54,468 nt of DNA from the NCBI RefSeq assembly GCF_000315625.1, contig NW_005434599.1, forward strand, positions 1-54,468, given 5' to 3'. The stretch is from Guillardia theta CCMP2712. Taxonomy: Eukaryota; Protista; Cryptophyta. The notes below the pieces were generated by a model. It was not told the DNA's origin. It saw nothing but the letters and a program-made list of their open reading frames with translations, and made no database searches. Of the stretch, positions 1 to 54,468 are shown in pieces (position 1 is the first letter of the stretch; the number at the start of each line of letters is the position of its first letter). A program made the position numbers and the translations under genes.

Positions 1-9
1 GCGTTAATA

Positions 10-2924
10 TTACCAAATATGTGGTAATATTAGCTTGAATTGCTTGTTGATACGCAGATTTCTGAAAATAGAGATATAATCTTGCAATGAGACATCATTG
101 TAATCGATCATATGATTGAATCGTGAATATTTCAAGAAATCATTATATTCAATTTGTGATTTGAATAAAGGATAATTGTGTTGATAGTCTATGTTTTTTT
201 TATAATATATTTCATTGATCTGATAACCGCAATCATCCTGTTTGACATAGCGACATCTCATCAAACACTGAAATATCTTGTTTGTCTCAATAAATGCATT
301 CTCTACATTCCCAAATTCTTCCAATAAGAACACTCTTTTATCAAAATACCCTTCTGATTCTTCACTCAATCCTGTTGTGATTGTGAAAGTATAAGCAAAA
401 AATTGGAAACCCTCTTTCGATATCAATGAAGGGTTCTCAATATATTTTTTGTATTTATCTTTGTTGTCACCAGTTATAAACAAAAACTTTATGTTGCAGT
501 ATTTAAATATTTTCTCTAATACATCATACCACTTCTCAAATACAATGATGCCACATATATTCATTCCATTCTTAATATCCTTGATCACATTATTGATAAA
601 GAGTGCAAAGATATTGTATTTCGCATCCACGTTTTTTGAATATTTCGTAATATTTGCTTTTAGTATCAATTTCTGTTTTAATCTTATTTCATCCGTATGA
701 AATACAGATACAACATTTTCATTGACACCCCATCTTGTAAATATGTCCTTCACAAAACATATCGATTGTGGAGACATTCTCAATAATCCCTCTGCAAAAT
801 ATACCTTTTTTAGATTTGTGGAAGTCAATAGACGATGTAAATTCCTAAATATTTCCTTTCTTTTATCATCATTCCTATTTCCATCCGTTGTTTTACATAT
901 TAATTGTGATGTTATCTCATCCAACTCGTCAAACACTATCATATCATAGCCATTCACATGATGGTTCTTAGACAATGAATGAATCGTTGTTATCAATCTA
1001 TCAGATCCATGCACATATTTATTCTTCTTATTGTTGTATATGTCAAATAAATCATATCCTCTCTTTTTCATCTCTTCATTTAATCGTTTCTGTAATGATG
1101 TTGATAAAGTTATGTTCGGGGTTATAAATAAAACATTATCTTCTCTTTTTATTTCATCAATCAGCAAACCAGTTTTATTCTTCCCCATGTTCGCTGATAA
1201 TATGTTATATTTTGTATCTGATTTCAATTTTTCACCAAATTCAGGATATGGTAAAATCTTGAAAATATTTTCATCCAAATCTAGATTAGTTGATGTACAT
1301 ATTGATCTAAACACTAGGTTTTCTTTCCATTTGCTCAATACTTTTTTATCAAACAATCTTGCAACATATGAAATGTATTTTATTGGATTCAATAGGGAAA
1401 TCTTATAGTCATAGATTGTCTTGTTGTTCTCTATTGTCTTACAAAAATTTTCTATTATCAACCTATGCTTTTCTTTCTCATCTATCGAATCTAATGGCAT
1501 CTTATCCTTTAATTCCTCAATCAGCTGTTTCACTGATTTTCTATGAGTGTTCTTGATTCCACATTCCGTCGCAAGTTTTAATAATTGTTTTCTTGTTTGA
1601 TTCATATATGCATTCTCATTGTTTACATACGCACCATGTGTCCAATCTATTAGTTTGGTTTTGAATATTTCAATCCTATCACCATAATCAATTCTTGTAA
1701 ACCCTTGGTATTCTTCAAATTTATCTTCGCTCACATGTATCACATAATTCAACATGCACGAGATTATCTTCTTCCATTCATTGTAATCAAATACTTCCAA
1801 TGTATTGAATATTGTATCTAAACAACACAACATAAAGTGTTGTTTGATATAATCCTTTTCTATAGCTTCAAGATACTCTCTCCCTCTTTCTTTTATTGTT
1901 TTGGTTATTCTTGATTCTAGATTTTCACTCCTGTCTATTGCTATTCTTTTTTTATCTTTCCTCGCAAATTCGTTGCTTGGCAAAGCAATCGCTTCACATT
2001 TTGAATCACACTCTTCAAACTCTAATATTTTCCATGTTTCAATCAATTGATCTTCATATATACCTACATAGTGATATGTTTTCGGTACATTCAATGGCTG
2101 AATCGCCTTCTTCACATTCTTTGATGATATATATCTCTCTGATATTCTCTTTAATTTTGATTGACCAACCAATCTAAATTGTTGGTTGTCTGAATATATG
2201 CTCAGATCACATACACCACATTGTTTCATTTCATTGTTATTCGTTTTCTTCTTGTAGTGATTTTTCATGTTAAACTCTTCTAATGTTGGCAACAATATTC
2301 CTAGTATTTCATTCCTAAATTTCCAATCAAATATTATTGGCACTAATACATGGTACGAAATCTTAAAAGATAACATATCATGTTCTTCGCCACTTGATGT
2401 ACATATTGAAAAATCTTCCTTTTCAAATCTTCATCCAACTCCCTTTTTATTACTCTTATCAACTCCTCTATCAGTTCATATATCTCTTCTATAAACGGAT
2501 TCTCCCCTCTATTTATTTCTTCTTTGTATTGTCTTATTTCATCTAGATTATCCACTGGTTTATCTATGTCTATCGGAAACTTACATAATTTCCCTTCTTT
2601 TAATATTTCATATCCATTTATGTTGTAACTCAATGCTCTCTCCGTTTCTTTATATTTCAAATCTAAAAATGAAAATTCTTTCACTATTCTATCCCCACAT
2701 ATTTTATCACTCCCTATTATCATTATTGATCTCTTGTTCAATTCACTCTCTTTTAAACTTTCGTATAGTGAATTCTCATTTCTCACTAGATAGCTATACC
2801 ATCTCTCAAACAATGTGCCATCTTTTTTCTTTTCTATGTTCTCTTTTGTAACACGCTCTAATGATTTAAACTTCTCTGTATCTCTCAAATCTAATATTTC
2901 TGTTGTCTTGCTAAAATACTTCAT
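10..2924 (-). pseudogene. AEP (PrimPol-like) primase fused to UL9/origin-binding-protein-type SF2 helicase, split by a 1-nt frameshift near 2420-2423
   Basis: ORF 2343-2924 has AEP motif I (YEILKEGKLCKFPIDID). The other frame continues KEDFSICTSSGEEHDMLSFKISYHVLV (motif II, SxH) and CDLSIYSDNQQFRLVGQSK (motif III). Helicase motifs SANMGKNKT, VFDELDEITSQL, AYTFTITTGLS and QCLMRCR resemble UL9-type helicases. Confidence 0.8.
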
Positions 2925-3012
2925 CCTTCATCATTATAATCCATAATTTGTTTATATACTTTTATCATTATCCAACACCCAATTATTTTCTAAGTAAATG
3001 CTGATAAAATAA

Positions 3013-3303
3013 TTAAATTCTTAAAGCGTTCCGTTCCTCTTTCTTTCGTTTGTAATATTCTCGCATTCTCGCTTTCATTCTTTCTCTATATTCCTCATCT
3101 TCCTTGTATCTCCTATTGTTATTACGCTCCACTGTCTCTTTAAATTTCTCTCTAAATTCTTCATCCCTCTTATATCTCTCCATATTCCTATCATTCTTCT
3201 TCTTATAGAACTCTTTTAAAGTTCCTTCTTCTCTCTTCCTTTCCATTGACTCTCTATATTTCTCCCTATTGTATGCTCGCCTCTCTTCTATTGAATTAAA
3301 CAT
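3013..3303 (-). CDS. small highly charged helical hypothetical protein (virus-like)
   Basis: 96-aa ATG-initiated ORF, R/K/E/Y-rich, co-oriented with neighbouring element genes. Confidence 0.55.
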   Translation of the reverse strand: MFNSIEERRAYNREKYRESMERKREEGTLKEFYKKKNDRNMERYKRDEEFREKFKETVERNNNRRYKEDEEYRERMKARMREYYKRKKEERNALRI

Positions 3304-3356
3304 TCTTCTCTTATTATATTATTGTTTTTATTCTTATATATTTCATGCATTAGTCA

Positions 3357-3598
3357 CCATTGATTCCACAAAGGTATTGCATTGATTCTGCATTGATTCT
3401 GCAAAGGTATTGCATTGATTCAGCAAAGGTTTTGCATTGATTTTGCATTGATTTTGCATTGATTTTGCATTGATTTTGCATTGATATTGCAAAGGTTTTG
3501 CATTGATTCTGCAAAGGTTTCGCATTGATTCAGCAAAGGTTTCGCATTGATTCTGCATTGATTCCGCAAAGGTATTGCATTGATATTGCTAAGGTATG
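3357..3598. repeat. 22 tandem 11-bp units of two types (GCATTGATWYN and GCAAAGGTWTY)
   Basis: Parsed directly; array abuts the stop codon of the RING ORF at 3599. Confidence 0.92.
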
Positions 3599-4198
3599 CT
3601 ATTCATCAACTTGTGGAGCAATTTGTTTTTTCAATTCTTCTATCTCTGATTTCAATTCACTCATTTCAAATTTTAGTTTCATATTTTCTTGATTGCAAGA
3701 TTCTTTGTCATATTTGATCAATCCATTGTTATAACAAGCTAATAGATCATAGTACAAATCTTCTACACTCTTTCTCTTGTTTTGTTCATATCTCAAATTA
3801 TTTTTTAGTTTCATTATCTCTTCTTCCTCTGTTTTTTTCTTCGCTGATTCCGTTTCTTGTAGTCTTAATATTTCTCTTAATCTTTTTATTTCATTCTCAT
3901 GTTCACATAATTTCGCATAGTCTCTATAAGTTAAACGTATTACATCCTCTTTTGAAAACTCTGATTCAAACATTTTTATATCGTTCTCTTTTCTACATAA
4001 AGGACAATCATACGTTATTGTTGGATAATGCAATTCTTCATACTTATAGATTTTTACCTTCTCTAAATATCCTGTCATATGATGCACTTTTCGCGATTGT
4101 AGATTATTGATACAATCTGTGCATATTACATATCTTTTACACTGCACACATTTTATTGTCACTTCTCTGTAATTACAAACACAACAAATCCTGCTCAT
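3599..4198 (-). CDS. RING-finger-like (putative E3 ligase) protein with C-terminal coiled coil
   Basis: CCVC..CVQC..ICTDC..(insert)..CPLCR pattern followed by a heptad-rich charged region. Confidence 0.7.
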   Translation of the reverse strand: MSRICCVCNYREVTIKCVQCKRYVICTDCINNLQSRKVHHMTGYLEKVKIYKYEELHYPTITYDCPLCRKENDIKMFESEFSKEDVIRLTYRDYAKLCEHENEIKRLREILRLQETESAKKKTEEEEIMKLKNNLRYEQNKRKSVEDLYYDLLACYNNGLIKYDKESCNQENMKLKFEMSELKSEIEELKKQIAPQVDE

Positions 4199-4240
4199 TC
4201 TCTTTTTTATTATTTCGCTAACTATTTAAACCTTTTTTTT

Positions 4241-5398
4241 GTTGTCGCCCAAGATTAATATGATAACACAACAAGTAAAAGCTTGGGGTTTTATGTGGCT
4301 ACGAGTAGCTTCATGTTGCTTCTATTTGCTCCTTTTGACAATTGGGGCTTAACTGGACAAAATTGCAACGGGATCACAAGATCTAGATTATGAGGGAATA
4401 AGCTTGCGATCCCGTTGCAATTTTGTCGACCCATGAAATTATGATAGTTATCAGGAAATAGCACGATAACACAGTTAAAATCTGATACAAATATAATTTA
4501 TACTTTAATACAAGGTATCAGATTCGCAGCAGATGTATTTTAAACCTTTTTTATGTTGTCGCCCAAGATTAATATGATAAATATGTAAAAGTTTGGGGTT
4601 TTATGTGGCTACGAGTAGCTTCATGTTGCTTCTATTTGCTCCTTTTAACAATAGGGGCTAAACTGGACAAAATTGCAACGGGATCACAAGATCTAGATTA
4701 TGAGGGAATAAGCTTGCGATCCCGTTGCAATTCTGTCGACCCACGAAATTACGATAGTTATCAGATAATAACACGAGAACACAGTTAAAATATAAAAAAT
4801 ATAATTTATACTTTAATACAAGGTATCAGATTCGCAGCAGATGTATTTTAAACCTTTTTTATGTTGTCGCCCAAGATTAATATGATAAATATGTAAAAGT
4901 TTGGGGTTTTATGTGGCTACAAGTAGCTCCATGTTGCTTCTTTTAGCTCCTTTTGACAATAGGGGCTAAACTGGACAGAATTGCAACGGGATCACAAGAT
5001 CTAGATTATGAGGGAATAAGCTTGCGATCCCGTTGCAATTTTGTCGACCCACGAAATTACGATAGTTATCAGATAATAGCACGATAACACAGTTAAAATT
5101 TACATATATATAATCACATCCATATAGTATCTCTATGATCATAGAGCTAAACCATTAAATTGTTGTCGCCCAATGATATGTAAAAAATATATGTAAAAGC
5201 TTGGGGTTTTATGTGGATACGAGTAGCTTCATGTTGCTTCTATTTGCTCCTTTTGACAATAGGGGCTAAACTGGACAAAATTGCAACGGGATCGAAAGAT
5301 CTAGATTATGAGGGAATAAGCTTGAGATCCCGTTGCAATTCTGTCGACCCATGAAAATGTGATTGTAATCTGTAAATGTTACGAGAACACAGTTAAAA
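4241..5398. repeat. four direct repeats (~240-bp core, ~300-314-bp period), each containing a 72-nt palindrome
   Basis: Cores start GTTGTCGCCC at 4241, 4555, 4863 and 5162 and end CAGTTAAAA; hairpins at 4356-4427, 4666-4737, 4974-5045 and 5274-5345. Confidence 0.93.
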
Positions 5399-5475
5399 TC
5401 TGATAGAAATATTATTTTTATAGCTTTTACGAAGGGTTTATGCCTGTGTTTTAAGGTATGAATTCAACCAAATGG

Positions 5476-6569
5476 TATCAGCAGATTGATTTCATGGAGG
5501 TCTTTTAAAAATCGCATTGCACTGCGGTGGTTTTAATCGGATTCTTGCAATACACTCGCCGTCGGGGAATGTAGAATGAACAAATAAATCTATTACACTA
5601 CTAAAATTTCAGATTTAACTTAAAAGAAAAATTATCACAAAATCATCAAGAAATATATATGGTCAGTATGTTTCAACAGGGATAGGCCTTCGGCCCACGC
5701 ACTTACGTGCGTTACCGCTGTTTATTCTGTTATTTATGTGTTATGATACGCTCCATTATACAGTTCAGGACGACTGAAGACGTGTAATCAAGGGTTTGCG
5801 AGTGTAATAGGAATAACAAGTGTAGCACAAGTTGCAATGGAATAGATTCGCACTGCGTGCTCATCATAGCATTCGCTTTGCTCATGCTATACCGCCGTTT
5901 TAACATTGTGTAATTTATGCACTGCAATGCAGCATAAATCAAGATTGATATGGCAATTGCAAAATATATCTTGTTTATTATTCTGATTGAAATTTTGTCA
6001 TTGGATGATAATAATTTTGCTATGTTTTTAATTTGAATATTGTTGGTACTATAGTGTAATAGGAATAACAAGTGTAGCACAAGTTGCAATGGAATAGATT
6101 CGCACTGCGCGCTCATCATAGCATTCGCGTTGCTCATGCTATACCGCCGATTTACATTGTGTAATTTATGCACCACACTGCAGCATTAATTTACATTGAT
6201 AGGGCAATTAATATTTATTGGATATTATTTTAATTGAAATAATATTTATTGCAATGGGTAATTAATATTTATTGAACATAATCTTAATAGAAATTTTGTC
6301 AGTGTGTTATAATATTTTTCAATGTTTAAATTTGGATATTATTAGCATTGTACTGCAATTGGAATATATTTTAATTTTAGTAGTGTAATAGATTTATTGT
6401 ACGTAGGAATCATTGTTTTTACGAACAGAGTCATAATATAGGCTGTCCGGATAATGGTCTTCAGTGTGGTCTACATTCCCCGACGGCGAGTGTATTGCAA
6501 GAATCCGATTAAAACCACCGCAGTGCAATGCGATTTTTAAAAGACCTCCATGAAATCAATCTGCTGATA
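5476..6569. mobile_element. non-autonomous TIR DNA transposon (MITE) with 100-bp perfect TIRs and 8-bp TSD CCAAATGG
   Basis: 5476-5575 is the exact reverse complement of 6470-6569; CCAAATGG lies at 5468-5475 and 6570-6577; no transposase ORF. Confidence 0.85.
5801..6190. repeat. internal direct repeat within the MITE (~135-bp well-conserved block, 252-bp offset)
   Basis: AGTGTAATAGGAATAACAAGTGTAGCAC... starts at 5801 and at 6053. Confidence 0.85.
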
Positions 6570-6744
6570 CCAAATGGACGATGCGCCTCCACTGAAGTAC
6601 CCCCTACCCTACCCTCTCATTTGGTACCTTTGAGATGGGTAGGGTAGTGAAGAGTTTGTTATCGTTCGGGGGGTAGTGGGGTTGTGAAGTAAAGTGACCA
6701 GTGCAAAACATGAAGGCAACGCAAGGAAATTGAGGGCGAAAGAC

Positions 6745-6915
6745 ATGATTGAGATGATTGAGATGATGATTGAGATGATTGAGATGATTGAGATGATTGA
6801 GATGATTGAGATGATTGAGATGATGATTGAGATGATGATTGAGATGATGATTGAGATGATGATTGAGATGATGATTGAGATGATGATGATGATTGAGATG
6901 ATGATGATGATGATG
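6745..6915. repeat. (GATTGAGAT/GAT)n microsatellite running into an assembly gap
   Basis: Direct inspection. Confidence 0.9.
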
Positions 6916-7045
6916 NNNNNNNNNNNNNNNNNNNNNNNNNNNNNNNNNNNNNNNNNNNNNNNNNNNNNNNNNNNNNNNNNNNNNNNNNNNNNNNNNNNNN
7001 NNNNNNNNNNNNNNNAGCAGTAGAAGTTTAAGGCTAACGGGCGGA

Positions 7046-7420
7046 TTAAAACTTGTTCGCCACGAGCGCGACCTTTCGGAGGGTCCAACGGGCGACCATG
7101 GCAGGCTCTTCGGTGTAGATGGGAACCATGAAGAGGAGGCTTTCCCTGCTCCTTCTCAGCCCGGTGTAGCAGGGGCACATGTAGATGACACCGTGGGTGT
7201 CTCGGATCCCCGCGTGCGAGCTGGGGTCGGCGCTGGGATCGCTGGTGGAGACTTCGCGGAAGACGGAGAGGAGGAGGCGAGGGAAGTCGCTGAGCTGGGT
7301 GCGAGCTGGAGGGTCGACGAGCCTGCCGCTCTCTCGCTGGGACCACGAGGCTCCTTCGAGGAAGAGGCCATACAGGATGACCGCGTTCCCCTGCGACAAC
7401 TCCTGCTCCTCCCCCGCGGG
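7046..7420 (-). pseudogene. isolated dynein heavy chain C-terminal domain fragment
   Basis: ILYGLFLEGASW...YMCPCY...RWTLRKVALV matches the DHC C-terminus (GLFLEGARW, YxCPvY, HWxxRGVAL); no upstream DHC exons in the window. Confidence 0.7.
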
Positions 7421-8497
7421 CCCGGGCCCGCCGCCGACGGTCACCAGGTGGCAGCTACCGTACCGTGCTAACCGTACGGTCCGGTCACCGGCGGTAGGCC
7501 GGCCCTCGCCGGCCCGCCGTACGTACGGCGGTGCGGCCAACTTATTTTTCATCCGCACTGAGTTGAGTCACTGAAGTGCCCGCCCACCCAGCGGCCAGAT
7601 CATCGAATTCGGTAGGGTAGGGTACACAAGAAGGGGTTGTTTCTATTGAGGAAAGTACGGGTATTGTGACTAGGGGGCCAACCATGACAGAGGTGGTGGT
7701 CTGATCGGAGGGGTGATTTACAGCTTGAGCGCGTCACACGTATCCTTGAAGATACGCAGGCTTGTTTAAAAGGGGGCGCCCCCTTTTAAGCAGGGAGAAG
7801 AGGGCGGAGGAAACTGGAAGGGCGTCCTCCTGCTCCTGCTCCTCCTGTTGCGTTGACCGTCCTCCTTGTCATCTTGAATATCAGCATCACCAACTTCCTC
7901 CTCCTAACACGACCACCATCACCGCCACCTAATTTTTCATCGGTTTTCGAGTTTCCTCTGAACTCAACTAGTTGGTCCAACTTTGTTCGCTGCCCACCCT
8001 TCGGGGCGAAATTCTTTTCTTCTGCCTCTGGAACAAGTTTTTATTCACCCTGAACATCGTGCTTGTTTGTGGTCCTCAAAGACAACCTATGGTTTCATTC
8101 TTTCATCCTCATTGTTGCTTCGTGTCGTTCTCTTGCTCCCTTTCTGTTGCACCCATCATGGATTGGTTTGTTTCGGCTCACTGACTCTCATCAACAGCTC
8201 GCCAGTGTGCTTTGCTCCTCGGTGCTCCTGGTTCAGCTCGAACACGTTCCAAGGACGACGGTGAACACTTTGGGAGTCAGCAGGAGCATCAAAGTATTCA
8301 AGGTGGAGAAGTACAAGAGGATTACTAGGTCAGTAGAGAACAAGATCAGAAGCATGTATGAGTGTGACGCGTTCCGCAGACTTGGATATATCTTGACGTG
8401 AAGGTTGATGGACTGCGAACATTCCACGCTGATTTGAAGGGCTCCTTGAAGATTGCACAGAAACACTTGAACCCTTCAGCGAACTTGTAGTGGAGAC

Positions 8498-10303
8498 ATG
8501 AGCAGCAAGATGAACTTGGTGCGAGCCCTGTGGAAGGCTGCACTGATAGCTTTCATCGCATCAAGTTATGTTGAAGGCAAGAAGAAGGTTTACCTCGCAC
8601 AGAAGGAGCGAAAGGGCCTTACTCACAGGGCCCCGGTCCCTGTCCCCACGACGGTGCAGCAGTTCAAACCCGTTCCTCTCTTTGTCATGCTGCCCTTGGA
8701 CACTGTGCATGAGGAAGGGGGAAAAAGTTTCCTCAGGGAGCCAGAGGTCCTGCGGCGAGACCTCATGCGGCTGCAGAGAGCAGGCGTACAAGGAGTTATG
8801 GTCGACGTTTGGTGGGGGATCGTAGAGCGAGATGGACCAGGCAAGTACGACTGGTCTGCGTACATGGAGCTGGTGAAGATGGTTGCGGAGCTGCGGATGA
8901 AGCTACAGGCTGTGATGAGCTTTCATCAGTGCGGAGGGAACATCGGAGACGCCTGCTTCATCCCCCTGCCCAAATGGGTGCTGGAGATCGGAGACTTCAA
9001 TCCCAACATCTTTTACACTGACATGTCCCTGAACCGCAATCGGGAGTACGTCTCACTTGGAGCAGATGAGGAGAAGATCTTCTATGGGCGATCGCCTCTG
9101 GACATGTACGAGGACTTCATGCACAGCTTCGCCACCACCTTTGCTCACTTCATCCCCAACGTTGTCATCGAGGCTCAGATCGGCCTCGGGCCTGCAGGAG
9201 AGTTGCGCTACCCCTCCTACCCCCTCGCCTTCTGGAACTTCCCCGGCGTCGGTCAGTTCCAGTGCTACGACAAGTACATGAGGAGAGATCTGATCAGAGC
9301 AGCCGTGCGTGCTAAGAAGCCCGAGTGGGGGCTTACCTGGCCCCCGCATGCGGATCAGGTCGGCAACTACAACTACTCCTCGGAGCATACGGAATTCTTC
9401 AAGGACGACGGGCTGTGGCAGACTGAGGCCGGTGCGTTCTTCCTCGAATGGTACTCCAACTCGCTGCTTCGGCATGGGGACAAGGTTCTTGCGCGAGCAA
9501 GGAGGGCGTTCAAGAGCACCAACATCCTCCTGGCTGCCAAGGTTGCAGGGATCCACTGGGGCAGCAAGACTAAGAGCCATGCGCCGGAGCTGACGGCTGG
9601 ATACTTCAACACTTGCAAGCGCGACGGCTACAAACCCATCGCTGAGATGTTTGCGAAGCATCGGGTGATGTTCGACTTCACGTGCCTTGAGATGAAGAAC
9701 GAGGACCTGCCGGACTGGGCCCGCTCTGCCCCTGTCGACCTCGTGGAGCACACGAGGAGGGCGGCGGATCGTGCAGGCTGCCTGTACGCAGGAGAGAACG
9801 CTCTCCCCCGCTTCGACCGGCAGGGCTTCGAGCAGATCATCAGGCAGTGCGCGCATCGGAGTGGGAGCATCGCGTCTTTCACGTACCTGCGGCTGGGGGA
9901 GCATATGATGGACTCGGAGCACAACTGGCTGGAATTCGTGAGGTTCGCTAAGGAGATGCAGATAGGATGCAACATCCGGACGTGGAACGCTCCTCCTCGC
10001 TCCCGCCAGTCTCGCCGCGTCGTCGACACCCACGTCCACATCCCCGAGTCCTCCCTCTCCTCCATCTTCGAGTTCGGAGGGACGCAGCTCTACACTCCTG
10101 CCGGTGCTCCTACCAAGACCTCCTCCCCGGATGCGCTCGTCACTGGCGACCTCCCCGAGCCCCGCGTCCCTCGCGTCAGGCCCGGTGTTCAGGCAGGGAC
10201 GACGGCAGGAAGGAACGGAGTGCCAAACCAGGGCAAGCAGACGATTCACATGCTGCCCAAGGTGTCGACACCTGTGCTGACTGGAGAAAGGTTCGTGCTG
10301 TAG
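8498..10303 (+). CDS. beta-amylase (GH14) with N-terminal signal peptide, single exon
   Basis: VPLFVMLPLD, GVMVDVWWGIVE, SFHQCGGNIGD, GLGPAGELRYPSY, AGENAL, FTYLRL. Confidence 0.96.
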   Translation: MSSKMNLVRALWKAALIAFIASSYVEGKKKVYLAQKERKGLTHRAPVPVPTTVQQFKPVPLFVMLPLDTVHEEGGKSFLREPEVLRRDLMRLQRAGVQGVMVDVWWGIVERDGPGKYDWSAYMELVKMVAELRMKLQAVMSFHQCGGNIGDACFIPLPKWVLEIGDFNPNIFYTDMSLNRNREYVSLGADEEKIFYGRSPLDMYEDFMHSFATTFAHFIPNVVIEAQIGLGPAGELRYPSYPLAFWNFPGVGQFQCYDKYMRRDLIRAAVRAKKPEWGLTWPPHADQVGNYNYSSEHTEFFKDDGLWQTEAGAFFLEWYSNSLLRHGDKVLARARRAFKSTNILLAAKVAGIHWGSKTKSHAPELTAGYFNTCKRDGYKPIAEMFAKHRVMFDFTCLEMKNEDLPDWARSAPVDLVEHTRRAADRAGCLYAGENALPRFDRQGFEQIIRQCAHRSGSIASFTYLRLGEHMMDSEHNWLEFVRFAKEMQIGCNIRTWNAPPRSRQSRRVVDTHVHIPESSLSSIFEFGGTQLYTPAGAPTKTSSPDALVTGDLPEPRVPRVRPGVQAGTTAGRNGVPNQGKQTIHMLPKVSTPVLTGERFVL

Positions 10304-11209
10304 GCGACAGACGAAACCCAGGCTCCCTCCATAGTCGTGACTTTCTCTCCCCGTGTTCTTCTTCTCTCCCTGACTTAGAGTTTTTTGTTTCATCCCGTGT
10401 AAGATTACCTAATGCCTTGAACTGCCGAGTGTTTCAAAGTTTGGCTAATTCAACGGTGTGCCGGCAGCTGGCAGCGGCCCGGAAGGTCCGGGCCCGCTCA
10501 GCCGGGCTGATCCCCGAAGCCTCCGACTCCTGAGTGACGGCGCCGCCCGAGTTCCGAACTCCGTGACCGGTTAAGAGGGGGGGTGGGGAGGGGGTTCGGT
10601 CTATGGGTAGTCGAAGTAGGGGTCCCGGAAGGCAATTCTAGCGGTCTGCGGGTATTAAGTAGGGGTCAATAGCCCCAGAAAAGGAGGGGTACTGTCACCG
10701 TTGATATGCCGCTGCCGAATCAAACATGTCAACTTTGAGGAGAATCGTTATCAAAACTACAAGTATTTTAAAAGGTGTCTTTTGTACCAGTTGATAGGCA
10801 AATTAAGAAATACTAGCGACTGGTCCTACCTCCAACTATGACCACCTAGAGGAACCTTTTGTGCCCGACCGTATACAGAAAGACTTCCATGGTACAAACA
10901 TTTTCAGTACAGATGCTTTAATAAGTTTTAAAAAGGTACTCAACCGGCTCGGGCATCGGAATCGCTACCAGATCCCCGTCTTGACCCTCAACCGATCAAC
11001 CCCACCCCCGTAATCAGCACCCACCCCAGCTAATATCATGGTTCTTTAAGGTTATAAGTACCGGTAGTTGATCACCCCATCTGGTGTTCCTTACGTACCA
11101 CCGTACCCCATCACCCCTGTTTTCTTCACTGCCGCACTGCCTAATGGCGCGGTATGGCGAAACCGTGGTGATCACAGCCGATCTGATCGGGGGAGATGGG
11201 CAGGGAGTC

Positions 11210-12870
11210 ATGAGCAGGAGCACAGTGTATGAGGAGAGAATGATCCTCAAGGCAGGAGAGAGACGCGACCAGCAGCTTCTCTTCCTGCCTGACCGAGATA
11301 CTCCTCAGGCCCTGCACTCTCGACCGAGCGACGAATCCCAGCTCGAAGTTGTTTGCCGCAGAAACTATCCGACTGAGCTCGCCGACCAGGCAGAGATCTC
11401 TAGTCCTGAACAAACTTCAACTCCAGTGAGACAGAGTCTTCCAGCTCGCTTAACAGGGCCGCTTTCTAGCTCAAAGAATCTGGATAACGAGTCTCTTGCC
11501 ATCGAATCAAGGTTGTTCCATGAGTGCACGGGACAGCCGTCTCCTGTCTTCGTCAACCTTGAGGTCATAGACCTACAAATCGACGAGGAGGAGAGTTTTC
11601 AACAAGTCAACGATGCTGGGCTGGTGCTCGGTCCAGTCGTGCACAACCAAACCTGGGATGGTATCGATGTGGATGGTACGAGAACGTCGAGTATGGACGA
11701 TAGCATGAGCGAGCTAATCGCTGCCAACGAGCGACAGAGAGAGGATCGGATAGTCAGAGATGATACACAACCCAACGAGAAGCTGCTGAGGTATTGACCC
11801 ACCTTGTTGTGACTTGCTTTTGTCCCCTTCTATTGCCTTGTAGTGTTGTCAACATTCTGACGTCTCTTGCTGCTAGTCTGCTCCGCCAGGACAGAGAGCT
11901 CGAGCTGAAACTTGTATCTTACGGAAGGACATATCACATCTTGAATATGGCTCTTCCAGAGTTCGTCGAGGATGCTCCATTGGGCATCAGCAAATTTTCG
12001 TCGTATCCTCCTCCTCATCAACATCAACATCAACAGAACATCTCACTAGAGCCTCCAACACTCCGACGACCTGCAAACTCTGAGCAGAGCTCCAGCAAGG
12101 CTATGAGTCAACTGCCCGCTCGCCTCACTCTCGATCGCTACCCGAAACTCGCAGTCTTGCTCGACGATGTCAAGGCCAAGGTGTGTAGTGTGTGGGAGGA
12201 GCAAGAGACGATTTCTGACTTGTCTTGCAACAGATCGATGCTGTCCGACGGAAGAAGTCGAAAGTGACAGAGGAGATCAACTTGCTGCACAAGGCAAGGC
12301 ACGAGTTCTACGAGACGCTGAAGAGTGCGAGGTGAAGACCTTGCGGGCCCTTGACCGTCCTGACCGTGCGAGCGCAGAGGAGCAGGAGGGGACAGGACGA
12401 ACAAGCTCTCCCCGACCACCAGTGAGGCCTCTAGCAGCTCCACCAACATCCATCCTCCTCACCTGAAAGCTGAGCACGAGGAGACGCACGAAGTGCTGTC
12501 GCAGTCGATGATGGAGCTGGCGGATGTAGAACTGTTTCCTCGAGGCGGGAAGCAGCAGGAAGAGCAGGAGGAGCAAGCGAAGGGACCGCGCTCCTGCCCT
12601 CCCAAGATCAGGCATGCTGCTCCGTCCAGGTTCTCGACCGGAGACTTCTTGCTGGAGATGGAGAGCTGGGAGGCGGAAGATACCAAGCTGCCTGCCTTCA
12701 TGGAGCAGCAGGGCCTCACGAGGATCCGCGTGCCTCGACGAGCTGAGACGCGCAGCATGCCGGCGAGCAGCAGCATAAAGGAGGCACCGGACGAGCCCAT
12801 GGCGGCGCTGGGGAGCCTGGGGAAGCTCCTTGCGCGGGTACTGATGACGCCAAGGACAACAAAAGCGTGA
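11210..12870 (+). CDS. hypothetical protein, multi-exon
   Basis: Long ORFs 11084-11797, 11794-12267 and 12493-12870 can be joined through GT-AG introns near 11791-11889, 12181-12233 and 12331-12377; no recognisable domain; start uncertain. Confidence 0.5.
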
Positions 12871-12932
12871 AGAGGAGGGGGAGCAGGAGGAGCAGGAGCA
12901 GATTTTTGTGTAAAGTATGAAGAGACTGGAAG

Positions 12933-15900
12933 TTACAAGCATGACTGGACGGGAAGGGACCCGTGCTGCTCTATAGCTGTGATGGTCTGGTGGACAGTCA
13001 GAGAAGGATAAGCAAAGAAGAAGTTGAAAAGGAAAGAAGACAGGCAGGCAGACACAGAGGAAGGGACAGGGACAGGGACAGGGACAGAGGGATAAGAATC
13101 AAAGAAGTTGATGGGATGGGAAGGAAAGTCACCTCGGTTGGGATCTTATCGAGCAGCATGCGCAAACTTTTGTCGACCTCCTCCTCCTCCTCTCCTTCCA
13201 GCACCACAATCGTCTTGTAAGGAGAGTTGTCGAAGTAAGGATAGGACCCTATCTCCACGAGTCCCGCAAACTTCTGCTTCTGGTGTCAACGGCCTCCTCC
13301 TCCTCCTTCCCCCCCCCCCCCCCTTCCCCTCCCCTTCCCCCTCCCCTTCCTTCCCCTTCTCCTCCCCATCCATTCCGCACCCCCGCTTCAATTCCGCCCT
13401 CCCACGTTTCCTCCTCCTTTCCTCCCAGCACCTCTGCCACTTCCCCCAGCAGGTCGGTTAGCCTTGGCTCGTCAAGAGTGCAACGGATCTGAAGAATCCT
13501 TGTCAAAACATCTCCAACTCCTCGTCGTCCTCAGCATCATCTCACTTGTTTCGCATGAAACTGCCGGCCAGCGCATTGCATTGACTGCTTGATCTGTGGG
13601 AAGCGATTCACTCCTCCCCTTGCTCCCCTCCCCCGACTTCCTCCCTCCCTCTCATTCATCTTCTCCTCCCTCCTCTCGTCACCATCTGCCCGGCATGCGC
13701 AAGTTGCTGCCGCATGAACTGCGGTACACCTGCCATCGCCATCAGCGCGCGTGAAGCTCGCTCCTCTCATGCCTGGGAGCATGTACACGTTGCGGCATCG
13801 CAGCAGGGGATATTTCTTCCCCTCCTCCAGCAGCAGCTCCGTCCCCTTCGGCAGACTGCACATCTTACAGGTGTCCCATGGCGACCTGCGCTGAGTTAGA
13901 AAAGATGGAGCAGAGAGAAGAACAGTGGAGGGAAGAGACGGCTAGGACGAGAGAGGAAGGAGATGCTGCGAGACTGGGGAAGATAGTGAGGAGAGGGGAG
14001 GAAGAGAGAAGAAGGTTGAGGGGTGAGGTGCGTTTTCAAGCGTAGCAGGGAGGAGACGGTGGAGTTTGTCGTGCCTGCTCCCTTGCGACTGCTGTTGGTC
14101 CTCCTTGTTGAATTCAGCCTGCTTCCAGGATGAGGAAAACTGAACACAAAGCGGCAGCGGCAGCGGCAGCGGCAGCGGCAGCTGTTCTCTCCGTTGGTGC
14201 TGTTCACCTTCAGGTTGGCAAGAAGTCTCTGCATCTCATCGCTCTCAGCCATTTCAACTCCGAGACCTGAAGGCTCGCGTGACAAACTTGTTCAATACAA
14301 TCCAAAGGAATGCACTGCCCTCCTCCTCCTCCTCATGCGCTTCCTCGTCCTCTTCATCCTCCTCCTCCTCCTCCTCCTCATGAGCTTCCTCGTCCTCTTC
14401 ATCCTCCTCCTCCTCCTCCTCCTCATGCGCTTCCTCGTCCTCGTCCTCCTCCTCCTCCTCCTCCTCCTGCCTCTCATCAACACTATCACGACTGCTAGTA
14501 CAACTGCCGCCTCTTGTCCTTCAACTCCGCCTCCATACTCTCAACTGGTCAACCTTGTCCAACAGCCTCCAGCGTCAGATCGTCGTGAGTTGGTCCGATA
14601 CCTTCGACATGTCAAGCAGGAGCAGCAAGTCGTCTTAGACGCACCTCCCATCGTGATCACAGCCATGTGGTGAGAGCTGCTTGTTAAACAAGGTGAGGAG
14701 GAGGACGAGGAGGACGAGGAGGACGAGGAGGGGAGCTGATGTGAACAAGCACCTGTACTCCCTCACAGCGTCTGCTATCAGTTGAATCTCATCGGGGATG
14801 ACGAGGACCTGTCAGGGAGACGTGAGAACGATCAGACAAGCTCGTCCAGATGCTCACTCGTGCTACTGAGATGCCGAGGCCGTGGAGGTACTTGCAGGCA
14901 CAGCTGGTATTCGAGTCCTGGGGGAGAGGAGAGGAGGAGGATACGAGGAAGAGGATGAAGGAGATGTAAGAGGCATGAGGGTAAGAAGACAAGAGGAGTC
15001 AATCAAACGAAAATACGGAAACAAGGTAAAGGAGCAGACATCAAAAGGCGAAGGTGGGAGTGGAGCAGGAACAGGAGGAGGAGGATAGACCCACCTGTAT
15101 CTTTCCCGTCAAAACTTCATTTCCTATTGTGATCAGCGCGACTGAGCATGGCTTGAAGTGCGACGCTCCTCTTCTCGTCACTGTGCTCGTCCCCGCCGTC
15201 TCCTTGCGCGCATGTCGCTCCATATGTTGCTCGGACCTGTAGCGCAAGGAGACACAAGGGGGAGCGAGACCAGTCAGGCGCATCCCTGGAGCAGCGGAGG
15301 ACTCACTCGAGGAGCTGGAGCTGGTGGGCAGGCAGGTAGCTCCCGTCCCGCTGCCTCAGCATGTGGTTCTTGTCGGTGTTGTGCTTGCCCCCGAGGGAGG
15401 TGTAGCCGCTTCATCAACAGCTCCTGTCAGTCTCCGATCATGCCGTCTCTCCCCCTCCCCGCACCAGTCATAGAGCTTGCAGTATGGGATGCTGAACTGC
15501 AGAAGAAAACTCCAGATGTCTGCGTAGTGCCAGTAGAGGATGGGATGAATCCGCATGAAGGAGGGCCATCCTGCGGTGCCTGCGTCTCCTGTCAGCCATG
15601 GAGGGAGGCGAGAAGGTCTCGCTAGACTCACTCGGGGAAAATTTCTCCACCGTGTGTCCATGGCTGGCTCGACGTCAGAAGAGTAATGGCAAAGTGGCAG
15701 GAGAGCGAAACAAGTTTCACAGAAGAGAGGCAAGGAGACACGAGTAGAGGAGACAACAGGATGAAGATGAACAACTCAGAAGCAAGAACAACTCAGAAGC
15801 AAGAACAACTCAGAAGCAAGAACAACTCAGAAGCAAGAACAACTCAGAAGCAAGAACGACTCAGAAGCAAGAACAAGTTGCCAGCCTCATGGGATATCGA

Positions 15901-16437
15901 TTCTTGCACTCACGGATCCGATTTGCGAGTCCCGAGGAAGAAAGCTTTCGTTCCGAAGTTGTCGATCATGTGCGCGCAGCTATGGCGTGGACAAGAAGTC
16001 ATGTCAAGACAAGACCTTGAGAAAACAAGTCGGATTCACCCATCTTTGTATCCAGTTTTCAGTCGAATGATGCGAAGGTGAAACTGTTCCTGGCATTGCC
16101 GTATGAACTCCTCCACCTCTTCGAAGCATTCTTCATCTTCGAAGTACACACACGCCAGCTCTTCCATGCTCTCCCATCTCTCGTTCATGCTTGCGATCCC
16201 TGCCATCACCAAGTGCAGCAGAACCGTAGCATCTTTACCGCCATTGAAGCTTATCGCCATTTCTTTTGGCTCATAGAGTCTCAGTGCTGCTTGAATCGTG
16301 TCCATCGCCTCCTTGCACTTCTTCATCATCGAGTCACTTACTCCTACAGTTTCTGCATGTAACTTCTTCTCCTCCTTTTCCTCCCTCTCCTTCCTCGCGA
16401 TCGCCTCCAAGAGTGCCGCCCCTGCCATGAACGCCAT
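12933..16437 (-). CDS. FLAD1: bifunctional FAD synthase (PAPS-reductase-like FMN adenylyltransferase plus C-terminal molybdopterin-binding/CinA-like domain), multi-exon
   Basis: [70 protein letters not shown]; spliced last exon ends ...VQSCL* at 12933. Confidence 0.88.
15770..15876. repeat. 17-bp minisatellite (AACAACTCAGAAGCAAG) x ~6 in an FAD synthase intron
   Basis: Direct inspection. Confidence 0.85.
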
Positions 16438-17302
16438 CGGGAACTTTCGCTAGTCTTTTTTTAGTTTTTGTTTCTTTTACACTTCACCCAGGCGGTGTAA
16501 AAGGCGGGCTGCTGATATCATCATCAAGTTCACTGAGTCACGGTGCCGGCGGCCGCGGGTCGCTGAACTCCCCGGGCCCCGTTGGTGGGGTCGAGCGTCG
16601 CCCTGGATTTGTAGAGCGCGGAGAGGTGACGGAGCACAAGTGAAAGTTGTTAGACTTGCACTGTGCCAAAGTAATGCATAGTTGCAACAAGACAATTTTC
16701 AAGTTTTGCTCAAGGCCCAGACGCATCCGGTCCGATCCAGGATCTTTGGTCAGCTCAAAGAGTCAGTGGTTTTCGCTGTCTTTTCTCTTCTCGCCGTATG
16801 GCCTGTGCGAGCCGCCGCACGCGGAATTGTCCGCTTCACGGAGGGTTTCTGGCACTCGTTCCGAAGTTCCGAGTTCGCGGGGGGGCAGCGATCGGAGTGA
16901 CTGTGAAAGAGTGACGGCCCACCGTCTGGCACGGTGATCGGACCGTACGGTGACGGCGCGGCGAGTCCTGCGCCCCGCGGCCGCCGCCGGCCGCCCAGGC
17001 CGCCGGGCATCTTATCCGTTACAATGGTACATATGAAGTAACGTTCGGCCATGTCACGCAATTATGAGCTTCGCCACTAGGCGGTGTACGAGGCCTGACA
17101 GAGAAGAAGTGGAGAGGGGAGGGGGAGAGAGGCAGTGAAGGGAGGGGAGGAGAGGGAAGGGGGGGAAGGGAGGGAAGGAGAGGGAGGGTGGGAGGTATGA
17201 ACCGAGTCCTCACGACATCACATGAACAGAGTTAGCTTTTCTTGGCTGTATGTTTTTTCTCTTAACAACGACACGAGCTTCGAACCTCACGATACATGGC
17301 AG

Positions 17303-17885
17303 ATGGGGAATCAGAGCAGCTCGGGTGCAGGGGATGGGCTGGAAGGAAGGGACGTTCGGCAACTTGATCAGCGAGTTTCCGCTGCCCTTGCGAGGGGAGT
17401 GAAGTATAATATGAAGATCCTGATTCGAGGAGAGGTCAGTGGCGGGTAGGGTTTGAGACAGCGGAGTCACTTGTTGTCGATGCAGCGACATGCGGGGAAA
17501 ACGCAACTGCTGCGGAGACTGCAAGGTTTGGAGTTCGATACGAACTACGTCGCTACTCCAGAGATCACGACGGCCCACATGATATGGAACTGTTCAGGTT
17601 TTGCTTGACCGACATGTTAATTTCCTGCCTGTTTGACGGTGCAAACTTTAGAAACCGATGAGAATGTCAAGGTGGAGTTTTGGGATGTGAGAGAAGAGAG
17701 CTTGAAGAGGCAGGGTGAAGAGCTAACGAGCTGTTTGCAGGTAGTAGACAAGGGCATTCAGCCGCAATCAGTGAGTCACATCACTGCTGATGCACGTGCT
17801 GACTTGTCCGACTTGAGGTGTTTGCCGGGGTCACGTCAGGCTCCGGAGATGTGAACGAGAAAGAGATTCAAAATGTAAGACAGCT

Positions 17886-17965
<80 letters not shown>

Positions 17966-20420
17966 CATCTCGCAATTGCTCAGCGCGCCTGTCTTGCCAC
18001 GTGTAATCGTGAAAACAGGTCGTCCTTCTCGATGCTTCTACAATCAATGTCTACAGAGGGTGAAATATCACTGCTCCCTTGCCTCCTCTCCTCTCCTCTC
18101 CTCTCCTCTCCTCTCCTCTCCTCTCCTCTCCTCTCCTCTCCTCTCCCCTCCCCTCCCCTCCCCTCCCCTCCCCGCCTCTCCTCTTCACTCATGTATTCCT
18201 CCTCTCTCCCTCTCCTCTATCTTGCTCCTCTCCACCTCATCCTCACGTCCTCTGCGTGTACCTCTCTCTTCCCGCACTTACCTCCTCCTGCCCCTCATTC
18301 TTTGCTCACCACCGCTCGTGCCTCGCAGGTGTGACGGAGTTATCGTTTGCTACGACCCGACGAGCCCCAAATCTCTCGCCTACGTGAAGAGCATCATAGA
18401 GGAAGGTGAGAGGCTCGAAGAGGAGGAGCAGGAAGAGGATTTCAAGGATAGAAAGAGATGGATGGAGAGAACGAGGATGAGGAAGAGATTGAAGAGGGGA
18501 GGGGGAGAGGAGGAGGAGGAAGAGAGGCATGACACGCTGTTAACAGTGGAAGTTGATATCCCCATCCTTATCTGCGTCACTTTCACGGACAAGAGGAAGG
18601 AGCACAAGCTGCCGGAGGAGGTGAGACTCCTGGCAGCAGAAAGCAGTCGCTGATGGCAGAGGAGGTCGAGGAGCTCACGGAGCAGAGAGATAAGTGCTGT
18701 GCGATCCAAGTGTGCAGCAAAGACTCGTTCGGTATCGATGAGGTGCCTCCTTTCTCCCCCCCCTTCTCCCCCTTCTGTCCTACTGGTTTCTCCGAGTGAC
18801 CCTCCTTACTTCTCTCCCTCACTTCTCATCTCCATGAATTGACTTCCTCTCCCTTCCCCTCCCTCACGATGCAACTAGGTTCGCAGATTTCTCTCCGTCC
18901 CATTCATGTGCCTTAAGTGAGAACTTTCTTGTACTGCTCGTGCGTTACTGAGGCGGCGCAGGCAACGATATGCCGTGCGGCAGCTCAAGCATGTGAGAAT
19001 GGGGATAGAGAGAGGGAGGAAAGAGGAGGAGGCGTGAAGAGCGATGTGCTACAAAGTGAAGCTTGAACCGAGGGGGGAGGAGGGCGACACAGGGGGCGGA
19101 TAGGAGGAGGGAACGGAACTCAAGGCTCGGGGTCAGCAGAAGGTGGGGAGAAGATTGATGAGATGTGTTGCAGTGCAAGGAGCAGATCGAGGCGACAAGA
19201 CTCAAACTTGACTCCTTCCTCGATACGGTATCCCCTCCTCCCCATCCCACCCAGCAACCCTCCCGCCAGCCACCTCCTTTTCCTCACATTCTCTCCCTCC
19301 CCTCGTCCCTCCCTCCCTGCTCCCTTGCTGGTTCTTCATCATGCACATCTTGCTGCACGTCTCTTCCTCTCTCCTCCCGCTCCTCCTGTTGCCTCTCCTC
19401 CTGTTCCTCCTGTTGCCGCTGTTCCCCTGCTGTTCTGACGTTTCTCACCTTCCAGTTCAACTACGATGTTCATTGCCGCCAGTGGAACATGGGAGGAGCG
19501 CAGATTGCAATGCAGCAGGTGATGAATGTGGAATGAGAAAGAGAAAACAGGCAGCGCACGAGTAAGGGAGTGCAGGTTGACAGACACGAGGAGGAGGAGG
19601 AGGAGGAGGAGGAGGAGGAGGAGGAGGAGGAGGAGGAGGAGGAGAAGGAGGAGGAGGAGGAGGAGGAGGAGGAGGAGGAGGGAGGAGGGTAGGTTGGGTG
19701 GGTGGTNNNNNNNNNNNNNNNNNNNNNNNNNNNNNNNNNNNNNNNNNNNNNNNNNNNNNNNNNNNNNNNNNNNNNNNNNNNNNNNNNNNNNNNNNNNNNN
19801 NNNNNNTCCATCTTCACTCAGTGCTGGTAGAGCCAGCTCTGCTGATCGCCCTCTCGCCACGCCATAGGTGAGCGCGAGCTTCTCCACCGTCACTCAGTCT
19901 GCCTTGGACGGAGCGCAAGCGAGTCGCACTATCTCCCTCTTGTATGCGATGGTCAATCTCTTCGCCCCCCGATCACTTCTCTTTGTGCTTCCAACCGAGG
20001 AGCCGTCGTCATGAATCCGAAGCATCGGGTTTTCCCTCGAGACTCAGGAGAGTCAAGGTCTCCGCGGCAGGAGGATCGTGGAGGTACATCAAGCAAGGAT
20101 CGGATCTGTATTTCTCTCTTGTCAAGCACGAACAAAATTACAAAGCTCCAAGCAGGGCCTGCACCGTGCAATGAGTCGTAGACCAGGACTCCCGAAACGC
20201 GAAGATGCCAGGGGGGGGGGGGGGGTCCGGAACGAAAGAGGCGGACAGAGGCAGAGGAGAGAAGTGGAGGAGACGGGGCTGGTGTTTGGGAAAGGGGGGA
20301 AAGGAAGTAAGAAGAGGCTGGTGCTGATTCTTGATCAGGTTCCCATTGAGAAGCTCATCCTCCCTCCTCGCATCGACGCTAACGCCCCCGACCTGGGGAG
20401 AGAGGCAAGCGAGAACATGA

Positions 20421-20511
<91 letters not shown>

Positions 20512-22454
20512 GCTCCTGCTCCTGCTCCTGCTCGTTCTGGTGTTGGTGGCGCCGCTGAGATTTTTTCAGGTCGCCTCCTTCAGCACAGGGAAGATTGATG
20601 AAAGTTTCTTCAGCTCTGATGATGAAGTGCAACAGCACGTGCAGGTCTGACTCTGTCCTCCCCGCTCCTTTCCCCCTCCTCTTTCCTCCTCTCCTTATCT
20701 CCCTCTCTTCTCCTCCTCCGCTCCATCTCTCCTCTCTCGCCTTGTCTCTTGCTCTCTTCCTCAGCTTTCCCTTGCCCTCCCCAACGCTGACCCGACTGAA
20801 GGTCCTGGGACTTGACTCCGACGAGGATGGCGAGGAAAACACGCGGGGGCTAGGGGAGGGGGAAGGAAGCGAGCTGTCTGAGGAGGTAGACTAGGCTAAA
20901 TCTCTTTTCCCTCCCCCTCCCCCACCTCCTTCCCACTCTCCTTCGTCTGCTCCTTCTCTTCCTCTTTCCCCTCCTCCGACATGACATTCTGCAGGAGGCT
21001 GAGGCCAAGGAGAATGTGAAAGTGGGCAAGGTGGTGGCGGCAGCAGCAGCTACAGCAACCACAACAGCTGCTATAAACAACGTGTTGGAGGAAGAGCCGA
21101 AGAAAGAGCAGGCAGCTACACACCACAGGAAGCATGATGAAGACGATGAGGTTTGAAGTTGTTTTCCCTCCCCCCTCCTGTCCTCCTTCCCCTCCTCTCG
21201 TCCTGCTCCTCTTCTCCTCCTCCTCTTCTTCTCTTCGTCCTCCCTTCCCCCTTCCTCTCCTCTTGTACTCTTGTCCCTTTGGCCTCCTCCTCCCTTCTTC
21301 GCTGACGAGTTTCTTCCAGGAGGCGCTAGCGCGACAGAAGGAACGGGAGCAGAGGCAGAGGCACTTGCGTTTCTTCCTCCTCCTTCACTCTGCTGACGAC
21401 GCACAGGCTGGAGGAGATGAAGAAGCAGCAGGACGCGAAGAAGAAGGCGGAGGAGGAGAGGCTGGCGGGAGAAATGCAGGCATGAAAACCGATTGATTTT
21501 CCCTCCTCGCCGTTTCTCCACCCCGAACTCTCTCTCCAGCATCCTCTCCTTTCCATCTCCTTCCTTCTCCTCCCTCCTGCTTTGTATGCTCTGCTCCGCT
21601 CCTGCCGTGACCCCTTGCTCCTCCTCATCGCAGAGCATGGATGCGGGAGCATTGGATGATGGATTTTTGTCGGACTCGGACGAAGAAAAAGATTCTGAGT
21701 ACGGAGATGAAGTAGGATGGAACGAAGGTGACCTTCCTCCCCCCGTCCCCCCCCCCCTCGCTCCCTCGCTCCCTCGCCCACTTCTCCTCACCCCTTCCCC
21801 CTTTTCCTTCTTCTATCNNNNNNNNNNNNNNNNNNNNNNNNNNNNNNNNNNNNNNNNNNNNNNNNNNNNNNNNNNNNNNNNNNNNNNNNNNNNNNNNNNN
21901 NNNNNNNNNNNNNNNNNTCCTTCCTTTCCTTTCCTCTACCCCCCGTCCCCCCCGTCCCCACCACACACACACACACACACCTTCTCTCAACCTTCTCCTG
22001 CCTTCTTCTCCGTCTCCCTTGCCCTTTCCCAGCCCTCGCTCGTTCTCTACAATCTCTCATTTTCTTCTCTCCCTCCCCCTCCCTCCCTCCCCACTCTCTG
22101 CCCCTTCCCTGCCTCTCCTCGTTTGTTTTACGTCTCTACAGGAAGCGAACAAGCTCCGCAGACTCGCGAGGGTGCGGCAGGAAAAGGAACGACAAGCACG
22201 GGGAAGACCAACGGTGGAGAGAAGAGCAGAGAAACGAAGAAGAGCAAGCACGAGTCATCAGATTCGGACTCTGACGAGAGGTACCTCTTCATCCCATCTC
22301 TTCTCTCTCTTCTCTCATCCCATCTCGTCTCTCACCCGTTCTCCTCCCTCGCCTCCTTGTCCTCGCTCTTCCCGCCTTCTCGCTTCTGTCGGGGCTCATT
22401 TCCAGTGATCCTCGCAGGCCGCACATCATGGGGGACGAGGATCTGAGCGACTGA
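17303..22454 (+). CDS. RABL6: Rab-like protein 6 (RBEL1/PARF) GTPase, many exons, spans two gaps
   Basis: RGVKYNMKILIRGE/RHAGKTQLLRRLQG...PEITTAHMIWN/VKVEFWD/VVDKG/LDASTINVYRG/CDGVIVCYDPT match the RABL6 GTPase domain; acidic/basic low-complexity C-terminus; 3' end approximate. Confidence 0.85.
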
Positions 22455-23316
22455 TAACCTAAATCATTGAATGGCATGAAAGATCCGTCACTATCCGACC
22501 GTCACGCCCGGCACGCCGCCGCGCGGCCGCCGCCTGTTCACTACTCAAGTTGCCGGCCAGTCCGACGAGTCTCTGACCGACGGTACTGCCAGTGCCAGTC
22601 ACAGACGGTGAGGCCCGCCCGGGCCGACCGGCCGGGCCGCGGCGCGAATGTGCCACCGCCGTTCGGTCACCCGATGGTGGGCGGCCAAGTCATCTACACT
22701 GGGCCCGCGTCACTGAGCCCTTGAAACATTTGACTAAAACTATCCAACGGTCATAACGGCATTTCGCCGTAAGGGGCTATTTAATTCAGAATTGACATTC
22801 AAATTGATTATTTGCTCTTTATTTTGTAATTTCAACCATCTTGAGGAGAAAGTTTGAACCTCTCAGGTTGGGGAATATTCCTTTCAAGTTCTCATCCCAT
22901 ACAGGGTGGGTTGTTCGGACCGGTACTATTAGGCTTCTAATAACCGGTAGTGTTTTGCTTTTCGTAGATGAAGGGGTTGGTGGTAGGGGAACAGGCCAGA
23001 GATGGCGGCAGGCGGATGGACTGAGGAGAATGGAGGAAAGGGAGGAGCAGGAGAGAAGTGAGAGAGAAGTGAAATCGATGATTAACTTGTGTCTTTGAGG
23101 ATACAGAAGCAATTGTGACAAGTGTGGAGCGATTGAAGCACATTGTTTGATAAGGAGGAGCTCTTTGAATCGAGTCTAATCTGGGGACTTCAAATTCTCA
23201 GCAATTCAGGTTTTGTGTCATCGCTTCTGCTCACACGATTGCCTTGAATTCGTCATATCTTCTTTGATCAACTACATCAGAACATCTCCTTGACACCAAA
23301 GGAATCGTTCCTCACC

Positions 23317-24837
23317 ATGTTCCACATCCACAACAAATCGCAGCAGCCTCTGAAATTTGAGGTTACCATTACAACTCAGCTCATGACCCAGCTTCCGGCT
23401 AAGTACAAACATCTCCGTCTGATGCTCACACGAGGGGCTAAGGCTGTGAGCACCAAGGAAATCTTCGCGGTGAATCAGAGGGCGGAGCCGAGCCCCTCAG
23501 ATGGCGTCATGAAGATGGTGTGTACCATGTACAAGTCGATGCAGACCGGGAAGTTCGACGAGAAGACTTACAAGATCTCTCTCATTCGTATCAACCCCCG
23601 CGCGATGCGGGAGAAGGAGAAGCGCATCGGAACCACGTACCTGAACCTCGCCGAGTATGTCAACACTGATCCAAGAGGGCTCAACGAAGACGTGAAGCTG
23701 AACATGAAGGTTTCCGAGAGCAACGCGCCAGCCATCATCTCCTTGAACATCAAGAGCCTGTGGTTGAAGAACTTTAAGGGCGGGTCCGAAGGCGACGCCA
23801 TGTCGGACATGTCGAGCGTGAACATCGAGACGTCAAGCCAGGCAACAACCAACACGTCATTGAACAGTATTGACGAGGATGGCGAAGAAGAGGCCAACGT
23901 AGAGATAAAGGAGGACGAAGAATCCCCTGAAAAACCTCCGAAATCAGCCAAGAGCGATATTCTGTCTCCTACTGCGTCTGCAGCAGTCGGAGGAGACATA
24001 CAGGAACTGAAAGATGCGCTGTTGAGCGCCAAGGCTGATCTGCAATGGACTACAGAGAATCTCAAAGACACTGAAAAGCTTCTGATGCAGAAGGAGGATG
24101 AGCTCGAAGAGGCGACATCGACCATCCGCAAGCTCGAAGCAGACCTGGAGGCAGCCATGAAGGTGCAGGAAGAACTGTTGCAGGAGAACGAGCGCGCTGA
24201 GAAGCAGTACGTCACTCTTATGAATGAGTTTGAAGCTGGAGTTTCCAAGAGTTCTGTCGAGAAGTCGGAGCTGGAAAGATTGAAGGCAGAGATCAAGCAG
24301 CTCAAGTCGGAAGCGTCAGCTCTTAGAGAAGAGAGGGATTCGCTCCAGAAGCAGCTGCAGGGCGAGAAAGCAAACAACGAAGCCCTGAGGAAGGAGGAGG
24401 AAAGGAAAGGAAACGCAGACACTGCAGAGCTCGAATCGCTTTTGGAACACGAGAAGCAGAAGTCAGCCAAGTACAAGAATCACCTTGAGAAGATGACCGA
24501 GGCGAAGGGCTCTCTAGAAGCCGAGTTGGCACAGATTCGCAAGCAGGTGGAAGGAAAGGAGCCTGTCGCCAACTCCAAGGTACAGTCAGACGAGAAAGTT
24601 CAACAATCCAATGGGGATGCGCAGAACAATTCGCGTCAAGAGCTGGAGAAAATGACTGCAGAGCTCGAGAGGGTTTCGATGCAGCTCGTGACTGCTTCCC
24701 TGGGCCATGCCCAGGCCGAGCAAGATCGTCTTGAGGCCAAACAGCAGGTCTACAAACTGAAGGAGGCAAACCGCAAGCTGCGCGAGCGTCTCACTCAGGC
24801 GGAGCTTGAGCTGGCAAAGGCACACACGACTGACTAG
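23317..24837 (+). CDS. NT-C2 (EEIG1/EHBP1-type N-terminal C2) domain plus long coiled-coil protein, single exon
   Basis: KFEVTIT..LMLTRG..MVCTMYK..KFDEKTYKISL..IGTTYLNLAEY, then Ser/Asp linker and heptad repeats. Confidence 0.82.
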   Translation: MFHIHNKSQQPLKFEVTITTQLMTQLPAKYKHLRLMLTRGAKAVSTKEIFAVNQRAEPSPSDGVMKMVCTMYKSMQTGKFDEKTYKISLIRINPRAMREKEKRIGTTYLNLAEYVNTDPRGLNEDVKLNMKVSESNAPAIISLNIKSLWLKNFKGGSEGDAMSDMSSVNIETSSQATTNTSLNSIDEDGEEEANVEIKEDEESPEKPPKSAKSDILSPTASAAVGGDIQELKDALLSAKADLQWTTENLKDTEKLLMQKEDELEEATSTIRKLEADLEAAMKVQEELLQENERAEKQYVTLMNEFEAGVSKSSVEKSELERLKAEIKQLKSEASALREERDSLQKQLQGEKANNEALRKEEERKGNADTAELESLLEHEKQKSAKYKNHLEKMTEAKGSLEAELAQIRKQVEGKEPVANSKVQSDEKVQQSNGDAQNNSRQELEKMTAELERVSMQLVTASLGHAQAEQDRLEAKQQVYKLKEANRKLRERLTQAELELAKAHTTD

Positions 24838-24951
24838 AAAAGACCGACTAAGACATGATTGGACTATATAGAGAGGTGGTGGAGTCAACTTAATTGGGCA
24901 ATGTAAGCCGCAAACGATCTTCATTGAATGGATAAAACGCACTTTTACTTG

Positions 24952-26062
24952 TTACGAGCTTCTTGTGGATACGCTCTTAGAATTGTCCTTCGGTCTGAGG
25001 CAGTATGAACACGTTTCCATACCTAGCTCAGAATCCTCAACGGTTAGTCCAGCCTGCACAATGCAATCAGCAGGCGGTGTGTCCAAAGAAACTTCGAGTG
25101 CCTTCTCAAACAGTATTCTGTGATGCACATCTGTGCGCGTGATGTCGTATCTCCCATTCTCCCCATCAGGCGTGTCCATCTGAAACCTGTGGAAGCAAAA
25201 AATGAGTCCTGTGGGTACACAGCAAGAGGAGCAGAGAAGACAAAGCTCGCTTTCGAGGACCTGTCATTCCTCGCGTGCCCATAGGGTCTGTTCTCCTTGA
25301 CAATTAGAAATCCATGTCTCCTGAGACCCTTGGAGAGGGACTCCAAGCACTTGATCTAGCAGAAGGAGTCAGTGACATAAGTTTGTCCTCACAGGAGCCA
25401 AAAGGGAGTACCACGTCCTGGTCTGTCAAGTACTGCAGCGTCCACTGAATCCACACCAAGTCTGCTGAATTGCTCGGCAATGGACTGAGATCGTCCAAAC
25501 GAGCACATTTGAATTCGCATCTCATCGCCCTTTTCTTGCCAAGGTACACTGGGAGTGAAAGTGAACATGTCAAGGTTCGCTGTCTGTTCACAAACATGCG
25601 CTCACTTTTTGATTGTTTTGACCATTGACTGTCGCCTTCTATCAGCATCACTCGCTTGCATCGCCGCAGCAGCACAGCTCTGGTCACTCGACCGACTCCA
25701 GCACCTTTCTTCACAGTGAGAAAGAGGCAAGCGCTTGTTCATGCAGATCAACCTGCATCTATTGCTGTTTCCAAGGTTTTGCCTGGATGCTTTTCAAGCA
25801 TTCGATCCAGGAAGCGCAAACTCTCTATGCAATCTTCTTCTCCATCATCATCTCCCACCATAGCCTCTGAATCTGTTGTGCCACCATACCCCGTAACCCA
25901 CCATTCTCGATTGGCCTCATACCACTTCTCCCTGTTTTCATTCTGGACCCTCAACAGCTCTTCATGGCAGGTGTAAAATCTTCCGACGTCATCGATACCC
26001 TTGATCATCAGTCTCTCCGAGCACGAAACCACTACATACAAAACAGTCAGCTTGCGGCACAT
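24952..26062 (-). CDS. NTMT1: alpha-N-terminal protein methyltransferase (NTM1/METTL11-like), multi-exon; start uncertain
   Basis: AIDAG/AGVGRVT SAM motif I, DLVWIQWTLQYLTD, GFLIVKEN, ITRTD. Confidence 0.8.
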
Positions 26063-27020
26063 TTGATCTTCTGGTTGTCGTCACATTGAAACACTCCTCG
26101 ACGAGAATAGGTCAAGATTACAAGGAGCAAGCATCTTCTCATCGTTAGGACGATGGTTAGAAATTATCTTAGTTTACACGCGGCAGTCACGATCTGGGAA
26201 ATCTCAACAGATCGAAGAAATAGCGGTGTGCATGTTTTACCGTTTGCACTCGATTCTCCCACAAACAAATCAGCATCGTGACTCTGCCTACAATACTGGA
26301 GTACATTTGCCCTGATGCCGATCGGGCGTAATGCTTTGCTTCCAACAAACCTGTGCGGCACTTGCTGGCTTCTGTGTAACATCGGATCCAATGCTTTTCC
26401 ATCTTCTTCGCCTACTCGTCACGTCCCCTGTCTTTCTCCTCCTGCAGCCTCCCCTGACTCTCGTTCCCTTCCCCACTCCCCCCCTGCACCCTGTTCCCCC
26501 CACCTCCCACCTCCCTCCCGCCCGCTCCTCGTCACGCTACCACCCCCACCCTCCTGATTTCCTGTATAACTACCCCCTTCAGCATTTTTGCTACTCATGC
26601 AGGGGTAAAACTCGAGGAGCGATCACGGTGATATTGGGGGGAGATCACGGAAACATCACCCACCCCTCATTTACCTCAGAATTCTCAAGTCAAAATTGGG
26701 GTCCGTGAATTACTGCCTTCCCAAATTTCTGCCTTCACCTTTTGCTATAAATCCTCTTAGTTATCAATTGCTGTCTTTTTGTACGACGGTCCGGTCTCTG
26801 CAAATTCTATTTCGGGAACCTAGGACCTGGCATGGCGGGCGGCACACTGGTATGCGGAGTGTCGCAGCTATGGAGGAGCTGAAGTGAAGGAGGAAGGTGA
26901 ACCCGACTTGAGCTCGTCACGCCAACGTGATCCAAGAACCCCACGACCGAAACCAGACCAGTTCAAGCACACACTGTGACTCCAGACTCCCGGCGTTCCC
27001 TGAGATCAATCGAGTACAAA

Positions 27021-30000
27021 ATGAGTGGAAGGGAAATCGCTTCCAAGAAAGCAAGACTGATCCTTGCTGTCTCTCTCGGCATCACACTTGTTGCTCTCAC
27101 AATGGTCATTCAACAAGGATCGCAACCTGCTGATGTAATTTCGTTAATCTTGAGGTTGGAACCAGTGCTGACTGCATGGGTCATGGCAGGGATCAGAGAG
27201 CACTGATCTGTTTGAGATGGCAAAGAGAGTTTTGAACCTTCAGGTATGAATCAACTCTTAACTGTTTTGATATCAAGGACTATCGAGCCGTGACAGTGGT
27301 CTGATGAGAACTGAAATGGTAGCAGTTGGCCTCGACCTTGTACGGTGGCAAGAAGTACTTTCTTGTGCCAGCGGGAGAATTCTTTCAAGTACGCAGGGAA
27401 TGCTTGTTGAAAGGGGGAGAGCTAGTGACTCTTGAAGACGAGGTGCGACTTTCACCTTGAGAGTTGCAACTAGTCCAAGTCACTTCCATTCCCTTTCAGA
27501 CGCAGGCAGAGAATGTTGCTAAGCTATGCACCAAACCTCCTTGTATCTCATTTCGTTTGTATTTTTTGTTACAACAAGCTCATGTAATACAGGTTACATT
27601 GGGCTTGTTCGCACTGGACCGTTCGATTCATTTTTCTGGCTCGATGGCTCAAACTCTTCATACAGAAGTTGGTCTCAAGGTCAACCAGAACAATCAAATC
27701 AGGTTCCAGAAAATGACGATCACCCTGACCAATCTAATCGACATGCACAGTTCGTTGCCTTCGGGAATGCTGAAGGAAGAGAGTGGCAATCAGTAGGCCT
27801 TGTCAACTCGAAATTTCCAGGACTGTGCGAACGGATTTCAGAGCGAAAAACTGTTGATTCATGCAGCAAAGTGCAAAGTTGTGAGCTTTGCATGCAGTCG
27901 AAGGTAACAACAGGATAAGTTCACATGTGCGCCTCATCTTTGAACAGGAATCGGACTCAAAGGAGGGCTTTTGTGTGCCAATTCTGTATAACACGAATGG
28001 AACGACATGCGAAACCCGCAGAAACCTGCACGGCTCTCATGCCCGAGTCGACACGAAGTGTCGTCTGTCACGGTTTGAAAATTCACAAGCAGAGGCAAGT
28101 TTGGTCACGAGGTAACAAGCGCGCCTCGTTAAGGAATGCTATGACTGTTTTTCTTGTTTCAGGTATGCTCAAGCTCCCACCTCCTATGGTTTTCAACAGT
28201 GCATCTCTTCTGATTTTACGTTTGAAGCATCGGGGAAGTTCAACGTCATCGTGACCCCTTGCTTCACTGAGACTTCGATTCGAGACAATGATGTCTACAG
28301 TCGAAAGCAGCCCACTACCGCCTGGGTGCAGGACCTCAGCGATGAGAACTTCACGACGTGCATTCAGAAAACCAATTCAAGAGGCCTCAAAAACAGAAAT
28401 AGTTATTTTGATCGGAGACTGCAGGCGTCATACCTTGCATTCACAGACTCGCCTTTCCAAGGATCACGAGCCGGAAACATTCGGTATGCTCTACCCGTCA
28501 AGAAAATTCTGCTGACTTCAATGCAGATTCGAGGCTGCTAAAGGCAACAGTCAGTGTAAGAAAGTCGAGTTCAGTCCCTCGTTTCCTCAAAGACCAAGAG
28601 TCATCGACAGTGCCCAATATGTCGCTAACCCGAAAACCCCTAACTTGATTACCTCATGGTGGCAAGAGCTGACCCCTTCCGGGGGAACGCTGTGCATAGG
28701 TTTGGAAAAGAAGCAAAACCTCAAGACAGATGTTATTGTATCATACATCGCATGGGTTGAAGTTCCCAAGAATGTAATGGATGGTAATTTGATTGCAATT
28801 TCAATTACCATGCCCTAATTATTGTCGGTTCTCAGGAACAACAACTATTGAAGGATGGAAATGGCGGAGTGAAAGCCAACGATCACGATGTGCCGTTGTA
28901 CCTTTCGAATCTTACTGGATCTACCCACCCATTATTCAAGCCTCCGTTAGAGAAAACAAACCTGCTTCGTCTGATCAAAGCTCCCCGCTGACCACTTGGA
29001 TCGAAGGTGTTGACAACGACAAATTTAAAGTGTGTGTGCAAGAGTTTGCAGACAGATCGTCGAATCGAGGGCAGCATGAGTCAGTCGACGTGGATTGGAT
29101 TGCCTTGAATGAGAACCTGTGTCCTTTAGGACAGTATCTCGTTTCTGGGACCATCGCGCACTTCTATCTGCTACCCGGAAGCACCGAGGGACTTAGTGGC
29201 AGTTGGCCCGAAGATCCTTACCTGTCTTTCCCAATCGACAAGACGTATATCAAAAACAATCTTCTGCAATCTTTGCTAGACATCGACACGACACAGCAAA
29301 AGGTTGGAGTCAAGATTCGTGCAGTAATCAATGTTAGGATGGAGGGATCATACTATTTTCGTATGTTCACAAGACAATATGCAAACCTTAGACTTGATGG
29401 AACTACGTTGTTTGAACTGTCTCCGTCAAAAAGAATCAAGTCCTTCAACATCTTCCTTGCAAGTGGAATGCATACCATTGAGATCAAGTGGGTAACTGGT
29501 TTTCGCAAGGACAACCTGTTGCAGTTGTCCTGGAGAGGAAGAGATACTGGAAACGGAATGCACTATCTGGTTGGCAGCCATTGTTCTCTCGCACCAAAAG
29601 AGCCCAAAAAGGCGGCACTTGAGCATGGTTTTACTCTTTCTTTCATCGAGACGTCTGATTCTTCCGTCGGAGTGCGGACCCTTCGCAAACTAGATGCTTT
29701 CTCGCGTATGACAGTTCCTCAGATCCAGTTTGAAACCCCCGAAGAATTGAAAGCACTGCAGAGTGCAGCCAAATCAAACTACTCAGGGAGGTGCGAAGGC
29801 ATCATTTACGTGGTACATGAAGGTGAATATGTCTTCCAAGTCAATTACGACTTGAATTCAAACCTTTGGATTGATGGCACGCCGCTGACAAAAGATTCCA
29901 GTTCGATGTACCTTGCTAGGGGGTATCATCACCTTGAAAATTTTGCCTTCAATGTGAAGCAATCCAAAGGTTGGACGCTGAAGTGGCAAGGCCCAGATAC

Positions 30001-33000
30001 CCAAGGAGTCCTGAAAATTCTTGAGGGTTTCCACATCGCAAGAGTTCAGCAAGGTATCACGGCACGGTTCTATCATTTGAACGAGACCCATGATAGAATT
30101 CCTAAAAACATTCTCTACAACTTGGTGCCATTCTCCAATGCAGCCATCATGAAAAAGATTGATTTGAAAAACCTCTATCAATTTCAGTCACTAGATCCTT
30201 CAATTCCAGTCGGGTACACGGCAATCATCATCAAAGGAAGTTTTTACATTCATCTAGGCGGATACTACACTTTCTATTTGACGTCGGTCGATGGTTCGAA
30301 ATTCTGGGTAGACGGCAAGAATGTTATCAACCTTGAAGGAAAACACGGTAGCAAGACTTCACACGGAAGGATCTTGCTTGAATCTGGAATACACACATTT
30401 CGTATGAGTTATTGGATTGTGAAAAACAGAGCGTTTCTGCATCTTCGTTATCGCGGTCCAGACACAAACAATTATTTTAGAGATCTTCCGACAGTCGACT
30501 TTGCCGGCCGCGATATTCAATCAAATACTAATCATGGCTTTGTTGTTTCTTCGTTTTACTATGACAAGAATCTCAGCTCGACTCCCGACATTAAAGGCAA
30601 ACTACGCAATCATGTCGCAAATAGCCGCTACATTGATTTCAGTGATGACATGGATTTCAAGGACCTCGATCCAGAATGGCCGACAGCTTCTGGAGTCTAT
30701 TTCCATGCAACTGGAGTTTTGCATCTGAAGTTGACCGGAAATTATTCGTTTGTGGCTACTGGATTGAGTTCGGTAATGGTAGACGGGGAAGAGACCCAAG
30801 GTACTGCAGCGAATGAAATGACATTGAACAAGGGGTATCACATTGTCCGAGTCTCTGGATTCACAAATGGTATCAAACCTCTTTGAAATTGTGAAGAATT
30901 CTGACTCTTGTTCTCAGGCTATGACAAATCCTTCTCCCTGCAGTATTCTGGTCCAGACACGCTTGGCAAATTGAAGCTCCTCCGAGCTTCTGACTTTATA
31001 CGTCCTCCCATCGCCAATACGATCGTGTACAGTGGTAATCGGTGGTGCTCCAATTGGTTTCTGACGACTTCTACCTACGGAGGATGGTTCTATCGTAGCT
31101 CCAGGAGCAAGTCTATCCTTGTAACTGCCGAATCAAGCAGTTTAGACTCGGAGATTGTGAATCAGCTGGAAGGGGCAATGGTCCCTCACCGAAGAATACT
31201 TCTAGCAAGCTACTTCAGCGGTGTCTTGCCCATTGAGCAACCTGGTAGATATGAGTTCTGCATGGACTCTCACGGCTCGATTCGTCTGGATGGCCGTCGC
31301 ATCTTGTATTACCCGGGATCATTCAAGCCAAACCTCAAGTGTAGGACTGTCATGTGCCAGCAGCGGGATTACAATGTCTCGGTGACGGTTATCAGCCGCT
31401 ACGGGCAGAAGATGTCGTTCAAAGCGACGTACAGGGGGCCCGACACCAACGGCATGGCGATTGTCATACCTTCATCTGGTTTCGATAAGTCTACGTGTCA
31501 TGCACAGACCCCTCCGGAGTGCAATTGTGAGAGTGCGTGGTGTATCAAGTGGTATCTCAACTTTTCGTTCATGCCTGAATTGATCTCGAAGCCTGTCCTC
31601 GCGCAAAGGTCAAGAAGGATGGATTTCTATTTGGGCAACACCATTCAAAGCAGGCTGCATTTTGAACACCTGAAAAACATTTTTGTGGTAGCCAGCGGGA
31701 TCAAATACATCATGAAAGGTGGAACCCACAGTTTCTGTATTGAATCAGCATCCAAAGCGACGTTTGTGTTTGGAGATGCACAGATTCTGCAGATGATTTA
31801 TCCTGGAGGCATCAAGAAGTGTCAGAGTGTTGATCTAGTCCCAGGAGCATACAACATGTCGATTGTGATCACAGAGCTCTACACTACATCCAGGATGATG
31901 GTCAGACACAAGGGTCCTGACGACAGGCGATACAATTACTTGTTGTCGAATTGGCAAGGAATGGCACATTGCGGGCAAGATCCCCACATGGTCAAATTTC
32001 CTCATGTTGAACCTCCTCCACCGCCAAAGCCTGAGCCCAAGGAACCTGAGCCCAAGGAACCTGAGCCCAAGGAACCTGAGCCCAAGGAACCTGAGCCCAA
32101 GGAACCTGAGCCCAAGGAACCTGAGCCCAAGGAACCTGAGCCCAAGGAACCTGAGCCCAAGGAACCTGAGCCCAAGGAACCTGAGCCCAAGGAACCTGAG
32201 CCCAAGGAACCTGAGCCCAAGGAACCTGAGCCCAAGGAACCTGAGCCCAAGGTTGTACCTCTGCAAGTCATCGATGCTTGTATTCCGTACATCCAGACCA
32301 ATTCAAGTGACTCTTACCGTACATGTGTCAAGGCTAGTTGTAAACTTGCAGAAAAGCATTCTCTTTGCCATTTCGTTAACAGCGAAGAAATTTGCTATAA
32401 TGTGGATGGTCAGAAATACTGCAAGCATGATGGAAAGGACGATGATCGGTGTATACAGATCAATTCCAAACAACAACAGAAGTTCTGTGAGCAACTGCTT
32501 CAGCCTCTGTACCTCACGTACTACTGTGAGAGATATCAGAGAAGCAAGAGTGATCGGGATCTAAGATTTTGCAAAATGGAGAACTGTCGTCTTTCCCTCA
32601 AAAACGGGGGTTGTCCATTTCTGAACAAGAAAGGATTTTGCTATGAAAGCAATTCTCAGCAATACTGTTCAAAAGGAGGCGATGAGCGATGCAAACCGTT
32701 TCACAGCAACAGCTTCAACAGCAAGAATCAGTGCGATAAATTTGCGAACCCAACCTACAAGAACCTGGCTTCACCTAATGCCAACGGGTTCGGAAAAGGT
32801 TTCTTCATGGAACATGCAAAAGTGCTTGAGAGTCCATTCAAGCGTGAGATAAAAACCAACGAGCTGCGGCCTGTCCATGCACCACTCTACGACATCAGGT
32901 TTGACAATGATAACGACTGGAAGCGCCTCCTTGGAGATGACGTCGATACTCGCAACCTCCTCGTCGTCTTCCAAGGCATGATCCCTGTCTCTGTCTCCGG

Positions 33001-35022
33001 GGACTACTCCTTCTTCCTCCGCTCCAAGGGCAGCGTTCGCTTGCTCATCGACGGGCTCATTGTGATCGATGACCCTTCACATCACGACGTAGGCACGCGG
33101 ATCGGGTCCGCGAGGCTGAAGACGGGGTATCACTACATGCAGATCGTCATGTACAGTCACCATCAGGATCCAGTGCTGACTGCAAGGTGGGCGGGTCCTT
33201 CAACAGACGAAAAGCAGAAGCCGTTGAGCGGCCTGCACCTCAACGCGTCATCGGCCAAAGACAATCAGGCGGAGCAATCTTCTAGTGCAGCTGAACTTCC
33301 TCAGCCTGGCACCTTGGGGTTGGAGAAAGGTTTCAAGTTCTTCATCTATAACAACTACAAATCAGATTCAAAATCATTCGACACATTCATGATGTCAAAT
33401 CCTGAATTTGACGGAACCTTGACAGATTTACAGCTCAACAACGATAACGACTGGAAGCGCCTCCTTGGAGATGACGTCGATACTCGCAACCTCCTCGTCG
33501 TCTTCCAAGGCATGATCCCTGTCTCTGTCTCCGGGGACTACTCCTTCTTCCTCCGCTCCAAGGGCAGCGTTCGCTTGCTCATCGACGGGCTCATTGTGAT
33601 CGATGACCCTTCACATCACGACGTAGGCACGCAGATCGGGTCCGCGAGGCTGAAGACGGGGTATCACTACATGCAGATCGTCATGTACAGTCACCATCAG
33701 GATCCAGTGCTTGACGCGACATGGAAGATCGAGAGTGACGGCAAAGCTTCCAACATCCTTGCTTTCCATCAATCCGGTTCTATCTATGGTGTACAACCCT
33801 TTGTGCCACAATGGAACGTGTCCGAAATCATTCAGCCCGTTGAAAACAATACTGTCCGAGTTATCGTTGAGGAGCCAGCCCGCGATGAAGTCGGCTTCCC
33901 TGTCGTTGATGGGTTTCAGTGCTCCAACTTTGAGACGGCCAAGACCTCCCACAAGCTAAAGCATCGGGTGTCGGATACTCCTCTTTCAACCGTCCTGCTG
34001 CCCGTCATCAACTACACAAGCCGTGAAACTTACTCAGACTCTCTTCCTAACAACTTGACTGCCCTCACTGTCGAGTGCATGGGCTGGTTTCAGGTGAAGA
34101 AAGCTGGAGCATACACCTTCATGATCAAGACTGTAGGGCAAATGCAGCTGCATGTCGATGGAGTCTCTAAACTTCAGGTCAAGGGCCAGGACCAGCAAGT
34201 CTTTGCTCGCACGGAGGTCAGCCTAGCGTCAGGATATCACTTCCTGTCGGTGGTGTGGAGGAACTTGGCTGAGAACTGGCAGCTGGAGGTCTTGTACAAT
34301 GGGCCAGACACCTCGGATCAAGTCAAATATCTACACGGCTCTACTCTCAACGACACGATGTCAGAGGCGGCGATAGAAGCTTTCAGTAGGGAGAGCCTGG
34401 GGCTGGTCAATAAGGACGAGGTGAAGAAGGAAGTCAGGTACATCTACAAGATCATCTCCGATCGAGATGTCTACAGGGAAAAACCCAAGCGGGACAAAGA
34501 GGAAGTGAAAACTCCGGCGCCAGCTCCTGCTTCCACTCCTTCTCCGGCGCCAGCTTCAGTCCCAACTCCGGCGCCAGCTCCAGCTCCAGCTCCAGCTCCC
34601 GTCCCGGCTCCAGCAATATCCAAGCAGAACACGATGTCGCCAAGCAGGAAAGACGTCTACATAAACAACGACCCATTCGGCTTCTTGAAGAAGAAGCTGG
34701 AGAAGAAGCAGAAGATTCAAGAAGCTCAGGAGCAGTTTCACAAGTCGATCCAAGGAATGAAAGACAAAGGCTACCTGAACGCCATCAACAATGCTAAGAA
34801 TGCTAAGAATGCCCAAGGCCACCAAAGGAATCGAGATGGGTCTTGGTTTGGAAAGCTGAAACCCCTCAAGTACCAGGAGAACTATTGGACTGATGGAAGA
34901 GGGTGAGTGGTTGCTTTGCTGCTTGACAGAACTGATTCTTGTTCTTCAGGAAGTGGGAGGGTGACAAGCACACGGGATATGAACCTGTCGAGTATGGACA
35001 AGGATGGAGAGACACAGATTGA
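27021..35022 (+). CDS. large secreted/surface protein with C-type-lectin-like, H-lectin-like and multiple PA14/GLEYA-like domains, EPKEP repeat, Cys-rich segment and PA-rich linker
   Basis: N-terminal hydrophobic segment; GYIGL..FFWLDGS..YRSW..GQPE (CTLD-like); repeated GxYxFxLxSxDGSxxxxDG..GxH..GPDT modules; ORFs 28793-30886 and 30908-34906; last exon ends 35022. Confidence 0.75.
32030..32251 (+). repeat. perfect 15-bp coding tandem repeat (CCTGAGCCCAAGGAA; PEPKE) x ~15
   Basis: Direct inspection, in frame in ORF 30908-34906. Confidence 0.92.
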
Positions 35023-36006
35023 TGGGTGCGAAAAGCACTATTGTCATAGCCCCTGAGGGGTTCAATGTCCATTAGCAATGAAGTTCCTTTCTCAGGCTCA
35101 TTACCCTACATCTTCCGACGGCGATTTTGCTGCAAATCAGAAAGAAATCCTGCAATGTAGTGGTCCACACTCCATCTTCAGGACAAGAGTTGGGGCTCAG
35201 GAACTCATCATCTAGCCCAATCTGCCTGAAGTTTTTTGATAGAGACCTTTCAATCGTCCCATCAGGAATCCCTTAGGCTTCCGGTCCTGCGACATCCCTA
35301 GCCTTAACGCGGGTGGGCGATCTCGAAGGCAACGAGAGGAGAGCTCAAGCAAGGAAGGAGTTTCAAACTTGCCTATCTTAAACTTTTTCCCATTCGCTCT
35401 GTGTATGCTATGAGGACCCAGTACTGTGTTTGATGTGCTCTCAACCTGCTCACCAGAGTGCCGGGAACTTCGACGATAAACTCGCCCTTCAAAACTGACA
35501 AAAGAATCAAAAACCGCATTTCAATCTCCAACTCATCCCACAATATCCGAGACAAAGATACTGCTCATCAGATGCAATACATTGAGAATTAAACCATTCA
35601 TTTCATAACCATTTCTCGTACAAACCGCACGCAAATGCATGCGAGCAATACATGCACACTACATACATAATTTGATCGGACACTCAAACATCCCCACTCT
35701 CCGCCCATTATCAACAGCGATGATATTTTATCATATTGTTTGCACTCTTGGAAACCAAACCAATCCTCATGGAATCTGTGAGTAGAATAAAGCTCCGAGG
35801 CGGACCTGATATGAGTACCGTGACCTGGCCCAACAGGCACCCTGCTCTGACTTTTTGGTCCTCTGAGCCCGATGGGGTGGGGGGTAGTCAAATGTGGCTG
35901 GCATCCCCCCCATTAGGTGGAATGAATGGGGGTAGGATCAGGGGTAGGATTGTTTTGCATCGACAGTGAGGTGGGGTAGGGTTTAATAGGCTTGCAACAT
36001 TTGAAA

Positions 36007-39000
36007 ATGCGCACTACCTACCGGAGGAAGTGCAAAGATTGCGATGTGAGCGACCACAAAATGGGATGTGGGATAGTGGGATAGTAGTGATGGTAGTGAT
36101 GGGATGGGAGGGTAGTGATAGTAGTGATGGGATGGGATAGTAGTGATGGTAGTGATGGGATGGGATAGTAGTGATAGTAGTGATGGGATGGGATAGTAGT
36201 GATAGTAGTAATGGGATGGGATAGTAGTGATGGGATGGGATAGTAGTGATGGGATGGGAGGGTAGTGATGGTAGTGATGGGATGGGATGGTAGTGATGGG
36301 ATGGGATGGTAGTGATGGTAGTGATGGTAGTGATGGGATGGGATTGTAGTGATGGTAGTGATGGGATGGGATGGGATGGGGTCTGAGAAATGGTACCAAT
36401 GGGTGGGTGGGATCTCTCACTGCCTTTGACTTGATATGCTTTAGATCGAGATTGTTCCTGGAAAATACAAAGGCACCACCTGTGTAATCAGACTGCCGCT
36501 TATTGTTCTTCCATCTAATATTTGCTTTTCAAATGTCGATGGTACAATGTTGTTGTCGTTAAGTCGGTGAGTATAAGTAGGAATTCAGAAACAGAAAAGG
36601 ATCTGACATGGTCCTTGCTTTCTCAATCGGTTGCTTTGATGGGCTCGCAACGGGACTTCGGATAGCATGTAAGGCAGCATTATATAAGATGGGAGAGCAG
36701 AGGGAAAGTGCGATCTGAAATATTTTATCTCTGGGTTTTGTGTGGCGGACTTGGGGCTTGCATGGGACTCCCGACGGGGCTTTCTAGTATGTAAGTATAG
36801 TGTAGGATGGGAGCGGATGGGATGGGATCATTCGATGGGATGGGATGGGATGGGCGAATCATTCGACGGGATGGAATCCTTCAATGGGATGGGATGGGGT
36901 GGCGAGACTACGAAGGGTAATGATGACTCTGACATGTCTTGCTTCTGGGCTTGGGCCGGGCTTGGCGGACGGGACTCGCGACGAGGTTACATAGGGTGTA
37001 AGTACGATATGGGATGGGATGATGGGATGAGAGAGGGGTATGAGTCTGACCTTTCTTGTTTCGGACCTTTTGTTACGGGTTTGGTGTCCGGGCGGCGTGA
37101 CTCGTGCTGGGATCGGATAGTATGTAAGTATGGGATGGGGTGGGGTGGCGAGAGAGGTATGACTCTGACATGTCTTGCTTCTGGATTGTGTACTCCGGAA
37201 TCGGGGCTTGCCGGACGGGACTCGCGACGGGGTATGGCAGTGTGTAAGTATGGGATGAGACGGGGGATGGAGACTGCAGATCGAGCTGATGAATCGTATC
37301 TTATTGTCCAGACCTTTGATATGGACGACGATTACACCTGCATGTACTGTGATGGAGGCGAAGGCGAACATGTTGATGATGAGCTGATTTGCCCGGTAAA
37401 GGAATTTCTCATAGAGAACTTGACTTGAAGCATCATTGATGATTGTTTTCGTATTGTGTCATACGCTGGGATGGCTCGCCATTGGACTGGATAGGATGTA
37501 AGTGCAATATGGGATGGGGTTGGAGTGAGAGTTTGATGTGAATCTGACCATTTTATCTCTGGATTTTGTGTGGTGGACTTGGGGCGGCATGGGACTCGCG
37601 ACGGGGCTTTCTAGTATGTAAGTATAGTGCAGGATGGGGGCGGATGGGATGGGATGGGATGGCGAGAGAAGGGTATGAATCTGACATGTCTTGCTTCGGG
37701 ATTGTATATTCTGGACTTGCGACTTGGCGGACGTGCGGGGCATAACAGGGTGTAAGTACGATATGGGATGGGATGGATGGGTGGTGACTGCATATTGCGC
37801 TGATGATTTACACCTTTTTGTCCAGACCTTCACCGCAAACTCAAAGGACGATGTCACCTGCACATATTGTGGAACAAGGGAGGAAGAACATGTATCTATT
37901 GATGAAGAGAAGATTTGCCCGGTGAAGGAATTTTCTCACGAGTAGAGGAAACGACTTGGAGCATAATTGATATTTGTTTTCGTATTTTGCATCACTCGCT
38001 GGGATGGGCTTGCGACCGGGGCTTGCGCTTGCTAGTATGTAAGTACGATATGGGATGGGATTGGGTACCTGAGATAAAGTCATGTCTGACATATCTGGTT
38101 GTTTACATGGGGCTTGGGACGGAACTTGCCGACGGGCTTGATAGTATGTAAGTTTGATATGGGTGGTGGTGAGAGAGAGAGATGAATTTGATCTATTCTG
38201 TTTCTGGATTTTGTGTTACGCACTTGGGGCTTGGCGGACGGGACGCGCGTCGGGGCATGACAGGATGTAAGTATGGGATGGGGTGGCAGTGTTAAGGGGA
38301 CATGCATCTGACTCTCTTGTTTCTGGATTTTGTGTCGCGGGCTTGGATGGGGTAACTCATGCCGCTGGATAGTATGTGAGTATGGGATGGAGTTGGGGTG
38401 AGAGACCCTCATCTGATATCATCTTGCTTGCACATGTCGTTACATCTCAAACTCTCCATCTGCTGGTATCCGACAAAGTGTTGTGTGAGTTTGTCACATG
38501 CTCAGCTTCATGAGTTGCTGACCTGTTGTTTTGACTGTCACTGCCGAAAATTGCTGCTGTAGAATGTAAGTGGAGAATTTTGCTATCAGTCAACATCCTG
38601 TGGAGTCAATGACTCGGACATTTTTCAGTGTAGCAAGGCCAGAGGATGGGCCGAATATTACTACGACGAGGTAAGTTTTGGTCGGGTGCTCTTGTGCAGA
38701 CTTTTTGAAGTCAAATTCATTTTGAATGACTCGAGTAATATGCAGCATGTTTGCGACTGCTGCACACGACGCCTCGAGCACAGAGAAGAAGAACAAGAAG
38801 TGATAATACTAGAAGAAGAATCTCACGTGGTAAGAAATGAGCAAAAGTCAAAGAAGAGGAAAGCAAAGGGGCAAACACTAAGAAACTGATGAACAGGATG
38901 TCAAAGAGAAGAAAGAGTCAAATGCTCAGAACGAGCGAAAGCGCAAGAGGGAGGAATGCATCATCATTGTGGATAGTGAGGATGAGGAGCAAGAGCGAAC

Positions 39001-39338
39001 AGCCTCACAGCAGCAAGGCGTTCAAGTTGCCTCCAACATTATCAACGTCGAGGTGTGAATGATTTCTTCCCTCAAGTCTCTTACTCGTGTCTTGTTGGCA
39101 CCAGCTGGGCGACGTGCAGTCGGTTGACTCCAGTCTGGAAGTCATTGACCCTGACCAAGTACTTCTCACTGAGGTATCCGGCGGTCACGGCCAAAAGTCT
39201 GCGGCTGAGTGCCGCAGTGCCGGGCTGCCTCCTGATTCGCCGGCTGAGCCTGAACCGCTGACCGGGGGCTCCGACGCCGCGTCAGGACGCCGGCCCGGCC
39301 AGTCGGACGGGCCGGGGGCCGGGCCCGGGGCATGTTAG
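36007..39338 (+). CDS. micro-exon gene encoding a multi-zinc-finger protein with SIM-like motifs and NLS
   Basis: Exons 36007-36045, 36445-36483; 3-nt exons 36564-66, 36666-68, 36788-90, 36995-97, 37121-23, 37241-43; 37312-37395; 3-nt 37495-97, 37615-17, 37749-51; 37826-37921; 3-nt 38036-38, 38145-47, 38264-66, 38373-75; 6-nt 38479-84; 3-nt 38563-65; 38629-38670, 38746-38829, 38897-39052, 39105-39338 (last exon end uncertain). All introns are GT-AG and phase 0. Confidence 0.75.
36061..36381. repeat. (GGGAT/AGTGAT)n compound microsatellite in intron 1 of the micro-exon gene
   Basis: Direct inspection; lies between donor 36046 and acceptor 36444. Confidence 0.85.
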
Positions 39339-39857
39339 GCGCGCCTATCATGGCAGGGCTGCACCTAGCTAGTAACTTAGTAATGCCGGACGACCAATCA
39401 TGAAACTGGACCCGCACATTGATCAGCAAAGGCTTGAAGAAAGGGCAGTTACATCGCGGACTGCTAGGAAAGCTTCTAATTCACTCTTTCTGCCTCAGGC
39501 ACAATAATAAATAATAAGAGACCAGAAAGACACCAAACCCCACTCAACCTCACCGACCGGACATAACTAATACCTTCACTCAACCCCTGATAAACCCGAT
39601 GCCTTGTGATATTGATAGGATTATCAATAAGGCAGAAGTGTTTCACTAGTAGATCTGATAGCTCGCTTTTGCTGTCCTTGTTTGTTTCAATATCCCGTTG
39701 GTGCGGTTTAGGCTGTAGGGCCCAGAGAAAGCATGGGGGCCCGGGAGCAGTGAAGTAGAGGACAGAGGACAGGACAGGACAGGACAGGACAGGACAGGAC
39801 AGGACAGGACAGGACAGGACAGGACAGGACAGGACAGGACAGGAGGAAGTCTCCGCC

Positions 39858-42785
39858 ATGTCTGTCAACTCGGATGATCGCAGCGGGTTCACCAGGGCGC
39901 AGCAACTCTGGAGGAGAGGATTCAACAAGGTCAAGTATCTGATGCCCGCGATGGTGAACTTGAGAAGTTCAAAGAGGAAGAGTTCACAAGTCGACGACCT
40001 CGCGTCTCTCCTGCTGAACTCTCAAGACCTTCCGTCTCGTCCTTCTCGCCTTGCTCTTCCTCACGGCCACTTGAGCGCTTCAGAGGTTGGCAGGCTCTAC
40101 GCAGAAAACGAGCTGAGCAGGGGCAACATGACAGCTGAAAAGTGGAACGACGCCTTGAGCACGTCGAGCTTGTTCGATGTCAGGCAAGGAGGAGACAAGA
40201 TCTTCCTGCGGTCAGGCGGCTACTGCTACCCAACTCATCGTCGAGCTGTCGCGAGCAAGAGCTGGTACGGGAGGGTGGGGCACACCTGCATGGCTGGACT
40301 GGAGGACTTCCAGGTGGACTTGAGCAAGGGCATGGCTTCGCGTCCTGCTGGGCCCTGGCTGCTACTTCCCTCCCGTCCTTCCACCTCGCGCAACTTTGAG
40401 AGGATCGTTAGAAGTTCTCCTGCGCTGAGGAAGACACCCGTGCGAGAGCGAGACGCGCAGGCGATGCAGCGATACAAGCCGGAAGTTCTGTACGAGGACC
40501 TTCGACAGTTCCAGTCATGCTTCATGCGCCTGTCTTACGAGGGTTCTGCGCCGGCGGAGGAGGAGAAGTCGACTGAGGTCGACATCTCGCGCTTCAACCG
40601 GCTGTACCGAGAGCTCAAGACCGATGTGTTCCTGCAAATCCTCGACAAGATCAACACGGTGACAAGATACTTCGTTGCTATCAAGATCTCGCGAGAGGAA
40701 AACGAGGTGAAAGAAAGAGATCATGAGGTGCAGAAGTCTCGTAGGAAATGGGAGAAGATCATGTTGGAGATCGAGATCGAGAAGTCAGAAGCTGACGAGG
40801 CTCAAGCGCGAGTGATGAAAGAAAAGGCTGAATTTGAAAGAGTGAGTTCACATTGCCCAACACTCAATAGCACGCCCTTCCTCCTCCTCCTCCTCCTCCT
40901 CCTCCTCCTCCTCCTCCAATCCATTCCCACCTTTCTAACTTGTTTGATCAGGCTGAAGCCGTGATTGAGAAGAACCAGAGCGAGCTGCAGGAGCTGAGAG
41001 AGGCAGCTGAGAAAGACGGAGTCATCGACGACGAGGAGGAGGCTGCGATACGTAGGATGGAGATCAAACTCCAGGTTGACAGCGTCAGGCTCCGCAAGGA
41101 GCGGGAGGAGTACCTGGATTGGAAGAAGAGGAGCGAGAAGGAGCTAGAAGATTATCTGAGGGCGCGTCAGAAAGTTTTCTCTCTCAGCGACTACGAGGAG
41201 CTCATGAAAGCCAAGGAAGCATTCAATCATAAGCTTGAGATGCTCAAGGGAAACATGAGCCATCGAGCCGTCTCGGTTCGACCCTCCTCCTTCTCACACT
41301 CTATCTTATCTTTATGCTGCTCCTCCATCTGAACAATCTTCTTCTCCTCCTCTTCCTACTACTTCACCTGGGCTCCCTGCTTCTGCTGTCTGCACCTCTT
41401 TCTCCTCCTTCCTGTAAACTCTTCTCGCAGTGCATCTTGCAAGTTCTTGCAGACGCGAAGGAAGCGGAAACAGACTATCTGGGTATCAGCATCCTCTCCC
41501 TCTCCCTCCTCCTGCTCGCTGACAGCACGACAGACTCACAGATCTTTGAAAACCCCAAGAGAAAACTCGTCAAGATTGTCACCCCCAACGGAAGCTGCTA
41601 CGAGGGCCAGTGGGAGGGAGGCGCGCACGGACATGGTAAGAGGGAGGTAGGGGGAGGAGTGACAGAAGTCGGAGGAGGAGGGGGGAAGAGGCAGGAGGGG
41701 GAGGAGGAGATAAAAGGAGGAGGAGGAGGAGGGGGAGGAGGAGGAGGAGGAAAAAAGGTGTATCTAAAACTCTGCAGGGGTTCAGAAGCTGCTGCACTTT
41801 TGACTTTGACGTATCTGGGGAGAGTTCCAGCAGGATCTCCACGACGCCGCGGAGGGATCATGATGAACTCAACTTTTCTTTCTCTTTGGGGTACGAGGGA
41901 GGAAGGAGGTAGGAGGAGGAGTAAGGAGGAGCAGGAGGNNNNNNNNNNNNNNNNNNNNNNNNNNNNNNNNNNNNNNNNNNNNNNNNNNNNNNNNNNNNNN
42001 NNNNNNNNNNNNNNNNNNNNNNNNNNNNNNNNNNNNNNCTTTTCTCATGTTGGCGCCATTTGAGCTCCCGCTTGTTGTGCTGTTTGTAAAATTAAACTCA
42101 ATGCAAACGATGAGCCTCAACGAGGGACAAAAGTGGTGGGGAGGCTAAAGGAGAGGAGGAGAAGGTTAAAGGGGAGGAGAGGAGGGGAGGAGGGGAGGAG
42201 AAGTTTAGAGGGAGGAGAGGAGAATTGAGGAGGGGAGGGAGGAGGGGAGGGCAAGGAAAATACAACAGTGGCCACTGCCTCAATGAAGTTCGCGCGAGGA
42301 TGAATATAGGAGTGGGGCTCAGAGGAGGGAGGTGAAGCAACGAGATCGGATGAGGGTGCAGGAGGAGGAGGAGGAGGAGAAGGAGAAGAAGAGGAGGAGG
42401 AGGAGGAGGAGGAGGAGGAGGAGGAGGAGGAGGAGGAGGAGGAGGAGGAGGAGGAGGAGGAGGAGGAGGGTGAAGTGGGAAGGTGTTGTGGAGGTGGATG
42501 CTCTAACGCAGCAGCAGGCATTTGGAGGAAGGGGAGGAGGGAGGGAAGCACTGTGGTTGGGGCTGTCTTGGGAGCAGGGGTCCTGCTTCCCACCATCGTG
42601 TGCAAGTTCAAGGAAGACAAGATGCTGTCCTTCACGCCCTTCCGAGACTCGCACTCTTTCCATAGAAAGACCCTTGATCTCGGGCTGGAGGCGGCGAGGA
42701 AGGTGAGAGGAGGAGGAGGTGAGACGGTGTTGAGAGAGCGTGTCAGGCCGCTGAGGAGGCGAGCAAGTTTGGGAAAGAGCTTTGA
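39858..42785 (+). CDS. coiled-coil protein with a MORN-like repeat, multi-exon (middle exons unresolved across a gap)
   Basis: ORFs 39858-40964 and 40940-41332 are coiled coil; IVTPNGSCYEGQWEGGAHGHG is MORN-like; putative last exon AAEEASKFGKEL*. Confidence 0.55.
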
Positions 42786-42833
42786 GCTAGAGCAAGCGAA
42801 GGAAGGAAAGAGAGGAAGGGGCTTCTGTTGGTT

Positions 42834-44874
42834 TCAGGAGGAGGAGGTGTTTGCTTCGTCTCCTTTGAGGTCGAATGGGAGGGTCAGGATCCCATCCGCT
42901 CCAATCGCGTACGTCCTCCCGATCTTGAGCTGAATCCCCTGCGTCACGCCTGCGAGGGTGCTGGAAGAGGGAGAGCAGGAGAGGTCCAGCAGCTTCGAGC
43001 AGCATAGGATCGCCTCCTCCACGCTGACCTGCGATCGATCCGCCTCCAATGTTTGCAGCCCAAGGGCCATGCGTGCCTGCAGGAGAGGATCAGAAGGGGA
43101 GGGGGGAAAAGGAGGGGAGACCTGCTGCAGCATTTCCTGCAGTTCAAGGCGCTGCTCCTCCAACCGCTTCTTGTATCGCTCAGCTGTAGACGCATGCTCG
43201 GCGACGAATCGAACGATGTCACCTAGGAGGTAAATGAGTACGTGTAGGTGAAAAGGATACACACCTGGTCCGTTGTGAATGGTCGCGTACAGCGCTCCCT
43301 TGCTCTTCATGATGCCGCACCCTCCCTCCACCTGCTCGACGTCGGTGAAGTTCGGGATGCTCTCGGTGATAAGGAGAGCCACAGTCGGGGCCTGGTTGAA
43401 TCTTCTCCTCCTCCCGCTCCTCCCGGCGCTTGCTTCACTCAGCATATCCTCCAACAGCCTCAGGTAGGTGTGGGAGTACTCGAGGTCGGGTGAAGCGTGC
43501 AAGAATCTGAGGCCCAGGGACCTGCGGGGACGGAAGAGGAAATGAGAAGGAGGAGGAGAGGAGGAGAGGAGGAGAGGAAAAGGAAATCAAAGACGTGGGA
43601 ATGTAGAAGAGGAATTGACAAGTGGTAGAAGAGGAGCGAAGGAAAAGGAGGACGTGAGCAGGGAAGGGAGCGAGGAGCGAGGAGGATCTAAGGAGAGAGG
43701 GGAGGGGAGGAGGGAAGGGGCCGTTTTCTTACTCGGCGACTTTCTTCTCCTTGCTCCTCGTCTCAATCACGAGCTTCTCCCCCCTTGCCACTTGGGGCCA
43801 GTCGATCCTCGTGAGGTGTGCGAGCCATTCCTCGGGAGTTCCCTCACAGCACAGAGAAATCCTACCGTCCACCTGCAAGAAGCTTTGAGAGGAGGAGAGG
43901 CAGTCACTGCTGTCTACATGTACGCAGCTCTCATTGCCGATGATCAACCTTCTGTACTTCTCCTCGAATGAGGTGATGGTTTGCAAAATCTGCACAACAA
44001 ACTTCTCAGTCCCTCCTCACCTCACTTTCCTCCTCCTCCTCCTCCTCCTCCTCCTTTCTCATTACCTTCTCCTCCGAGATTTGTTCCAGCACTCGTGTAT
44101 GTGTGACAACATCTGCTCCGGAAGGAAAGCTGAGTCTGACCTGGTGGTTGAGATGCAGGAAATGCTGTAAAGCATACACCTAAGGCAAAAGTGAGCTACA
44201 AGGAGGGAGCGGGAGGGGTGGAAAGAGGACAGAGGAAGGCCACAGGCAATACCAACAAGTGACATGAGTCAAGTGAGGAATGGTGAGGTGGACGTTAGTA
44301 AGTAGGAGGGGAGTGGAAGGGAAGGGAGGGGAGTTGAAGGGAAGGGAGGGGAGTTGAAGGGAGGGCAGGGCAGGGATCAGGGGGCAGGGGGCTTGAAGTT
44401 GAGGGGAGGGGAGGGGCAGACGTTGCTCCAAGTTTCTTGCTTGGCCTGAATGACTTTCTTCGCTTCGTCGCTGTAGGATCGGATGAAATCCTCGAGGTCG
44501 GAGACAAGAAACACGTTCTTCTCCATCTGCCCGGTGCTTTCAGCCTCCTCCCCTCACCATCATGAACAACCTTGGATGAACTGCTGGCTCGACCCAACCC
44601 GAAGAGCTGGAGGAGTTTGTTGAGCTCCTTGACATCGCCGGGGCCTCCTGTCGCCATGAGACGCGCTGAGATGACTCGGAGATCGCTCTCTTGGATCTCA
44701 TGCTCAACATCTGCCAGTACGTCAGGCAATGAACGTAACCATCATCATCATCATCACCACCACCACCACCACCACCACCACCACCATCATCATCGTTGTC
44801 ATCATCATCATCACCACCACCACCACTACCACCACCATAATCATCATTATCATCATCATCACCACCACCACTAC

Positions 44875-44906
<32 letters not shown>

Positions 44907-45447
44907 CCACCACCACCACCACCACCACCATCATCATCATTATCATCATCGTCATCGTCATTATCATCGTCATCGTTATCGTCGTCACCATCACCGCCAG
45001 CCATCATCACCACAAATCCTCAAAAGAAGTACAATGACCTGGTTTGACGTAGAACTTGATCATGTACACTTTGGTTCTGACGGCGGACCCTCCCTTCATG
45101 ATCTCAAGGAACTCTGATAGCGCTTGAAAACTCTTCTCGTTCTCCTTCCGAGCTTCCGGAAAGCTAGCGAACAGGTCAGGGTGAACTTTCAGGTACACCT
45201 GACGGAGTTTGGCCTCCATCGACATGTTCTTGTCTTCACTCGTACTCGCCCATCGCTTCATCGTCCCGCCCATGGCAAGAGGTCGCTCCCTCCTTTTGAT
45301 CCAACAGCTATGTACCCGCTCGCAACCTGCCTGCCCGGCTCGGGAGATGTAAAGTGCATTCCTCCCGTGCGAGATGTCCAAAAGAAGGGATCGAGCTGCC
45401 GACCAGCATGGGCTGCTCTTCTTCATCCTCCTCCTGTATCCGAACAC
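42834..45447 (-). CDS. TCAIM: TCAIM-like (DUF4460/DUF4461) mitochondrial protein, multi-exon; start uncertain
   Basis: LRQVYLKVHPDLFASFPEARKENEKSFQALSEFL (J-like HPD N-domain) and C-terminal YAIGADGILTLPFD. Confidence 0.72.
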
Positions 45448-45917
45448 ACGTCAATATACCATGAGCATGAGTCCCTTTTGCCCTGCAATGCCTTGTGACT
45501 CAACCTCCTCACCAGCTCGTCTCCTCCTAACCTCTACTCCTCTGCCCATCTCCTCTCCTCTCCTCTCCCTCTCCTCTCCTCTCCTCTCCCTCTCCTCTCC
45601 TCTCCTCTCCCTCCCTCTCCTCTCCCTCTCTCTCCTCCCCTCCTCTCTATCTTGTCTCCTCTTCGTGTTGTTCCCTACAGCTCTCCGTTGACTCGCAGGA
45701 ATTCCCTTCTATGTCAACAAAACCAGAAAATCGCAGGACAACGGACGGGTGGTAGTTGGGGGAAGAGTTGGTGGGGTACCTAGATCGTACACGCAATGCT
45801 AGAGGGCGCAACAGCCANNNNNNNNNNNNNNNNNNNNNNNNNNNNNNNNNNNNNNNNNNNNNNNNNNNNNNNNNNNNNNNNNNNNNNNNNNNNNNNNNNN
45901 NNNNNNNNNNNNNNNNN

Positions 45918-48485
45918 CACTAATCTCGTCATGTCCAAACTCAATATCTTCGCTATCATTATCACTGTCAGCATCATACATCATTCATCTCACTTTGGCT
46001 CGATGTATAGATGTCCCATGGATGTTAAACTTACTTGATCTCCAGACGATCCATCACTGGCCAGAAGCGTTCGGCATGCATCCCTGCCATTACTGATAGC
46101 TTCTCTCCCCTCCCCTCTCGTATGAATGTCACAGGACGAGAGCAGCTGCTTGCCGCTGCTCCTCTGGGGTGAGGCTCTGACCTCACAGTACACATGCTCC
46201 GTTAGGATCACCAAGAGCGACCTCCCGCCATAGTCTTCATCAGCAACTACCGGCTCATCATCAAGTCCCTTGAACCAAGTGCTCACAAGGTTGCCAAGAA
46301 GATTCGCTTCGACGATGAGGAGCAACAGAAAGGTCAGTCCTCCGAGGGCTGTGGGCAGAGTGAGCAGGGGGATATGATTAGAATCCCTCTGAGCATGATC
46401 TCTACCATTCAAGCGGGCGATCGCTTCTCCGTGTCCATCAGGTTCATCGACTTCAAGGAGGTGCAAGTGAATCTCAAAGACAAGTCAACGGCTGAAGAGT
46501 TCATCAACGTTGTATCCAACTTCTCCTTCTGCTCTACCCCGCAGGACTGGTTCGTCTTCGCTTACAAGACTATCGTGTCGCCCGACATAGACGGCTGGAA
46601 CGTGTACAACATGGTCAGCGAGTACAAGCGGCTCGAGCTGCTGGGCGGTGAGTCGAACATGTGGAGGACGAGCACGGCGAACGAGAACTTCAGCCTGTGT
46701 GAATCTTATTCGAAGCTCCTCGTCGTTCCCTCCAACGTATCAGATGACGAGCTGCTTGCCAGCGCCCGGTACAGGCAGAACAATAGGCTTCCTGTGGTGA
46801 CGTGGCGGAATGCTCAAAGTCGGACTATGTTGTTTCGCTCGTCTCAGCCGCTGGTGGGACTGCTGGGCAGGAGGTGCAAGGAGGATGAAAAGCTGTTGAG
46901 AACTTGTGTGGACAACATGGGGGATGGGAGAGGAGTCGTGGTCTTTGACTGCCGTAGCTCTAGTTCTGCCATCGCTCAACGTTTCCTCGCGGGAGGAGGC
47001 AGAGAGCTTGTTCGTAGTATGTACTACGGCATTGCAGGTACTTGAGCTGACAGAGCAGAGGAACGAGGAGGGTGGGGATGTTTGACAACCTGGCAGATTA
47101 CGTGATGCTGAACATTCAGAACCTGTCATGTCAGAGAGAGCATTTCGATGAGCTCATGAGAACTTGCAAGACCATGAACGACAAGACCCTTAGAAACATT
47201 CGCATCATATCTACCCTCACCCAGAGCAAGTCAGTCCTCCGCTTTCCCCTCTCCCTCCCCTTTTCCCGACCACTTCCTCCTCCTCTCGTCCTTCTCTTCC
47301 CCTTCCCCTTCCCTTTGCCTCCTGCTGGTTCTTGTCGCCACGTTCCACCATTCTATTCTTTCTCTCTTTCTATCTCCTTGCCCGTCTCCTTTCAACCACC
47401 TTTCCTCTCCGAGCATCATTTCCTTTTCTGCTTTGATGAACCCTCTGTAGCTGGTGCAAGCAGCTGTATCAGATCACAACAGGGGCGATTGCAGTTGCCA
47501 ACGTGCTGGAGAAGAAAGTGAGAGGAAGAGAGGAGGGAGGGTGCGGGAGGGGCGTCGTTTTTCTCACGATCCTGCAGGCCTCTGTTTTGATTCACTGCTC
47601 TGATGGGCTGAATCGAACATCCCAAGTCTCTTGCTTGGTTCTCCTCCTCCCCTCCCTCCTCATTCTCCGCATCCCTCCACCTTGTTTCTCCCTCATTCTC
47701 TTCCTCTGCCTCTCGCTCTTCCTCCTCGTCGTCCTAACGTTTTTCCAGGCTCAGGTCCTCCTCGACCCGTACTACCGTTCCTTTGAAGGCTTCCAGGTTG
47801 TCTCCTCCCCACCCCTCTCAGTGCTCCCTCCATCTCTGCTTGTAACGATACATGATCAGGTGCTGATAGAAAAGGACTGGGTCGGCTTCGGCCACAACTT
47901 TCCGCTGCGGCTCGGATACTTCAGCGGGGAGGGGAGGAAGATGTTCTCCCCCATCTTCATCCAGTGGTTGGACTGCGTCTGGCAGTGCATGAGGATGAGG
48001 CCGACGAGCTTTGAGTTCAATGAGAAGTTTCTCATCGCTATAGCTGAAGCCAGTATGCAACGAAGGTTCTCTCCTCCTCCTCCTCCTCCTCCTCCTCGTT
48101 CTCCACCTCCTCCTTCATCTCTTCCTCCTTCTCTTCCTCCCTTCGTATTTTCATCCTTCTCCTTCTCTCCTTCCCCTTCGCTATGCTCAGTGAATCCCTC
48201 CCCGCCTGTTCCTCCTGCCCTGCTGTTCCATCGCTCTGCCTCCTGACCTCGTCGAGCTGCTCAATTTTCTCTCCCTCCTCAATCGTCCTCAGGTACGGAA
48301 CTTTTGCCTTCCAGTCTCCCTGCATGGCGACGGCGTCACGAGCGACAGAGCGGACGGTGTCAGTCTGGACAGGTTATCGTCCATAGCTGCTCAACACTTG
48401 CTACCCCTCTCTGCATTGTGCTTGAGAGTCCTTCTGCTACTCTTACGCTTCCATATCTGCTCCTATCCCTTCCCCCGCTCCCGCC

Positions 48486-48559
<74 letters not shown>

Positions 48560-48764
48560 AATTGCTGCCCGTGCCTCTATGCCCCTAGTTTCTCCCTTGT
48601 GCTCATGATTTAAAACAGATCTGCGAGCGAGGAGGTCAGAATTCATCAACCCCTTCTATAAGGACTCCTTGAGGTATCTTCAGCTGTACTTCTCGGAGAA
48701 GGAGATTTCCTTCTGGTCCGGATTTTACCTCAAAATTTCACAATCCAGCGATCTCAACATGTGA
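45918..48764 (+). CDS. myotubularin-related phosphoinositide phosphatase (GRAM-like plus PTP domain), multi-exon; 5' end uncertain near a gap
   Basis: DGWNVYNMVSEYKRL, LCESYSKLLVVP, NRLPVVTW, RSSQPLVG, VLIHCSDGLNRTSQV, LLDPYYRSFEGF, IEKDWVGFGHNF, SPIFIQWLDCVWQ, FEFNEKFL. Confidence 0.9.
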
Positions 48765-49070
48765 TCTTGTACAATATTCCCGTGAGAAACAAACACCGCA
48801 AGAGCTTTTTTGCGCAGTTTTATTAAGAAAATTCATCGAAGAAATCCCTCGTTGAGATCTATACACTCAGTCGAGTGAAAAGACTGTCTCCCCACCCTCT
48901 CCTGCATGCGCAGCAAGGTCACGGGCAAGAGACAAGTCCTTCACCGCTCGTCAAGTCCTGCAACCGGAACGGAACTAAAAAATAACAAGTCGGCAGGGAG
49001 TCCCACCGACAACAGTTGACCATCGTCCTTGTCATCATTAGAAGTGATCGTGGGTTGAGAACTGGCTCCC

Positions 49071-50157
49071 TCAACGGCCGATGCTCCCCGACGAGTTCTG
49101 TCGATTAGCTGTAGGCGAGAGGGAGGCGGAAGTCTTGGAGTTGAGGTGATAGCTCATGAACTTCTCTGCGCGTATCCTCTCGATGTTCTGCTGTGATTCA
49201 AGTTCTGATTTCACGTTCTGATAGCGTTGGAGCAGCCGCTCGAGATCGAGTTGCCTCTGCTTCTTCTGCTCCTCTCGCCCCTGCACAGAACAAAGGTCAA
49301 TGCACATGACTAGGCGGCACAGGGAGGTGTCAGCAAAGTCACAAAAGGTCAAGCACAAGGTAGGAGCGTCCACAACAAGTAGCAGAAGGAGCAACAGGTG
49401 CCTCACCGTCTGCACTCGCTTTCTCAAGGCCCCAAGCTCTGACGTCTGCTTCGCTTTGAACTTCTCCACGACATTGGAGAGCCTCATTTGATGTTGATTT
49501 CTCATCTTCTCGAGCTCGAAGGCCTCCAAGTTGTCTGCCTTAAGTTTGATCTTGTGAGCCTCTGCATACTCCTTCTGCTTCGCAAGCGTTTGCTGGATCT
49601 TTCTCAGATTCAGGAGCTCCTTTGAGAACTTGGGTTTTCTCAGAGGTTCGCTCTGCGCGTTTCGAATGTATTCCATCAGCTCAGTCCCATGACGCTCCTT
49701 CATTGCTTCCTCCAGGTCTGCGCTCTTCTGTTCAAACTCCGCCATCCTCTTGTCCCACAGCGCGTTGAACTGCTGGAATTCGAGCATGTGTGCCTCCTCT
49801 ACACCCAACCGCTCGGCAATCTGCCTGCTCCTCATCGCCTCTCTCCGCCTACAAACACATGATCAGAAGGGAGCAAGCGGATACCATCGAACAGAGGGAG
49901 AAGACAGACAACAGACAAGATGAGACTACCTATTCTCTTCATGCTGACGGAGTTCTTCAAGACGATTCTTGGCGATCTCCGCTTCGACATACTTGCCTTG
50001 CCTCTCACAATTCTTTCGATGCTCCTCCAGAATTTGCCTGTTAAATGCTTTCAGGAAGAAGACAGATCATCGTCCAATCTCACAAGAAGTCTTGAACTGC
50101 AGATTCTTCCGTGTCCAACGCCTGAGATGAGTCCAAGCTCTTTTGGTTTTCGGCCAT
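49071..50157 (-). CDS. conserved-looking coiled-coil protein of unknown function, multi-exon
   Basis: Exons join to ILEEHRKNCERQGKYVEAEIAKNRLEELRQHEENR..RSRQIAERLGVEEAHMLEFQQFN..KPKFSKELLNLRKIQ..LERLLQRYQNVK. Confidence 0.7.
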
Positions 50158-50608
50158 AGTGAGCAAACCTATCAGAGCAACAAAATCATCCAGCAGCACA
50201 AAAAGTAATCTTTCAGAATTGTTAACCCCTGCTCTACGAGAATCAGCTGATAAAGCAAGTAGCTTCCAATGATACGAAACCAACGGTAGTTAGACGATGC
50301 CCACTTGGTACCTCAGTGATTTCAAGCTCTCAAGTGCGAAAGGAAGAAAACAAAGGAGTGTTACACGGAACATTGATCACAAACACAACGTTCAGAGGAG
50401 AAGTTATGCGAAGGTGCAATGTCAGAGTGGTGCGACTGATACACTAAGGAAGGGAAGTAGGAACGTCGTAAGAATAGTGTCCAATGCGAAGTAAAAGTCC
50501 AGAAAATGCAGCGATAGCAGAGAGAAGTCTCACAGAGAAAGGGAAGAGAAATGGGATAAGCAGAATCTGAAGCCGGATCAAGAGCAGGAGCAAAAGCTTT
50601 TCGAGCCA

Positions 50609-50666
<58 letters not shown>

Positions 50667-50667
50667 G

Positions 50668-50708
<41 letters not shown>

Positions 50709-50733
50709 GGGAGCAGGAGCAGGAGCAGGAGCG

Positions 50734-50783
<50 letters not shown>

Positions 50784-50806
50784 GGCAGGAGCAGGAGCGG
50801 GAGCGG
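50609..50806. repeat. (GCAGGA)n microsatellite, intergenic
   Basis: Direct inspection. Confidence 0.9.
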
Positions 50807-51880
50807 GAGAGGGCATCAGAAGTTGAGGGAGGAGCAGGAGGAAGAGGAGGGAAGAGAGTGGTTCAGCAAGCAAGTCGAACTGCATCGCTGACTATGAAAG
50901 GATGCCGCCATTGTGCGGTAGAAGCGTTTCTGGGAGTTGAGGGGGTACGGTGGTGCTTCTGACATAGCTAGGGTCCTTGCATGGTCCGTAATCACAATTC
51001 ACGTTCAGATCCCAACTATTCAATGAAATTTTGTTGAATAATTTCAAACTTTTATGGTGAATGGTTCAATTTGATTCTCTATTCTCCAAAATAGTTGTCT
51101 TGGGACACCCCTATATCTTGACCCCAGGATTGCAGCCAGGGGTAGGCTGCTATCCAGATGGGTTAGGGTGGGGGTACACCACCTGCGGTTGAAACGGCTG
51201 GACGGTGAGTACCCAAGGTTTTAAAAACCATTCCGTACTGAAATATTCATAAAATAAATATATGTTGGTAAAGCTTTTAGAAATGGTTCTTCGGATAAAA
51301 CTTTTATAATGTTATTTAGTACGAGTAACGATCCCAGGAAGGGGATCATGTACAAATACTTTTTATGTTTACAATACATATCTGAGAGGTATGTCCTAAA
51401 GTGTGTTTTATTTTAGAACACTGGTACAACAGTGTAACAAAGACTTATAATTTCATAACTGCTCTATAACGCTTTCAACGGATATCAACGGCTATCGGAT
51501 TGTGTCGAAAATGCCAGGGAGGAATGGAGTCAAGGAGCAGAAGCGAAGGAACAACTTGAGAACTTGAGGGAGGAGGAGGAGGAGGATTATGACGCGGCAG
51601 ATGATGAAAGGGGGTCAGAGGATCTTGGGTCTTGACGCTATGACGGGAAGAGCGGACCACGATTTCATCGCTTTCACCAGGACATCGCAATCTCATCGAT
51701 AGAAGGAGTCCGTGGACGGTGGATAATTTCGTCGCATCAGATAGGATTGAAGGATGGTTCCAACGAGATGATGTAAGGTAAGATGAAGCAGAGGTCCTTC
51801 GGCATCCTTGCATTGCGCTCTTCTCCCACGAGATCGTGCGTTCCACCTCCACGTCCTGAGGGCACTAGAGTATCAGAGCG

Positions 51881-54384
51881 ATGACCAGCGTGAAGAGGAC
51901 ATACTTCTTGAGCATCCATAAGGATGCAGATGTATCCTCCGTGCTCTCAAGGTGGAATGAGAGGCTGTCTTTCCTCGTCAAGGGTCGAGACCCTCCGCTC
52001 AGGATCCAGGAGAGCCGATCGAGTCGTTGGGAAGTACAGTTAGACTGGAATGCCCCCCTTCCTGTCATCACCCAGTACACCAACATCCTGCGAGAGATGC
52101 CCGAGTATGGCGGGTCGACGAGCATCCTCGACCCCTTCGAGGTAGACAGGAGGGCAACAGCCTCGATCCTGGAGGGAATGTACAGGGACAGGAGTGGGAA
52201 GCAGCGAGAGGAGGAGTCGAACGAGAGTCTAAAGCATCTCCAGCCTTCCTTCAGCTCTCAGACGGGAATTTTCAGAGCTGCTGAGCTGGGGGATGTTTTG
52301 ACGTTGAGGTCCATGATCCACGGCTTGCCGCTTCCTGTGTATGACAGGAGGAAAGGGACGATGGTAGCAGATCAGAGCAGCGCAGCGGCTCCGTGTGAGA
52401 AGCATGTACTTCATGTGGGAGGACAGCTGGCTCATTCCTCTGATCGTGGAAGGATCATGGGAGGAGCAGAGGCCGAGGACGTGTACCTCGCTGCTCCCCA
52501 CCTGGCGTACGCCGGGGGGGAGGGGGAAGGGTTAAGGATCGAATCTAGTTTCGACCTCAAGAATGCCGACGGGCAGACGCCGTTGCACCTTGCGGTGGCA
52601 GCAGGGAAGCTCGACGCTGTTGAGTATCTTGTGCGACATGGCGCCAACGTGAACGCAACCAACAGGCTGTTCCAGACTCCTTTGCACCTCGCTGCCATGG
52701 AGGGAATGCGGGAAATAATTTCCTTTCTCCTCCGGAGCGGCGCCAACCCTCTGCTGGCAGCAGGAGACGGGAGGACTATGGTTCACTTTGCTGCTAGGAG
52801 GTGCCGAGCGGACTTTGTGGAGTGGATGCTGTTCAGCCCCGAAGGGAAGGAGCACAGGATGTTCGAGCTCTGCCTCGTCACCACCAAGGAGCACGAGACC
52901 GTCTTCCACATGGCGGCAAGGAGTGACTCAGTCTCTGCAACGCAGCAGGAGCGGGCCAACGTTGCGAAGCTCATGGTCAGAGCCATCACCTCCCTCTGCT
53001 GCCGGGACCCCTATGCTGTCCTCCAGCTCACAGACTCCAGCGGGTTCTCCGTGCTCCACGTATGCGCCCTCCACGACAACTTCGAGATGATCCGCTTCCT
53101 CTCCTCCCTCCGGCTCGACGTCAACCTGCCCTGCAAGACAGGAAACTCTCCCCTCCACCTGGCTGTCAGGATGAAGTTCGACAAGTCCGTCGGCGTCCTC
53201 ATCCTGGCCGGTGCTAAGGTCTCGGCCCGCAACGCTGAGGGCGACACTCCACTGCATGTCGCTGCCTCGGTGGGAGTGCGGAGCATCTTCAAAGCTTGCT
53301 TCCAGGCTTGTCCTCCTCCTCCTCAGCCCCCGGTCATCAAGCTTCTCAACCACGCCGGTGACACCCCACTACACATCGCCTGCCGCCTCTGCGAGCAGGA
53401 CGAGGAGGAGGAGGACTCAAAGGGAGAGGAAAGGAATGAGAAGCCTGAGAAGTTGAAGGGACAGCGGAAGGAGGAGGAAGGGGAGGAGAAGGAGGAGAGA
53501 AAGAAGGACAACGCTTATCACGACATCATTCAGTTCGCTGTGCTTCATCGGGCTGATCCTCTGCAGCGCAACGACAAAGGAGAGGACGCGCTCATGTGTG
53601 CGATGCGAGGAGGAAACGCGCGAACGATTCGCTTCCTCGCCAAGTCGACGTGGGACGAGGGAAAGCACCTCAGCTGCTCTCTCCTCACCCGCAACTTGCA
53701 GGGAGAGAGCGCATTGCACGCCATGGCGCGGCACAAGCATCCTCATCTGCTGAGGCTGCTGCTGTCCTGGGGAGCAGATATGACGTCCAAGTCCTGCTCG
53801 AGGACGGGAGTGGTGACGGAGGCTGTGATGAGCAAGAGCAGGGAGACACTCGTTGCTCTCCTGCAGCATGGAGGAGACCCGATGGAAGTTGACTTGTTCC
53901 TACGCACTCCTCTGTACGTACAGCGAGGAGGAAGTGGTGGTGGAGAGGAGGAGCAGGAGGAGGAGGGGGGGAAGGGGGAAGGTGAGGGGGAGGATAAGAG
54001 AGAGAGAGGAGAGGGAGAGGGAGAGGGAGAAGGGAAGGAAGGAGGAGGGAGGGGAGAGGACAATAACATCTTGACAGTCACTGGGCAGCGAAGGAGGGAT
54101 CTACAGGGCTGTGCGAGGTGAACAATTGAAACTACAATGAGGAGGAGGCTGAAGAGGAGGGATAAGGTGCTGCTGGAGCATGGGGTGGAGGTCGACGAGC
54201 AGGACCGGGGAGGAAACACTCCTCTCCTCCTTGCAGCCAAGGTGGCACGTGCTGTTTGTCGCACAGTGGAAGTGACAGGGAGGTGGCAGGCCAAGAGGCT
54301 GGATGCGGTGGAGCTGCTGCTGGGCTATCGTGCAGATCCGAGGTGAGAGGAGCAGGGAGAGGAGAGAGGAAGAGTATGAGGAAG

Positions 54385-54421
<37 letters not shown>

Positions 54422-54468
54422 GCACGTGGGCTAATAGGAGCGGGGGGGTTGGAGTGGGGGGAGGGGTG
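51881..54468 (+). CDS. ankyrin-repeat protein, multi-exon, runs off the window end; start uncertain
   Basis: Repeated GxTPLHLAA motifs: GQTPLHLAV, QTPLHLAA, GNSPLHLAV, GDTPLHVAA, GDTPLHIAC, GNTPLLLAA. Confidence 0.9.

What the first reader, a model, noticed from the sequence alone, without database searches (positions are those of the whole stretch)
36007..39338. A gene spelled out one codon at a time: fourteen 3-nt micro-exons plus one 6-nt exon, all phase 0
Seen: in this apparent satellite, fourteen GTAAGT/GTGAGT/GTAAGG donors are preceded by exactly AG plus 3 nt. They are aag|TCG|gtgagt (36564), tag|CAT|gtaagg (36666), tag|TAT (36788), tag|GGT (36995), tag|TAT (37121), cag|TGT (37241), tag|GAT (37495), tag|TAT (37615), cag|GGT (37749), tag|TAT (38036), tag|TAT (38145), cag|GAT (38264), tag|TAT (38373) and tag|AAT (38563); one more is aag|TGTTGT| (38479). 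Joined with the normal exons, the frame stays open: MRTTYRRKCKDCD-IEIVPGKYKGTTC-S-H-Y-G-Y-C-TFDMDDDYTCMYCDGGEGEHVDDELICP-D-Y-G-TFTANSKDDVTCTYCGTREEEHVSIDEEKICP-Y-Y-D-Y-CC-N-CSKARGWAEYYYDE-HVCDCC... Internal support: the micro-exons recreate parallel motifs (TC-SHYG..TF / ICP-DYG-TF / ICP-YYDY), and CC+N+C forms a CxxC knuckle pairing with the downstream CDCC. No micro-exon is a stop codon. Known: isolated 1-3-nt exons exist, and Schistosoma MEG genes have runs of small symmetric exons. I know of no description of runs of up to six consecutive single-codon exons. Inference: since every exon is symmetric, skipping would delete single residues in frame, allowing combinatorial residue-level diversification. 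Gene predictors and short-read aligners would probably miss this.
Basis: partly seen in the sequence, partly recalled or inferred. Interest (0 to 1): 0.95.

Follow-up and report, generated by a model that had tools for sequence, protein, structure and literature searches.

The report
Algal gene with single-codon exons
In the alga Guillardia theta this gene really writes 16 amino acids through 15 exons only one or two codons long, all spliced in order; the layout probably lets a family of immune-like proteins gain, lose or swap single amino acids in a variable loop, much as was reported once in a truffle.

Summary
Real and expressed. All 14 three-nt exons and the 6-nt exon are present (14 versus 0.25 by chance). 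RNA contigs from three studies carry the predicted inserts (all three runs in one study, runs 2-3 in three), and a 273-aa database protein equals the 23-exon model. The reference annotation (Guillardia theta GUITHDRAFT_143420) misses them. No skipping was seen, only retention of non-adjacent introns, so combinatorial splicing is unsupported. The gene belongs to a family of 20 or more loci: an 8-Cys scaffold around a variable Tyr/Gly/Trp-rich loop built from ~110-nt intron+codon repeats, often fused to kinase, PARP, RING or caspase domains. A second allele shows 17 non-synonymous to 0 synonymous changes and a swapped codon unit. Best reading: DNA-level, in-frame, residue-by-residue diversification of a recognition loop. 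Not categorically new: codon-sized microexons are reported in Tuber NACHT-ANK receptors (Iotti 2012). This scan had already found the family at other G. theta loci. New here: the precedent, the allele data, and similar arrays (DNA only) beside mycorrhizal-fungus kinases and fungal GTPases in metagenomes.

The parts
36007..36045 (+). Exon 1, start codon, first CxxC of the family scaffold
   Evidence: joint 36045 to 36445 seen as loose ends in X1
36077..36380 (+). GATGG/GTAGT simple repeat inside intron 1, not part of the micro-exon units
36445..36483 (+). Exon 2, 39 nt, ends in the conserved Cys that opens the loop; same size in nearly all paralogs
36564..37243 (+). Run 1: six 3-nt exons starting at 36564 (S), 36666 (H), 36788 (Y), 36995 (G), 37121 (Y), 37241 (C)
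   Evidence: 18-nt insert in X1 contig, depth 57; P0010
37312..37395 (+). 84-nt exon inside the loop, C-x2-C-x6-H-x6-C motif; only relative in the genome is the 96-nt exon
37495..37751 (+). Run 2: three 3-nt exons starting at 37495 (D), 37615 (Y), 37749 (G)
   Evidence: 9-nt insert in X1, X2 and X4
37826..37921 (+). 96-nt exon, C-x2-C-x6-H-x8-C; duplicate of the 84-nt exon together with flanking introns (76-82% identical)
   Evidence: weak zinc-ribbon Pfam hits below cut-off
38036..38565 (+). Run 3: 3-nt exons at 38036 (Y), 38145 (Y), 38264 (D), 38373 (Y), the 6-nt exon 38479-38484 (CC) and 38563 (N); CC and N are the conserved family scaffold
   Evidence: 21-nt insert in three studies; CC+N module at 20 loci, 0 in control
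38629..38670 (+). Scaffold exon C-x-K-x2-GW...YDE
38746..38829 (+). Scaffold exon with the last CxxC, then a Glu-rich stretch
38897..39052 (+). Charged low-complexity exon; intron 38830-38896 lies before it
39105..39338 (+). Last exon to the stop; no Pfam domain; transcript contig runs on to about 39528
36484..38562 (+). Introns upstream of micro-exons (78-204 nt): branch-site-like CTGAC 42-73 nt before the acceptor in most, then a long AG-free zone; strong GT(A/G)AG donors follow; related to each other as ~110-nt repeats

Best explanation
A protein-coding gene of a G. theta family whose N-terminal 8-Cys (probably two-zinc) scaffold displays a hypervariable loop written one codon per exon. SHOWN: the micro-exons are included together and in order in every fully spliced form seen; each has a distant branch-site motif and AG-free zone, then a strong donor; partly spliced RNAs keep only non-adjacent introns; the introns are homologous repeats; loop length and sequence differ between paralogs and between alleles. 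INFERRED: neighbouring introns are removed one after another because spliceosomes cannot sit on both sides of a 3-nt exon at once; wrapping each codon in a ~110-nt repeat makes it a recombination unit, so unequal crossing-over or conversion adds, deletes or replaces single residues in frame; selection for new binding surfaces (non-self or virus recognition) drives this. This copy has no effector domain and carries two extra zinc-knuckle-like exons in its loop, so it would be a stand-alone sensor, adaptor or decoy. Splicing part about 0.97; DNA-level diversification about 0.75; immune recognition about 0.5.
For: Inserts match in RNA of three studies; P0010 identical to the model, P0001 identical to its residues 36-273. 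Tandem pattern 197 vs 4 control; with a branch motif, 3-nt exons 299 vs 83 but 4-nt 56 vs 84 and 2-nt 47 vs 94. 217 three-nt exons, no stop, 9-15 expected. Branch motif median 60 nt vs 10-30 nt at ordinary acceptors. Units with 90-95% identical flanks share the amino acid in only 18% of pairs; units at least 97% alike occur in different genes. Allele L052: 17 non-synonymous, 0 synonymous (p=0.017), motif Cys/His ligands and all splice sites kept, hybrid unit before the 84-nt exon. Loop Tyr 5.4x, Trp 5.2x, Gly 2.4x over local background. Paralogs end in kinase+PARP, kinase+RING, caspase or 2H phosphoesterase. Precedent in fungal NLRs.
Against: No ligand, phenotype or zinc binding is shown. Non-synonymous divergence (6.6%) is not above intron divergence (5.8%), so relaxed constraint with a chance lack of synonymous changes remains possible. 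Pair counts and stop counts are not independent. L052 starts only 20 nt upstream of the hybrid unit, so indel and codon swap cannot be told apart. This gene's own repeats are old (55-82% identical). Much of the RNA over run 1 seems to retain an intron (rough, contig depths).
Confidence: 0.6

Rival explanations
1. Combinatorial exon skipping (first reader; Tuber nank and Schistosoma MEG model): isoforms lacking single residues are made from one gene, perhaps only under infection or stress.
For: All exons are symmetric phase 0; reported for codon-sized exons in Tuber.
Against: No skipping joint in three contig sets; every insert is complete; P0001, P0009 and P0010 all include the micro-exons they span. 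Donors are uniformly strong.
Confidence: 0.17
2. Neutral or selfish proliferation: an intron+3-nt unit spreads by slippage or unequal exchange and is tolerated because it keeps the frame in an unconstrained loop.
For: Introns are homologous repeats; exon divergence equals intron divergence in L052; several family loci look broken (L043 second array, L049).
Against: Arrays are concentrated in one domain family, not scattered; codons change faster than their flanks; strong Tyr/Trp/Gly bias; look-alike arrays elsewhere again sit beside kinase, SPRY-TPR and GTPase genes.
Confidence: 0.15
3. Expression throttle: many hard-to-splice introns slow maturation, and retained-intron RNAs carrying stops or frameshifts are degraded, keeping a potentially toxic gene family low until splicing conditions change.
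For: Retention of 36998-37120 and 37244-37311 looks abundant in X1 and X2; all six retained introns checked carry a stop or shift the frame; paralogs carry caspase, PARP and kinase domains.
Against: Does not explain codon variability or composition; this gene has no effector domain; retention may be ordinary nuclear intermediates.
Confidence: 0.08

Closest known systems
Tuber melanosporum nank (NACHT-ANK) NLR family, Iotti et al. 2012, PMID 22289772 (read only through PMC4986451, PMC10197012, PMC3689799, PMC13449251)
   Same: Tens of codon-sized (3-bp) exons in an expanded, immune-type gene family, interpreted as a diversification device.
   Different: Ascomycete fungus vs cryptophyte alga; NACHT-ANK vs 8-Cys scaffold with no NACHT or ankyrin; extensive alternative splicing reported there, only full inclusion or retention seen here; here the variation found is between genes and alleles.
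Schistosoma micro-exon genes (MEGs), review PMC4015677
   Same: Runs of small symmetric exons that keep the frame.
   Different: MEGs mostly have signal peptides, micro-exons up to 75% of the coding sequence and skipping isoforms; here no evident signal peptide, 48 of 822 nt (6%), no skipping.
Ectocarpus ROCO-LRR and NB-ARC-TPR exon shuffling, PMC3341825
   Same: Candidate algal immune receptors whose binding region is modular at exon level, reshuffled in DNA and under diversifying selection.
   Different: Module is a whole LRR or TPR repeat there, a single codon here; unrelated domains.
Isolated 1-15-nt plant and mushroom microexons (PMC8831610, PMC12230235)
   Same: Real, missed by annotation, strong GTRAGT donors.
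   Different: Single or paired conserved exons in ordinary genes, not repeat-built arrays (Coprinopsis: 27 three-nt exons in 26 genes).

Membership tests
Codon-sized microexon array (Tuber nank type architecture) | Multiple 3-nt exons in one gene, really spliced | tested here: met
Codon-sized microexon array (Tuber nank type architecture) | Expanded, variable, immune-type gene family | tested here: met
   20 or more loci; paralogs with kinase, PARP, RING, caspase; immune role itself untested
Codon-sized microexon array (Tuber nank type architecture) | Extensive alternative splicing of the microexons | tested here: inconclusive
   none seen in contigs of three studies, but contigs drop rare forms and only 18 raw reads mapped
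nank NACHT-ANK NLR gene family | NACHT and ankyrin domains | tested here: not met
   273-aa product too short; no such Pfam hit in the exons or paralog exons scanned
Schistosoma MEG | Symmetric micro-exons | tested here: met
Schistosoma MEG | Micro-exons form most of the coding sequence | tested here: not met
   48 of 822 nt
Schistosoma MEG | Signal peptide, secreted product | tested here: not met
   N-terminus is basic and Cys-rich with no hydrophobic stretch (by inspection, no predictor run)
G. theta 8-Cys micro-exon loop family | CxxC exon, 39-nt exon ending in Cys, 3-nt exon loop, CC, N, C-x-K-x2-GW exon, CxxC exon | tested here: met
Zinc-binding domain | Metal binding by the Cys/His set | not testable with these tools
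   motif conservation only; exon-level zinc-ribbon hits below cut-off

The most novel reading that the evidence does not exclude
Single-codon exon arrays are a recurrent, independently evolved diversifier of eukaryotic immune or signalling proteins (cryptophyte 8-Cys family, Glomeromycotina-type kinases and SPRY-TPR genes, fungal GTPases, Tuber NLRs), working mainly by in-frame recombination of intron+codon units and hidden from annotation in many genomes.
Probability: 0.4. Interest if true: 0.88.

Novelty: new variant of a known kind. Interest (0 to 1): 0.72.

Why it matters
It is an RNA-confirmed extreme for the spliceosome: six consecutive 3-nt exons, far below the size that exon definition should allow, with a readable code (distant branch site, AG-free zone, strong donor) and visible intermediates that make splicing order testable. 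It shows a way to make a protein loop evolvable one residue at a time without frameshifts. A whole candidate defence family is mis-annotated in a reference algal genome, and the metagenome hits suggest the same blind spot in mycorrhizal and other fungi. The design was known only as a lineage-specific oddity of truffle NLRs.

Tried and rejected
Satellite-only reading: rejected by RNA. Skip-all transcripts (36483 joined directly to 37312 etc.): not found. Genome-wide 2-nt or 4-nt exon class: no enrichment. Fixed codon-specific cassettes: only partly; the nearest unit in another gene shares the codon in 20-24% of cases vs 5% baseline. Homologs of the internal exons outside G. theta: the exon-level search gave only G. 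theta records, the L052 allele and unrelated repeats. Viral contigs: no array. Raw-read run X10: 18 reads, uninformative. Papers on Guillardia or cryptophyte micro-exons: none. Iotti 2012 and DeMarco 2010 are not held, so both are cited second-hand. RNA-derived support for the fungal arrays: not found among kinase hits. About half of the metagenome hits are plain satellites and were set aside.

Full report
OBSERVATION. Shuffles give 0.25 on average and at most 3. With one extra intron (38830-38896) the gene has 23 exons, all multiples of three and phase 0, giving 273 aa. The genome has 87.1 Mb in 669 contigs; the protein cluster names it as Guillardia theta CCMP2712, gene GUITHDRAFT_143420.

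EXPRESSION. Contigs of three probable RNA runs from different studies were laid on the locus (the tool marks RNA as a guess, but the spliced joints settle it). Between 36483 and 37312 X1 has the 18 letters for S-H-Y-G-Y-C. Between 37395 and 37826 X1, X2 and X4 have the letters for D-Y-G. Between 37921 and 38629 all three have the 21 letters for Y-Y-D-Y-C-C-N. No joint omits a micro-exon. An exon-level search returned a transcript-derived protein equal to residues 36-273 of the model (P0001); its cluster holds P0010, identical to all 273 residues, and the reference annotation P0008, which lacks all 15 micro-exons. The alternative forms are retentions: 36998-37120; 37244-37311; 37618-37748; 37922-38035 with 38148-38263 while the intron between them is removed; and 38376-38478 (P0009). 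No listed piece keeps two adjacent introns. By contig depth, a poor measure, fully spliced run 1 (57) is a minority beside retained forms (47 and 101). Each retained intron has a stop or shifts the frame. Contigs drop rare variants and the raw-read run gave 18 reads, so low-level skipping is not excluded.

SPLICING CODE. Upstream of micro-exons the branch-like motif lies at a median 60 nt from the acceptor (89% at 40 nt or more, n=155) against 10-30 nt at ordinary family acceptors (n=12), with an AG-free zone of median 71 nt (array spans were first defined with this feature, so the figure is partly circular). Inference: the distant branch site leaves room for U2 and for U1 on the donor three bases past the acceptor, the first AG downstream is used, and neighbouring introns go out in sequence. 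From memory, not checked: distant branch points are known for the potato invertase mini-exon.

FAMILY. A tandem micro-exon pattern occurs 197 times in the genome against 4 for the control. Only length 3 is enriched: 299 vs 83, against 56 vs 84 for 4 nt and 47 vs 94 for 2 nt. The CC+N module occurs at 20 loci, control 0. Fetched loci share a scaffold: a 39-nt exon ending in Cys, a loop of about 3 to 20 single-codon exons, CC, N, a C-x-K-x2-GW exon and a CxxC exon; a first CxxC exon was located in five loci only. Of 217 three-nt exons none is a stop; 9-15 are expected from base composition (units are related, so this overstates significance). The loop is rich in Tyr (5.4x), Trp (5.2x) and Gly (2.4x) against a local background, a make-up typical of binding loops (my knowledge). 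Downstream exons of paralogs encode kinase+PARP, kinase+RING, caspase or 2H phosphoesterase. This gene has none of them. It uniquely holds two exons with C-x2-C-x6-H-x6/8-C inside the loop, produced by a segmental duplication that also copied micro-exon units (introns 76-82% identical).

DIVERSIFICATION. Across the family, pairs of units whose 95 flanking intron bases are 90-95% identical differ at 55% of codon bases and share the residue in 18% of cases; near-identical units recur within and between genes. This fits codon replacement under selection, or homogenisation of introns around retained codons; either needs recombination between units. L052 (run SRR23967302, about 94% identical) is an allele or close ortholog. 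It keeps every splice site and every Cys/His of the motifs, has 17 non-synonymous and no synonymous changes (p=0.017; 16:0 without the swapped unit), and changes micro-exon 37495 from Asp to Gly. The unit before the 84-nt exon is a hybrid of the 36995 acceptor and codon with the 37241 downstream intron: either a clean two-codon indel or a cassette swap. Non-synonymous divergence (6.6%) is not higher than intron divergence (5.8%), so the case for positive selection is suggestive only.

BEYOND THIS ALGA. A triple-unit pattern hit more than 120 metagenome stretches. About half are satellites. The others are arrays with varying codons and only length 3 enriched. One AT-rich group (341 units, 2 stops, 12 expected, about 98-nt period, Gly/Ile/Leu/Met-rich) lies 5' of kinases whose named relatives are Funneliformis and Rhizophagus, and in L129 between SPRY and TPR exons. 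A second group (181 units, 0 stops, 10.5 expected, mostly 55-65-nt period) includes arrays 3' of a GTPase that I take for mushroom-type from memory (L098, L128). L120 is a GC-rich array of unknown origin. These are DNA-only observations with no RNA test, and they are not homologous to the algal scaffold as far as seen.

COMPARISON. [quoted passage not shown] 2012, as cited in PMC4986451, PMC10197012, PMC3689799, PMC13449251; original not held). The present gene works like that design in layout but is not a nank gene, and shows inclusion rather than skipping. It fails the MEG criteria tested and resembles Ectocarpus exon-shuffled receptors in logic. No paper links micro-exons to Guillardia or cryptophytes in the library.

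LIMITS AND STEPS LEFT OUT. Following the operators' note, the spliced model was searched exon by exon only; the joined homolog search and the fold of the joined protein were left out, also by way of P0010. The joined model was built only inside scripts, to check the frame and to compare it with fetched records. P0001 and P0002, returned by the exon search, were used for exact look-ups. The AT-rich, virus-like stretch at 1-7000 was only observed.

VERDICT. New variant of a known kind, already seen by this scan at sister loci. Interest 0.72.

Noticed in passing
L053, L054, L056, L077, L087, L099, L112, L125 (soil metagenome contigs): Arrays of up to about 25 single-codon exon candidates, about 98-nt period, in an AT-rich soil group; in these loci they lie upstream of Glomeromycotina-type kinases. 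L112 has two stop triplets and looks broken. No RNA test.
   Followed up: partly
L129:1023-1871: Single-codon array between a SPRY exon and a TPR exon in the same AT-rich group.
   Followed up: partly
L098, L128, L096, L084, L065, L131: Arrays with 55-65-nt period and up to about 60 units (E/K/L/D-rich); in L098 and L128 they lie 3' of a P-loop GTPase; introns too short for the 60-nt branch distance, so a different splicing solution.
   Followed up: partly
L120:1-2728 (-): GC-rich array of about 30 units with 96-nt period and Ala/Thr-rich codons; organism unknown.
   Followed up: no
L055:600-1270 (-): Short array Y-R-Y then N, followed by a CxxC exon; possibly another lineage with a similar layout.
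   Followed up: no
L048, L040 (G000 C261, C70): Blocks of several micro-exon units duplicated almost identically within one gene; in L048 a Leu to His codon change sits between flanks that are 100% identical.
   Followed up: partly
L043 second array; L049: Family copies that look broken after the array (one runs into unrelated sequence, one has a tandemly amplified intron piece).
   Followed up: no
window 1-7000: AT-rich (30% GC) stretch with a 788-aa ORF (10-2376, -) giving weak helicase hits and a 308-nt tandem repeat; virus-like, observed only.
   Followed up: no
window 28793-34906: Large PA14-domain ORFs just upstream of the gene on the same strand.
   Followed up: no
window 39233-39600: The few X10 raw reads pile up at the 3' end with first mate on +, not matched by depth over the coding exons; unexplained.
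   Followed up: no
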